This document shows positions 1-64,000 of a stretch of DNA of 64,000 nucleotides, one piece after another. The notes under the pieces are model-generated. The model had not been told where the DNA came from. It was given only the letters and a program-made list of their open reading frames with translations, and ran no database searches. The translations under genes were made by a program, and so were the position numbers. Position 1 is the stretch's first letter, and each line of letters begins with the position of its first letter. This stretch comes from Wickerhamiella versatilis (Eukaryota): positions 620,001 to 684,000 of the forward strand of contig JAQOWU010000008.1 in NCBI GenBank assembly GCA_030867685.1. The letters run 5' to 3'.

Positions 1-590
1 GCTGGTCACCGTTGACCGCTCTGGTGGTGGTGTTTAAAAACACCACGCTAAGCGAAGGATTTATTTATGAGCCGACAGTTAGTCCGCCAGGAACTCACGT
101 GTGGATTCTAAGCTCAATTTAGCAGCAATCAAGTCGGCTATATATATTCATATTTATCGTAAGTATATATTCTAAAACCTTCTTTACAAAGGGAAATATC
201 GAGTACTGATTTTGGGGTGTTGAGAACTTCAGCTCAAACAAGGTATGTGATGTCATAGAAATGATGACCAACGATGAAACCATGCTGCATGGATAAACTC
301 CGACCGGGAATTACACATGCGTTAACGAGAATTTTAAGTTTCTTTCCACTGCATTTCAAGTTCTTGCAAAACTTTAATTGTCTGAATAACTTCTATTAGG
401 CCAACGTAACTCCCACTTAATGGCAGGAGATGCTGAATCTCTTCACAATCACTCTATGTAACCTAGTTCAGAAATATTGGCACCTTTTAAGGTTTTATAG
501 TTAATTGCTCCCACATTCGTGCTATCCAGATGCTCTCTGGATGACCTCTCCGAGTCGAATCCTGCTTACGAAACAGGTCGGATTTTTTTC

Positions 591-2579
591 ATGTGGGGAC
601 TCCTATGGCGAGCAGCGATTCTGCTGGCTTGCGTTGCTATAGCCCTCAATGAGAAAAGAAAACGCGACCTGAAATTGCAAGAGACTCGCCAGCAATCACC
701 TGGGCCGGAAAAGAAGGAGCGTCCACCTGTTGCCATAGACTTCACCACTCGCAGCGGAGGGGATGAGAAGCCTAAGAGACGGGTCCGCGGTAGGGCAAAG
801 GTGAGCCGCAAGATTCCATCCACAAATTCAAACATTGCTATATTTTATTCTACTCTTCTAGGAAGCTCAGCGCGGTACGCAGAGGAAATGCGGGACACCC
901 TGAGCCAAGTCATGTCTAATGAACCTCTTCTCCTCAACATAGACTATTTGGATGACATTGACGACTATTTCGTGTCTCCCAAATATGCAGGTTATATATA
1001 TGTGCTTATCTTGCCCAGTTACGAGACGGAAAGTCCTCTTGATTTCTTCCTGGAAACGTTGAATGATACGTATCATGACTTTCGTGTGCCTTCGAAGCCA
1101 CTGTCAAAGCTTACTGGATTTTCAGTATTTGGGCTCGGAGATTCTGAAAGCTGGCCAGAAAAGTTCTGCTATCAGGCAAAACAGGCAGATAAATTAATGT
1201 CAAAACTGGGGTGCCGCCGCATATTTCCTTTGGGAACGGCTTGTGTAAAGACTACGGGCAGAAAAAGCTTTACAGAATACATGAGCCACTTTATTATGGA
1301 GCTGAAAAATCCTTCACCAATTATAGACACCAATGATGAAAGCGACAGCGACTCACAAAGTAAAGGCGGTGACGATCCCCTGGATGTCGAAGACCTCGGG
1401 CGCGTGATCGATAACAATGCCAATAAAAATGCTATGCAAGCACCAAAAGAAATGGTAGCCAAGGATTCCCCCACATATAAGGCACTTACAAAACAGGGCT
1501 ACACTGTGGTAGGTTCCCATTCTGGTGTGAAAATATGCAGATGGACTAAGTCGGCACTCCGTGGCCGTGGATCATGCTATAAGTTCTCCTTTTATGGTAT
1601 CAAAAGTCATTTATGTATGGAGACAACACCGTCTTTATCCTGCTCAAACAAATGCGTATTCTGCTGGCGGCATGGCACAAATCCTGTTGGCACAACTTGG
1701 CGTTGGCAGGTCGACGAGCCCGAGGATGTTTTCAATGGTGCTCTCACCGGACATTATCAGAAGATAAAGCAAATGCGCGGAGTTCCAGGTGTGCAGGCTG
1801 AAAGGTTTGCCGAAGCTTTTCGCGTACGGCATTGTGCTCTCTCCCTTGTGGGCGAGCCTATTTTCTACCCACACATAAACCGCTTTCTAGAGTTGCTCCA
1901 TGGGGAGAAGATATCAAGCTTCCTAGTGTGTAACGCACAACATCCCCAAGAACTTCGCTCGCTGAACCGAGTTACACAACTTTATGTCTCAATCGATGCC
2001 AGCAACAAGGAATCTCTAAAAAGAGTAGACCGACCATTGCACCGTGACTTCTGGGAGAGACTGGAAGAATGTCTTGACATCTTGCGCGATACCCAAGGCC
2101 ACCAACGTACTGTGTACCGACTTACCCTCGTGAAGGGATTTAACATCGAGGATGTAGAGGGCTATGCGGATATGGTTGAGCGAGGCCGTCCGTCATTTAT
2201 CGAAGTGAAGGGTGCCACCTTCTGTGGTAACTCTGACTCTAATTCTCTAAGAATGTCCAATATACCATTTTACCAAGAAGTACAAGGGTTTGTGGAAGCA
2301 CTTGAACGTGAATTGCGTAGTCGGGGCTGCACCTATTCACTCGCTGCTGAGCATGCACATTCATGCTGTGTTTTACTTGCGAATGACAGTTTCAAGATCA
2401 ACGGCAAATGGTATACGCATATCGACTACCCCCGATTCTTCGAACTCTTAGAATCGGGCAAGGAATTTGGACCTCTTGACTATATCAGCGAAACTCCTGA
2501 CTGGGCTTACTGGGGCTCAGAGGAAGCAGGGTTTAACCCAGTAGATGTTCGTCACTATCGTGGCAAGCCGATTGAGTAA
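591..2579 (+). CDS. TYW1: tRNA wybutosine-synthesizing radical SAM enzyme (flavodoxin + radical SAM + wyosine-formation domains)
   Basis: N-terminal hydrophobic anchor; flavodoxin-like IFYSTLLGSS / VFGLGD; GYTVVGSHSGVKICRWTK, radical SAM CSNKCVFC, SLVGEP, EHAHSCC. First ATG at 591 (ORF-track start 519 is GTG). Confidence 0.96.
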   Translation: MWGLLWRAAILLACVAIALNEKRKRDLKLQETRQQSPGPEKKERPPVAIDFTTRSGGDEKPKRRVRGRAKVSRKIPSTNSNIAIFYSTLLGSSARYAEEMRDTLSQVMSNEPLLLNIDYLDDIDDYFVSPKYAGYIYVLILPSYETESPLDFFLETLNDTYHDFRVPSKPLSKLTGFSVFGLGDSESWPEKFCYQAKQADKLMSKLGCRRIFPLGTACVKTTGRKSFTEYMSHFIMELKNPSPIIDTNDESDSDSQSKGGDDPLDVEDLGRVIDNNANKNAMQAPKEMVAKDSPTYKALTKQGYTVVGSHSGVKICRWTKSALRGRGSCYKFSFYGIKSHLCMETTPSLSCSNKCVFCWRHGTNPVGTTWRWQVDEPEDVFNGALTGHYQKIKQMRGVPGVQAERFAEAFRVRHCALSLVGEPIFYPHINRFLELLHGEKISSFLVCNAQHPQELRSLNRVTQLYVSIDASNKESLKRVDRPLHRDFWERLEECLDILRDTQGHQRTVYRLTLVKGFNIEDVEGYADMVERGRPSFIEVKGATFCGNSDSNSLRMSNIPFYQEVQGFVEALERELRSRGCTYSLAAEHAHSCCVLLANDSFKINGKWYTHIDYPRFFELLESGKEFGPLDYISETPDWAYWGSEEAGFNPVDVRHYRGKPIE

Positions 2580-2632
2580 AAAGAAAGATAGATTGTAAAT
2601 AGTACACTTCTCGGTAGTTTAGTCATGTGCGT

Positions 2633-3661
2633 ATGAGGCGTTTCTCAAATACAGGAAAACCGTTTGTTGAGCTGGCAAAAGAAGAAATTGATACCCAGAG
2701 AAGATATAACTATCAAAATCAAAGGCAGATTGGCTTGGCCAATATGCCATACGCCGCACCCAAACAATCCCGGGATATTGCAGCAGCCCGACCTTGGACA
2801 GGGGAAGAATCACCAATAGATACTAGCCTGAGAATGCTTCTGGATTCTAATAAACGTTTAAAGATTAAACGTTCAGACCGGTTGGTTAATGCTCGTGAAG
2901 CAGTGCTGGATTATGCTTACAACGAGGCCGAGGGGCCGACGTATAAAGAGCGACTGAAAAAACCACGTCAGTCTTCTAGTGGTCTTAGCAGCGGAGGCTG
3001 GGTCGAATCTATAGCAGCGCATCAAATTGAGGATGCTATCGCAAGAGGCCAATTCAAAGACATTCCTCGTGGCGAGGGCAAGCGGTCCCTAAATATGCAG
3101 GGTATTGCCAATCCCGATCTTGATTTAACGCAATACCTTTTAAATAATATTATCAAAAAAGAAGGTGGTACTCCACCTTGGATCGCAAAACAATTACATG
3201 TAAAAAAGAAGATTTCGGTGTTTCGCACCCAAATACAAGAACGTCTCCGTGAGCGCCTAGTCTTAAGGTATATCGAACAATTTGACGGCTTACGGGACCC
3301 CAAAAAGATTGTTGCCAATTCGTTGAAGCAGAATCATCAAGATCTCGATTGGGAGCGCCACTATAGTTCATACCACCAGGCTGCTGTAGACGATATCAAT
3401 AATGCTATTCGAGGATACAACTTACAGGCACCACCTACCGCTCGCTGGGGGTATATTTCCGTCAATGATGAGGTTAACAATTGTTATGCAAATATCGAGC
3501 ATGGCCTCGGTGATTCAATCTTGAAGCATCTTGGCAGGACTAAAGTTATAAAGCATCACCGTAAGAGCTTGCATGAGTCGATGCCTCCAATAGAATCACC
3601 AGAGAATCATTATGGACTTATACAGTTAGTTAAGGACCTTTGGCATAGAAGAGTCCCGTAG
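2633..3661 (+). CDS. DUF1992 / DNAJC28-conserved-domain protein, probably mitochondrial
   Basis: IEDAIARGQFKDIPRGEGK and LNNIIKKEGGTPPWI motifs, plus INNAIRGYNLQAP; basic N-terminus. First in-frame ATG at 2633. Confidence 0.75.
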   Translation: MRRFSNTGKPFVELAKEEIDTQRRYNYQNQRQIGLANMPYAAPKQSRDIAAARPWTGEESPIDTSLRMLLDSNKRLKIKRSDRLVNAREAVLDYAYNEAEGPTYKERLKKPRQSSSGLSSGGWVESIAAHQIEDAIARGQFKDIPRGEGKRSLNMQGIANPDLDLTQYLLNNIIKKEGGTPPWIAKQLHVKKKISVFRTQIQERLRERLVLRYIEQFDGLRDPKKIVANSLKQNHQDLDWERHYSSYHQAAVDDINNAIRGYNLQAPPTARWGYISVNDEVNNCYANIEHGLGDSILKHLGRTKVIKHHRKSLHESMPPIESPENHYGLIQLVKDLWHRRVP

Positions 3662-3713
3662 TATAATTATTTCCAGTATTATTTTTTATTCTTGCAGAGA
3701 GCTCATTCTTTTC

Positions 3714-5120
3714 ATGACTAATAACCATATGCGTGTCGCGTTCCTCCATCCAGACCTCGGCATTGGTGGAGCAGAGCGTCTCGTGGTAGATGCAGCGCTG
3801 GCACTGAAGCGAAGCGGTCATGACGTTACGATATTTACTTCTCATCATGACCGTAAACATTGTTTTAACGAAACTCGCGATGGTACACTGAAAGTTGTCG
3901 TCTTGGGAAATGCTATCCCACGAACACTCGGAGGAAAATTTTCTATATTGTGCGCAATAGCTCGGCAATATCTCCTCATTTCTGAAATGATTCAGAAGAA
4001 GTACGATAACTACGACTTATTCGTTATAGATCAACTTTCTGCCGGTATTCCATACATCAGACTGGCCTATCCCACTGCAAGGATACTATTTTACTGTCAT
4101 CACCCTGATCTGCTCCTTACCGAACGTGTATCGCTGATTCGGAAACTTTATCGGCTACCCTTTGACCAATTCGAAAGGTGGACCACCTCGCTTTCGGACC
4201 AGATTGCCGTCAACAGCAATTACACCCGTCATATATTTGATGTTACATTTGGGAAAGGTATGCCAGAGCCATCTGTTGTCTATCCAGTTGTAGAGACCAG
4301 TACACTCTCCCCACATGTGGCAGATGCAGGGTTCAAGCACCGTGGTCGAATATTACTGTCAATCAATCGCTTTGAGCGGAAGAAAAATATTGAGCTTGCT
4401 CTTGAGGCCTACGCGCTTCTTCTACATGTTCGTGAGGACTCCAGAAATCATCTGCTAGTAATCGCCGGTGGCTATGATGATAGAGTTCCAGAAAATATTG
4501 AGCACCTTGCAGAGCTTCGCGATCTCGCACGCAAATTTAGGCTTCCAGCGGCAACGATATTTCCGGGTGATCGCATGAAGGTGGACTCTAAGACCCGGGT
4601 TCTGTTTTTGCCTAGCGTGAGTTCCGAACTGAAGGACTGGTTGCTCCAGGAGGCCAGTTTGCTCCTGTATACCCCTACCAATGAGCATTTTGGGATCGTT
4701 CCTATAGAGGCAATGTGGGCTAAGACTCCAGTACTGGCCACTAATACTGGAGGGCCCCTGGAAACTGTGGTGGATGGCGTGACCGGATGGCTACGGGAAC
4801 CGGACTCAGAGGCATGGTATCGTGTTATTGGCCATGTTCTTCTCGAAAGCTCTGACTCCGATTTGCAAGAAATGGGTCAACGAGGACACGATCGAGTTGC
4901 AGCACATTTCACTCAAAAACAGCTTCAAGAACAGTTAACCGCTGCAGCGGAAAAGAGCGTTAATACAGCACGTGTTAATGAATCTGCCGTGCGAAGAAAC
5001 GTAATACTTGTCGCAATAAGTATTGTTGTTTCTCTTATATTAATAGCATATTTGGGGGTGAAGATGCTACAGATTCTAATGATCGTTCTTCCAATATTGA
5101 GAGAATCCACGCAATGGTAG
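3714..5120 (+). CDS. ALG2: Alpha-1,3/1,6-mannosyltransferase (GT4)
   Basis: FLHPDLGIGGAERLVVD, FYCHHPD, SINRFERKKN, EHFGIVPIEAM; C-terminal TM segment. Adjacent to SGF73, as in S. cerevisiae. Confidence 0.97.
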   Translation: MTNNHMRVAFLHPDLGIGGAERLVVDAALALKRSGHDVTIFTSHHDRKHCFNETRDGTLKVVVLGNAIPRTLGGKFSILCAIARQYLLISEMIQKKYDNYDLFVIDQLSAGIPYIRLAYPTARILFYCHHPDLLLTERVSLIRKLYRLPFDQFERWTTSLSDQIAVNSNYTRHIFDVTFGKGMPEPSVVYPVVETSTLSPHVADAGFKHRGRILLSINRFERKKNIELALEAYALLLHVREDSRNHLLVIAGGYDDRVPENIEHLAELRDLARKFRLPAATIFPGDRMKVDSKTRVLFLPSVSSELKDWLLQEASLLLYTPTNEHFGIVPIEAMWAKTPVLATNTGGPLETVVDGVTGWLREPDSEAWYRVIGHVLLESSDSDLQEMGQRGHDRVAAHFTQKQLQEQLTAAAEKSVNTARVNESAVRRNVILVAISIVVSLILIAYLGVKMLQILMIVLPILRESTQW

Positions 5121-5184
5121 TCGTTATATAGCATTATGGACTTATGTAGCTTTTTTTCAACCTTATCAGTTCCTAATATACCTT

Positions 5185-6255
5185 TTATTTAGGTCCACGT
5201 TGGTGTAGCTGTTGCCGCTGCTGTTGCTGTTGCTGCTGTTGCTGTAAAGAGGCTAGATACATGGCCCGCTGAACTGCAGGAGCACGAACGTAATGTAGGA
5301 CCTCCGGGCGCTCAGGCCTGAATGCAAGAGATCTACCAAAAATTGCATCGCCGGCGGGAGTAAGACCTTTTGGCAAAAGCGCAAGCGCCAGCATCTCACG
5401 CAGGCGAAATCTTCGAGCGCGCGACCGCGCTGACACAATTACTCTCTTGTCAAGAGGTGCACAATAGCCTCGCCGAACGCCATCGAGTACTTGTTGAACT
5501 TCCTTTTCTGGGTTGACTGTCTCTGCAGCCTTTTCTGCCTCCATTTCCCGAGATGCCATAAGTGCAGCATTCTTTACCTGGTTCTGGCGTTGGTAGCTGG
5601 CCAAAAGTACATCATATGGTGCAGACCGTCCAGGCACAGCACGTTTAGCACTCATTGAATGAGCTTTGCAGGTAAGCGACCGCATGCAAACGTTGCCATT
5701 GGGAAGTGGGACACCACAATTCTTGTCTGGACTGAACTGTTGGTCCCTACTTCTCTGGACTTTTGCCGGCCTCTTACGCTTAGCAGCTGCTGGGTCACGT
5801 TCAGATTTGCGCTTGCGGCTCTCGCTCTGCTTTTCAGCAGACTCTGTGTGCACAGCTGGCTTCTCAGCAGGAGCTTGAGGCTCAATTTTGACGGACGGAG
5901 TCGCTGCTTTTGTCTTCTGCACAGGGGCTTCCGTGTTGCCAGAACTCGGCTTCTTATTCTCCGATCTACGCTTTTCGCATGCTGTCTGGTGTTTATCTAT
6001 AAGGTCAGCAAGTACAGGTCTTGCACAGTGGTCACAAATTACACAATCATATTGGCTACTGAGCGTGTGCACAGAGTTCATAGCCGCACGTTCAAAAGAG
6101 CCGATAGCCACCGGCTCCGGAAAAGACAAGTTGCGTGCAACATCTTGCCAGGGCACCTTATGCAACGCACCAGCAGACCTCTGCCCGTCAGAGGTCTGCC
6201 TGTCTGGCACATGGCTATCAAACGTCTGAGCCAAGAGTCCTGCGTCGGTGCCCAT
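5185..6255 (-). CDS. SGF73: SAGA deubiquitination-module subunit (ataxin-7 orthologue)
   Basis: N-terminal CDHCARPV...H...C zinc finger; SCA7 domain [33 protein letters not shown]-terminal polyQ (5218-5244). Confidence 0.92.
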
Positions 6256-6476
6256 ACTGGGTCACGTGAACTACTTGACTAATCCGTGGTCCCACAGAAA
6301 AACTAACCGCCCGTTTGGAACTGGTCGGAAGAGATCCTAACAATATCACCCACAATTAGGAGCGTATCTATCTTAGTCTGCTATTATTCCGGCCCCATTT
6401 GTATTTGATAATATCCATAGAATACATTACCTGGATTTATTATACTGAAGGATCACGCAGAGTCTGACATCTAACC

Positions 6477-6743
6477 ATGTCAGCAGCCAGTGCTCCTGGA
6501 GTGTCGGCATCACGACTTAGGCCTGTTCCACCGCAGCGCGGCTCCTTTCCCATGGATCGGGATGGAGACTGTCTGGAACTTGCCAAGAAGTACCTAGAAT
6601 GCGTAAAGCTTGTGGATGGTGTGAACGCCCCGAATTGCCGCCTGATAGCGAAAAACTACCTTGAATGCCGTATGAGCCATGGTCTAATGGACCGTGATGA
6701 GATGAAGAATCTTGGCTTCAAGTCAGATGAAGAAAAGAAATAG
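6477..6743 (+). CDS. COX19: Twin CX9C cytochrome c oxidase assembly protein
   Basis: [15 protein letters not shown], twin CX9C, YLECRM..GLM...EMKNLGF. Confidence 0.95.
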
Positions 6744-6970
6744 CCCAGCACAATAGCAAATCTATCTTTGGATGGTGATCAAGCCCGTCGCTATTCCTTT
6801 TAGCCGCGTAATAGTGGGCTATCCTGCATTATCCAAACATTTTAAATTTCATTATTTTGTAAATATTTTAACATTTTGAGCTCATCTTATAAATTGAATT
6901 AGTTGAGTGGGCATCATAAAGGTCTAGTGTAGAAGGAACACGTGAAAAAGTATGTGTGAACAACAAACGA

Positions 6971-7067
6971 CTTAAAGATGTTAGTATTCAGAAGGAAGGC
7001 AACGAGAGTATTCAGCATTTTTTAGTGACACTGTGAACTCAGAAAATCGATTCATCATTATACATAC
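6971..7067 (-). other. 97-nt spliceosomal-type intron hosting the snoRNA (non-coding host or GCN1 3'UTR)
   Basis: AAG|GTATGT donor at 7067, perfect TACTAAC branch point (6986-6980), first AG in TTTAAG ending at 6971. The 3' site (AAG) is less certain. Confidence 0.7.
6984..7063 (-). ncRNA. Box C/D snoRNA, snR52/U83-like, predicted guide for 18S Am420 (S. cerevisiae numbering)
   Basis: Minus strand: box C ATGATGA (7058-7052), D' CTGA (7042-7039), C' ATGCTGA (7018-7012), guide GTTGCCTTCCTT, box D CTGA (6991-6988), terminal stem GTAT/ATAC. The guide pairs over 12 nt (one G-U) with conserved 18S AAGGAAGGCAGC, and the D+5 rule points to the A equivalent to Am420. Confidence 0.85.
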
Positions 7068-7402
7068 CTTCACCAATAAAAAGCAGAGAATGCTGCTGAG
7101 TGTGTGTTAAGAAATACTTTCGATTACAAATTAGTCACTTCATACGTCGACCAACCAAATAGTAAGCGCATGAGCTATAGTTTCTAGTACGGTTTTGGCT
7201 CATAAAAATTGCTAGGGAGGACGACTGACAAGGTCAAAAAAATATTTTTATGCAGATAGATTTACTCCTCCGTCACCTTATTTTTTGTCTTGATATATAT
7301 CTTTTTATTTACAGATAAGGCTAAGACGAGACAATGAAATCTACTAATTAATGCTAAGACTAGCTCATGAGAGCGTAAACTCGGCATCTTTTTTTTCACA
7401 AT

Positions 7403-10400
7403 TCAGATTCCTACCACCCATAGTTCATCCAAGTCCTCAGGGGGAGGCGATCTCCGCAAAGCTACCCGACGAACATATTCAGGGATAGATCTTTGAAGCG
7501 TCTGTGGTTCCAATTTAGGCCCGAATCGTTCCATCCAAGCATCAAACCGTGTCGTCGCCTGGCGTCCGAAATCGAAAACACAATAGAAAGTTCTTTCTGC
7601 AGCAAGTTTCACAGGCAAAGATGTTTCACGCACAGCGCCAAATAGTGGTGGAACCAGCTCATCCAAAAACGGATCTAACACCGCTGGATCAGCATCTGCT
7701 GCAGCACCCAATGCTAAGATAGCGAGTCTCCGTGCATCATTGCTACGAGTATCAGACTTAGGAATCACCTTAACAAGAGCATGAAGTGCGTCCGATACAT
7801 CCGGCATGTTAGGTGTTAGAATATATTTGGCCAGTCCAACAACACTGTTCTCTGCGATTGTCGAGGTTTCGCTCATAGATCCTTCGCTCAGTGTTGCTAA
7901 CAAGTTTCCGGCGGTTTCTCTTGCAGATTCAGGTGCGTCCACTAGTTTTGCATTTGCTGCTAGTACCTGAGGCAGTTCAACATTGGCCGAGTCGGTAGCT
8001 CCAGCAGAACCAGTGGCAGCAGCAATACGTGCAGCCAAAGCAATCTCTTTTGGAGAACCATTGATCGAAGCAGCCAGGTCTGCTGCTTTTTCCTTCTGCT
8101 GCTCGCTAAGTTTATCACCAGACTTGACAACGAGCGTATGCAACGACGTGAGCATTGAAAGACGAATCCCGACATCTTCCGTACCCTCCACACCAGAAAT
8201 GAGCTCTTTAGACAACGCATCGGCGCGGGGTTGGAGCGGGATTAGTTCGGCCATGGCTGCCGTTGCCTGTTGTCGTACCTCTGGACTAGTATCCGCAAGA
8301 GATTTCACGAATGTCCGTTGCAGCTGAGGTAAAAATGGCCTTAAAAGCATTGGTATGCGGTTCAAGAGTGTGCCAAGAGTACCCAGGATTGCGGCACGAG
8401 CCTCAGGCGAGGCTCGTTCTCCAACAACCCGAATCAAAGGACCTGTGAGCTGCGTAACACACGAACGCAAAGCCTCTGGAGAGCTCTTAACAACAATATC
8501 TGCCAACGCTAGCGCAGCTGCTTCTCTGTCGGCTGTTAAACCGCTCACAAACAAAGGAAGCATGAATTTCACAGATGTATGAAGACCTGCCAAAGGTGTG
8601 TTGGTCATATGGAGTGCACGATAACCTGGCTGGACAAGCTTCGATAGCTCCTCCTTGGGTAGGCTTGCTATCACTGCCTCAATGAATGCCTGGGCTTCAG
8701 CAAGAGGTTCTTCAAGGGCAAGAATGGCAGTATGTAACCAATCAGCAGTATATACAAAATCCACATGTCCCTTAGAGTATAGAATAGCCATGCGGGCAAG
8801 TATCACGGGTCTCTTAGTACTGTCTGAGCGAGCTATTGTCAGAAGATGGGATTGAGGAGCTTCAACAGCGAGCACCGCATCTAGTTGATCCGTAAATGGC
8901 ATGAGAGCATCCACTATACGCTCAGCATGCTGGCGTACCTCATCAGGGCCAGCGACTTCAGCTAGAGTTGCTATGGCTGCTGCTCTCTCCTCAGTCATAC
9001 CAACATCACCGGTTCGCAAGAGAGTGGGTACAACCATACCAAACGTTTGCGGTGCGGTGTTAAGCATCTCTTCGAGAGCTGCAAGTGCACCTTTATCCCC
9101 GCTACATGTCTGTTCGACCAGACTGGGTAGCAAGTCACCGGCGACATCATCACCAAGAGCATTATGAAGCGCCTCCAACGCTCGTGAAGCTGCCTCACGT
9201 ATACCAGAGCTGCGATCAGTGAGACATGAGCGTACTAGACGTGTAACCCGGTCGGAATAGCTCTGAAGCACATCCACAGGCGTGCTGGGAACAAGGGCAG
9301 CCAGTCCAAGACAAACCCCTTCACGAGCTGCAGGATCACTCGCCAAAGATTCGAGAGTTGGTAGTACAGCATCAAGGGCTCCTGCTACACGACGAACAAG
9401 TTCTGCCAAAGCACGTGCGGCATTCTCTCGGGTTTCTGGATCTGAATCAGATAGTCTGCGTACGAGCGTACGAACAAGAGTCGAAAGTATCGATCTCACA
9501 GTACGCGGCGTATTCTGAACAATAGACATCCAGGTTTCAACAGCAGCGTGACGTACAGCAGAAACGACGTCGGCTCGGCAAATAAAAAGCATGCTTAGCA
9601 CACGGTCTCTGTGCGGGAATTCTGCAGCTGCCGCTGCTTCTGGGACAGTACTCTGATCCTCTGTGTCCTCCTCTTCTTCTCTCTGCACGGCTTCATCCGC
9701 GGCAGCATCTGCGGCTTCTTCTGCTTCCTCTGCATCCCCGGGAGCTGCTTCTGCAATGTTCACTGTATCCTCACGCCCTTGACCAGCGAGCTGTAGCAGC
9801 AGATCACCAACGAGCTCAACGCTACCAAGACGCAAGCGCCAGTTGCTATCACCGAGACCACTTTCAAGCTGGGGAAGAAGAACATCCCGAGCCTTCGTTG
9901 CATAGTTGCGGACGAGGCGACGACCGGCCTTAAGTGATGTTTCACGCACATTTGTATCACTATCACCCAAACCAGAGACGATAGGATCAACCAGATCTCC
10001 AAAGAATGGTGTGAGCTGAGGGCCGAAAACAGTAGGAAGCATTAACAAGAGAGGGGCGAATCCAAGACGTACATGAACCTGGCGACTAGTCCATCCGGCG
10101 AGTAACTCTGGCATGACTTCGGTAAGCCTAGATGTACCGAGACCATGAAGGACCTCAGCGAGGCCTTGAGCAGAGCCCATGCGGTCTGCCGACCGACTAG
10201 GATCCTTGAGGGCCGCGAGCAGATCCGGAATTACCGTGGGGAAGTGCGCTTCACCGAGCTTCTCAACCAGGACACCAAGGGCCTTGCTTGCTGTCGCGCT
10301 GGTTGCTGGAACCGGATCGATCATAGCCTCGCGGAGATCAGGTAAAAGCCTAGGAAGATAAGGTACAAGATCATTCTGGGTAGTCAAAATCGACATACTA

Positions 10401-13400
10401 CCTACTACTCGGCACGCCTTACGTCTTGCGCCCGCGCGACCTCTCATTTCCATACCACGTAGCAGCACTGGAACAACAAGTGCGAGACTGGGACTATCGA
10501 CGAAGTGTACGAAACGCGTCTTAAGTAGACTATCCAAAGCAGCTTCTGTTTTAGCAGGTGGGTCGGAAATAGCTTCAAGAAGAGGCTGAACACATGCCTT
10601 TATTTCTGGGTTTTCAATAACGTCACCGAAGCTGCGAAGCGCTGCCTTTGCAGCTGATCTCACTTCCTTGTGTGTATCACCCAATGCTTGACCAAGTTCA
10701 GGCACCACTACCTGTAATGACGTCGCAAGTTGGCGCGGCCCTAAATAAGCCATAGTTCCTAGAAGCTCTACTGCACCCTTCTTGGCCCTCCATTGGCGAT
10801 CACCCATCCGATCGAGAGCAAGTGGAATGAGTTTCTTGACACCGAGCTGTGTAGTGTGTTGCATAACAGCTCTAGCTGCTGCATTGGCCGCATTGCGCAC
10901 ATTTATCTGGTGATCACCCAGGCCATGCAACACAAGATGCATGAACTCAAGTGCATATGGCTCGAAAATCTTGCCAAGTGTGTGTGCTAGTGCACCAACA
11001 AGCAACTGAGCACCCTCACGAGCAGGAACCTGTTTGTCTTCTACGCCTGCTTGGATGGTCTGAGCTATGCCAAAGTCGCCTATGGCTGTTAGCCCTAGAC
11101 CTTTGACGAGACCAGCCAGCCCCCATGCAGCACCACGCTCACCCTGAAGCACATTCCGCAATAAAACATCTGCAACATCACTCGTGTCAATCTTTTTAGC
11201 AAGCGGGGCAAGACATGATGCGACAGAAAGCTCTAAATTATCGGAACCCAAGTTTGCAACCAGTCTGTCTACAGCCTCTTGAACCCTTGCATCACCTTGA
11301 GGGAGGAACTGGGCCGCTGAGCCATAGAGAATAACATGTGCAGGCAAAGTATCGTCGGTAGCCAACGCAGACAGAAGCCCATCCGTTGCATGATGCGATG
11401 AAATCAAAGTCTTTCCAAATTCTAACGCTTGAGCAGCAACATTTGAATTTTTATCGCGCACTGCATCTACAACAAACTTTGCAAGTCTTATTGGGTTGCT
11501 TGAGTGTGACTGTAAAGACTGGAGTGCACATAGCACGCCACTTCTCACTTTCCAAGGGTCAATACGTGTTCCACGTATCTCGAGTCCGAATTCATCGACA
11601 ACCTTTGGCGCTTCACGATGCTCATTCCAAATGTTGAACAAGCGGTCAATAGTGGGCTCTATATTCCTGTCAGGGTTGAGAGATAGAGCCGCAACAGCAT
11701 AGGCTTTGCCAACCCATTCCCGTACTTCACAATCAAAGAAAGGTTCCAAGCTATCAAGAGCATTAGGAGGTAATTCCATTCTCGACTCTTCCCAGATGGA
11801 AGATGCCACTTCAGCGTTATCACTACTAAAGCGAGCTATCCAGATTTGCGGGCGGAATTCCGTCAAAACTACTTCTGCATCGATGATCTCAAGTGTTGTG
11901 GACCTCGCATATTCATTGGGTCCTATGGTTGTCTGAAGCATTGCTTGAAGTTCATATTCTTCAAAATAGACACCCTGAGCCACACGAGAAAGACAATCGC
12001 GCACACCTTGTGTACCAAGGAGGTCTAGAAGGCTGCTGATCAAATCGCCTCGAGGTATTTCTGCCAGCTGCTCTGCTTCAGTAGCCACTATGTCCAGAGC
12101 GAGCAAAAATGCTTCTTCATGGTCAGGATTAGCGATGCCATTTCGAAGAATTGGGAGAAGATATGCAAGTGAAACAGAATCCAATGGGGTCTGGTCCGCT
12201 AGGGACTTAGCACGGTATAACAAACGGACTAACTGTTCGGTAGGCTTTGAGGCCAAAATAACCTTGGACAATAAAAACTGGAAATTAGAACCGAACCGCG
12301 CAACATTACGAGCCATACCTTGAAGACAATCAGAAGCCATTTGGCCCATAGGGCTTCGGCTGGCCTCTAGAAGAAGTCTCACTGCCTCTGGGAACCATAC
12401 TACTGCCCCTGTGTCTGTCCCATTCGCTTGAGCCAAGCTTAATGTCGTGAGTGCAGCACATGCATGACGTTGAGGCTCCAGTCCAGCTATCTCAACGGAA
12501 TCATTATTACTATTCTTGCTTTCTGCCGCATGCTTTTTGGCAATTTCAGCACGCACCTGTGCATCCCAATCTTCCAAGGATTTACTATTCTGGGATTTCT
12601 TCGGCTTGACTTGTTCAACTTTTTCCTTAGGAACCTCCAGAGGTTTTAAATCCGGTGACAATCGGGCAACTATCGCCTTTGGAACCACATCAGGTGCAAC
12701 AAACGCAATAGTTGTTAGCGCATTGAAAACTTTTGAATCAAGTGATTCCTCTATTATATCCTCATAATTCTTGCGAACAACATCACCGGGATCTAGTCCA
12801 GATTGAAGACATAGTCTGATCCAGTCACATTGACAAGCATGCGCGAGCACACAGACCCTGGGAATTGCTTCCGGTGAACCTGCAAATGCGCCCATAAGTG
12901 CTTTCGGATTCTTCACTTTTTTCGCGATATCAACCAGAGGACAACCCAGAGATGATGGATGAGCTGATATAACTTCAGACAACAGCTTTCTGGTGGAAAG
13001 CTGAGACTTTATAGGCCCCGTGCTGGCCACATGAGCCAGGAGAGGCAGGGCGTATGGATCACCAGTGTGCCTTAAAGTCTTAGCAGCTGCCAGAGCCGCA
13101 ACATCATAATCCTCAGGTACTAGATGCTCATATTCTTTGTATAAGGCCACAGAAGGTTCTGCCGCTCCTAAAAGCTCTGCCGCAAATGACGCACCAAGCC
13201 CCGATGCTGCAATCGGCGAGCTGACGATTTGGTCATGCACCGAACGCAATATCTGTTTCAATTCCTCGGGTGTCTCTGCCACGGACAAAAGGGCGTAAGC
13301 CCACTCTCTTCTTAACGGTGGACGCGAGTTTAGGCCAAGCTTAAAAGCCTGTACCGCTCTGTCCCGGGGTAGCAAACGCCCTAATGCATGAGTGAAAGGA

Positions 13401-14494
13401 ACTATACCTGCCTCTGTCACTTCCTTAGACGCTGCAGTAGCTAAAGCATCCGCCAATTTATCACTAGGTTCACCATCCTCCAATATATAGGCTGCTAATG
13501 CCGCCTCTTTCCGCTGTGAAAGTAAAGGCAACACCTTATCAGTCTCCGATGGGCATTTCTGAATTATCTTCCTCCAAACACGCTGTGCAGCATGCCTAGT
13601 CTTCTCATTTGATGACGAAAGGCTCGACTTCAAGCTTGGGCTTAAAGCATTGGCAAGAGATGTTATATTCAAAGCTTTCACACGCTCGAGAATGCTTGGA
13701 AGTACCTCGGGCAATATTGTCTCTGGAGAACGTAGTACACTACGTTGTAGCGCTGGGACAAAATTTTCAAATTGTGCCTGTTCCACTAGCTCAAACATTG
13801 GGGATAACGCATGTACAAATGACGAATCCAACTTTTTAGCCTGCAAAACCTCTTGAGAATAGTTCTCAAGCCATTTATCTATATGATTCTTGAGCTCTGA
13901 CTCACGAGGTAACCCGGCAAGGGCCTCGGCCAACTGAGCAACAACAAGTAAGTCACTCCAAGTGCTCAGTGGTCTTTTGGATGCTGCCTTGCGAAGGCTT
14001 GCTCGTGTATGCCGCAATGCACTATTTTCAAGATGTCTTCGTGATATCGTAACTGCTTTACGCAATAAATCTGCCTGTAATTTCACAAGAGGCTCAATAT
14101 TAGGAGCCTCCGTAGTTTCCAGCACTCCGTTGACCCAGTCTAAGTAAAGAACATAGTCCGAAGGAGCCTGTGAGGAGGGCAGATTCCTAAAAGCAGTCAA
14201 TACTTGATCATAGTCTACTAGACAAGCACGCTCGAGAGAGCTCTGCGATAATTTTCTCAAAGCCCCGCTATCGCTAATGACGGGCCCTAGCTTGACGACC
14301 TCTATAGGCGGACAATCACTCTCAAGCAAGTCCACCAGCGTTCTTCGATCCATCGCACTGCTCACCAAGCAGGTGTGTAATAAGCCGTCGCTGGGATTTT
14401 TTTCACTCATCACAACTAAACCAGTCGATGATGAATGATGAATAAATCCTTGAAGTTCGCCACTTGAGGCATGGACAGTGTAGAGATCTGGCAT
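7403..14494 (-). CDS. GCN1: HEAT-repeat translational activator of Gcn2
   Basis: QWRAKKGAVELLGTMAY, FVHFVDSPSLAL, Gcn2-binding TGPLIRVVGER, LRPFLPQLQRTFVKSL. The true start may be a downstream Met (e.g. MDRRTL). Confidence 0.96.
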   Translation of the reverse strand: MPDLYTVHASSGELQGFIHHSSSTGLVVMSEKNPSDGLLHTCLVSSAMDRRTLVDLLESDCPPIEVVKLGPVISDSGALRKLSQSSLERACLVDYDQVLTAFRNLPSSQAPSDYVLYLDWVNGVLETTEAPNIEPLVKLQADLLRKAVTISRRHLENSALRHTRASLRKAASKRPLSTWSDLLVVAQLAEALAGLPRESELKNHIDKWLENYSQEVLQAKKLDSSFVHALSPMFELVEQAQFENFVPALQRSVLRSPETILPEVLPSILERVKALNITSLANALSPSLKSSLSSSNEKTRHAAQRVWRKIIQKCPSETDKVLPLLSQRKEAALAAYILEDGEPSDKLADALATAASKEVTEAGIVPFTHALGRLLPRDRAVQAFKLGLNSRPPLRREWAYALLSVAETPEELKQILRSVHDQIVSSPIAASGLGASFAAELLGAAEPSVALYKEYEHLVPEDYDVAALAAAKTLRHTGDPYALPLLAHVASTGPIKSQLSTRKLLSEVISAHPSSLGCPLVDIAKKVKNPKALMGAFAGSPEAIPRVCVLAHACQCDWIRLCLQSGLDPGDVVRKNYEDIIEESLDSKVFNALTTIAFVAPDVVPKAIVARLSPDLKPLEVPKEKVEQVKPKKSQNSKSLEDWDAQVRAEIAKKHAAESKNSNNDSVEIAGLEPQRHACAALTTLSLAQANGTDTGAVVWFPEAVRLLLEASRSPMGQMASDCLQGMARNVARFGSNFQFLLSKVILASKPTEQLVRLLYRAKSLADQTPLDSVSLAYLLPILRNGIANPDHEEAFLLALDIVATEAEQLAEIPRGDLISSLLDLLGTQGVRDCLSRVAQGVYFEEYELQAMLQTTIGPNEYARSTTLEIIDAEVVLTEFRPQIWIARFSSDNAEVASSIWEESRMELPPNALDSLEPFFDCEVREWVGKAYAVAALSLNPDRNIEPTIDRLFNIWNEHREAPKVVDEFGLEIRGTRIDPWKVRSGVLCALQSLQSHSSNPIRLAKFVVDAVRDKNSNVAAQALEFGKTLISSHHATDGLLSALATDDTLPAHVILYGSAAQFLPQGDARVQEAVDRLVANLGSDNLELSVASCLAPLAKKIDTSDVADVLLRNVLQGERGAAWGLAGLVKGLGLTAIGDFGIAQTIQAGVEDKQVPAREGAQLLVGALAHTLGKIFEPYALEFMHLVLHGLGDHQINVRNAANAAARAVMQHTTQLGVKKLIPLALDRMGDRQWRAKKGAVELLGTMAYLGPRQLATSLQVVVPELGQALGDTHKEVRSAAKAALRSFGDVIENPEIKACVQPLLEAISDPPAKTEAALDSLLKTRFVHFVDSPSLALVVPVLLRGMEMRGRAGARRKACRVVGSMSILTTQNDLVPYLPRLLPDLREAMIDPVPATSATASKALGVLVEKLGEAHFPTVIPDLLAALKDPSRSADRMGSAQGLAEVLHGLGTSRLTEVMPELLAGWTSRQVHVRLGFAPLLLMLPTVFGPQLTPFFGDLVDPIVSGLGDSDTNVRETSLKAGRRLVRNYATKARDVLLPQLESGLGDSNWRLRLGSVELVGDLLLQLAGQGREDTVNIAEAAPGDAEEAEEAADAAADEAVQREEEEDTEDQSTVPEAAAAAEFPHRDRVLSMLFICRADVVSAVRHAAVETWMSIVQNTPRTVRSILSTLVRTLVRRLSDSDPETRENAARALAELVRRVAGALDAVLPTLESLASDPAAREGVCLGLAALVPSTPVDVLQSYSDRVTRLVRSCLTDRSSGIREAASRALEALHNALGDDVAGDLLPSLVEQTCSGDKGALAALEEMLNTAPQTFGMVVPTLLRTGDVGMTEERAAAIATLAEVAGPDEVRQHAERIVDALMPFTDQLDAVLAVEAPQSHLLTIARSDSTKRPVILARMAILYSKGHVDFVYTADWLHTAILALEEPLAEAQAFIEAVIASLPKEELSKLVQPGYRALHMTNTPLAGLHTSVKFMLPLFVSGLTADREAAALALADIVVKSSPEALRSCVTQLTGPLIRVVGERASPEARAAILGTLGTLLNRIPMLLRPFLPQLQRTFVKSLADTSPEVRQQATAAMAELIPLQPRADALSKELISGVEGTEDVGIRLSMLTSLHTLVVKSGDKLSEQQKEKAADLAASINGSPKEIALAARIAAATGSAGATDSANVELPQVLAANAKLVDAPESARETAGNLLATLSEGSMSETSTIAENSVVGLAKYILTPNMPDVSDALHALVKVIPKSDTRSNDARRLAILALGAAADADPAVLDPFLDELVPPLFGAVRETSLPVKLAAERTFYCVFDFGRQATTRFDAWMERFGPKLEPQTLQRSIPEYVRRVALRRSPPPEDLDELWVVGI

Positions 14495-14714
14495 CTTTCA
14501 CCACCCTTTCGCCAGAGAGTTTTTTCTGAGGCTGCTACTAGACACTAGTTTTCTACGTTTTTTTTGCTCCATCAAATAGCGTCGTATTTATGTCGCTTGA
14601 AGGTTTTTAATCTATCTATTAAATTATAGAAAAGTATTTGGTCCGTTTTAAGAAGGTCTCAGGCCAGGACTGTGCAGCTAACTCCGGCAGGTGTGCGGGA
14701 GTAACTCAGCTGAC

Positions 14715-15662
14715 ATGGAAGTGGCAGCACTTTCGCTGCTCGAGGCCTGCGTCACGTATCCTTTAGAGTACCTGAAGGTGCGAGAGCAAATCGCTATCCG
14801 ACCACATGGCGTATTCTCTCAGCGGCTCACCATCCCAAACTACACGACTGTGGGATTGACAGGGGTGTTGCCATATGCCACAGGTAACTTTATGCGTGCC
14901 AGCACGAGGGTCCTGGGGCTTCATAGCTTCTATACGTTATCTGGAGGTAATCCTGTCTTAGCGGGGCTCTTATCAGCATTGGCTGAGGGCGCAGTCATGG
15001 TCCCCTTCGAGTCCGCGAAAACTGCACTAATAGAGTCATCCGCAGTGGGTAAAGGAGCCGCATCTCAGGGAGCCTTGCCTGTGCCGGGCTCTAAGGGCAC
15101 CATAGCAGTGTCAAGATTTAAAAATCCTGCCAGCGAAACCACGAAACCCCCTGGTGTACAGAGACGGGTTGTGAGGCCCCGCGCAGCACCACCGGCTCAA
15201 CAAAGCCTTCACGAAGTATTACCAATAACAAAAATAATTCCTCAATTACGCCAAATGTATAGCCAGCGGGGCCTCAGAGCATTTTTTCAAGGCTTTAATC
15301 CCCTGATCTGCCGAGAAATTACCATGGCTGGACTTCGATATGCTACGTTCGGATTATATGCCAAAGTCACTGCTTCAGGCGTGAATAAATTGACGCTAAC
15401 CCAGACAATAGTGGGTTCCGGACTAATTTCCATGGCACAAACTGCCATAACACAACCATTGGATACAATCGTGGCCCGAACACAAACCTCTAATGGTCTA
15501 AAGCTCTATGGCTCTTCCCTCCTTTGCGTGTACCGAATTATCACTGAAGAAGGGGCAACACGACTATGGGCAGGATCCCTTGCCCGTTTCTTAAAGCTTT
15601 GGCTGGGTGGAACATTGACCTGGGCGGCCCTCACCCAGCTCCAGAGAGCGCAACAGAACTGA
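14715..15662 (+). CDS. Mitochondrial carrier family protein (divergent, YFR045W/MRX20-like)
   Basis: Three carrier signatures YPLEYLK, VPFESAK, QPLDTIVAR, with an insertion after repeat 2; first ATG at 14715. Confidence 0.8.
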   Translation: MEVAALSLLEACVTYPLEYLKVREQIAIRPHGVFSQRLTIPNYTTVGLTGVLPYATGNFMRASTRVLGLHSFYTLSGGNPVLAGLLSALAEGAVMVPFESAKTALIESSAVGKGAASQGALPVPGSKGTIAVSRFKNPASETTKPPGVQRRVVRPRAAPPAQQSLHEVLPITKIIPQLRQMYSQRGLRAFFQGFNPLICREITMAGLRYATFGLYAKVTASGVNKLTLTQTIVGSGLISMAQTAITQPLDTIVARTQTSNGLKLYGSSLLCVYRIITEEGATRLWAGSLARFLKLWLGGTLTWAALTQLQRAQQN

Positions 15663-15679
15663 TCCGTCACATTCATAGC

Positions 15680-15707
15680 CACACACACACACACATGTAT
15701 ATATATA
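15680..15707. repeat. Compound microsatellite (CA)8 TG (TA)5
   Basis: Read directly from the sequence, in the convergent 3' spacer. Confidence 0.85.
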
Positions 15708-15887
15708 GATACAAGGTAATACATAATTACTTTTTTACTGAGGGTGAATCTCGATGATCCTTGGATTATGAAAGGTGTTTTGTATCGGAAGGCAAATATA
15801 TAAAGCGATTACTTTTTTAAAACCAGCACCATCAAAATATGGGCAGAAATAAATTTACAGCGAATAATAAATATTTGCGGATGGTGC

Positions 15888-16904
15888 TCAGGGGGTGGAA
15901 ACAGCTGCCACATCATGACGAAAGCAACAGCGCTCATTATACGAACAAGACCCTGTCTTTACCCAGTTTTGGCACGGCTTAGAACGCCACTTCGGCGGAC
16001 GATCGACTGCCTTGAGTTCTTCCCTGCCATGGGCAAACTGGCACTTTTCTCCATAAGGGCAGTTCCCCCCTGTACTCATGTACGATGCGCAGAGTTCTGT
16101 TTTATAGAGTTCAGTGTTGGTGCTTGGGCGACCATTCTTCTTAGTAGGTCGAGAGTTAGTGTTAGAGCTGCGATTTACACGGTGCGAGTGGCCCTGATTG
16201 CCAGTCGCGGCACCATTTGGGGCAGCACCCGCCGGGGCAACCCCGGCACCACTGGAACTCGGAAGCTGTGTGGTGGTAGGTACAGCACCAACCGCTGCCG
16301 CAGATACAGGTTTCAGTCCTGGGGAGTCCCAGAAGTAGCGGTTCTGCGGCTGAAAGATTGGCGCACCTGTCTTTCCCGCAAACCCGGCAGTACCTGGGCG
16401 AGGGCCCCAAATGCCGGGAGAGAACTGGGCGACCGTGGCACCCGTCTGGTATGTAGGTGAGTTACTCGGTGTTAGATTCAAAATCGGCGGCACGGGTGCC
16501 TGTGCACCAGGGGCTGTTACCGGCACCGAGTTCGATGATGCGCCCGAAGGCACACCTACCGGTCCGTGGGCAGAGCCTACAGGGGCAACTACAGGCGAAC
16601 CTACAGCACCAACGCTGGAAATGCTGTCCGCATGACGCAAGGCGGCGGGTTGCGACCAAAGGGACGAAAAACCTTTGCTGCTCCCTGGTGGCGACCCGCC
16701 CAACCGTTGCTGCGAAACTGTTGCTCCCAGCGCTGGACTTGCACTTGAGGCAGGCACTGACGATGCAGGTGCACTGCTTGCCGCAGAATATAATTTAGAA
16801 GGATGTTGCAGACCCCACAAATCTGATAGAGGTGCACAGTGTGACGACGTGTCATTCAACGATGCCGACATATCTGGCAGATGTCTATGCGACGCTGTGG
16901 CCAT
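15888..16904 (-). CDS. Tandem CCCH zinc-finger mRNA decay factor (Cth1/Cth2/TIS11/TTP family)
   Basis: LYKTELC-x9-C-x5-C-x3-H and WRSKPC-x8-C-x5-C-x3-H at the C-terminus. First ATG at 16904; the frame stays open upstream to a TTG at 17003. Confidence 0.9.
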   Translation of the reverse strand: MATASHRHLPDMSASLNDTSSHCAPLSDLWGLQHPSKLYSAASSAPASSVPASSASPALGATVSQQRLGGSPPGSSKGFSSLWSQPAALRHADSISSVGAVGSPVVAPVGSAHGPVGVPSGASSNSVPVTAPGAQAPVPPILNLTPSNSPTYQTGATVAQFSPGIWGPRPGTAGFAGKTGAPIFQPQNRYFWDSPGLKPVSAAAVGAVPTTTQLPSSSGAGVAPAGAAPNGAATGNQGHSHRVNRSSNTNSRPTKKNGRPSTNTELYKTELCASYMSTGGNCPYGEKCQFAHGREELKAVDRPPKWRSKPCQNWVKTGSCSYNERCCFRHDVAAVSTP

Positions 16905-17056
16905 ATTTTCAATCTTTTTGTGTCCTAACTCTTCTCCAGTTAATCCGACGCCAGCACTGTTCTCAAGCGCCGTCACCGAACCAAAGTTAGTTGGGTGACC
17001 CAATGATGAAAAATCTTAGGCTGGAAGGGAGTGAGTTTCTTAAGGCTTCGGAAATG

Positions 17057-17065
17057 ATGAGTCAT
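17057..17065. promoter_or_regulatory. Perfect Gcn4/AP-1 site ATGAGTCAT upstream of the CTH-like gene
   Basis: GATGAGTCATC palindrome about 150 bp upstream of the ATG. Confidence 0.5.
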
Positions 17066-17764
17066 CAGGGTGAGAACCATCATAATGCTGACAATACCTG
17101 CTTGCTCAGTGTTGCCTACTTAGCGACAATATTTATTACTCTAATAGTTAAAGGATCATCCGATTTAGGAAAGTATCATGAGATTGCTACGATAAGGAAA
17201 AGCTGCCAAACGTAGTGAGTTGAGCACTCATCCGAAGCCGGATGACTATTCTCAGCCCTAACCGCCTACGCTCCACGGTAATTGGGACTCGATCAACCAA
17301 TCAATCAATATAATTTGGCATAGCCAGTAGGAATTGTGCCCCTATTCAAATTTTTGCGTGAACTTCAACCAGACAACAAGTAACTAACCTTAGTCGTCGA
17401 CCATGTCAGCGAACATGTTACATATTGTTAATAGTAGAACCAACCTCTAACAACGCAATCCATAACGGCGACCTTCGGGTAGGGCTTGCTTCGCCTGGGG
17501 CAGGACCTTTCTTTGAAGAGGCATTGTCAATTTATTCGATTCTCAAAAAAATAATTAGCGAGTAATTTTAAAAATCAATTTGCTAGCAGGCAATGCACGT
17601 CTTCCGCATGCAACCCTATTACAACGGCGTAATTCATCCAACTCTCCATACATCTATAATCCTTTTATAAATCTACTTTCATGCATACGCCTTGCATACG
17701 CAGTTCTGTCCCTTTTAGCCCCTAGAGCTATTTATGGACGAGATGAAAACCCAATCTGCAGGGT

Positions 17765-18046
17765 CTACGAGGTTGCAGTCATAGGAAGTGCGAAGCGCGG
17801 AGCCTGTGGCCGCGGTCCATCTTCAGCATATGCAGTAACAATCCTATCTCCTCGCAACAGCACAAGGCCCAATCCTCGAGACTCAACCTTTCCTGCTCGA
17901 GTGCGTCTGGTTTCCTGGACTTCGTCTAGTATAAGATTCATGTGTCGGTCGAAAGCAAGGAGTTTTCCGACTAGCTGGCGACCATCTAGAAGCACTACCC
18001 TTGTCGACTTATTTACTAGAGCTAGCAGCCGGGGCTTCGGTGCCAT
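17765..18046 (-). CDS. SMB1: snRNP core protein SmB (short, 93 aa)
   Basis: Sm1 DGRQLVGKLLAFDRHMNLIL and Sm2 RGLGLVLLRGDRIV; divergent from the CHZ1-like gene, as SMB1-CHZ1 are in S. cerevisiae. Confidence 0.85.
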   Translation of the reverse strand: MAPKPRLLALVNKSTRVVLLDGRQLVGKLLAFDRHMNLILDEVQETRRTRAGKVESRGLGLVLLRGDRIVTAYAEDGPRPQAPRFALPMTATS

Positions 18047-18141
18047 ATGTGCTAAAAAGCCAACTGAGAGGAGGTGCTTAGTCTGCACTACCTAAGTTGC
18101 CCACCACCACCTTTTTGCTATCCGCAACATCTCAAATTATA

Positions 18142-18885
18142 ATGGAGGCAGATAAAAGACATCTAGAAGATGATACCAACGTCCCATCAGCTAAACGACG
18201 AGAGACCGAAGAGCTTCAGAAGTCTACGGAGACCGAAGATCTCAAGAGCGGTGCTTTAGTTTCTGAGATTGGAGTGGAGGATTTGCCTAAAGACGCAAAG
18301 GTCTCTGATGCCAATGTCAGAGTCGAAGAGGCTTCGCCTGAAAAGGCTAATGATGGTGCAGTTGCGGAAGAACCTTCTCCTGAGGTAAAACCATCGGAGG
18401 AAAATCCCGCTGAAGAAAAGCCTGCCGAGGAAATTCCTAATGAAGAAAAGCCTGCTGAGGAAAAGCCTGTTGAGGAAAAGCCTGCCGAGGAAAAGCCTGC
18501 TGAGGAAAAGCCTGCCGAGGAAACCCCCGCTGAGGAAAAGCCTGCCGAGGAAAAGCCTGCCGAGGAAAAGCCCGCTGAGGAAAAGCCTACTGAGGAAAAG
18601 CCCGCTGAGGAAAAGCCTGCTGAGGAGAATCCTGCTGAGGAGGATTCAGACTCTGAGGAGCTGGACTCTGATGAGATGTCTTCCGAAGAGGATGATGATG
18701 ATGATAGCGATTTTGAGGAGGAGCTCGATGCACTCTCGGAACCCGATGTCGACGAGGGGCCACGCCGTCGAAACCGCGTTGACTATAAGAAAATATTAGA
18801 GGATATGGAGAAGGAGGGCGTCAAGGGCGATGACGACAATGACCGCGAATACCGCGATAAGCCTCGCCATCATCATCGCCACTAA
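18142..18885 (+). CDS. CHZ1: Acidic histone H2A.Z chaperone-like protein with EEKPA repeats
   Basis: Very acidic; C-terminal DALSEPDV...RRRNRVDYKK resembles the CHZ motif; synteny with SMB1. Confidence 0.6.
   Translation: MEADKRHLEDDTNVPSAKRRETEELQKSTETEDLKSGALVSEIGVEDLPKDAKVSDANVRVEEASPEKANDGAVAEEPSPEVKPSEENPAEEKPAEEIPNEEKPAEEKPVEEKPAEEKPAEEKPAEETPAEEKPAEEKPAEEKPAEEKPTEEKPAEEKPAEENPAEEDSDSEELDSDEMSSEEDDDDDSDFEEELDALSEPDVDEGPRRRNRVDYKKILEDMEKEGVKGDDDNDREYRDKPRHHHRH
18397..18636 (+). repeat. Coding minisatellite, 16 x 15 bp (GAGGAAAAGCCYGCY; EEKPA)
   Basis: Counted directly in the DNA and protein sequence. Confidence 0.95.
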
Positions 18886-19029
18886 ACTTTTCCACTCATA
18901 TAGTTTTTGTCTTAAAATATTAACTCTAATGTATGTTTACCGTTGAGGTGTGTCATCGTTTTTTCATGTACCGTTGAGGTTGACGCTAAGATAAGGTGCG
19001 GGCAGACTACCCGAATCGAATTAATCCTT

Positions 19030-20181
19030 CTAAACGGTTAGCTTCTTTGGCTTCTCCCAGGTGTTTTCCTGGTCCGTGAAATGGCCGTAAGATGCTGTGT
19101 TAAAATATATGGGGCGAGCCAAATCAAGGGCACGGACAATAATACCTGGGCGAAGGTCGAAGTTCCTGCGGACTATGTTGACAAGTTCTGAGGAAGTGTA
19201 CTTTGATGTTCCGTATGTCTCAACGAAGATGGAGAGTGGTTCAGCCACACCAATTGCATACGAGAACTGTACAAGCGCACGCCGGGCCAGGCCGGAGTGC
19301 ACCAAGCTTTTAGCAACCCAACGAGCAGCATACGCCGCAGATCGGTCGACTTTCGAGAAGTCCTTACCACTGAATGCACCACCACCGTGAGCTCCCCATC
19401 CACCATAGGTGTCCACAATGATTTTACGTCCAGTAAGTCCTGCATCACCCTGAGGACCGCCAATCACAAAGCGTCCCGATGGTTGAATATGGTACTTTGT
19501 GGAATTATCAAGCAGTTCGGCAGGAATGACCTTGGGAATGATCTTGTCGCGAATCTCCGATCGAAGGTCCTCGGTAGTGATCTCCTCTGCATGTTGAGTA
19601 GATATCACAATTGTATCAACCCTAAGTGGGATAGTCGCACCGCCATCATTACGGTATTCTACTGTTACCTGAGTCTTGGTATCAGGGCGAAGCCAAGGAA
19701 GACTTCCGTCACGACGAGCATCAGCCAGTGCCTTGTTCAGCTTGTGACTGAGCACGACAGTGAGAGGCAATAGCTCAGGAGTCTCGTCTGTTGCATAGCC
19801 AAACATGATTCCCTGATCACCAGCTCCCAACTGATCCAAGGCCTTCTCGTAATGTAATCCTTGGGCTATATCAGGGCTCTGTTGTTCCACGGCTACCAAT
19901 ACGTTGCAAGTTTTGTAGTCGAATCCCTTTGCCGAATCATCATAGCCAATGTGTTTAATAGTATCACGAATAACTTTCTGATAGTCAACACGAGCACGGG
20001 TGGTAATCTCACCGAATACCATGATCATACCAGTTTTAGACGCAGTTTCACACGCGACTTTCGACAGAGGGTCCTCTGCAAGACAAGCATCCAGGATTGC
20101 ATCACTTACCTGGTCACAGATCTTATCTGGATGACCCTCTCCTACGGACTCACTGGTGAACAAGTATGTCTCTGCTGCCAT
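19030..20181 (-). CDS. SAM2: S-adenosylmethionine synthetase
   Basis: [32 protein letters not shown] at 20181. Confidence 0.98.
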
Positions 20182-20247
20182 TACCAACGAAATACCTTTG
20201 GTATGTGATCAGTTGGAAGCTTTTAGCTGTTTATTATGTAAGTGGCA

Positions 20248-20270
20248 TCACGTGTAAATGCATCTTAGGG
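20248..20270. promoter_or_regulatory. Cbf1-type E-box TCACGTG plus TTAGGG (Tbf1-like) in the SAM synthetase promoter
   Basis: TCACGTG at 20248-20254 and TTAGGG at 20265-20270, 67-90 bp upstream of the ATG; Cbf1 E-boxes are typical of yeast sulfur/methionine genes. Confidence 0.55.
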
Positions 20271-20384
20271 CTGGGCGGGTTGGGGTATTTTGGAGATACA
20301 GACGTGAGAACGTTGAGGCCCAGTTGCGTGTAGGCTTTCTACTTCGTTAAAATCACTTATATATCAAGCTGAATCCTAAAAGCT

Positions 20385-23300
20385 CTAATTATCAAGGATA
20401 TAGTTTTTATCAAGAGGTCGGTATATGCGAACCACCCCCGATCGGAGGTCCCCAAGACGTAGTGTATCTTTCTTGCTATCAGCAAGGTGAAGTTTGCGTT
20501 TAGTACCATCCCAGGATTGAACTATTGCCGCAAAACTATCAATATGCTTGTGGTAACGTTGGAGTGGTGTCCTTGATCCCTGAAACTGCGCATCTTCACA
20601 CCACACAATGTCACCTGGCCGAATCTCATCTTTCTGGAAGAATGAGGCATTACCAAAATTCTCATAGATAACCTCACCAAATCTCAAACTAGCAACTGCT
20701 CCTTTGACTTGACGGAGCAAGTCAACAATTGACCCCGGTGTCGCTTGTGGCGGGCTGCGGTGGGCTCTTTCTAGTATTGCAGGGCCTATTCGATGAGACA
20801 CCTCCTTGAGCTTCGATGGATCCGGTACTGGAGGAGCGTGGTTCGTATTTTTGATAGAAGTAACATCATAAGTTGTCGTATTGAACTCAGCGGTCCATCG
20901 TGTCCAACTGAAGTCTTGGTGTATGACCGTGGCCACTCTTACCCCTGGCTTTAGATCTCTTACTTCATATAGGTCTCCTGAAGCTACATCAGGTGGAGCA
21001 ACAGCATCGAAGATCCATCGGTGCATCCCTACCTCAGGCGGTGGACTCTCGGAGTAGAATCTTTCTGGATCAACCACTGCTGGAGCCTCGCTGAAGTAGC
21101 TGGTCGACCGAGTAGCCACGTTCTCCAACCCTTCTCCTGATAACTCCGAGGTCCTATGAGCCTGCGCTGGATAGGCCGATGTAGGTGAATTCGGCTGCGG
21201 CGGTTGATCAGGAATCGCATAGGGATTATGCAAGGGGGGTACCGTCGAGTGTGGTACTGGAGGGGGGCCACGATGAGCATGAGGAGGAGCTGGAGGCGGA
21301 GGCGGGTTCCGTGGGGGTAGCGGAGCTTTCGGTATAGCACTGTATGGAGACGGCGAGGACGCAGTGGTACCCCTTTCAGCTGTAGCCTTCTCGCTGTTAA
21401 ATGAGCTATAACTTTCAAGTGGAGAAGTCGCTGCTGGTGGGGGTGGGGGTGCATGTGCTGGCTTGGCAGGTGATGCCATTGTTGATGTTGTCCCATCAGA
21501 AGCTGCCGCTGATGTTGATACTGCTAGTGGTGGGGGTGGAGGGCCAGAGGGAGGCGCTGGCGGCATTCTGTGAGATGTTTGAGCCATAGATGTTGCCCTA
21601 GGGGGTGCTGGCGTCGCTGGTACAGCTTTGGGTGGTGCTGGTGCTGGTGCTGCTGGCCGCGCTGCTGGTGATGCAGTAGGTGGCGCCGTAGGTGGCGCCG
21701 CTGGGGGTGCTGGTGGTGCAGCTGGCGCTCGTGCCGGTGCTGGTGGCGCCGTTGGTGGTGCTGGTGGTGCTGGTGGTGCTGGTGGCGCTCGTGCTGGTGC
21801 TGGTGCTGGTGGCGCCGCTGGTGGTGCTGGCGGGGCCGCTGGCGCTCGTGATGGGGCTGGCGGTGCCGCTGGTGCTGCTGGTGCTGCTGCCGCTGTTACC
21901 GGTACTGCTGTTGGTGTTGGCGGTATCGCTGCCGCTGCTGTTGCTGCTGCTGTTGGTGGTGCTGCTGTCTTTGGTGGTGCTGTTGTTTCCTTCGTCACTG
22001 CTGGTGCTGTTGTATCGGGTGAAGTTTGTACTGGTGGTGGTACCGCCCTAGGTGGAACAGGCACCGTATAAGACTTTCTTGATGGTGCTGATATGGGATC
22101 TGTGGTGGAACTACCTGCCCTTGACACCTCTGTAGGACTTTTCTGTGACAGACTTTGCTGACGTTCCACATTAGCACCCGCATGCCCTGTATCACCACTC
22201 AAGTTATCCACAGCTGCATGCGAAGAAGGACCAGAAGAAAAGCCGAATGAAGAATCACCCGAGGTTTGAGAAATATGCGGTTCAGGAACATTTGCAGGAG
22301 CCTCTGTAGAGATTTTCGGCGGGACAATTTGAGAAGGGGATACGCCACTAAATGATCCTTCATTCTCATCTGGACCTTGATCTATACCCATAGTGCCTCC
22401 AGCAGCACCAGCAAGGCCAGGAACCGTATTTTGCGCATATGAATTACCATGTTTCATGTCTTGAGCGGCGAACTTTTCCTCATCGGAACCATATTCAGAT
22501 ACACTCTTAAAGTCCTCGCTCTTATCGGATCCTTCTACATGGGGTTCATTTTCGAGTTCTTCCTTTGAATTTGATGCTACCTCTCGGTTTTCCTCCTCCA
22601 ATTGTGTCTCACCCTCCTCCTTAGGTGGCTGTAACCGTTTTAAGGTCTCGGGGTCCATGGGCATACCCATAAGGGACACCGGCTGTTGTTTTCCCAAATT
22701 TTCAGCGGCTTCCTCACGCTCTCTTTCAACTTGAGACATAGCAGCCTTTTCATGATGTTTGCTGCTTTTGCGCCCTCCTAGACTTAACCCACCCATTCCC
22801 ATAGCTAACGCCAAGTTAGGACCGCCACCTGCAAGACGCGCCATGCGTTCCCTGAGTTCATACCTACGAGCTTCTTCTTCGCTATCCTCGTCCTCTTCTG
22901 CTACTTCTTCAGTTGCGCCTACAGGGTGGCTATCACCTATAGTGTCCGAAGATTTGTCTGGTAATGTTCGTTCAGCTGGAGGAACCAAAGGAGTATTCTC
23001 CATCGAAACTTTGGGAACTGGAGGGGGAGATGATACTTGCACTTGTTCTGCCGCATCCTCAAAATTGTCTGAATGTTGCACAGGAGAACTAGACGATATA
23101 GTAGTAGCATCTGCGACAGGAGTTTCTTTGTTCTTGGATTCTTCCTCTTGTTCTAACGCTTTCTGGGATGCTATGGCCTCTTTTTGAGCTCGTGCTTCTC
23201 TTGCCAATTCATGGCGCCGGTGCAATTTCTCTTCTGCAGATTCCGTTTCATTCTGATCCACACTCTGTTGCTTTTGCAGCATCGCAATTCGTTCCTTCAA

Positions 23301-23987
23301 TGACATTGGCTTTTCTTCACCCTCTCCAACAGAGATCCATTCCTTTGTAGTGTTATGTTGGGGACGCGGTGCAGGAGCTTCACCCTTTTCAAACATGGCC
23401 ATACGAGATCTAAAATCCGCGACTCCTTGGCTATCAGGTTTCTCTTCACTTTTCTCTGCAGTAGTCTCCAAGGGTTTCTTCTCCACTTTGTCTTCTTGTG
23501 TCGCATGTCTGGCAACATTGGAGGGGGGTGTTGAGTTACTAGAATTGTCGAGTGCAATGGAAGAACTACCGAGACCACGCGTACCAGCACTAGAATCTTC
23601 GCTTTGCTCATTCTTATAAACACCAGTTGGTTCTACCGCCGTTCCAGTGCTCTCCTCACCTCCCTCATCAGCAGGGTCTTCGTCCCAGTCTTCTGCTTCC
23701 TTAGGTACGGTTGACACAGATAAGCTTGGCTCTGGCGGTATCCGGTCCTCAGATACACTGGGAACTGATTGATTTTCAAATTCATTCGAGGTGTCCTTCA
23801 CGTCTGTGACTTGCTCCACATAATTAATCGGAAAAATACCTTGTAGTATCTGACCATCGCCACTCGAATAGTAGCCCTCATACCATTCATCATCCAGCTG
23901 CTCACTCACAGTGATAATTTGTCCCTTTTGGAACGGTAAGTCATCGTCTTGCTCTGGTTGATACGCGTACAACGAGCGCACCCGCAT
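20385..23987 (-). CDS. BBC1: SH3-domain, proline-rich myosin-tail-interacting actin patch protein
   Basis: N-terminal SH3 (SLYAY...DDLPF...DEWYEG...GIFPINYV), MSLKERIAMLQ, LRERMARL, Pro/Ala-rich tract, C-terminal DEIRPGDI...LRSGVVRIYR domain. Confidence 0.88.
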   Translation of the reverse strand: MRVRSLYAYQPEQDDDLPFQKGQIITVSEQLDDEWYEGYYSSGDGQILQGIFPINYVEQVTDVKDTSNEFENQSVPSVSEDRIPPEPSLSVSTVPKEAEDWDEDPADEGGEESTGTAVEPTGVYKNEQSEDSSAGTRGLGSSSIALDNSSNSTPPSNVARHATQEDKVEKKPLETTAEKSEEKPDSQGVADFRSRMAMFEKGEAPAPRPQHNTTKEWISVGEGEEKPMSLKERIAMLQKQQSVDQNETESAEEKLHRRHELAREARAQKEAIASQKALEQEEESKNKETPVADATTISSSSPVQHSDNFEDAAEQVQVSSPPPVPKVSMENTPLVPPAERTLPDKSSDTIGDSHPVGATEEVAEEDEDSEEEARRYELRERMARLAGGGPNLALAMGMGGLSLGGRKSSKHHEKAAMSQVEREREEAAENLGKQQPVSLMGMPMDPETLKRLQPPKEEGETQLEEENREVASNSKEELENEPHVEGSDKSEDFKSVSEYGSDEEKFAAQDMKHGNSYAQNTVPGLAGAAGGTMGIDQGPDENEGSFSGVSPSQIVPPKISTEAPANVPEPHISQTSGDSSFGFSSGPSSHAAVDNLSGDTGHAGANVERQQSLSQKSPTEVSRAGSSTTDPISAPSRKSYTVPVPPRAVPPPVQTSPDTTAPAVTKETTAPPKTAAPPTAAATAAAAIPPTPTAVPVTAAAAPAAPAAPPAPSRAPAAPPAPPAAPPAPAPARAPPAPPAPPAPPTAPPAPARAPAAPPAPPAAPPTAPPTASPAARPAAPAPAPPKAVPATPAPPRATSMAQTSHRMPPAPPSGPPPPPLAVSTSAAASDGTTSTMASPAKPAHAPPPPPAATSPLESYSSFNSEKATAERGTTASSPSPYSAIPKAPLPPRNPPPPPAPPHAHRGPPPVPHSTVPPLHNPYAIPDQPPQPNSPTSAYPAQAHRTSELSGEGLENVATRSTSYFSEAPAVVDPERFYSESPPPEVGMHRWIFDAVAPPDVASGDLYEVRDLKPGVRVATVIHQDFSWTRWTAEFNTTTYDVTSIKNTNHAPPVPDPSKLKEVSHRIGPAILERAHRSPPQATPGSIVDLLRQVKGAVASLRFGEVIYENFGNASFFQKDEIRPGDIVWCEDAQFQGSRTPLQRYHKHIDSFAAIVQSWDGTKRKLHLADSKKDTLRLGDLRSGVVRIYRPLDKNYILDN

Positions 23988-24473
23988 CTTAGCAAGTGTG
24001 GAGGTGTGTATGTCAGCCACACCCGTGACTCCAGAAAGTGATAACTGGTTGAACAGCGGACTTTAAACTGCTTATGATATCTTGAGAATGTTTGTGTAGG
24101 CACTAAAATTGAGTCATTGATTCATATAGAAAGAGTAATTGTGTGTGGCTGCATGTGTTAGCATTATGGTCTCGTATGGATTGTAGGCCATTGTAGATGT
24201 ACACCAGCCTTAAAAATTACGTTTTATTATCCGGTTTTTTGTTTCATAACATATTTTATCATGGTTTGATGAAATTGGAGGAGAGGTAATTCACAAGTGA
24301 TTTTGTTTTACGAAGCATAAGTCCTAATTAGCAATTACAATTTCTGCAATTCAAATGACGGATACCTTCTACTAATCAGACTAGGTGAATAGAGAAATTA
24401 CCATCGATTAGGGCAAATTAGAAGTGGGCTGTCATTTTCAATAGTCGTTACATACGTAAATTATTTGGAATAA

Positions 24474-27400
24474 CTAAGTCGCTTCATAGCTAAATACGTT
24501 TTCAGATTTTGAAGAATAGAGAATCATGTGTTGTGATCGAAGTGCCTCATTTGCAAGACGGGGTTGAACAGTACCAAGAATATATCCCTTTTGACTCGGA
24601 GATTGACCTACCACGCGGCGTTTCCAGTCATCAACAGATCCTGGAGATACAGCACAAATTGCTGCAATTACGTCGTCTCGAAGATCCAAAGAAATCAGAG
24701 GAGCATTGGATAAATCACTAAGGAATCTCGAGGCAGCCTGGTGGCATCTATCTTCAAGTAACCACCTATTTTTTTTACCACCTTTCATCTTCCCTGACTC
24801 AGAGAGGATAATAATCCTATGTTCAGATCCTGCTTCATCATTGGAATTGGCTGGTTCTGTCGAGGATTGCAGCTGCGTGGCTATTGTTGAAGAACCGGTC
24901 GCAGCTATGGACAATGGCGCAGAGGAAGCGTTACGACGACCATACTCAGCTACTACAAATGATACAAGCTCGCTTGCCGTCATATCCGCGTCAATTTTGG
25001 AGATGATATCACGCACTTTAAGAGGCTTGAATGTCTTCGGGGCAAAAGCATGTATTTGCTTGACCACAACAACTATAGGGACATTTTGTGTAGAAGCAAT
25101 TCTTATCAACTCTTCTGAAGAAGAAGTTCTTCTCACCACGTCAGCTGATATACCATTTGCCCATAAAATACGAAGTAGCTCAGCACAAGCCGAGGTCAAA
25201 TTTGACTCATGAAATGTTGTAATTAATACTTGACAACGTCCCGAAACCTCCATGTCAAACGGTTTTACGTGCATAGTGAAGCCAACAGCCTTGGCTATCG
25301 CTGTCTTACGATCTAGAACGGAGTGTCTCAATCGTGTAATTAGAGAATCATAGCGTCCTCCCCATGCATATTCGTTTCCACCTTCATCTTCAAGCAAGAA
25401 AGAAATTCCGCAATCAAACTCGGGATTGTAACATAGTGGATCCACGAAAAAAACTCGCGGACCAGCAAGCTTTTTCACTAAAGCTAGAACGTCTTTCAGG
25501 TGGTTCAACGCAAATGTTACCTTTTCATCATCACCGAGCAATTCGAGAAGCCGCCTGGGCTCATCCATGTTTTCTCTGAATCGGAACTGCTGTAAAATAT
25601 AGTCATTTTTTTCTTGGAAATAGCGAGTGACTGATAAGCCCAAATAATTCAACACGCTCAAGAATATAGACGAATGATTTACTATTACCTTCGAATTCTG
25701 AGGGGCAGCTTCACAAAGAACTGATAGAGCTTCAGCGTCTTCCAGTAAGGGTTGTGAACTAGTAGATATCACGTCAAACGCCGCTGCGAGCCTAACTTCT
25801 GGATAATGTCCACGATTTTCATCCGATGAGCTGAAGACAGGGCTAAAAGAGAAGGTCTTAGGGTATTCTGGAATATGCTCTGCGAGGCGTCTGGCATGCG
25901 GTAACGTTAAATCATGGGGAAGTTGCAAAATATTGCCTTTTGGATCCAGAAGCTCTACAATGTTATCTGTTCCCTGCAAGGTTGAACGTGGGAAAATACG
26001 GCTTCTCGACAAGTTATTCTCCACAGACCCATGTCGAGAAAATATATCACGTAAATGTGCCACTGCTTGCGATAACCTGAGTGCTTCTTCTATAGTGGGA
26101 GGCGGACCAACATTTCGATCATAGAGGACCTGCTGTGCCGGTGCCTCCGGTGGATTTGCAAACAATGCCCGTGCTATATTTGCAGCTGCCTCTGTATTAT
26201 TTCTGAGGGCCTCTCTTATGGTAAGACTACCGCCATCGCCAACAGGTATACGTCCAGAATCCAGCAGCTGTCGGGCAGATGGTCTGTCAACAGGGTTCTT
26301 CTGAAGCAAATCGGCCACGAGGGAATATTGCTGGCTGTATTTCTTTGCTAAAAATGAGGGTGGAAATTTTCCCATGCGTATATTGCGTATTGTTTTAACT
26401 CGCTCCATCACTGTGTCCATGCCATATACCATCTCGAAAAAAATTACACCCAGGGAGTACATATCTGCTTTTGCATTGTAGGGCAGTCCCTCTTCTATTT
26501 CAATCGCCACATATAGCGAAGTGCCAACATCACTGGTGAGCGGTTCCTCTGCCGTGTTGGTTTCTGACGAGGCCTCAGGCCGTGTTGGTAGAGACTGAAT
26601 AACACTGCGGGCTAGACCAAAGTCACCAATCTTTACATTTCTATTCTCATCAATAAAGATGTTTTTGGGCTTAAGATCACGGTGAATTATCGATTCATCA
26701 TGAATGTAAGCCAATGCTTCCAATATTTGGCGCAGTAGACGCCAATACTCGTCCTGATTTTTGTAGAGACCAGAGCTTATCAGATCACCGAGCGTATGAT
26801 TTTCGCAATACTCCATTTGGATATAAAGAGTTGAGTCACAAGTTTCGTCAAGAGATTCAGCAGAGTAGTAGGATGCAAAAGATGCCTCAACCGATGGAGG
26901 TGCAGTATCTTCTACATTATATTCAAGCCAGACGGTATAATAACGCACCACATATTTATGATTGAGACGTGACAATAGTACCACTTCTTGCAGAATATGT
27001 GATAAAGTTTTCTGATTTGCCCGTACTTTCTTAACTGCGTAAACACGCCCATCAAGCTTATTACGAGCCTTTACAACTTGTCCGAAACCGCCATGTCCAA
27101 GTGTGACAATCTCATCGAAGTCTTGTGCATATCTCGACAATTGCCCATGCTGCTGGCCATTGATGATGACCTCTCGGGAAGATTCTCCAAGTAGAAAGTC
27201 CTCATTATCTCGCAAAAATTGAGCAGTCAGAAGATCTAAGGCACTTGGACGCTTTGATGGGTCGGAAAGGAAAATCGCACATAGAAAGGACTTTAATGAT
27301 TCCGGCCATCTCCGAGACTTGACAAAAGTTAGAGGATCACCTCCAAGCATGCCTCCTCCAAGAATCTGAACTACAAGAATACCGAACTGCCAAATATCTG

Positions 27401-28595
27401 CTTTGGAAGTAATTTCCTTCCTCGAGTTAAGCCTCTTATCTTGCAAAAGATCACAAACGGTTTGAAAATATCCAGGATGTTTTAAAACTACAGATGTCTC
27501 ATCAGTTTCTTTGCGATGGGATATTGCCACAGTATCTGGTGAAAGAAAGCGGTGCCTAAGCCCATTTTTGTGAAGTGCTTCTAAACCCTCCAGAATTTGT
27601 ATACACCATGAGCGGCATACCGCAAGTCCCACACCTCCTACTGCATTGAGTACATCCGAAAGGCTTGTAGGCATATATGGCGAGAGCAAAAGCAGTTCGC
27701 AGCCAACAGAGAGCTTATCTATTTGAAATGCAACCAGAGGCAATACAGATGGATGGTGTAATCGATTTACGGCACTCAGTTCTGCTACCAAGCTATGAAG
27801 GCGGCGCTGCCCTTGACGCGTATCCCAGTGTGGATCATCTAGTGCAACGCGAGTAAGTACCAATGGGTCACTTTCCAGATTTTCAACAACCGGCTGGACA
27901 AGGAAGCTTCTACCAAACATGAAAGTGGTGATCTCTACCGATCCTGCTACTTGCTGGAACCGATATCCGTTGTAAGATACTGGGCGATGTAATGTGACAA
28001 GATTCTCCACATCAGGAGCCCGAAGGGTAACCTCATTTCCCTGTGGCTCCTCCTCCAACCTTTCAGCCTCGAGCTGCTCTAATACCTGATTTTCCAACAT
28101 TTTACTGCGGTTTTCAGCTTCAATTCTTTCAAAATATCGGCGTTTGGCAATTTCCTTAGCATCATGCTCCTCTTTTTCCTTAAGCCGTCTTATTCGATCC
28201 TCCTCAAGGCTCGGTTGTGTAGACTGATACGCGTATGCATCTAACAGCTGCTGGCAATTGGAAGCAACCTCAAAAATCATTTCATCGCCTTTTAGGCTCG
28301 TAGAGGTATCCGCGATGCACTTCCTCAGGTTTTCAACCTGCTTCGAGTGTAATGCATTCGTCTTTACAACCTGGATTTGAGGTAGAGTCTGAGGATAGTT
28401 AGCAGGAAATAGGATTTCAAGAACAAGCAATATATCGTGATCCTGAAATTCGCTGCTCGGCCTGAGCCGGATCTGGAAACGATGCAGACGCCTGCTCCAT
28501 ATAACTGGTCCTTCAAGACGAATAAAATCGGTGCCATATATAGCCTGCAGCGCTTCAAGCTCATTGCCTTGACGGTCGGCGCACTCGGCCTCCAT
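24474..28595 (-). CDS. GCN2: eIF2-alpha kinase (RWD, pseudokinase, kinase, HisRS-like, C-terminal domains)
   Basis: ELEALQAIYG and YPQTLP (RWD); SRYAQDF, LGHGGFGQV, LYIQMEYC, HRDLKP, DFG; GGRYD in the HisRS-like region. Confidence 0.96.
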   Translation of the reverse strand: MEAECADRQGNELEALQAIYGTDFIRLEGPVIWSRRLHRFQIRLRPSSEFQDHDILLVLEILFPANYPQTLPQIQVVKTNALHSKQVENLRKCIADTSTSLKGDEMIFEVASNCQQLLDAYAYQSTQPSLEEDRIRRLKEKEEHDAKEIAKRRYFERIEAENRSKMLENQVLEQLEAERLEEEPQGNEVTLRAPDVENLVTLHRPVSYNGYRFQQVAGSVEITTFMFGRSFLVQPVVENLESDPLVLTRVALDDPHWDTRQGQRRLHSLVAELSAVNRLHHPSVLPLVAFQIDKLSVGCELLLLSPYMPTSLSDVLNAVGGVGLAVCRSWCIQILEGLEALHKNGLRHRFLSPDTVAISHRKETDETSVVLKHPGYFQTVCDLLQDKRLNSRKEITSKADIWQFGILVVQILGGGMLGGDPLTFVKSRRWPESLKSFLCAIFLSDPSKRPSALDLLTAQFLRDNEDFLLGESSREVIINGQQHGQLSRYAQDFDEIVTLGHGGFGQVVKARNKLDGRVYAVKKVRANQKTLSHILQEVVLLSRLNHKYVVRYYTVWLEYNVEDTAPPSVEASFASYYSAESLDETCDSTLYIQMEYCENHTLGDLISSGLYKNQDEYWRLLRQILEALAYIHDESIIHRDLKPKNIFIDENRNVKIGDFGLARSVIQSLPTRPEASSETNTAEEPLTSDVGTSLYVAIEIEEGLPYNAKADMYSLGVIFFEMVYGMDTVMERVKTIRNIRMGKFPPSFLAKKYSQQYSLVADLLQKNPVDRPSARQLLDSGRIPVGDGGSLTIREALRNNTEAAANIARALFANPPEAPAQQVLYDRNVGPPPTIEEALRLSQAVAHLRDIFSRHGSVENNLSRSRIFPRSTLQGTDNIVELLDPKGNILQLPHDLTLPHARRLAEHIPEYPKTFSFSPVFSSSDENRGHYPEVRLAAAFDVISTSSQPLLEDAEALSVLCEAAPQNSKVIVNHSSIFLSVLNYLGLSVTRYFQEKNDYILQQFRFRENMDEPRRLLELLGDDEKVTFALNHLKDVLALVKKLAGPRVFFVDPLCYNPEFDCGISFLLEDEGGNEYAWGGRYDSLITRLRHSVLDRKTAIAKAVGFTMHVKPFDMEVSGRCQVLITTFHESNLTSACAELLRILWANGISADVVRRTSSSEELIRIASTQNVPIVVVVKQIHAFAPKTFKPLKVRDIISKIDADMTASELVSFVVAEYGRRNASSAPLSIAATGSSTIATQLQSSTEPANSNDEAGSEHRIIILSESGKMKGGKKNRWLLEDRCHQAASRFLSDLSNAPLISLDLRDDVIAAICAVSPGSVDDWKRRVVGQSPSQKGYILGTVQPRLANEALRSQHMILYSSKSENVFSYEAT

Positions 28596-28728
28596 AGCAC
28601 TGACGACGCACTTCGTGGACCGCTGCTTACGCGACTAGTTGATCTGCTGAATCGTACTGTTTTGTTCTAGAATGCTGGTGTCTATTTACAACAATATTTC
28701 TTTTATAACGTTAAATTGCAATCAATTG

Positions 28729-29025
28729 TTAATTTTTATTTTCGCCGCTGGACTGGGTGATAGCCTCGATCAAATCATTTGCGGTTATACGATGCATAAA
28801 AACCCTTTCTCGATCCATATCATCCCGTGACTTGATTACCGGTACATCAAATGCATAGAGGTCGTGGTATTTCTTGTATTGCGGGAGAGTAATGTCAACC
28901 GTATGATAGTCAAATGAAATGACCTTTCGAGACTTTTCTATCTCCTGGGAGGCAGATAAGCACAGACCACAATGCGGCCGCGTATATAAGGTAACCGAGC
29001 GCCAAAAACTACTGGTGGGCCTCAT
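28729..29025 (-). CDS. Glutaredoxin-like protein (DUF836, YDR286C-like)
   Basis: TLYTRPHCGLC, YAFDVPVI, MHRI; lies near GCN2, as YDR286C does in S. cerevisiae. Confidence 0.82.
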   Translation of the reverse strand: MRPTSSFWRSVTLYTRPHCGLCLSASQEIEKSRKVISFDYHTVDITLPQYKKYHDLYAFDVPVIKSRDDMDRERVFMHRITANDLIEAITQSSGENKN

Positions 29026-29098
29026 TTGTTGCTTGTGGTGAGATAGAGATAGCTACTCAAGAGATGCAATGTGATTATTAATATATTTACTATGCTAG

Positions 29099-30829
29099 TT
29101 AGTTGAAGCCATCATCAGAATCAGAATCTATCAATTCATAATTAATCTGGCTTCGCATTGATGGTTCCTTTCCTGGTAAGACATGTGACTGGTCTACTGA
29201 TGCATTGCGAGATCTTGAAGTTTGCAAAGATTTGGAGTTTTCTCGTGTGAGCCGGGTAGGTTGGCGTGCTACTGGTGGCCTCACAGGTCGATTCTGCTCT
29301 GATTCTGATTCTGATTCTGATCCCGGCTCTGAGTCTGGTACTATCTCTTGTGGAATGCCTTCAGAGGAGTTTGCTTTGTTTGCGTCATTTTCAAGCGCCT
29401 CAATTGGCTCCTTCTGTCTTTTAACATTCTCCTCGATTGCTCGGTCTACATAAGTTTCGATCGCATCTTTATCACCTTTTTCAACAAATTGGGCAATGAG
29501 TTCCTCCATTGATTTAGACTTCAGGACTTTCAGATCAGAAAGAAATTCGTGAACTAGAGTTTCAAGACTTACACGTGAGTCCGCTGTACCAAACCGATTA
29601 CGTGCAGATTGCTCTAGTGCATCCAAAACTGCTCCAGCCTGGCCCTTAGGGGTAGGGGTGACTTTTTTTGTGAAAACTTGAAGCACATCTGTAGTATTGG
29701 CCACCCTTCCAACAAATCTCCCACTGAAACGTGCCACATTTTCTATCTCATACCCCCCAGAATAGTCAACCTTAAAGCGAATGAGGGGAAGAGGAATTTC
29801 AGTTTTATCAGGGTTTGCTTGCACCCACTGAGACATAGCTCGGTCTATAAGATTATCAACTTGGTTGACTAGCCACTCATTCAGCTCTTCTTTAGCAGAT
29901 GGGCTGGCAAGGTCTATTCCACTTTCTTCCAGAACAGAGGCAGTCCGAATAGCAAAAGGCCTCACAGTTCTTAGAGGGATTTTTTCAAGATGAAATTCTT
30001 TCTCATTGCCAATGCTAAGAATAGCTACGTGTTTTGTCACTGCTTCACCTTCTGTGAGGCTGGTAGCAACACTACTTCCTGGTTGTATGACCATGAATCC
30101 CTTATGTTCATTGCGTCGAGGCTCTATCAAGCACTCATGCTCATGTCCCCATATTACAAGGTCCAAGAAGTCAGGCAGCACTTCTTCTGGTAAATAGTTC
30201 GTTGCAGAAGTCGATCTTCCAGAATGATTCTGGTGAACTAGAAGTATTGAGAAATAATCTTCAGGGTTCTCTTTGGCACGGAGGAACCGAACACGACTGT
30301 CACGAAATTGCCGAAATAATCGCTCATCCCGTATATTGGCGATGCCATAAAGTGCAATCTTAGCATCTCCCTTTTTCAACAAGATAGGTTTCACCACAAT
30401 CTCTTCATTGTCGTCCACCCGTCCAAAATTATTTATAAGCCCGGAACTCTCAAGGATATCATTCATACTTAGCATATTAGTACCGCCACTATCATCGTGG
30501 TTACCACTTATCCCAAAAACTGGAATGGCAACGTTGATATTTGGGTCCTCATGATTCACCTCTTTCATATCACCAAGGCTTAGCGTTTCGAATTCAATAG
30601 GTTTATCACCGAGAACATTTTTCTTCAAAGCCTCTAAAACTCTAAATATTGACCTTTTTGATGGCTTATTGTGATGAAAGAGGTCTCCAGCTTGTAGCAC
30701 GAAATCTACGTTGCGGTTCTTCGCAATTTGCATAATTTCATCGAAAGTATTTGCTGCGTCCTCCCCCCTCACATGGTCTCCTTCATTATATCCAACATGG
30801 TTGTCAGTTGTGACAAGCACATTGAACAT
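29099..30829 (-). CDS. MRE11: Double-strand break repair nuclease
   Basis: TDNHVGY, GDLFH, GNHDD, VHQNH, WGHEH, QPGSSVATSL phosphoesterase motifs. Confidence 0.97.
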   Translation of the reverse strand: MFNVLVTTDNHVGYNEGDHVRGEDAANTFDEIMQIAKNRNVDFVLQAGDLFHHNKPSKRSIFRVLEALKKNVLGDKPIEFETLSLGDMKEVNHEDPNINVAIPVFGISGNHDDSGGTNMLSMNDILESSGLINNFGRVDDNEEIVVKPILLKKGDAKIALYGIANIRDERLFRQFRDSRVRFLRAKENPEDYFSILLVHQNHSGRSTSATNYLPEEVLPDFLDLVIWGHEHECLIEPRRNEHKGFMVIQPGSSVATSLTEGEAVTKHVAILSIGNEKEFHLEKIPLRTVRPFAIRTASVLEESGIDLASPSAKEELNEWLVNQVDNLIDRAMSQWVQANPDKTEIPLPLIRFKVDYSGGYEIENVARFSGRFVGRVANTTDVLQVFTKKVTPTPKGQAGAVLDALEQSARNRFGTADSRVSLETLVHEFLSDLKVLKSKSMEELIAQFVEKGDKDAIETYVDRAIEENVKRQKEPIEALENDANKANSSEGIPQEIVPDSEPGSESESESEQNRPVRPPVARQPTRLTRENSKSLQTSRSRNASVDQSHVLPGKEPSMRSQINYELIDSDSDDGFN

Positions 30830-31452
30830 TCTCCGTGGCGGCCTGTGGGTTTAGAGTTACCCCTTACCCTGATATGTGGTTTCTAGGGTAGTAGAGCATT
30901 CACTACGGTAAAGAAAAATTTAAAAAGGAATAGACCCACAAAAAATGTTGTCATTTCGATAGAGAAACCTATAAGGTTCCTTTTACCCATTATTTACCAA
31001 ACTATTTATCTTCCACTTCCGATTCAGTTTGCATGGCGTATTTCATGCTCTTAATTGGTTCAAAATATGTCTTTATGCTTCACTCAGTCACCTATTTTGG
31101 CTTCTTAAACTTTGCTAAAAGCACGTCCGGTACTCTAACACAGTATGTTCTGTTGGGCAAGAGGCACCACATTGGCGACAGCCTAGTTGCCTGAGAAGAT
31201 CAGCAAATAAATAAATGAAGTGAAAGGTAGATTTTAATGCATAAGATCCTAACATGAATGACGCCGGGACGGTCTAAAATAATTTATTCGTTAGGCTATT
31301 TTGGCTAAGGCAGGCCAAGAAAATAACAAATTAGCACAAATAGATAGATAAATTCAGACTCACTTAGTGTTGAACGGTACTGGTGCTCGTTTTGCTTTGT
31401 GGACCCATAAACGTACTGATTCTACTCTACCTGGCCTGCTGACGAATTCGGC

Positions 31453-32400
31453 ATGCATCAGATGCGTGGGCACATATACTATAAAACCTCTCGGACACGA
31501 GCTAAAGGAAGGTGGTTTAATAGGAAGCTCAGTGATATCATCGGTGAGCTTGGCCCAGGCGTAGTTTCTGTAAGTGGCGATCCCCATCGTATAATTCAGA
31601 ACAAAGATATCATAGAATTTGTCACGCATGTTCATGAGCCCAGCACTCCTCAAAAAGTACCAGTAATTTTCCAAGATATAGATTTTGTCGTTGTCAATAA
31701 GCCCAGTGGCTTACCGACACACCCGTCGCTAAATTACTACCGAAACTCAGTTACTCAGCTGTTGGAGCCAGAATTTAGCGAGCTTTATCCATGCTATCGA
31801 TTGGATAGGCTTACATCTGGTCTACTGATATTGGCTAGGTCCGCAGATGCAGTGAAAAAGTTTCATAAGTTGCAGAAATATAAAACGTATCTTGCGCGGA
31901 CTCAATGGCCTCATGGCATCAAGGATACTCGAGAAATAGCGTACAACATTCCTGTATTTAATTCAAAAAGAGGGTATTCCGCATTTAAAACTGCCCTTGA
32001 GTGTGCAAAGCCAGCGAGAACTATAATAAAACCAATGTCTGAGAATGAGCTGTCGTGCGAGCCCTTGACTGGCCGCACTCATCAAATTAGGAAACATTTC
32101 GCACTGGCTGGAATACCTATCAAGAATGATCCACTATATTCCGATGGAACCTGGGTTAGGCTGGTCAAAGAGCCCAACGAAAAAAACTTTATGGCAATGT
32201 GGGAAAATGCCGAGAAGCGAAGAACAGCTAAAATGCTTTCGTCGCGATGCAAAGATTGCAATGCAGAGATGTACAGCAGCGCAGCCACAGAAAGTCTAGA
32301 TTTGCACTGTGCATATTATCAGCTCGGTCAACTCAAATTCTTTGTTGATCCACCTTGGCGGGAGGCAATGGCCCAAGAGTCACGGTTTGAGGGTAGTTGA
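31453..32400 (+). CDS. RluA-family pseudouridine synthase (Pus6/Pus9/Rib2-like)
   Basis: VNKPSGLPTHP, catalytic RLDRLTSG, PLTGRTHQIRKH, PIKNDPLY, LDLH. Confidence 0.9.
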   Translation: MHQMRGHIYYKTSRTRAKGRWFNRKLSDIIGELGPGVVSVSGDPHRIIQNKDIIEFVTHVHEPSTPQKVPVIFQDIDFVVVNKPSGLPTHPSLNYYRNSVTQLLEPEFSELYPCYRLDRLTSGLLILARSADAVKKFHKLQKYKTYLARTQWPHGIKDTREIAYNIPVFNSKRGYSAFKTALECAKPARTIIKPMSENELSCEPLTGRTHQIRKHFALAGIPIKNDPLYSDGTWVRLVKEPNEKNFMAMWENAEKRRTAKMLSSRCKDCNAEMYSSAATESLDLHCAYYQLGQLKFFVDPPWREAMAQESRFEGS

Positions 32401-33167
32401 ATAGGTGGATAGCTTCTATACTCAAGCTCAGAATTGATCTGCACAACACTCAGCTCTTTGGCCTGCTTGTCTGCCCACCCGGTGTCAGACCTTGATATAT
32501 TTGCTACAAGTTTACGCATACTTTGGTCAAGAAATTTTACATCTCTCGGGACTCGATTTACAAATAGAAGGTAAAGCCCGTCAGGGCCAGCCTTGTTATC
32601 CAACCACGCCCGTGCAAGGGATCTGCGCATTAATCTTGCTGTCTTCGTTCGATACACAGCGTAATGGAACGGATTCTTTGATGCGTAGGTTGCAGGTCCC
32701 TGTTCACCGTTATACTGTTCGCCGCGTTTGAAAAACACGGCTACGGCAGGCCTAGTCTTGCGAGCTAAAGATATGGGATGCCATGCAGGATACCAATAGC
32801 AACTGAACATATCACATCGCCATCTTGATTTACATGACCTGGTGAGGTTTTTCTCGAATAGGATTCGAACGGCAATAGAATTAAGGCCACGAGCCTCAGA
32901 TGGTTTCGAAATATGCGATGTTTCGGGTGTGACGAAGCTGGAGTGCTGAAAATGAGGTTTTGCGTTCGTATATAGCCATGCATCGTCAAATATTTTCTCA
33001 AGAATAGCTACTGGTTTTGGTGGTGAACGATCAAGTCTCGAGCCTGCATTGAGCTGTCTCTGGGCCTCTTTACAACCTTTAAGTGGCTGCTTTGGCCGAC
33101 TTTTAGGTACCTTTGACGCAGCTCTGTTCCTTACATATGCTGCCGCTGCTACTATGGTGATTCTCAT
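32328..33167 (-). CDS. Basic hypothetical protein, probably mitochondrial; C-terminal half RnpA-like
   Basis: 279-aa ORF from ATG 33167; Arg/Lys/Ala-rich N-terminus without acidic residues; overlaps the PUS gene 3' end by 73 bp. Function is inference only. Confidence 0.65.
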   Translation of the reverse strand: MRITIVAAAAYVRNRAASKVPKSRPKQPLKGCKEAQRQLNAGSRLDRSPPKPVAILEKIFDDAWLYTNAKPHFQHSSFVTPETSHISKPSEARGLNSIAVRILFEKNLTRSCKSRWRCDMFSCYWYPAWHPISLARKTRPAVAVFFKRGEQYNGEQGPATYASKNPFHYAVYRTKTARLMRRSLARAWLDNKAGPDGLYLLFVNRVPRDVKFLDQSMRKLVANISRSDTGWADKQAKELSVVQINSELEYRSYPPIQLPSNRDSWAIASRQGGSTKNLS

Positions 33168-33237
33168 CACCAACCGTTTATTAAGCCGACTCAGGCAGTA
33201 TTCTATAAAACAACACCAAAACCACTAAACTAGTAGA

Positions 33238-33945
33238 CTATGTGGGCCTTGCCTCCGTCCGAATGATGGTATCTTTATGTCCAGGTGGGGAGAAATCTGG
33301 GAATTCAGGATTACCAGGACGAGTTACGAAAGTAGTCTGATATCCTGCTTCATCTGCTGCCTCGATTTCTTTAGGGTTATCAGAATAGAACATAATGTCC
33401 TTTGGTTCAGCATTAACCGCCGATGCTATCACGTTGTAGGATTTACTCTCAGTTTTTGGACCAGCATTTACAGTGTCAAAGTAGCCGCGGAACAGGCTCG
33501 TTAAGTCACCTTGCTCGGTATGGCTGAAAAGAAGCTTCTGCGCCATGACACTCCCAGAAGAATATATGTACAGGTCTTCAGCATGTCGCAGGGTCTGAAG
33601 TGCTGGTACAACATCAGGAAAGAGTTCTACTTTCAAGTCCCCTTGCTCATATCCTCTTTTCCACAAGAACCCCTGCAAAGCTTTCAGATAGGACGACTTC
33701 ACGTCATGCTCTGTGAGATATTTCATATGCTCTAACAATGTCTCTGCAGAGCCTCTATACTCTGCAGGAAACTTTCCAAGGTAATATGCTATATCTTCCT
33801 CATTATCGGTTGATACTGTGGGGAATTGTACCTTTGGCACATCATGCGCAGCTCGTTCCAACGCATAAGGATAGAGCTTATCCTTAACAAAGGAGATAGG
33901 GCACAACGTTCCTTCTATGTCGAAAATTGCCGCAACTACCGTCAT
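33238..33945 (-). CDS. UTR4: Enolase-phosphatase E1 (methionine salvage)
   Basis: FDIEGTLCPISFVKDKLYPYA, LKALQG, IYSSGSVMAQKLLF, FYSDN; TCACGTG 20 bp upstream (33965-33971). Confidence 0.95.
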   Translation of the reverse strand: MTVVAAIFDIEGTLCPISFVKDKLYPYALERAAHDVPKVQFPTVSTDNEEDIAYYLGKFPAEYRGSAETLLEHMKYLTEHDVKSSYLKALQGFLWKRGYEQGDLKVELFPDVVPALQTLRHAEDLYIYSSGSVMAQKLLFSHTEQGDLTSLFRGYFDTVNAGPKTESKSYNVIASAVNAEPKDIMFYSDNPKEIEAADEAGYQTTFVTRPGNPEFPDFSPPGHKDTIIRTEARPT

Positions 33946-35035
33946 GGCGATCTGTCAGCTACAATCACGTGGGACACACGAAGCAATTTGTAAACACGAG
34001 ACACGACAGGAACGGAACTACATTTAGTATATTTCACAAAAGCACGTTTGCACCAACTATTATTAGGTGCAAAATAGTTCGCAGCAATGGCCGTACATAA
34101 CTAAAGAATTGGCTTAGGGCTCAGGTGCAAGGTCATTGGACGGAAAATGCAGCAATGGCTGCTAACTAGGCTCATTACTAACAACGTATATGACTCCCAT
34201 GACTCAAGATGTGATCCTTAATTTAGGCAGGCAGGCACCACATATTCGATATCATTGCATAGCAACACAAAATGTTCTCTTATTTGTCCAAGAAGCATTG
34301 AGGAATTGACAACGGGTTTTCACGACTGCTAGGTATAGGGGATGGTACCTTTAATGACGTCATAGATATAGTGTAGCAGCTACGATCCACGCATAGCTAG
34401 TTACGCTATGAAAATCAGTGCATGCCTCTTTAAGAAATTTGAGGCACCTATTCTTAATGTCATTTTCGATTTTACAGCGTGAATTCGAACAGAAACTATA
34501 ATAGATCTCGCATCTCCGGTCCGGTTATTCAGATAAAAAATACCCGCCCTTGCACACATGATATTAGGTAAGCTGTCTATGATAGTTCGACAGCAACACC
34601 ACTAAAAAGGTCTTGTCTACAAGATATTAAACATACTCACAGTCATTAAAACATGGATATGACACAGCTTGCACTATCTACATTTGTTAGCAAAAGTTAG
34701 TTGGCTCGTAGTCTCCTAACGGATATATGCTTTTCTTACCGGCAACGGGCGGATAACCGACATTCATGATGTGTGATGTAAGGGTTGGAACTTGTCCGAG
34801 AGAAGAAATCGGTTTAAGCTCGAAATAACATTTTGCTATGCTCGGAAAATTTCAAAATATCTGTGCTTGCCATAATAGCGTATAATTATTTCTCCTGAAA
34901 GCCTCCTTTTTTATCATGCTGGAACATTCGTGTGGGTTAGGGTGGACAGGGGCTGCCGGGGAGAGACATTTATTTAAACCGGATTATCTAAGACTTGATA
35001 GTTCTAGCCCGATCACATTAACGGTCTAAATCTCT

Positions 35036-35977
35036 ATGTCTAGAAGAGGGACTTGGTCTTCTGATGAGGACCAAAAACTTATCGAGCTTGTAGAGAGTAC
35101 CCAACCAGTCAAATGGGTTCGGATATCCGCGAGTATGGGCACTCGTTCGTCGAAGCAATGCAGGGAGCGATACCACAACTACCTGAAGCCTTCACTAAAT
35201 AGGCAACGAATCACGGAGGAGGAGGGTCACCTTATTGAAAAACTTGTTAATGTACATGGCAAGCGTTGGGCCGAGATCAGTAGACACTTGGTGGGGAGGT
35301 CTGATAATGCAATCAAAAATTGGTGGAATGCAAATACAAACCGCAGAAGATATTCAAACTCGCATCTTCAGTCGTCTCCCGAGTCTACAGTGAGTCGTAA
35401 CGCACCTATTTATGGGTATGCTAACCAGTACCCAGCCCAGCACCAAAGTCAATCACAGAATACGGCACATTATTATCGTCCCATGTCGCCCCCGGCTGTG
35501 GCAGTAGCATTTAAATCGGCATATAATGAGGATGATGGGAGTGTAAAGCATTTTTCTGATGCATCTCCACCGCTGCCTTCGTATTGGGAGGCCAAGGCTA
35601 GTTCCGGGGCGCCTACTGGTCAAAACACGGGGCCAATGCGCCGTCGATTTAATTCAGACTTTAACCATGAGCCCTATAGAAAGCCCTCAATCGACGACAG
35701 TTTATCTTTGTCGCAGTATTCGCTCTCGAGCTGTCATACTTCACCAGCAAGTCGCCGCTCGAGCTTAAATATAGCACCATCACCAATCTCAATAGGTCCC
35801 CCATGTATGTCTGGGATGACAGGAGGTACCCACAGTAATTCCCGGTTACCAGGCTTGCCATATCTCCTTCCAAATCATACTAACCCTCCACCACATCCCA
35901 GTAAGCCTGCATCACTCGAGAGGCTTTCCATAGCAAACTTGGTAAGTCCCACTGAAGATGCTGCCGGAGAAAAGTGA
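35036..35977 (+). CDS. R2R3 Myb transcription factor (FlbD-like)
   Basis: RGTWSSDED...RSSKQCRERYHNYLKP...GKRWAEIS..L.GRSDNAIKNWWN; C-terminal LSIANLV motif; 1.1-kb upstream region. Confidence 0.88.
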   Translation: MSRRGTWSSDEDQKLIELVESTQPVKWVRISASMGTRSSKQCRERYHNYLKPSLNRQRITEEEGHLIEKLVNVHGKRWAEISRHLVGRSDNAIKNWWNANTNRRRYSNSHLQSSPESTVSRNAPIYGYANQYPAQHQSQSQNTAHYYRPMSPPAVAVAFKSAYNEDDGSVKHFSDASPPLPSYWEAKASSGAPTGQNTGPMRRRFNSDFNHEPYRKPSIDDSLSLSQYSLSSCHTSPASRRSSLNIAPSPISIGPPCMSGMTGGTHSNSRLPGLPYLLPNHTNPPPHPSKPASLERLSIANLVSPTEDAAGEK

Positions 35978-36100
35978 TGACTCTGAAATGGAGTAGCCTG
36001 TTTATTTATAAATTTTATATACTATACTATATAACACTCAGTACCCGTTAAGTGATTTATAGGCGCTGACGAATCGTATCTGGTGGCGGCCTAGCAGATC

Positions 36101-37684
36101 ATGAGCGGAGTCCGGGGGCCTAATTCGGCCTTGACAGAATTCCTGCGTTCGCAAGGTATAAGCGCAAATGAAATTAGTCGTCGATATGCATATCGTCAAT
36201 CCCGCGAGGACGAGCAAGAAAACATAGATCGTGAAACAGAGATCGTTCAGCAGCAAGTAGAAAATGAGCCCCAGGATCCAGAAGTTAGGGCAATAGCGGA
36301 AGCTGCTGCCCGAAAAAGACGTCAGGACGCAGATGGACCAGGAAATGAGGGAACAGCTCTTTGTGCATTCTGCCAAACAAGATTCACAATCACGGTTTTT
36401 ACTCGTGAGGCCCCCGGCGGAAAAGGATGGCTTTGCAGAACTTGTGGTGCTTCCTCACGCAAGCCTGCGAAACGCACGGGAGATGCGACTGCTAAACGGC
36501 GTCGTAAGCAGCTTGCAGCAGCATTACTCGACTTACGCAATTCAGTGGCCCCTACGCTACAGGAACTATGCATTAACACTGTAGCGCAATATATCGATGA
36601 CGTTGAAGAGCTAGGAGAGTTGTCGGTGGCCAGTTTGAACCGTATAGCCCGGATTCTTTGCAAAAATAGACGCTTGACCCCCCACACAATACAATTATTT
36701 TTGAGACCTGAAATCAAATCTTTGGAGTTCTGGGATTGCAGCGGACTTACACCAGAAGCTATCAATTTGATTCCTTCGATGTGTCCAAATATTGAAACAT
36801 TAGCACTTGGCATGTGTGGCCAGATGATAGATGAAAATCTAGAGAGATTGGCATCAGGCTTACCTCACTTACAGAATTTATATCTCGATGGACCATTTCT
36901 CATTCGGAAGTCAGCATGGATGGATTTTTTTGACAGTGTTGGGCCTCGTCTGAAAAAATTCGCTTTAAAATCTGTGTATCGTATTGATGTAGAAGCTCTC
37001 GCTGTGATGATTGAATCATTCAAAGACTCATTGGAGTCGCTCTCCCTTTCCCGTCTCTCACAGCTGGCCGATTCCACTCCTTTTTTTATGCTTTCAGATC
37101 TTGAAAGTATAAAAGAGCTGGAGTTAATGGAACTAGATCCTGGAGCATGGTCTGATGCTGCACTTGTTTCCTTTTTGAATGCACGAGGACATCAGTTGAC
37201 CAAGCTGGTGATCGATGGTGATGAGTCTATTGGTGATAGTGTGATTGATGCAATTGCGCAAAATTGTGTCATTCTCCAGCATCTCGAACTGAAAAGGTTG
37301 CCATCTATCACAGAAGAATCAGTCATTAGATTATTCGAAGGGTGGGATGAGGCCGAAAGCAACCTAGGGTTGACAACTTTGTCTTTGGAGCGTTGTATCA
37401 CTCTTGGGGACCCAGCAATTTCTGCAGCCCTGAATCATGCAAGAACTACATTAGTAGATGTCAACATCAATTCACTCAAGCTTATTACTGCTAACACTCT
37501 CGTTGCATTGGCGGAACTTCCTAATCTGACGCGGCTTGACATTGGCTTTGTTGGTTGTGCAGACCCAGTTCATATATATAAACTATCCACATGCAAGTCA
37601 CTTCGTCTTATATTGGCTTTTGGAAATATTCATCTGACAGGCATGCCATTGCCCCAAGGTGTTACTGTTCTGGGTACCATGTGA
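36101..37684 (+). CDS. RAD7: Nucleotide excision repair LRR protein
   Basis: VRGPNSALTEFL, CxxC...FTIT...LCxxC, PTLQELCI (BC box), LRRs, GPFLIR. Confidence 0.93.
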   Translation: MSGVRGPNSALTEFLRSQGISANEISRRYAYRQSREDEQENIDRETEIVQQQVENEPQDPEVRAIAEAAARKRRQDADGPGNEGTALCAFCQTRFTITVFTREAPGGKGWLCRTCGASSRKPAKRTGDATAKRRRKQLAAALLDLRNSVAPTLQELCINTVAQYIDDVEELGELSVASLNRIARILCKNRRLTPHTIQLFLRPEIKSLEFWDCSGLTPEAINLIPSMCPNIETLALGMCGQMIDENLERLASGLPHLQNLYLDGPFLIRKSAWMDFFDSVGPRLKKFALKSVYRIDVEALAVMIESFKDSLESLSLSRLSQLADSTPFFMLSDLESIKELELMELDPGAWSDAALVSFLNARGHQLTKLVIDGDESIGDSVIDAIAQNCVILQHLELKRLPSITEESVIRLFEGWDEAESNLGLTTLSLERCITLGDPAISAALNHARTTLVDVNINSLKLITANTLVALAELPNLTRLDIGFVGCADPVHIYKLSTCKSLRLILAFGNIHLTGMPLPQGVTVLGTM

Positions 37685-37756
37685 GTCGAAAATCAGTCTA
37701 CTTTGATTATATAATCAAAGCCCCACGCGCATCGCGTGTGCCGGTGTAGAAGAACT

Positions 37757-39382
37757 ATGGAGAATGATACCCCTGGATCTCGAAGGAGTTCGGAGCTAAG
37801 CATACTGAAAGATATTCCTTATGGACTTCTGGGAATGAATACTAAAACCCTGAACTTTGCGGATAATGGAACGGAAATAATCTTACCTGCCACCCTCCCC
37901 CCTCCTTTAGCAACTTTTCTTCATCAACTATGTGAGCCTGCGATGCTTTATCGGACTATAATCGATATACTGCAGGCCACTCCACAAGGTAAACTTCAAC
38001 AGGCCCTTTTCAATTGTGTGACAGATCAACTCTCCGACTACCAAGTATTGGTTGGCGAAATCGAGAGTCGTATTAGACAAGGAGGTCCCGCATCCACACT
38101 GCCCACAGTCGCAGCACTAACTTCGGGACCGACGGTTGGACTCCGTGTACTATATCGCCTTCTCGCCGACGTAAGAGAAAGACCACTTGTTGGTGGACCT
38201 ATACTTAGTCTGCTATATCAGTATACATACAGCGGTGATCCACTGGTGTCAAATTGTAGTAAAGAGCTTGTTGACTGCGTACAGCAACCATTTAATCTTA
38301 TGCTTCTACAATGGACGGGTACTGGGAGTTTTGATGACCCGCATGGTGAATTCTTTGTTGAGCTCACTAACAAGCTTTCGAAGTGGGAGAATCGGTTCTC
38401 ATTGGATGAGGACAAGGCACCTATATTCATGCCTGAAAGCATGCTTCGAAACGTATTTGAGGCGGGAAAAGCCGTATACTTTGTTAGGGAGCTCTGTGGA
38501 GAACACGATTTCGAATTGACTACAGACATATCGGGGATCGATACAGCGTTTAACACGGCCATGAAGAGAGCAACCTCACTTTTGAATACTAAGTATCATC
38601 TGCAAGAGCATTTACGTGGTCTCAAAACTTACATGCTGCTTGAAGATGAATCATTCGTCAGATGTTTTATTTCTGAGGCAACTGATATCTTGAAGCAGCC
38701 AAGGTCCAGTCTATTAAGGCAGCAAATCATTACACCTTTGGAGACTGCACTGGGGTTTTTTGAGGATGGCATTGCTAATCAAGTTGATGCTTTCTTCATC
38801 GACGCCCCCAATGCATCAGTGTGGGAATGTTTCTCACTCTCGTATCGAATTTTGCCACCATTGGATGTACTTATTGCTAAAGACTCTATCCGACTGTATC
38901 TTAAAACATTTCACGCTCTTTGGCATCTTCGATGGTGTTCCTACTGGTTGAACGATGCATGGAAAGTGATGAGAGGGATGGAGGTGCCTCGAACACTAAG
39001 GTTCCCTCTAGAGGAGCTTCGACATTATATGGCCTTTGTTGTTGATACAATTTTATCCTGGGCGTATACGGAAGTGATTGGCTCGGCGTGGAATACTCTT
39101 ATTGAAAAACTGTCCAACGAGCTCCTAACAATAGACGAAATTTGCAGTGCACACAAAATATATATTAAAAGCATCCACTCGAAGATCTGTGGTGGTCTTT
39201 CCAAACTTTTGTCATTACTCAAGTCGTGTCAGAACCTCTGTGATATTATTGAAAATCCAGTTGACGATTCAGAGGTACTGCTGGAGCACATAAGGTCGCT
39301 CCGCCAGACGTTTGCTGATGACATCGAGGGTGTGATTTCAAGTTCACAGGACAGTGATCTGGCCATAAGATTTCACAGGTAG
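37757..39382 (+). CDS. SPC98: Gamma-tubulin complex component GCP3-like (N-terminally short)
   Basis: SELSILKDIPY.L.G, LHQLCEPAMLY, GGPILSLL..Y..SGDP, W...G...DPHGEFFV, HL.GLK.YMLL, Y....PLDVL; GRIP1 and GRIP2 only. Confidence 0.8.
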   Translation: MENDTPGSRRSSELSILKDIPYGLLGMNTKTLNFADNGTEIILPATLPPPLATFLHQLCEPAMLYRTIIDILQATPQGKLQQALFNCVTDQLSDYQVLVGEIESRIRQGGPASTLPTVAALTSGPTVGLRVLYRLLADVRERPLVGGPILSLLYQYTYSGDPLVSNCSKELVDCVQQPFNLMLLQWTGTGSFDDPHGEFFVELTNKLSKWENRFSLDEDKAPIFMPESMLRNVFEAGKAVYFVRELCGEHDFELTTDISGIDTAFNTAMKRATSLLNTKYHLQEHLRGLKTYMLLEDESFVRCFISEATDILKQPRSSLLRQQIITPLETALGFFEDGIANQVDAFFIDAPNASVWECFSLSYRILPPLDVLIAKDSIRLYLKTFHALWHLRWCSYWLNDAWKVMRGMEVPRTLRFPLEELRHYMAFVVDTILSWAYTEVIGSAWNTLIEKLSNELLTIDEICSAHKIYIKSIHSKICGGLSKLLSLLKSCQNLCDIIENPVDDSEVLLEHIRSLRQTFADDIEGVISSSQDSDLAIRFHR

Positions 39383-39505
39383 TTACAAAAATTAATTTAT
39401 TTACATTATGCTAAGAATACATTTGTAGGCATGCTACAAGTACAACGTCATAGAACCCTACATCATGATATTCAATCTGAATATGTGTTTTGGAGCACAG
39501 AATCC

Positions 39506-40426
39506 CTAGGCCTTCTTCTTCTCTTGCTCCTTCTGTTTCTTTGCCTCGTAGGCCTCAATCCGCATTATTCGGTTCTTTTCAATGTAGGCCTCCGTTTGTT
39601 CATATTTCGAGCCTAACAATACGTCCCAGTGGACGAAAAAAGGTTGCGCAAAATTGGTCTTGATACCAAAATGTTGATGGTGAATGTCATGGTATGTTGC
39701 GCGATTAGGGAATATTATCTGAAGGGGATCCCACGGAAATTCGTACCCGCAATGATCGTCGACTGTCTTCAAGGTACTGAACGTATACAAAATCATGTTT
39801 TCACGCGTGGAGCATCCCGTCGCGATACTTGCCAGGAACGTACCCAAAGTATCAAGAGCGAACCCCTCAATTATCGAATTATAGAGAGCACCGAAGGCAT
39901 ACGGAACATAGAGGCGATGATGAACACTGTGAAAATTACGGTATGCCCACTTATTCTGATGCATGAAGCGATGCAAGAAGTACTGCCAGGAGTCAATGAG
40001 GAAAAATGCAAAGATCAGTCGAGCAGCAGGGAAGATCCAATAATAACAAGTCTCTGCTATAAATTGGGTTGTGTTGAGATTTTTCTGGATCTTCCAAACG
40101 TCGAAAGCTTCGTATCCTGTCATCTCGGGAGGATCAAACCTTTCCACCAACAAGCCCATCAACGTCTGAATAGAATGCTGCAGCATAACCGCACGAACAA
40201 CCTCGCCAACACTACATTTATTGCGTGACTCTAATTCCTTGGGCGTATGAATTCTGTATTTCTCTGCCAGCTCCCACACATCAAGGGCATGGAAAATTAG
40301 TGAAACTGACCAGTACATGACAACTGGGAGGAGCAGGGCCAAATGGCTATCGCTAATCCAGCTTAGCAGCGGTTCTCGCAGCTCCATTGTGATCTCTGGA
40401 GCACCTTGGGGCACCGTAGCATTCAT
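39506..40426 (-). CDS. SUR2: Sphinganine C4-hydroxylase
   Basis: YWSVSLIFH, His boxes HRFMH, HSVHH, DDHCGY, HDIHH; KTNFAQPFF. Confidence 0.96.
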   Translation of the reverse strand: MNATVPQGAPEITMELREPLLSWISDSHLALLLPVVMYWSVSLIFHALDVWELAEKYRIHTPKELESRNKCSVGEVVRAVMLQHSIQTLMGLLVERFDPPEMTGYEAFDVWKIQKNLNTTQFIAETCYYWIFPAARLIFAFFLIDSWQYFLHRFMHQNKWAYRNFHSVHHRLYVPYAFGALYNSIIEGFALDTLGTFLASIATGCSTRENMILYTFSTLKTVDDHCGYEFPWDPLQIIFPNRATYHDIHHQHFGIKTNFAQPFFVHWDVLLGSKYEQTEAYIEKNRIMRIEAYEAKKQKEQEKKKA

Positions 40427-41258
40427 TTTGGGTGTGGCGTTATAGGTGTCGGCCTTATTTTTAAAGATTGGATATTAGGTGAAGAGCGCGCGAGGAGCTG
40501 GGAATCCTCGTAACCCTCCCTAACCCCATTAGTACGACCGCATAATGGGCCGTAAATGCCTAAAAAAGGGCTGGTAGATACATATAATAGACTGGAAATA
40601 CGTAAAAAAAATTTGTTACGTGAAAAGATACAGTAGAAAATACAATCTCCCCATCTCGATAACATTGGAGGACGCATTCCTCGCTTAAAGCTCGCTTACG
40701 CGAATCCGTGAACGACAGACAAGAGGCGGCTCTACAAAATACCTAGAGAAAATATACGAAGATATTACGACCCTGCCGTAAAATTGCAAGATCCTTCCCA
40801 AATCCTAAAGTGGCAATGTGCTCATCTTTCGGTTGTTTTCCGTTTATTCGCTTCACGTGATTAGATTACATCATAAGCACAGTCTAGAACCTATGTAACC
40901 ATACTCTCGTTATAAAACCATGTGGTACAGAATATGATGGTTTAGCCAGGGGGAGTAGCTTCACTCGTATCTGAAGTATGAGTGTAATCTTTTGGTTTAC
41001 ATTACACGAAATGCATAAATTTTCTTTGACCACGGTATATTTATAGGTACACAGGACGGTTTAGTTGCTATTTTGATGGCTGCGGCAAGTAGCCGTTTCT
41101 CTATGCCAAAAAGTAGTCGACCGTATTCTTATTGAATAAGATTAATAGATCACACCTAATCTGACCGTTATACAGCGTAAAGTTGTGATATGACTAGGGG
41201 CAAGGGGAGGTGGCGCTTGACATCTTACTACTCCGCGTACCTCATCATACGTACCAAC

Positions 41259-42050
41259 ATGGCTACTACCCACGACGACTACACGTACCTGGCCAAGCTA
41301 GCAGAGCATGCTGATCGCCATGACGATATGGTGGATTGCATGAAGAAGGTTATAGAGCTCAGCAAGGAGCTTACTGTTGAGGAGCGTAACTTGCTGTCGA
41401 TAGCATATAAGAATGTTGTTGGCGCGCGCCGTGCATCGTGGCGTATTGTTGCCTCTATTGAGCAACGTGAAGAGTCCAAAGAAAATGCACCTCATGTAGC
41501 CCTGATTAAGGAGTACCGCCGTAAGATCGAGAAGGAGCTCACAGATGCCTGCAACGATATTTTGCGGCTGCTGGATGAGTACCTCATTCCGGCCGCTACC
41601 TCTGGTGAGTTCAAGGTGTTCTACTATAAGCTTAAGGGTGACTACTTCCGCTACCTTGCTGAAATCACCGGAAGTGAGGAACGCGACCGCACTTCTAATG
41701 AGGCCCTGCAGGCGTACTCTGTGGCGTCTGACATCGCGAGTTCTGAGCTCAGCCCAACACATTCCTTGCGCATTGGTTTGGCTCTCAACTTCAGTGTCTT
41801 CTACTACGAAATTCTCAACAACCCAGAGAGGGCCTGCAAGCTCGCCCGGGAGGCATTCGATCAAGCCATCGGTATTCTCAAGGTTAAGGCAGATGACCTC
41901 AGTGAAGAATCCTACCGTGAATCCCTGCTCATCATGAACCTACTCAAGGATAACCTGACGCTCTGGACAGGTGATGTTGCAGATGCCGCACCATCTGGTG
42001 AAGCAGCAGCGGGCGGTGAAGAAGCTGCTCCAGAAGATCCCAAGGATTAA
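41259..42050 (+). CDS. 14-3-3 protein (divergent)
   Basis: [41 protein letters not shown]-like [22 protein letters not shown] at 41259. Confidence 0.95.
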
Positions 42051-42316
42051 AGCAAATTACTGTAGCAGATTAGAAGTGCACTTAGCGATATAAGAAGACG
42101 TATCTCCGAAGTATAAGATCCAGCACGCTTTGGTAGGGGGATATGAATCTACTATTCTATCATTTCCCATGTTGTTTGTTTTTGCAGCATCAGAATCCTG
42201 GATTTCAAGATAGGTTCTATAGCGATATGAATCTATACATAGACTTTTTTTTACGATGACCCATTATGTACTAGATTTGCGTGGTTCTCTTTTCGCCAAA
42301 CTATGAGCACTGTAGT

Positions 42317-43603
42317 TCAGTGCTCCGCTTTGGGAGCTTGAGGGAGCTGTTCCACACATGTTTTGATAACCTCGATGGACTTATCCAAGTCTTGTTCTGA
42401 GATAACAAGCGGGGGCGCCAGCCGGATGATCGTATCATGAGTAGGCTTGGCAAGCACGCCGTGGTTCTTCATCAACAGGCACAGGTCCCAAGCACTGCGT
42501 CCATTTGTTTTACTGTAATCAACTTGGATAGCGTTAAGCAGCCCCTTTCCGCGCACGGCACTTATAGCCCCCGTCTTCAGAAGAGGTGCAAGTCCATCGC
42601 GGAACCGTTGACCCAGCTTCTCAGCTCTATCAACAAGGTTTTCGTCCTTAACTACTTGTAGCGCAGCAATGGCAGCAGCGCAACCAAGCGGGTTTCCACC
42701 ATAGGTCGAACCATGGGTGCCTGTCTCAAAAGTAAGTAGAACATCTCTTGACGACAGAACGGCCGAAACCGGAGTGACACCTCCGCTCAAGGCCTTGCCG
42801 AGCAAAACAACATCAGGCTTCACGCCATAGTGTTCAACACAAAGCATCTTTCCTGTTCGGGCAATACCTGTTTGGATTTCATCGGCAATAAGAAGAACGT
42901 TATGCTTCTTGCAGAGTGCGGAAACCTTCGAGAAATAATCCTCATCTGGGACAATAATACCAGCTTCACCCTGGATTGGTTCTAAAATTATAGCTGCCAC
43001 TTTATCTCCACACTTGTTCAGCGCTTTTTCGATATCTCCAACGTTGTTGTATCGTAGGGGCTCGTTGGTGCCCGGAATAAGTGAGGTTGCACCTTCAATA
43101 TAGGGTCCAAAGTGTCCTCGGGCTTCTGGGTCACTTGACATGGAGACTATAGCCAAGGTGCGACCATGGAAATTGTCGCTAGCTGCCAAAACGATGGCAT
43201 CATTTTCAGGGATGCCCTTATGTTTGTAGCCCCATTTACGAGCCAACTTAAGAGCTGTTTCCACAGCCTCTGCTCCCGTATTCATAGGAAGTAACATTTC
43301 ATACCCGAAGTAATCGCACACAAACTTCGAGTACGGCCCGAAAATGTCGCTGTAAAAAGCCCTCGAGCAGAGTGTCAACCGCTGTGCTTGATCTATCAGG
43401 GCTTGCACAATTTTCGGATGACAGTGGCCCTGGTTCACTGCACTATAAGCGCTGAGGAAGTCAAGGTATTCATGGCCCTCAGGATCCCAGACCTTTGCCC
43501 CTTGGCCCTTAGCAATAATCACCGGCAACGGATGATAGTTATGTGCAGAATACTCATTTTCCAGCTTCACAGCTTCGGCAGACGAGACGTTAAATTCCGA
43601 CAT
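42317..43603 (-). CDS. CAR2: Ornithine aminotransferase
   Basis: [41 protein letters not shown] lysine [17 protein letters not shown]. Confidence 0.98.
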
Positions 43604-44044
43604 GATGTAATGTTAAAAAGACACGTTTGCTTTTTTTTGCCTACACCCTTAAGTGAAGCTTAGCGCGGTCGGCACGTACCCTAAGTGCAGGTGGAGCCGA
43701 AAGTGGTTAGGGCTCAAATTAATTAAAATTGCTTTACCTTTCAATATTTGAACTAAATATTTGACCATAGTACTAATTCTTGCAGTTGCACCTCTTTAGT
43801 GAGCTATACTTCATAAAATAGACCATATCTGTCTCGTATGTTTCAAGAATAGTAGCCAGTGCAAAAAATTGCTACCCCTTCCCCGCAATAGGAGTGTTCT
43901 TTTTACTACGGCTTAGCGTGCTCGTAATACTCGTTGAAGGAAGTAAATTTTCTCATAGCGAGCTTTACAAACCAGTTTTTGAGCGAAGTCCTTATGATGC
44001 GATAGGCATCTCGCCGTGCGAATGAGTAACCAAAGTTATCTTTG

Positions 44045-44503
44045 ATGCATTCCAAGCGGCAGACTCTCAATCCACCAGCTGCCCCAGCATCAAATTCTGG
44101 GCCAGCTTTGGACCCATATCTTTATCAACAGCTGGCCACGGTAGGTCGTCGAGCTCGTAAACATGTTAGTGACGGCCATCAGACACAAGGAACCTCCATT
44201 CCCTCCTATCAGGGTGATACCGTAGGGTCCCTCAATCCAAGCGCAATAAAAATGCAAGTTGCTAATGCAAGGCCATTTCATACTACGGATGAGACTTACT
44301 CGAGACTTAAACGTGATCGCAATGCACTTGACGCAGATGACGGTGGAGATACTGATGAAGACGAGCCTATGGACGATCTACCAAATAAGCCAACAAGTTT
44401 TTCTGACCTCAAGGCATTCTATATTCCAGGTGGCCATCGTTCGCATTCGCAGCCTACAGATGACTTTGAAGAAGCAGCTTTTCTGCAGCCACCCCCTCCA
44501 TGA
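44045..44503 (+). CDS. Ribonucleotide reductase inhibitor (Dif1/Spd1/Sml1 family)
   Basis: Hug-like LATVGRRARKHVSDG and C-terminal DDFEEAAFL; next to CAR2, as DIF1 is in S. cerevisiae. Confidence 0.75.
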   Translation: MHSKRQTLNPPAAPASNSGPALDPYLYQQLATVGRRARKHVSDGHQTQGTSIPSYQGDTVGSLNPSAIKMQVANARPFHTTDETYSRLKRDRNALDADDGGDTDEDEPMDDLPNKPTSFSDLKAFYIPGGHRSHSQPTDDFEEAAFLQPPPP

Positions 44504-44657
44504 TATGAAGCAGCCCTCAAATAGAGGGTAAATAAGGGCATGAGGCATGAGACATGAGAAATAAATTAGTCTAGACATATAGGCTGTTGAGAGACATATG
44601 ATGAAGACATATCTTATACATAAAACCCTGAAAGTATATATAGGGTGACTTATAGTT

Positions 44658-47600
44658 TTAGATTGTTGAGGCTATGTTCTTTTCAGCCTGATCAATAGTA
44701 GAAGTTACCTCCTCCGATAAAACATCTTGCTCATGGTCAGTTAGTTCCTTCCGTATAGCTAAGACTGAATCCACGATAACGGCGTCTACCCCCGCTTTCA
44801 GCTGGCGTCTTGCATTTTCGGGCACATTATTTTCAGCGCCATAGGTAAAACAAACAAGACCACTCTCTTTTACAACACGAACTAGCCGCGGGCAGTCAAT
44901 CAAAGGAGTAGCTGCTGAAACAATACCTAACAGGTTCCAACGTTTCGCAAAACGAATAGCTTCCTGCAAGGAAGAGGCTCGAACATCGTGCATGGCTGTT
45001 GTTCCCGACTCTGTCAAAAACAGAACGGGAATTGATGGTTGTTTGAGAGAGAGCATAATACACAAATCTGGATTGAAGCTAGATAGGATGATATCACGAT
45101 CGTCCTTGAGATCGTAGATTGTTTTCAAAACAGTATCAACCCAATAATTTAGATCGGGTGCCAGACAATCCATAAATTCACTCTCTGCTTCATCAAGCAT
45201 GGGGTACTTGCATTCAATATTGAAACCCAGTCCTCTAGGCAATGTTTTAAAGAGCTCAGCGAGAGTGGCAAATTGTGACTGGATATGCATTCCAGGAACA
45301 TTACCTTTGTATCCCTGTCGCTGGAAGTCACGAGTAAACTTCATACGCTCCACCGCATCGTTTAATGAACTATTGTCAACCTTTGTGTGCAGGCTCTTGC
45401 TTCGCTTGTCTGAGGCAGATTCCACAGGTTCTTGGATAGAGCTGGCATGTGTGGCATCTTTACGAGAATCTATGGATCTCCCTCTTACTGGTCGATGAAT
45501 ATTCATGAACTGATCCAAAGTCATACTGTGCATAGCTAGGTCGAATCCACTATCACCTACCAAGAAATCATGGTAAATTACCGGTACCCCGTCACGGGTT
45601 AACTGTACGTCAAATTCAACATAGCTCGCCCCAAGATTAGCTGCTTGAATGAAGGACTCAACAGTGTTTTCACCCAGCTGTAGTGAAGTCTTTGATAGGG
45701 TGTTCTTACCCAACCCACGATGGCCTATCACTCGACTTGTAATAAGAGAGCGCCAATAGGTTGACTTGTTCTTAATTCCCATATTCAGATTTTCAAAAGG
45801 ATGCACAACAAGTACCTCATATGTTACTGATCCCAAACAACGTAGTGAGCCCGACTCTAGCAGTGGAACGTTCGCTCGTTTGTCAAGATTAATCAACCTG
45901 GGCCCTGTTTCCTTACTATATTCAGATAAATTTGCAATACCTCTCCCTAAAACTGGCTTCTTGGCGCTATATGTCGGGATTAAGTCGAAAAATATCTGCA
46001 CATCTTCCGGCTTTTTCGTGTAAAACGCAACAGGCTCCGTAGCAAGGCCCAGTTCTGTTATGGGCAAATCTACTATAAATGGCTCCCCGCGGCAGCCTGT
46101 AGCATGTAATTTGAGACTCAATGTCGTATCCAGCTGGGTCTTTCCCGCCTCAGATACTGGCACAGAGCTGAGACATACTGGCGAGTCATTGTATCTCAAA
46201 TCTCGGGACCCTATAGTTATCAAGACCAATGATTCTTCTGTGTTCTCAAGATAACGGTGTCCAAATGTTTTGATAGGCTCAGGACTGACTTCCGACTTAC
46301 GTCTACGCGTTAGGGCCTCACTAGAGCTAAATCCATCATTGGCAGGCAAGGGCCCGAGGGGGAATAGTCGACTGAGCTCAATATGGCCACGAAGTGCAGC
46401 ATGCTCCTTGGCGGTCCAGCCACTGATATCAGTACTATTAATATTGGCTCCTGCCTCTATAAGCAACTTCGCTATTTCATAGCTTCCATCCACTGCAGCT
46501 AAAAAGAGGGGGGTCCAATTGAATAAATTTTCAGGAATTTCCAAAGAAGCATGGTGCTTCAAAAGCACACGGACACAATCTGTATGGCCATACTTAGAGG
46601 CAATATGCAGACTGGTCTCACCTGAATCAGGATTCCGTGTATCGACATCTGCACCTTTCGATAATAGTACAGTTATTATATTTGGGTTGTCAAGCCGTGA
46701 TGCTATAAGCAAAAGTTGCGTTTCCCCTAGATTCGTATGTCTTTCAAGCAGAAATTCTAAGGTGAGAGGCTGGTCATGAGTCACAGCTAAATCAACAGCA
46801 GTTTGGCCCTCTACGTCTTTCCACATCAGTGTATCAGTATTAGTAGCATTCATCAATAGCTTCGTAGTCTGCGCAAGACCATAGCGTGCAGCATAATGCA
46901 ATGGAGTTCTAAGTAGTTGATCAGGGGAGGTCAGCATTGACTGTATAAGTCCATCCGGGAGCGCATCAAAAAGTATATTTAAACAGTGAGCAATATCACT
47001 GTCTTTTGTGCCAGGTTTCTGTGGTAAAGCGTCTGACTTAGGTTCGGTTCCCGGGATGATAGTGGAAGGTGTGGCTCCACCCCCACGCCCTTCAATGATG
47101 ATTGCCCTATGAACCACGTTACGGCTATTAAAGTCGGAAGAGTTACTAGGAGGCTCACAGTAATGAAGAAGCACAGCGATACAATCTACGGCGTGAGCAT
47201 TACCAATGGCACGAACCAGGAGGTTGAATAAGGTTGGCTGTGGAAAAGCGCGTGCCTTCAAAGCATTTCTTAATCCATCACTATCGTTATCATCAACCAG
47301 CTTGCGAATAGCTTCAGTCTCACTATTGCTATCAGAATTTGAGTTCAACGATGAAGTGGAACCACGGTGGGGCCGTAATTTGCCATTTACAAGTCCATCG
47401 AGAAGATCATCAGTACCATCTTGAGTATCTCCATCCATAGGGATAAGCTCAGATAAATACTCACTCACCCGTTGGATACTCTCATTTAGCGACAGAACGT
47501 TCGTGAACCCTAATATCAGAATTTTAGAGCTAAGATAACGCATCTGAGCCTGTGTACCCACCTTCTTATCGAATTTCTTGAGTATTTTCACGAAACCCCT

Positions 47601-47948
47601 TTTATTTACTTCCGCATACCACTGTAACTTGCGGAGCTGGGCTCGTAATTCAAGCAGTACACCAATCAATTCATCCAACTCTTCAGCATCATAATGACGC
47701 CGCCGACTTTCAATATGTCGCATTCGGCGCGACAAATCAGATAACTTAGCAACGTAGAAGCTCTCAACCATCTCAGCGTTCCGATCCACTGCATAGAAAA
47801 ATGGCGCGGTAACCGTGTCGTCAACAGAACCTTCTGCAACTGCCTGTTCGCTGGCTTGTTTAATCAATTTCTTGAGCGACTTGTAATCAATATACCATTG
47901 AGTCCACTCAGGAACTTGGTTGCGCATCAGACTTTTAGCGAACTTCAT
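44658..47948 (-). CDS. GDE1: Glycerophosphocholine phosphodiesterase (SPX + ankyrin + GDPD)
   Basis: SPX MKFAK...YIDYKSLKKLIK...KILKKFDK; ankyrin repeats; VIGHRGLG, VEFDVQLT, FNIECKYP. Confidence 0.96.
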   Translation of the reverse strand: MKFAKSLMRNQVPEWTQWYIDYKSLKKLIKQASEQAVAEGSVDDTVTAPFFYAVDRNAEMVESFYVAKLSDLSRRMRHIESRRRHYDAEELDELIGVLLELRAQLRKLQWYAEVNKRGFVKILKKFDKKVGTQAQMRYLSSKILILGFTNVLSLNESIQRVSEYLSELIPMDGDTQDGTDDLLDGLVNGKLRPHRGSTSSLNSNSDSNSETEAIRKLVDDNDSDGLRNALKARAFPQPTLFNLLVRAIGNAHAVDCIAVLLHYCEPPSNSSDFNSRNVVHRAIIIEGRGGGATPSTIIPGTEPKSDALPQKPGTKDSDIAHCLNILFDALPDGLIQSMLTSPDQLLRTPLHYAARYGLAQTTKLLMNATNTDTLMWKDVEGQTAVDLAVTHDQPLTLEFLLERHTNLGETQLLLIASRLDNPNIITVLLSKGADVDTRNPDSGETSLHIASKYGHTDCVRVLLKHHASLEIPENLFNWTPLFLAAVDGSYEIAKLLIEAGANINSTDISGWTAKEHAALRGHIELSRLFPLGPLPANDGFSSSEALTRRRKSEVSPEPIKTFGHRYLENTEESLVLITIGSRDLRYNDSPVCLSSVPVSEAGKTQLDTTLSLKLHATGCRGEPFIVDLPITELGLATEPVAFYTKKPEDVQIFFDLIPTYSAKKPVLGRGIANLSEYSKETGPRLINLDKRANVPLLESGSLRCLGSVTYEVLVVHPFENLNMGIKNKSTYWRSLITSRVIGHRGLGKNTLSKTSLQLGENTVESFIQAANLGASYVEFDVQLTRDGVPVIYHDFLVGDSGFDLAMHSMTLDQFMNIHRPVRGRSIDSRKDATHASSIQEPVESASDKRSKSLHTKVDNSSLNDAVERMKFTRDFQRQGYKGNVPGMHIQSQFATLAELFKTLPRGLGFNIECKYPMLDEAESEFMDCLAPDLNYWVDTVLKTIYDLKDDRDIILSSFNPDLCIMLSLKQPSIPVLFLTESGTTAMHDVRASSLQEAIRFAKRWNLLGIVSAATPLIDCPRLVRVVKESGLVCFTYGAENNVPENARRQLKAGVDAVIVDSVLAIRKELTDHEQDVLSEEVTSTIDQAEKNIASTI

Positions 47949-48143
47949 TCTGGACAAGTGGAGCCACCTTCTGCTGCACAATACAACTCGTAGTGTTACT
48001 AACTCTTTACAAAACTAAGTCTTAAAAGAAGTAGAACATGATTCTAACTAGATACTAAGAATTAGGACGAGAAAATCAACCTTTATATTTCTAGAGAAAC
48101 AATTCAGATGTAAATATGTACTTTCTCAGTAGTATAGAAATGG

Positions 48144-48171
48144 CACGTGTTTATCTTTAGTCAGACACGTG
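48144..48171. promoter_or_regulatory. Two Pho4-type CACGTG sites in the GDE1 promoter
   Basis: GGCACGTGTT (core 48144-48149) and ACACGTGGG (core 48166-48171), about 200 bp upstream; they lack the 5' T typical of Cbf1 sites; GDE1 is a PHO-regulon gene in S. cerevisiae. Confidence 0.6.
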
Positions 48172-48599
48172 GGTCCCTTAATGCCGGGTTTATATTTACT
48201 TTTCTAAATCTTTGACCAGATAATTTTGTAACAAACTTTCATATGCCTGAGTTCTGGAAAATACCCCTTGAGAAAGTTGTGCAAATGCTTCTATAAAATG
48301 GGTGGTTAATTAGTTATAGGGGCTTGCAGCCCAAAGTAGAAGGGAGAAAAATAAGTGCATGAGAGCTACAAAAGCTATCATGTATAGTTTTTTTGTATAT
48401 AATAGAATCGTTCTTTAACTATGTTTCCTTATTACTTGATTCAATAGCCATACTGTTTAATCTAATTCTATCTGAATTGACTCTATCCCTAATCAAATGT
48501 ACAAATTCTTTCTGTAATTGGGACAAATTTAGCACATCAGGGTTTCATCGCCATCGCCTGTGTCTAGTTTTTTCGTGCAATTCTGCTATTATTGTCCAA

Positions 48600-50438
48600 T
48601 CAGTGATTAGGCGAGAGACGATCATATTTTACGCAACGATAGATGTCTTGAACACTTGCGTTGATAAATTGGCGCATCTCTAAGGCTAACCAAACTTTTG
48701 CCATTTGCAAAATATCCTCTTTGTCGGAGCCTTGAAGGTTGGCACTTACCTCTCGGAGAATTGGCAGCGCACTTTTAAATATGTCCAAGTCTGGGTTAAG
48801 CTTGCGGCCAATACCTTCAAGTAATAATATAGAAAGTACTACCGTAATATAGTCAGATTCCATCCGCACATGATGTGCACGGACCATGTTCATCATGCTG
48901 GTTAGTAGATCACCCAATTTCACGCTTCCCAACGCGAATGTACGGCGCTTCACCTGATCTACCAACTTCTGCGTACGCAATGCAAATATTTCAGTGTCTA
49001 ATGCAGTTGAAGGTGTTCTGCTCCGCTCTATCATGAGTTCCCCTGCACGGTACCCGTCAAACATTGCAATTGCTTTGAATAGGTCTATGAAGTTTCTGCG
49101 ATTTCGATCATCAAGGCGCGTGACCAGTCCTGCATCGATGAAGTATAGCTGGGGCGTTAAATCAGATTTCTCGGCCTTATGCCATATTTTTTGCCACTCC
49201 TCCTCTGTTTTACTCGAATTTAATTCCTGGGTGATATCCGGCCGGTTTAAGAAACAAACAAACATGTTACCAGGGTGTAGGTCCGAATGGATGAAATTAT
49301 CGATTAATAGCATCTGCAAAAATGCGTCAAGTCCGAGAGTTGCAATTCTTCGGTCTAATGGGCCCTGCTTGCAGTGTTTTAGGATACGTTCCATTGACAC
49401 CCCATTCACTAACCCTTCTACAAGGACCTCCCGGGACGAGAATACAACATCGGGGAATGACACCTCATGTATCCGATGGGCGAAATTAGCTCTAAATGTT
49501 TCCAGATTGTTTGCCTCAACACTTAGATCCATTTGACTTCGCATCATTTGACCAAATGTCGAAACCTCACCCGGTAGTGACAGCCACTCCATTGTTGGGA
49601 TTGCATTAGCAACTTGAGCGAGAAATCCCATTATTGCAAGATCCCTGTTCACAACTTTTTCAATATGCGGATGAAGCACCTTCACTGCTACTGGAGATGA
49701 CCGGCCTCGCAGGTACGCGCGGTATACTTGCCCCATTGCACCAACACCGAGAGGTTTTGTCTCAAAATCGTCAAATATTTCATTGAAAGGGAGTCCAGCA
49801 GCACTTTCCACGACAGTTCGGGTCCAAGGCATACCATGAGGGTGTGAATTCGAATGTAGCTTGCCGAGCTCTTTACAGAGCCCTATAGGGAATATATCAC
49901 TACGACTTGCTGCCCATTGTCCTAGCTTGATGAAACTGGGCCCTGCTATTTCCATGGTAATAGCCAAATAGCGAAACCACCAGCGTGCACCAGTTCGATC
50001 GCCATCAGCATCTCGGAAGCCTATTAGGAGTAGAGGGGTGGTGAACAAGACTGGCGTAAATAACGCAAGCAGTTCAATAAAACGAAAATACGTACACAGT
50101 GGCTCCCATACCCATCGCAGCCAACAGTGACGAAAGGCATTGATCAAGCCCTCCCGTTTCCTTTGTCGGTCAGCCTGCTCCGGGCGATCTCTGCTGGCAA
50201 AGTTCCAATCATTATGCGTATCTTCATCTTTCGTCGGCCTGGATGCTTCATCCTGATCATAGGATGCCAGGGTAAATGCAGTTGCGGCCGCATAAGTCCA
50301 CCCATTGCCCCTTCCTTGGCGGCTTCGTGCTAAGGGCAGGACGCTACTTCGCCATGTCCGCGATATAGATAGCGGTCGAAGTAATACAGTACGCGGTGAG
50401 CTGGCCAGCCAATGCTGCACCCGCAATGTCCTTATCAT
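48600..50438 (-). CDS. Mitochondrial ABC1/UbiB atypical kinase (YPL109C/Cqd1, ADCK2-like)
   Basis: GPSFIKLGQWAASRSD, GVGAMGQVY, VAVKVLHP, HSDLHPGN, DAGL; adjacent to GDE1, as in S. cerevisiae. Confidence 0.9.
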   Translation of the reverse strand: MIRTLRVQHWLASSPRTVLLRPLSISRTWRSSVLPLARSRQGRGNGWTYAAATAFTLASYDQDEASRPTKDEDTHNDWNFASRDRPEQADRQRKREGLINAFRHCWLRWVWEPLCTYFRFIELLALFTPVLFTTPLLLIGFRDADGDRTGARWWFRYLAITMEIAGPSFIKLGQWAASRSDIFPIGLCKELGKLHSNSHPHGMPWTRTVVESAAGLPFNEIFDDFETKPLGVGAMGQVYRAYLRGRSSPVAVKVLHPHIEKVVNRDLAIMGFLAQVANAIPTMEWLSLPGEVSTFGQMMRSQMDLSVEANNLETFRANFAHRIHEVSFPDVVFSSREVLVEGLVNGVSMERILKHCKQGPLDRRIATLGLDAFLQMLLIDNFIHSDLHPGNMFVCFLNRPDITQELNSSKTEEEWQKIWHKAEKSDLTPQLYFIDAGLVTRLDDRNRRNFIDLFKAIAMFDGYRAGELMIERSRTPSTALDTEIFALRTQKLVDQVKRRTFALGSVKLGDLLTSMMNMVRAHHVRMESDYITVVLSILLLEGIGRKLNPDLDIFKSALPILREVSANLQGSDKEDILQMAKVWLALEMRQFINASVQDIYRCVKYDRLSPNH

Positions 50439-50815
50439 GGCGTAAGCTTATTTCACCGGGAACGGGCGGGAGTGGTAGTTACGACGCCGCATTACACAGC
50501 GGTAGTTCATGTGATCTGGATCTAGTGAATATAGATTGAAAGGTATCTAGAGCACATTAAGTATAAATATTTAGGCTTTCTTGTAAACAGTTAGGACAAA
50601 TGTCCAGGGTCTTGCGTTCAAGAGAAGTAAAGGCAATACAGCACCGACAAGTTGAGCAATTAGCGTTTAGGAAACTCAACGACACCAAGAAAGCTCGATT
50701 ACCTTCATATAACCAGCTAACAGATCATTTTTCTGCCAGGACCCGAACCCATTCGCCTTAGTAAAAAGTGAAGTGTTGTGGGGCTGACTGAGCTCGCGAC
50801 TGTGCTTCTAGCAAC

Positions 50816-51486
50816 ATGTCGGACGAATATGACTTCCTCTTCAAGGGTAAGTAGGCTTCAGTATATATAGGAGAACCCGAACTAACGCAGTGGTCTTGAT
50901 CGGCGATAGTGGCGTTGGTAAATCCAACATCCTTGGCCGCTTTACGCGTAACGAATTCAACCTTGAGAGCAAAAGCACAATAGGGGTTGAGTTTGCCACG
51001 CGCACAGTGACCGTTGACGACAAAATCATCAAAGCTCAAATCTGGGACACAGCAGGTCAGGAGCGCTACCGAGCCATTACCAGCGCGTACTACCGTGGCG
51101 CTGTAGGGGCCCTTCTGATGTACGATATCGCAAGACCAGAGACATATGAAAATGTTAATCGATGGTTGAGTGAGCTTCGTGAGCATGCGGTTCCTCAAAT
51201 AGTCATTATGCTGGTGGGCAACAAGTGCGATCTCCGTCATTTACGCGCAGTTTCAACTGATGAGGCAAAGGCATTCGCAGAGGAGAAGAAGCTGCTGTTC
51301 ATTGAGACTTCTGCGCTGGATGCAACGAATGTAGAGCTGGCTTTTCAGAATTTGCTCACAGAAATTTATCATCAGCATGCTGAGCAGACAACGCTGCAAG
51401 CTGACTTCCCCCAGTTCAAGCCTACAGAAGGCCAGACTATCTCTTTCTCGCAACCTCCCCAGAAGAGCAACTCGAATTGTTGCTGA
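50816..51486 (+). CDS. YPT31: Rab11-family GTPase; exons 50816-50846 and 50891-51486
   Basis: [22 protein letters not shown]; 44-nt intron GTAAGT...[29 protein letters not shown]-terminal CC. Confidence 0.95.
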
Positions 51487-51780
51487 TTTCTTTTAGGGAG
51501 TTTCAGATATTATTAGACCGTAGCTGAGAATTACGGGACAGTTAGTTGTGGATATGGGTATGCCGAGGTCTCGTCGCAGCCTCATTGTCACCCGAAACGT
51601 ATGAAGGCCAAGTTCGGCACTGGGCATTTTTTTCCTATTAGTAGATAACTGGTTAACATAGATAAATGGAGTAGATTTTTGAAGCTATCGGCAAGAGCAA
51701 ATTTTGTGCTGGAAGAGTCCTGCACGAGAGTATTAGTGATCCTGGGTCAAAAGTGCTTGCACGTAAAGTGAGCGGCACGA

Positions 51781-53151
51781 ATGGTTCTGAGTGCTACAAC
51801 TCGGACAGTCCGTGTTCTATCAGCAATGGTTTTATGTGTCCTTACGGCATTACCGCTGCAAGGCTTTCCCAGCTTTCAAAAGATGTTGTCAGACTCCGGT
51901 GTCTACAGCGATAAATGTGTGGTCAGCGTGAGCAGCGACGTTGTCTGTATTGCTCAGAGACAGGCCTTCGAGAGGATGTTCCAATATGGTGGTCTTTCCT
52001 GGCCGATTGCATCTGCACTGGCTGTAATGGCTCTTGCATTTGTTGGCTTCATTTTCACGGAGGTCTGTGGCTCAATCCTCCTTGCAGGGGCTGCCCTCAT
52101 CTTAAGTGACTCTGCTTCCTCATCGCATGAACCTTTATTAGCCGGTTTTGATCCGTATTTGTGTGGTTATGTTTTAATATGTTCAGGTTCTCCCTTTGTC
52201 CTCGCAGGAAGTTTGGATGCCCTAGCATCACTATCGCAGCCGATGCCAATGTTTACTATATTGCTAATTTGTATGCAACTTTCTCCACTTTTATGGCCAC
52301 TAGGGATACAATTGCTTCAACTTAATTCTCTTCTTGATGTTTTCCGGTGTTACCTATGGATTCCTTGCATAATACTAATTCTCACTTTACCATTAATGCC
52401 TTTTTCCGATACCGAGCCAATCTCGCAGGAAAGTTCCCCTACACCAGTTACGCGAATTCTATGGCAATATTTCCCTGACGAAGAAGAGATCGAAATTGAA
52501 GAAACCCTTCCGCCTTCTCACTTTCCAAGAAAGGTCAGAAGCCCATACACAATGAGATTCCTCATTTTCTCCTTAGGATATGCGTTATCTATGACAGTGC
52601 TCAACTCTCTCGCGTCCACATATGATATTCGGGGGCACGTATTATTCCGTGATCAGGGGGAGGATATATGGAAAGTATATGCACCCTGTATTGCATCAAT
52701 AGCAGTGATACCTGCTCTATGGACGTTTAATAAACCTAATCAGCTCGCCAATTCATATTTGGGGGCTATGTTGTTGATCACTGTAGCGACAGCTATGCAA
52801 CTCCAAACTAAAGTTTGGCATATATGGATCGCTGGTATTCTACTAGCTCAAGTACTTCGTGTCTTCCTTAATTGGAAAATGATCGCGATTGTGCTAAAAT
52901 TGACAGGACACCATTACTTCTTAGTGAGCGTCGGCTTTGTTTGGTTGGCCACAAGCGTTATGCAGTTCATGATTTTCCCTTCCGCCGAATATTTCACAAT
53001 TTTTGATGATCGTTACATAGTTCAGGCGTCCTTATGCCTTCTAGGTGCGGAGCTTCTGGTCGCGTGGTCTAGCTTCAAAAGTCTGCGGCGCGACTGGTAC
53101 ATTACTAGGCGAAATATATTGGAGCGTGAGGCATGCGACAACGCATATTAA
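51781..53151 (+). CDS. Multi-pass MFS-like membrane protein (divergent Fmp42/SLC43-like)
   Basis: About 11-12 hydrophobic segments; GFPSFQKML..SGVY..KC...C.AQ resembles the Fmp42 N-terminus. Confidence 0.6.
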   Translation: MVLSATTRTVRVLSAMVLCVLTALPLQGFPSFQKMLSDSGVYSDKCVVSVSSDVVCIAQRQAFERMFQYGGLSWPIASALAVMALAFVGFIFTEVCGSILLAGAALILSDSASSSHEPLLAGFDPYLCGYVLICSGSPFVLAGSLDALASLSQPMPMFTILLICMQLSPLLWPLGIQLLQLNSLLDVFRCYLWIPCIILILTLPLMPFSDTEPISQESSPTPVTRILWQYFPDEEEIEIEETLPPSHFPRKVRSPYTMRFLIFSLGYALSMTVLNSLASTYDIRGHVLFRDQGEDIWKVYAPCIASIAVIPALWTFNKPNQLANSYLGAMLLITVATAMQLQTKVWHIWIAGILLAQVLRVFLNWKMIAIVLKLTGHHYFLVSVGFVWLATSVMQFMIFPSAEYFTIFDDRYIVQASLCLLGAELLVAWSSFKSLRRDWYITRRNILEREACDNAY

Positions 53152-53154
53152 TGA

Positions 53155-54390
53155 TTAATTTCTTTTTTTGAGAGTAATCTCTCCATTTTTTATATCAGCC
53201 TCATATCCACATTGAGCTAGGGCATCAGGATCGGCAAGCCTTTTTGCTTCAAGCCCGGCTACGATTTTCTGATTATCATAATTTCCTTGAAGAAGGTAAC
53301 GCAAGCAAACAATCGCATGCTCTTTCATGTACGGCTGGTTTGTGTCGATCACACAACACTGGAGTACAGTGGTCAGGCCGCCAAGGTCCCGGACCTTGTC
53401 GGAAGCCTCTGGATCACAGGAAAGGATGAGTCCTAGGATACTTAAAGCCGCGGTTTTTGTCTTCACAAAATCGGATATGTCTCCTTGGTCCGCATTCTTC
53501 GGATGCTCATCGCGAAGCTTGCTACGATTTGGAAGCTTTCTTGATACGTTTAGAAGTGTTACGACTGGACAGAGTAATTTTTTTATGGATTCAGAAGCTT
53601 TGATTCCTATATTCTCCAAAATATCAAATTCACACATCATAAGACACCATTGTTCTATAGCACTTTGCCTCTGCTCAACGTCTATAGCATTGATGACCGG
53701 TTCAATGGGTATTGTAGAAATAATACATTCAGAAACACATTTAGGTTCGCATAAATTAAAACCCGGAAGTGCCACAATCCCATCAACTATCTTCATCAAG
53801 ATATACGTGAAATCACGTGTGTTAGAAAAAACGCTCATAAAGCAAGGTTTAGAGAGTACTGATTTAAATATTGCGACTACGAGTTGCATCACATTGTCTT
53901 GGTCGTACCATTCAGGCACTTTTGCTAATAGATGGGAGAACACCCCTTCAGAAGCATAATCGTCAATGATCTCCGGATAATTATCAATTGTATCTCTCAA
54001 AAGGACAAGAGCTGGCAAATTGGCAGCCCCGCTAAATCCCGCAGCCCAATCTAGGCCATTATAGATGTATGGATAACCTTTAAACAGGTTGGCTAGTACT
54101 TGCCACACAAAGCGATTTCCACTCGAAGAAAAGGATACAAAAGCATCACGAAAATCCGAAGCAGCTCTGCCAGCCTCTTCACAAGCTGAAATATTATTAG
54201 CAAGCACTACTTTTTGTCCAACTAGGGGAATTTCACTAAACGCGGACCAAATCTCCGGTTGGGCAGCGAGATTTCGACGTGTGGCTTCGTCATGGGATAA
54301 TTGGATAACAAGGCTTTTCACAGCATCCTCATCATCTCCAGTACGTATGAGCTGGCTAATTGAAGAAGGAGTTAGCCTTAACTCCACCAT
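53155..54390 (-). CDS. CTR86: Ataxin-10 domain protein
   Basis: VRDLGGL..VL.CCVID..QPYMKEHAIVCLRYLL.GN..NQ..VAGLEAK. Confidence 0.85.
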   Translation of the reverse strand: MVELRLTPSSISQLIRTGDDEDAVKSLVIQLSHDEATRRNLAAQPEIWSAFSEIPLVGQKVVLANNISACEEAGRAASDFRDAFVSFSSSGNRFVWQVLANLFKGYPYIYNGLDWAAGFSGAANLPALVLLRDTIDNYPEIIDDYASEGVFSHLLAKVPEWYDQDNVMQLVVAIFKSVLSKPCFMSVFSNTRDFTYILMKIVDGIVALPGFNLCEPKCVSECIISTIPIEPVINAIDVEQRQSAIEQWCLMMCEFDILENIGIKASESIKKLLCPVVTLLNVSRKLPNRSKLRDEHPKNADQGDISDFVKTKTAALSILGLILSCDPEASDKVRDLGGLTTVLQCCVIDTNQPYMKEHAIVCLRYLLQGNYDNQKIVAGLEAKRLADPDALAQCGYEADIKNGEITLKKRN

Positions 54391-54453
54391 GTAGCTCCAC
54401 CCTCAGTGCTTTTCAATTTGCTTACCAACATCAGTCTGCGGTGGAAATAGCAG

Positions 54454-54873
54454 ATGACCTCGAAGTCGTCAAATGGGACGGCTCAACACGGGCATCTTTC
54501 GTCAAAACTTCTCGATATGAAATTTATGAAGCGTAATACTAATAATAACCAAAATTCCGATGATGAAGTAGCTGCAAGTGAGCAACCATCAGGCATACCC
54601 ACGGAAGATCCCTCCGCTTGGACATTCACAAAAGTTATCCAAAAGCCGCGTGAAGAGCCTATAGGGTTTTCAGACATCGAAAAACCTAAGCTATTCGGAC
54701 GAAGGTCATGGAAAAATGGTAAATGTGCCGAAGTCCGTACTGAGGCTACAGAAAAACCAGAAGTAGACAAAGAGGTGGCCACGCCAGAGAAAAAGCCGTC
54801 AAAGCCTTCTGGAAGGAAGCGAAAGAAGGATGAAGATAGAAGCACTGGCAGACCAAGGAAGCAGAAAAAATGA
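54454..54873 (+). CDS. M-phase phosphoprotein 6-like nuclear exosome cofactor
   Basis: LSSKLLDMKFM and GRRSW motifs; basic C-terminal tail. Confidence 0.7.
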   Translation: MTSKSSNGTAQHGHLSSKLLDMKFMKRNTNNNQNSDDEVAASEQPSGIPTEDPSAWTFTKVIQKPREEPIGFSDIEKPKLFGRRSWKNGKCAEVRTEATEKPEVDKEVATPEKKPSKPSGRKRKKDEDRSTGRPRKQKK

Positions 54874-54961
54874 TCTCTCAATTACGCCGCTAATGATATT
54901 TGAAGCTATGTTATGATGATATGATATGCTACCTCATTGTTTGTCACTTTAACTTTTAATT

Positions 54962-55711
54962 CTACTTCTCGACAAGAAACCCACCTGCAACTAACGCGTT
55001 GCGTGCACAGGAATTAATATGCTTGAACCGATCTGGTCCCAGATGAATTCCGCCGTACCAACGTGTGACAACCACCAGAACATTACGGACCTTAGTGATG
55101 TTCAGAAGATGTAAAACACGGCCACCTGCAGCGCTCTCTCCGTCATCATCGCAATTCTGAGAATAAATTTCTGGAGCAACCTCGATCCTCCATGCAGATA
55201 TATTATGTGTAGCACGAGAAATGCGTTTGTCCAGAAGCAAGTCCTGAATTAAAATTCTTGCATGCTCCTCGGAGTGAACTTCGATAGCCCGACCAACAAA
55301 TACAGACTTTCGATCAATGATGTCATCTGACCTGGCCCAGTCATTGATGAACTTAGGATCTGCCGTTTCTATTGGGCTAGTACTTGAAGACTCCTCCGGG
55401 AATTCGTCTGGAAGAAGCTGGCGCACTTCATCCATAAAAGTAAAAAGATAAGCTTCTTCATATATGAACGTACTCTTAATAACACTTTCCATTTTAGAAG
55501 CAAGTAGCTTTTCGTCCATCATGGGGGCCTTTACTTGAAGCACAGATGGCATTTCGGAGTCTGGATACCCTGGAGGGATCCTAAGCTTGACACTTACAGG
55601 GGTTTCCGGTATCTTTATGAGATAAACACCCTCCGACCAAGGTTCAACACAACCTTCATATATTGAATTAACCACTTCTAGCTCCTCCAAATCTTGGTTT
55701 TCATCGTTCAT
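54962..55711 (-). CDS. YIH1: IMPACT-family Gcn2 inhibitor (RWD + UPF0029)
   Basis: EELEVVNSIY and GYPD..P (RWD); DRKSVF, ATHNISAWR, DDDGESAAG, VTRWYGGIHLGPDRFKHI. Confidence 0.94.
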   Translation of the reverse strand: MNDENQDLEELEVVNSIYEGCVEPWSEGVYLIKIPETPVSVKLRIPPGYPDSEMPSVLQVKAPMMDEKLLASKMESVIKSTFIYEEAYLFTFMDEVRQLLPDEFPEESSSTSPIETADPKFINDWARSDDIIDRKSVFVGRAIEVHSEEHARILIQDLLLDKRISRATHNISAWRIEVAPEIYSQNCDDDGESAAGGRVLHLLNITKVRNVLVVVTRWYGGIHLGPDRFKHINSCARNALVAGGFLVEK

Positions 55712-55801
55712 CGGCTGTTTGCATAGTAACAGGCCCTTGCCCAGTTGGTCTATTTATTTACTCAGCAGTCACGCGTACCACTTCGTTCTAGTCTTGTGAG
55801 G

Positions 55802-57958
55802 ATGAGCCAGAGCAGCTCGCTTGAGGATCTTATACCTGTGGTAAATAAACTGCAAGATTTAGTCTTCAATACTATTGGAGTGGATACGCTCGATCTTCCT
55901 CAGGTGGTGGTTGTCGGTTCCCAGTCAAGTGGCAAGAGTTCTGTTCTTGAAAATATTGTATGCAGGGACTTTCTTCCTAGAGGCACAGGCATTGTTACTC
56001 GAAGACCTCTTATTCTACAGCTCGTAAATGTTCCTCCTGGGCCCCGGAATCTGGATGGAAGTTCTCTCGAAGGTGATGAATGGGGCGAGTTTCTTCATTT
56101 GCCCAATAAGAAGTTTTACGATTTTAACGAGATAAGGAAAGAAATCGAAAAAGAGACCCAAAGAATAGCTGGATCTAATAAAGGAATCAACAAACTTCCT
56201 ATCAACCTCAAAATATTTTCCCCGAAGGTCCTTAACTTGACGTTAGTTGATCTTCCAGGTGTTACGAAGGTACCCATTGGAGATCAACCCAAAGATATTG
56301 AGAAGCAAACACGAGAACTTGTGGTCGATTATATATCTAGGCCTAACTCGATTATTCTTGCAGTTAGTCCAGCTAACCAGGATCTCGTGAATTCGGACTC
56401 TCTCAAGCTTGCTCGATCTGCAGATCCTCAAGGAAAGCGCACAATTGGCGTGCTAACTAAGTTGGATCTGATGGATAAGGGTACTAATGCTCTGGATGTT
56501 CTCAATGGGAATATGTACAAGTTGAAACTAGGATTTATTGGGGCTGTAAACCGCTCTCAACAAGATATCGAAGACTCTAAGTCATTAGATGACTCTCTTG
56601 CTGCTGAGCGTATTTTTTTCCAACAGCATCCTGCCTATAGGGGAATTGCGCATAAGTGTGGAACGGCATTTCTCGCCAAAACGCTTAACCATATCCTAGT
56701 CAGTCATATAAGGGATCGACTGCCTGATATTAAGGCAAGATTGAATACCCTAATTGGACAAACAGAACAAGAACTGGCCCAATTTGGGTCTTCGCAAATA
56801 CCAGTACCGGGTGGTCAAGGGCCCTTGATCTTATCCATGATGACGAAGTTTGCCTCGCAATTCGTTTCAAGCATTGATGGCACGTCTATTGAAATTTCTA
56901 CAAAGGATCTATGTGGTGGTGCTCGTATTTATCAAATTTTCCATGAGCAATTCACCCAGAGTTTGCAGAAAATAGATCCGGTGGCTTTTCTTAGCTATCA
57001 TGATGTTCTTACGATGATAAAGAACTCGGCTGGTCCTCGTGCATCCCTATTTGTACCTGAACTTGCATTTGACCTGTTGGTGAAGCCTCAAATCAAACTT
57101 CTCGAGGCACCTTCTTTGCGGTGCGTTGATCTTGTATATGAGGAGTTGATGAAGATATGCCACACGTGTGGCCAAAATGAACTTGAACGGTTTCCAAAGC
57201 TGCAATCACGTCTTATTGATACCGTGTCACGTTTGCTTAATGAACGGCTAGGTCCCACTTCAAGTTACGTATCCAGTCTTATTGAGATCCAGCGTGCGTA
57301 CATAAATACCAGTCACCCTAAATTTATGCGCGCTACAGAGGCTATGGAGAACGTTGCTCGTGAAAATCGCACGCGTGAGCTGGGTCGTGCGAAGACCATT
57401 GCCGAGTCGGTCGAGAATCTTAGTATACGCATTCCTGAAGACGGTGATAAAGCGAAGGAGCAGAAAACTGAAAATACAGAGAAGCCCCCACCTCAAGAGC
57501 AGGGTGATCAGAAGGATGTATTTCTCAGCCATTTCTTTGGTGACAACTCCAAGAATGGGTGGGGCGGAGAAGCACCGGTGCCTTCGGGAGATACCAACAA
57601 TACCACCAGTATTGAGGATCAAGCTGCTCTACTTCACAGGGAACGTCTCGAGCAGGAGTCTGCTGATCTAACCCAGAAAGAGCGTCTAGAGTGCGACCTT
57701 CTTCTTAAGCTCATCACTTCATATTTCGATATTGTTCGCGAGACTGTCAGTGATCAGGTTCCTAAGGCAATAATGCATCTGCTAGTGAACTACTGTAAGA
57801 GTACCGCCCAAAATCATCTAGTTACTGACCTCTACAAGGAGAGTTTGTTCTCAGAGCTCCTATACGAAGACGAGGCGATTGTGGAGGAAAGACTTAAATG
57901 TCAAGAAACTCTGGACACCTATAAGGAGGCTGCTCGCGTCATTACCGAGGTCATTTAA
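55802..57958 (+). CDS. DNM1: Dynamin-related mitochondrial fission GTPase
   Basis: LEDLIPVVNKLQD, GSQSSGKS, DLPG, TKLD, GED DQVPKAIMHLLVN; neighbour of RTT109. Confidence 0.93.
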   Translation: MSQSSSLEDLIPVVNKLQDLVFNTIGVDTLDLPQVVVVGSQSSGKSSVLENIVCRDFLPRGTGIVTRRPLILQLVNVPPGPRNLDGSSLEGDEWGEFLHLPNKKFYDFNEIRKEIEKETQRIAGSNKGINKLPINLKIFSPKVLNLTLVDLPGVTKVPIGDQPKDIEKQTRELVVDYISRPNSIILAVSPANQDLVNSDSLKLARSADPQGKRTIGVLTKLDLMDKGTNALDVLNGNMYKLKLGFIGAVNRSQQDIEDSKSLDDSLAAERIFFQQHPAYRGIAHKCGTAFLAKTLNHILVSHIRDRLPDIKARLNTLIGQTEQELAQFGSSQIPVPGGQGPLILSMMTKFASQFVSSIDGTSIEISTKDLCGGARIYQIFHEQFTQSLQKIDPVAFLSYHDVLTMIKNSAGPRASLFVPELAFDLLVKPQIKLLEAPSLRCVDLVYEELMKICHTCGQNELERFPKLQSRLIDTVSRLLNERLGPTSSYVSSLIEIQRAYINTSHPKFMRATEAMENVARENRTRELGRAKTIAESVENLSIRIPEDGDKAKEQKTENTEKPPPQEQGDQKDVFLSHFFGDNSKNGWGGEAPVPSGDTNNTTSIEDQAALLHRERLEQESADLTQKERLECDLLLKLITSYFDIVRETVSDQVPKAIMHLLVNYCKSTAQNHLVTDLYKESLFSELLYEDEAIVEERLKCQETLDTYKEAARVITEVI

Positions 57959-58085
57959 GGAATTAGTATGCTTTCAGTCCATGCATTTTACTGTCGAAAT
58001 CCTTTAAGTATCTGTTTTTTAGTTCTTACTAGATGGTGTTAGTAGCTCCACACGGATATGTATGCTTCCTACAAATCCTTAAAAT

Positions 58086-59213
58086 TTAGCTTATTGTTGA
58101 ATTCCCTTTTCTTTTTTTTCGTACAAGACCCGCGCCTAAAACATTGATGTTCCTCTTTAGATCGGAGTCGCCCTCAGATGGACGTTCAGTCGCTTTAAGT
58201 TCAGGTTGTGCTTTCTTGCCCTCAATCTCAATGATAGCAAAATCAGGTATACGCTTGGCAATTTCCTCTGTCGCATGAGACGCCGACTCCTTGGAAGAAA
58301 AATCTAAACTCAGGAGAACTTCCATAATTAATTTATAGTCACTTTGGCTCACACTGTGTACACCCTCAACACTCATATGCTCGCTTCCTTTGAGAAAGCC
58401 TTCCAATCCAATTATTCCAACCGACTTGCATAATAGAAATTCCTGGCGTGACGGCATTTCCTCCCAAAATTGATTCCGGGTTACCTGCTTCGCTCTTTTT
58501 GCTGATACCAAGCTCTCTAAAAATCTGGTTTTGGGATCATCCGGAAAGCGTGGAATCCTTCGTATGGCAAGGGTATTGTCTTTCTTAGGATCATCTTCCC
58601 AGAAGATATCACCTACAGTCCACGTAATTTTTGGATCCCTTGGAAAATAGCTGGTCGTATCACGAGAGTTACATCCAGGAATTATGAGGCAGGACTTCTT
58701 AATTTCATCAAATTCTGCCGAAAGACTATCAAGCATCCGTAACCACCAGCGCACCAGTTGACCATCGCCTAAAATGTGTTTCCTGGGGTTGTTTTTGGAT
58801 CCCAGAAACAGATACTGTCCTTGTGATTTGGCAAATAAGCATATTCGCACCTTTTTGTGCACTGGCACATAATACCGTAGTATGCCTTTGAGTACAGCCC
58901 GCGTGACCAATCCAACATTAAGACGCCCTTCGGAGACGTCATAAAACCCTGAAGTGTCTGCTTTTGATATGAATACTGTCGAAAAATCTGGAGATTCATA
59001 AATAAAGACCTCAATCCCAAAGACAAGTATTCCTTTGTAGGTTATAAGACACAAGTGCTGACAGCAGGTATTCGGCGTTGTATCGTGCGTTCTCGTGAAG
59101 ATGAGTTTCCTGCACTTTTTAGTATGCGACTTCACATGCCAAAGTGAAAACGGATGGCCAGTCTTAGGTAGCTCTACCTCCAGCAGCGCACGAAAGCGAC
59201 TCGCGGCATCCAT
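58086..59213 (-). CDS. RTT109: Histone H3K56 acetyltransferase
   Basis: FISKADTSG, QYLF..S..NPRKHIL...L..WW, IPRFPDDPKTRFL, FWEEM..RQEF. Confidence 0.93.
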   Translation of the reverse strand: MDAASRFRALLEVELPKTGHPFSLWHVKSHTKKCRKLIFTRTHDTTPNTCCQHLCLITYKGILVFGIEVFIYESPDFSTVFISKADTSGFYDVSEGRLNVGLVTRAVLKGILRYYVPVHKKVRICLFAKSQGQYLFLGSKNNPRKHILGDGQLVRWWLRMLDSLSAEFDEIKKSCLIIPGCNSRDTTSYFPRDPKITWTVGDIFWEDDPKKDNTLAIRRIPRFPDDPKTRFLESLVSAKRAKQVTRNQFWEEMPSRQEFLLCKSVGIIGLEGFLKGSEHMSVEGVHSVSQSDYKLIMEVLLSLDFSSKESASHATEEIAKRIPDFAIIEIEGKKAQPELKATERPSEGDSDLKRNINVLGAGLVRKKRKGNSTIS

Positions 59214-59272
59214 GTATAAGCAAAAGTGACTGGTTCATAGGTCGACCAACTAATAGCTTTATATCTCCTAAT

Positions 59273-59944
59273 TTAATTTTCCTGATAGTCCTCGGGCAAG
59301 AACAACAAGCGCTCTGGCTCCTTCTCTGTCAAAACAACCATTCTGATGACACCGCCACTAGATCCGTCCCAGCGGATTGCTTGCGTGAGCGCCTGCTTGA
59401 CAAACTTAACAGCCTCTTCACGTTCCATATTGGGCTTCCAGGTCTTGTTACACAACCCGTATATGTATGTAGACCCACTGCCGGCTATGGCATAGTCCTG
59501 CTTGTGCATACTGCCGCCAATGGGGATAGAGTAGACATCACCGGACTGCGTCTGCGGGTCATAGCCTGCAACAATAATTCCAGCAGTGAGCATATTTTTA
59601 TTTTGATAGCATAATTTCCGAAACAATGAGGCGGCAACCCTCGGTGTAGGTTCCTGCTCAAACCCGATATTATAGTGCTCCAAGTACCAACGAACGTAGT
59701 CTGACACCGTCTGAGTATCTGCGGCTGACCCACTTCTACAGCAGAAAATGCGATCGTGGATCTGGGTGAGCTTATCCGTGATTCGATTCGCGACAAGAGC
59801 GCCCATCGATGTGCGGCTATCAGCGCCAAGAATGACGCCGTCCTTGAACTTTATAGCCATAATGGACGTTCCGAGATCCATCTCACCCTTCTTCAAGGGC
59901 CTTAGGTCGGCATACGGGGCTCTCTGAACTAAGTCCACCGCCAT
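59273..59944 (-). CDS. PRE3: 20S proteasome beta-1 subunit
   Basis: LG|TSIMA propeptide cleavage site, GADSRT, RSGSAADTQ, GSGSTYIYG, DGSSGGVIR. Confidence 0.97.
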   Translation of the reverse strand: MAVDLVQRAPYADLRPLKKGEMDLGTSIMAIKFKDGVILGADSRTSMGALVANRITDKLTQIHDRIFCCRSGSAADTQTVSDYVRWYLEHYNIGFEQEPTPRVAASLFRKLCYQNKNMLTAGIIVAGYDPQTQSGDVYSIPIGGSMHKQDYAIAGSGSTYIYGLCNKTWKPNMEREEAVKFVKQALTQAIRWDGSSGGVIRMVVLTEKEPERLLFLPEDYQEN

Positions 59945-60034
59945 AGGTTAAGTAACTGTACTGGCTGCTGACTATTCCTGGTCGCCACCTAAGTTGTTAC
60001 TCAAATTCAAGCTAAGAATTAGGTCCATATATAT

Positions 60035-60904
60035 TTACGAGCTGTATTTTGTAATTATGCTATCGAAGAGTTCAGATTTCGCTTTGACATCAGCGACGGC
60101 CGAGCTGGCAATCCCTTGCTCCTCCAATTTCTTTGTGTACTCAGTAATCTCCGAGTCCGTGCCTTGGATGATAGTCGCAGCTAGAGCTGTGGCCAAAATA
60201 TCCTCAGAAACTGTGTCTAGCCCATTCATACTCTCCTTAATTGACTCCTTTGCCTCAGGGAATCTTAGCAGTTCCAACTGGGAAATAGCCTCTCCTAAAT
60301 GAGACCTTGCAGTTGGTATTTGTGACGCGTTCTCCTCAAAAATATAATATGCTTTTTGAGCCTGGTTCTCGTCGACATTTCTGAGGCAAGTCCAGGCCTC
60401 CACAAGATTGAAAGATACATGGTCCTGCGACCATTTTCGTGCGCCCTCTACCAGCGAGCGCGCGTCCTCAACGTTATTTCGGGAAAGATATAAGTACCCA
60501 CGAAGCAAGAGCGCGTCGAAGTCTTGCGGAAACTCCTCCAGTAGACTGAGGGCCTCAGAATACCGGTCAGACCTAGCAAGTATCAGAGATACAATATGAC
60601 CAACAACTGCTGGTTCTGGTGAAGGCTCTGATGTTAACGCCAGCGCCTCCTCAACTGCGTCCTGCTTTCCGAGAACTTGCTCAGCATAAATTTTAAATAC
60701 AGGAGCACTGGGCTCAGAGGAGGCAGCAGCCTCGGTAGCCACATCGCTCGCCTTGCCAGTTTGAATCTTGGCTCGCCACACTAACTGTTGGACTCGACTG
60801 GCCTCTTCCCCTTTGAAATCAGCTGCGAGTACATTATTGGCAACTGCCGCATAGTCTCCAGTATAGAACCTCTGCTCAACACTCCTTAGGTCGGCAGTAC
60901 TCAT
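60035..60904 (-). CDS. SEC28: Coatomer epsilon subunit
   Basis: FYTGDY, TPR-like helices, LVEAW, AYYIFEE, RFPEA, C-terminal KSELFD....Y. Confidence 0.82.
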   Translation of the reverse strand: MSTADLRSVEQRFYTGDYAAVANNVLAADFKGEEASRVQQLVWRAKIQTGKASDVATEAAASSEPSAPVFKIYAEQVLGKQDAVEEALALTSEPSPEPAVVGHIVSLILARSDRYSEALSLLEEFPQDFDALLLRGYLYLSRNNVEDARSLVEGARKWSQDHVSFNLVEAWTCLRNVDENQAQKAYYIFEENASQIPTARSHLGEAISQLELLRFPEAKESIKESMNGLDTVSEDILATALAATIIQGTDSEITEYTKKLEEQGIASSAVADVKAKSELFDSIITKYSS

Positions 60905-61048
60905 GCACACAACGTGTTCGTGTTACTAAGCAGTGCAGCAGGTTAGACTAGTCAATTCGCCTAAATGCTAAAGCCGGTAAACGCAGTATATCCGATTTTG
61001 AGTACACTGCCCCTTCCTAGGAGTAGGCAAAAAAAAGTAATCCAAAAA

Positions 61049-61136
61049 TGATCCGACCGAGGATTGAACTCGGAACCTTGACGGGACTAATAGTCGCAAT
61101 GTAAACGTCACGTGATAACCATTACACCATCGGACC
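61049..61136 (-). tRNA. tRNA-Val(UAC) with 15-nt intron (61085-61099)
   Basis: Acceptor GGTCCGA/TCGGATC, anticodon stem TGACG/CGTCA, loop TT-TAC-A^C with intron at 37/38, T arm CCGAG TTCAATC CTCGG, oligo-T terminator. Confidence 0.92.
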
Positions 61137-61365
61137 TTAGATGTGCTATCTAATGTCAAAAGAAATTATATGTGCTTATTCTGCACAGTTATTCCTGAAT
61201 GCGCCATGGCAATATAAGGGTGCTTTAGCTAACACGAAGTGTATAACTTGCACCAAAGCTTAAAAAATTGTAACTCCCTGAAATCAAATCAGAACGGTAT
61301 GCTAGGTCTACATGCATTCCCAGTTTCTTTCGCCAATTCAAAAAAAGGACAGAGGAAAAAAAATG

Positions 61366-61437
61366 CTCAGCGACCGGGAATCGAACCCGGATCCCCCGCG
61401 TGACAGGCGGAAATTCTTACCGTTAAACTATCGCTGA
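61366..61437 (-). tRNA. tRNA-Asp(GUC)
   Basis: 72 nt; TCAGCGA/TCGCTGA acceptor, CT-GTC-AC loop, GGTTCGATTCC, T-run terminator. Confidence 0.96.
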
Positions 61438-61511
61438 CTGTACCTGTTAATTTATGTCAGGAAGCATCCATCTCCCCTCTCGTTTGTCTTTTCAAGAAGT
61501 GGAAAAAAATG

Positions 61512-61583
61512 CTCAGCGACCGGGAATCGAACCCGGATCCCCCGCGTGACAGGCGGAAATTCTTACCGTTAAACTATCGCTGA
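61512..61583 (-). tRNA. tRNA-Asp(GUC), identical tandem copy
   Basis: Identical to 61366-61437, offset by 146 bp. Confidence 0.96.
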
Positions 61584-62139
61584 CTGCTGCTTGACTTCTG
61601 AGGATCCATTAAATATATATTGCTAACATTATAATTTTTCGCAGGTTCATCGTGAACTTTCACAATGAGACATATATTTAGCCCAGAAGATACTATTTCA
61701 TTATTATTAAGGAACAAATCCGTAAAAGAATAGTTAGCTTGTTGACAAAGAATATTGTGTACCTTAAATTGATAATACAATCCTGAGACTAATATCCTAA
61801 ATAACGTTGTTCACAAATGTGAATCATAACAATATAATGACTTTTTTCTGTGCGCAGTTAATTAACTCAAGCTATATATCAAGAATAAAACCCTCTTTGA
61901 ACTATTAGACATTTCCTAAAAAGGAGAGAAAGAGAAAGAGCGCACTTCGTCTTCTACGATTTACTTAATCAAAGCAGTTGCAATAAACCAAAGCTCGACG
62001 TGGAAAAAGATACCTAGCAAACAGTTTTTGCATGTTGCTATAGAGAGATCTCGTCATAAGATTAACTGATTCGCAACTACTTTGGAATATAATTTTCTAG
62101 TTACCTGCCCTGTCAGGACCTATACTTCGTTGATGCTTT

Positions 62140-62550
62140 TTAAACCACGACGCCAGCACTGGACGCGATACGTGGCCAGAGATCAGCACACTCCTTAGCC
62201 ACAGGTCCAGTAATGGCTGAGCCCTTCATCTCACCCTTAGGGTTGGCAATGACACCTGCGTTGTCCTCAAAGTACAGGAAAGTACCGTCCTTCCGGCGCC
62301 AAGGCTTGGCTTGACGGACAATAATGGCAGGCATGACCTTCTTACGGAGCTCAGGCTTACCCTTCTTGACAGTAGCCATAACCATATCACCAACACCAGC
62401 AGCTGGCAGACGGTTCAAACGGGCACCTGCACCCTTGACCGAGATAATATAAAGGTTACGAGCACCACTGTTATCGGCGCACTGCATAACTGCACCAACT
62501 GGAAGACCCAGCGACACCCGGAACTTTGATCCAGCCTGGACTTTACTCAT
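62140..62550 (-). CDS. RPL23: 60S ribosomal protein uL14 (L23), intronless
   Basis: [44 protein letters not shown]. Confidence 0.98.
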
Positions 62551-63152
62551 TGTCGTTCAGTGAATCTGTGCGACTCCGGATTAGTGGATCAGTAGATGAG
62601 TGGTCTAGTGCCCTGAGCCCTAACAACATTACTAATACAAATTGATGCTTGATGCTCTATCCAAGTTTTGGCTGCGTTCAAGACAGCATTTTATTATATA
62701 TATATTTTAATTATTAGCATTAATTTGTGAAATAAGTCAAAGTATCCTCCATGTTACTTTGCCACTTGCTTAACTCGTGCCATCCAATTCAGAATAGCTC
62801 TTGCTTCTGATTCAAAATAGATTTAGAACGACTAAACTACGTGTAATTTATACGCATTTATAATTGTAATTCCATACGCCACAAATTCCCTAAGCTCATG
62901 TCGCATGGAAGTAAAAAAAGGCTAAGGTCGATGACTCTGCGATCAAATATCATGAGACCAATTAGGGGAATCACCTACGAACGAAGATTAGAGGACCTTC
63001 GAGAATAAGGGATTTCCATGATTCAGAAGTTTGTGGTGTATTGAGATCCATATATCAGCAGCAGCAGCAGTAGCCATACTCCATAAGAAGTCCTCACCGC
63101 CACCGCTGCTAGTCCTTGTTGACCGAGCTCTGATTGAGGAATTCACGGAAAC

Positions 63153-63383
63153 TTAATGATGGTGGTCATTCTTATCTGCTTTCATGTACTCATACACATT
63201 GAAGAGCGCAAATGCGACGACTGCGGTACCGAAACCGGGTAGGGCCCCGCGAAACCGACTTGCGCGCGTGAATGGACCTTGGTAGCGCCAAGCTTCTCTG
63301 CAGTTAGAATTGCTGTTTCGTCAAATGGAGGAAATTGTGTTTACTTACTGTTTAGCCCACGGATCTTTGATGGAGGCTGGCAT
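63153..63383 (-). CDS. NADH:ubiquinone oxidoreductase B12 subunit (NDUFB3); exons 63383-63349 and 63297-63153
   Basis: Spliced product MPASIKDPWAKQEAWRYQGPFTRASRFRGALPGFGTAVVAFALFNVYEYMKADKNDHHH (59 aa) has the DPW...EAWRY signature; 51-nt intron GTAAGT...CTAACTGCAG. Confidence 0.92.
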
Positions 63384-63507
63384 GTCCTAGTGACGTAATG
63401 TGTAATCCGGTACAAGCTAACTGGTCCAAATTACAACTTGGTCTGATAGGAAGCACATGATATTTTAGCCATGTAAATACTCTAAACTAAGATTGTGTAC
63501 AAAATTA

Positions 63508-64000
63508 TTACACTACCGAGTCGTCATAATCATCATCATCGTCATCTTTGTTTCCTGGATGGATTTTAAGATATGAATAGACTGCTATTGATGATCCCAC
63601 TATCATTCCAAGCAATACATCATACCAATGATGTCTAAAGTCCTCCAGGCGTGTGAGCGATATGTATAAAGCAAGCAGAAGCGGAGAAATACTTAGACAG
63701 GTCCAATATAACGCGGTGTCCCTTGCATACGTCCGAAATTGGCCTGAAATCCATAACGTCAGATATAGTAAGCCACAGAATGCAACAGAAGAATGGCCAG
63801 AAGGGGTACTGCGGAAACCTTCCTCTAACCGCCCAACATTGGTGGTAGTACAAACATCTGTGTTAACATAGCCGGAAGAGCTAGTTCCTTGTCGTGGAAT
63901 ACAACGGGCGAGGAAGTCTGGCCTCGGATTTCCAATCATAAACTTCATAATATCGGTAACGAACAGATTGAGCAGTGAAGCGAATGTAAAGCCTAACAGA
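63508..64000 (-). CDS. Lipid phosphate phosphatase (Dpp1/Lpp1 PAP2 family), 5' part outside the window
   Basis: K....GNPRPDF (C1), PSGHSS (C2), TRLEDFRHH..DV (C3). Confidence 0.9.
   Translation of the reverse strand, partial: LLGFTFASLLNLFVTDIMKFMIGNPRPDFLARCIPRQGTSSSGYVNTDVCTTTNVGRLEEGFRSTPSGHSSVAFCGLLYLTLWISGQFRTYARDTALYWTCLSISPLLLALYISLTRLEDFRHHWYDVLLGMIVGSSIAVYSYLKIHPGNKDDDDDDYDDSVV

Follow-up and report, generated by a model that had tools for sequence, protein, structure and literature searches.

The question raised by positions 6971..7067 (minus strand) of the window, by which we mean the whole 64-kb stretch of DNA analyzed, is how a box C/D snoRNA can be delivered from an intron that leaves almost no room around it. 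In the standing model, the snoRNP assembles while splicing is under way, and an intronic C/D snoRNA for this reason requires some distance between itself and the branch point. The reading we prefer, at a probability of about 0.7, is that a short non-coding RNA starting at 7108 delivers a snoRNA of the snR52/U83 type by way of a single 97-nt intron, with the kink-turn assembling after splicing. The original prediction, which described a minimal unit in which the snoRNA is the intron, was right about the layout but missed that it is common in this genome and unlike that of orthologues elsewhere.

The spliceosomal intron that encloses the snoRNA occupies 6971..7067 (97 nt; junction reads 6970-7068, ends CT..AC), and all of its elements lie on the minus strand. 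The 5′ splice site GUAUGU (GTATGT in the DNA, 7062..7067) is separated by a 3-nt spacer from a perfect RUGAUGA box C (7052..7058). Box D′ (CUGA, 7039..7042), 9 nt after box C, and box C′ (7012..7018, one mismatch) align with the D′ and C′ columns of 20 orthologues. A scan for guide duplexes places a 12-nt guide to 18S rRNA 406-417 at 6992..7003, followed by box D (CUGA, 6988..6991), a single A, and the branch heptamer UACUAAC (TACTAAC, 6980..6986). The predicted branch A at 6981 lies 6 nt past box D. The AAG acceptor (6971..6973), which the reads show to be used in vivo, is the first AG, 10 nt past the branch A. From box C to box D the snoRNA core measures 71 nt, with both boxes perfect, and falls within the 60-130 nt span of the box C/D class.

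The boundaries of the intron are shared with the snoRNA. Register comparison gives a terminal (kink-turn) stem of 4 bp with a 1-nt bulge, whose 5′ arm (7060..7063) is also present in the predicted fold and whose 3′ arm is 6987-6984. Two of the four pairs use donor letters +5/+6, which thus double as stem letters, and three use the UAC of the branch heptamer. The order of elements, the 3-nt gap between donor and box C, the single A before TACTAAC, and the use of TAC in the stem had all been described in the original prediction and were found as described; the part played by the donor letters had gone unnoted. The whole-intron fold is no more stable than shuffled sequences (z = 0.01). The strict layout was observed once and arose in none of 641 Markov resamplings of the window, while a looser pattern arose 13 times in the same 641; within the 64-kb window the arrangement occurs only once.

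Judged from its sequence, the RNA of this locus is a box C/D snoRNA of the snR52/U83 (SNORD83) type with a single guide. A search with the snR52 and U83 models, which had been proposed as a check, does rank this family first, the best Rfam match being snoZ13_snr52 (28.1 bits, E 0.0057), but the score lies below the gathering score of 47. The snR52 models RF00335 and RF01195 reach 28.1 of 47 and 21.5 of 45 bits, respectively, and there are weaker matches to the U83 and snR52 models. At gathering level, the Rfam scan of the window returned two tRNAs and no snoRNA. Two identical tandem tRNA genes with a GUC anticodon are found at 61366-61437 and 61512-61583 (minus strand). The locus carries a warning for annotation, as the snoRNA falls under the Rfam thresholds and the host is invisible to ORF-based annotation.

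The target is present in the 18S of this genome (9.88 Mb, 8 contigs), of which two copies are assembled. The guide forms a 12-bp duplex (one G-U) with the genome's own 18S, as had been anticipated for an snR52-type guide, and by the D+5 rule 2′-O-methylation is predicted at A410. This site corresponds to S. pombe Am423 and N. crassa Am417, and the duplex exceeds the 10 bp of D guide that define the orthologue group. As originally proposed, there is no second guide above chance (best score 9, against 8-10 in 15 shuffles), and the D′ box has no guide detected above shuffles. The SNR52 gene of S. cerevisiae, a Pol III unit, has a box A/B leader and carries a second guide that targets 25S. Here the search for Pol III signals gave no box B and one loose box A, upstream of the host start. 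A double-guide Pol III unit of the S. cerevisiae type was rejected, there being neither box B nor a second guide to 25S.

For region 6301-7800 the analysis used four of 13 listed runs, namely three sets of RNA reads and one of contigs. The strain sequenced is a different one that carries an identical species label (divergence about 5%), and the libraries are poly(A) or long-insert. The exact 97-nt GU..AAG joint is present in 18 reads (14 starts) of run X11 and 8 reads (8 starts) of run X12, so that the predicted intron is real and both splicing steps are completed at GU..AAG. Run X8 has no junction reads at a depth of about 5, too thin to bear on splicing, and the X1 contigs, in which the unspliced intron is present throughout, likewise have no bearing on it. 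The strain differences listed number none in 6975-7070 against seven in 6936-6974, which counts in favor of the preferred reading. Two further candidates found no joint in the reads: an alternative acceptor at 6924, and a 29-nt intron-like motif at 7145-7117 (minus strand; donor-like, branch-like, AAG), which lies upstream of the host start. Most reads retain the intron, with 18 junction reads against an intron depth of about 47 in X11 and 8 against about 35 in X12. Unspliced cover at the exon 1-intron and intron-exon 2 boundaries is about 36 and 32 in X11 and about 20 and 27 in X12. Such retention fits slow spliceosome assembly and, equally, loss of a very short spliced product.

The transcript that hosts the intron has its own start. 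In 24 reads of X11 the template-switch adapter appears as a loose end behind 7108, minus-strand reads prevail at 7051-7100 (42.5 vs 8.6), and X11 depth drops from 51 to 17 above 7100. The short side of spliced reads measures at most 45 and 41 nt. Exon 1 spans 7068..7108 (minus strand, 41 nt), as set by the adapter reads and the ends of spliced reads. Exon 2 spans 6900..6970 (minus strand), with a 3′ end at roughly 6895-6935 as estimated from depth and read starts. As the original prediction of a host devoid of an ORF had it, exon 1 has no ATG, and the next 110 nt contain ATG frames of just 5-7 codons. The host is a separate short non-coding RNA with its own start and no ORF.

The original prediction had left the host as either a dedicated non-coding transcript or the 3′UTR of GCN1. 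The own 5′ end at 7108 supports the former. The GCN1 coding sequence (7403..14494, minus strand; domains identified) ends 336 nt upstream of the intron on the same strand, and between 7151 and 7250 a residual depth of 10-11 (X11) and 19-23 (X12) persists, the latter comparable to the locus itself. Both observations would suit an intron within a long GCN1 3′UTR. However, the main GCN1 mRNA ends near 7293, where many molecules stop, the short side of spliced reads never extends beyond 45 nt, and the adapter ends at 7108 come with the minus-strand bias typical of a 5′ end. GCN1 mRNA is therefore very unlikely to be the main host, though low-level read-through from GCN1 into the locus is possible. 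On the other side, a convergent 88-aa twin-cysteine gene (6477..6743, plus strand; no Pfam match), which we take to be COX19-like, has its poly(A) site near 6876-6894. A SGF73-like gene contains a predicted short intron at 6371-6430 (minus strand) with a GTAATG donor and a GACTAAG-like branch, where read cover is too low to judge it.

The tight layout is found well beyond snR52. Pattern searches of the genome yielded 19 introns with a C/D snoRNA, the snR52 locus included: 15 of the 27 matches of one pattern, 3 of the 22 matches of another (plus one duplicate), and one from a third. Pattern matches that had no box C near the donor or no guide were dropped. RNA evidence in this analysis concerns the snR52 locus among the 19. 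In this set, which is biased because the patterns required tight spacing, the donor lies 1-19 nt from box C (median 4), the gap between box D and the branch A amounts to 4-11 nt in all 19 selected introns (median 8), and the intron is 87-152 nt long (median 105), with a median of 26 nt that is not snoRNA. For twelve of the 19, Rfam gives a snoRNA family with E ≤ 0.05 (snR52, U14, snR38, snR79, snR13, U18, snR76, snR78, snR73, SNORD36, snR67, and U24), five of these above the gathering score. Another six were identified by rRNA guides of 11-14 bp, and one (L027) is weak. Terminal stems matched to their own loci sum to 54 bp; the 5000 permutations average 14, and none of them reached 54. The stem takes in donor letters at 9 of the 19 loci and branch letters at 7; at 8 loci it is under 3 bp in the kink-turn register. 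Four of the 19 introns lie in coding genes with IMPDH, GST_C, tRNA-endonuclease, and WD40 domains, and their removal reopens the frames exactly. The last three hosts are presumably TEF4-like, SEN2-like, and ASC1-like, respectively. Within the limits of a pattern-biased set, the tight layout appears to be how C/D snoRNA introns are ordinarily built in this genome, and nothing peculiar to snR52.

Other searches added little. Guide-only searches for clusters II and III gave 13 and 2 matches, all of them rDNA or chance; for one of those 13 sites, the splice-blind scan alone was used. That scan covered 550 kb of DNA with some redundancy and yielded a single further snoRNA, an exonic one, besides several chance matches. 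A loose pattern of donor plus box C was dropped (345 matches vs 295 in the control), and a long-range pattern of box C, box D, and branch gave 18 matches but no donor-adjacent snoRNA. Ordinary internal introns, a thin baseline, number four (48, 56, 65, and 182 nt).

Several of these loci have features of their own. The tightest case found is L120 (contig C8:1539043-1539144, minus strand), an snR79 intron right after the ATG of the SEN2-like gene, in which box D abuts ACTAAC and lies 4 nt from the branch A. At L027 (contig C8:758129-758403, minus strand), an snR190-like intron and a U14 intron overlap by one G that belongs to both acceptor and donor; an exon of -1 nt would imply nested splicing. 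L088 (contig C8:481007-481570, minus strand) is cluster I with snR78, snR77-like, snR76, and snR73 introns, where snR78 is followed by an exon of 1 nt and neither snR75 nor snR72 was found. The cluster also contains an snR74-like snoRNA in an exon; its box D stops 2 nt short of the snR73 donor, such that step 1 of snR73 splicing would cut beside the 3′ end of the snR74-like snoRNA. The snoRNA intron L102 (contig C1:377784-377884, plus strand) has a 14-nt match to 25S and an AAG acceptor, and no Rfam family matches it at E ≤ 10. L112 (contig C7:2126628-2126721, plus strand) is an snR71-like intron at a frame end, with a stop one codon past the junction. A fungal SRP RNA (72.3 bits, above the gathering score) is found at L146:1829-2058 (minus strand).

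The genome-wide set bears on what splicing contributes at the snR52 locus. The telomerase RNA of S. pombe is released by spliceosomal cleavage, with step 1 only. The original prediction took the weak AAG acceptor as a hint that only step 1 may matter here; on such a reading the AAG would be a deliberately poor acceptor. AAG is indeed a minority acceptor, absent from all four ordinary internal introns, and junction reads are a minority. Yet the exons are ligated at AAG in two runs, X11 has no excess of cover across the intron-exon 2 boundary (32 vs about 36, with 27 vs about 20 in X12), and the four coding introns restore their frames. Among the 19 snoRNA introns the first acceptor is CAG in nine, AAG in five, and TAG in five, and the 10 nt from branch to AG at snR52 fall inside the range of 3-11 nt for the set. 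The suggestion does not hold up, and we consider a step-1-only role highly improbable.

In a second alternative, the main source of the snoRNA would be precursor that has not been spliced, processed through decapping or endonuclease cleavage and then trimming; early Snu13 binding would block splicing, and splicing would be a side or disposal route. The predominance of intron-retaining reads would fit such a route. Extracts of two papers lend it precedent, as snoRNA processing can be independent of splicing (PMC5033589) and Snu13 binds precursors early in S. cerevisiae (PMC6426285). Since unspliced cover is similar at both splice sites (X11 about 36 and 32), any block would precede step 1. The splice signals, however, are perfect at snR52 and at the 18 other loci, and the four coding hosts need splicing. 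The whole-precursor fold is no more stable than shuffles, with no unusually stable flanking hairpin (z = 0.05). A low junction count is explained as well by the spliced product itself, which at about 100-150 nt is disfavored by libraries of this kind and likely unstable. We regard the precursor route as unlikely and favor release by splicing.

The orthologues found elsewhere do not have this spacing. Metagenome contigs were searched, blind to splicing, for a box C combined with the snR52 guide and a box D, which gave at least 119 loci, with 105 distinct cores among the matches listed; these are environmental eukaryotes, budding yeasts may be missing, and the branch points are predicted. Among the matches listed, 54 orthologues have a donor-like hexamer and a branch-plus-YAG within 300 nt, and box D lies 34-66 nt from the branch A in 45 of these and 123-264 nt in the other 9. 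None of the 105 cores among the matches listed has a distance below 34 nt; a CTRAY motif by itself, at most 20 nt away from box D, is found in 2 of the 105, where shuffling predicts 7.3. Introns could be clearly predicted for 42 orthologues among the matches listed, and their medians are 40 nt on the donor side, 54 nt on the branch side, and 202 nt for the intron, as opposed to 3 nt from the donor and 6 nt to the branch A here. On the preferred reading, this genome would have dropped the stretch of about 50 nt that separates box D from the branch point.

Under splicing-dependent release, Pol II would transcribe the host, and the spliceosome would assemble on an intron whose signals are also snoRNA. 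The footprints of U1/U6 and U2/SF3 cover the donor and branch regions. With the spliceosome on donor and branch site, the terminal stem of the snoRNA could not form; kink-turn assembly and U2 binding should be mutually exclusive in principle. Two of the four stem pairs take donor letters, three take branch letters, and the branch A is 6 nt away from box D; for these reasons, assembly of the kink-turn would be expected after splicing. Snu13, then Nop58/Nop56/Nop1, would load on the released lariat or the debranched intron, an order that we infer from the geometry alone. The 2′-5′ bond of the lariat would close a 7-nt loop on the stem end and keep boxes C and D together. Dbr1, a domain of which is present in the genome, would then open the lariat, and about 4 nt at the 5′ side and about 14 nt at the 3′ side would be trimmed. 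The product would be a 77-80-nt snoRNP guiding 2′-O-methylation of 18S A410. The usual mature ends of C/D snoRNAs, and their trimming, are established processing. On this count, the claim that splicing nearly defines both snoRNA ends is sustained for the 5′ end, about 4 nt off, but not for the 3′ end, where about 14 nt would be left to trim.

It is also conceivable that what persists is no trimmed snoRNA but the 87-nt lariat, never debranched, or else the whole intron in linear form, similar to slb-snoRNAs and snotrons. By its geometry the lariat is nearly all snoRNA and the branch closes the stem, and such RNAs exist in vertebrates (extracts of PMC8609340 and PMC10948791). However, slb-snoRNAs do not guide methylation and favor C branch points (extract of PMC8609340), whereas this locus has a canonical A branch and an intact guide in a genome with DBR1. 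A stable lariat as the end product thus seems extremely unlikely beside the debranched and trimmed snoRNA proposed above.

The absence of spacers could be connected with a splicing factor. In mammals, the optimum position 40-50 nt upstream of the branch point is tied to Aquarius/IBP160 (extracts of PMC10234308 and PMC8162545), and distance is a weak predictor across human snoRNAs, mostly as many lie farther away (extract of PMC10234308). The Saccharomycetaceae lack Ibp160, whereas most of the other budding yeasts surveyed possess it (YALI0C24079 in Y. lipolytica), and the departure of snoRNAs from introns has been connected with losing it (extract of PMC6351623). A search of the present genome for the N-terminal Aquarius/Ibp160 domain (PF16399) gave no candidate, with the positive control silent and the proteins divergent. 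We hypothesize a link between Ibp160 loss and spacer collapse. Vincenti et al. (2007) reportedly found a position effect in S. cerevisiae, which suggests that Ibp160 loss alone would not be enough.

Non-coding hosts, intronic snR52, and compaction of exons are already in print. Collapse of both intron spacers was not found in the literature searched, although Mitrovich 2010, Vincenti 2007, and Marck 2006 could contain it, and sequence figures for S. pombe, Y. lipolytica, and D. hansenii (PMC4138321, PMC3596301, both in extract) may show spacings. With at least 19 introns of this design, and at least one that is spliced despite a 6-nt gap, the genome offers a natural test of the time and place of kink-turn assembly, of whether the spacer serves Aquarius alone, and of the minimum size of a snoRNA-producing intron. 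A wider proposal, which we put forward tentatively and hold to be doubtful, is that this lineage has a splicing-defined snoRNA biogenesis, a counterpart of mirtrons: Aquarius/Ibp160 was lost, introns shrank onto C/D snoRNAs, splice signals serve as stem, the bond in the lariat closes the kink-turn in advance, and snoRNP assembly can begin only once the spliceosome has left. If so, premature binding of free Snu13 would block splicing, tying the IMPDH, TEF4, ASC1, and SEN2 hosts to snoRNP supply.

Two of the closest known relatives of this snoRNA are themselves intronic. The S. pombe snR52 is intronic, targets 18S Am423, and has the 3′ guide only (extract of PMC4138321); N. crassa CD42 lies in an intron and targets 18S Am417 (extract of PMC2780460). 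The single D guide, its target, and the intronic state are thus common to all three and are no novelty of the present locus. With fungal snR52 and human U83 as the comparison, the snoRNA here is shorter (71 nt vs about 85) and its spacers are gone. In extracts of PMC5033589, snR52 is given as a 'non-genic exon' in four Candida CTG-clade species. S. cerevisiae SNR52 and Candida snR52 share the 18S guide, but here the snoRNA is intronic and spliced, with neither box B nor second guide.

Intronic C/D snoRNAs in fungal non-coding hosts are also said to have been described by Mitrovich et al. in Science in 2010. Mono- and polycistronic hosts of this kind are found in Candida, Yarrowia, fission yeasts, and filamentous fungi (extracts of PMC5033589, PMC3596301, and PMC4138321), and with them the locus shares an ORF-less host, release by splicing, and tiny or negative exons. 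The hosts of several families are the same as well (IMPDH, TEF4-like, ASC1-like, and SEN2-like). In Candida cluster II, exons of -1 and 1 nt separate snoRNAs of about 80-95 nt that start 201-218 nt apart (extract of PMC5033589), a spacing that implies over 100 nt of spacer in those introns. The -1-nt exon of L027 therefore has a counterpart there, while snR190 and U14 are listed as exonic in Candida. In the published systems it is the exons that are compacted; here it is the non-snoRNA part of the intron, with a median of 26 nt. Intronic C/D snoRNPs of the Aquarius/IBP160-coupled class also depend on release by splicing, but the 40-50 nt spacer that they need is absent here, where 6 nt are found.

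In mirtrons, the ends of the small RNA are set by the ends of the intron. Mirtrons, snotrons, and slb-snoRNAs resemble the present locus in having a small RNA with ends at or near intron ends, with the difference from mirtrons that trimming would still be required here. According to the extracts cited, snotrons (PMC10948791) and slb-snoRNAs (PMC8609340) are untrimmed by-products beside a normal snoRNA, whereas here the spacers are deleted in the gene itself. In Saccharomyces, C/D snoRNAs moved out of introns; in the tentative mirtron-like reading, it is the introns that would have shrunk around them.
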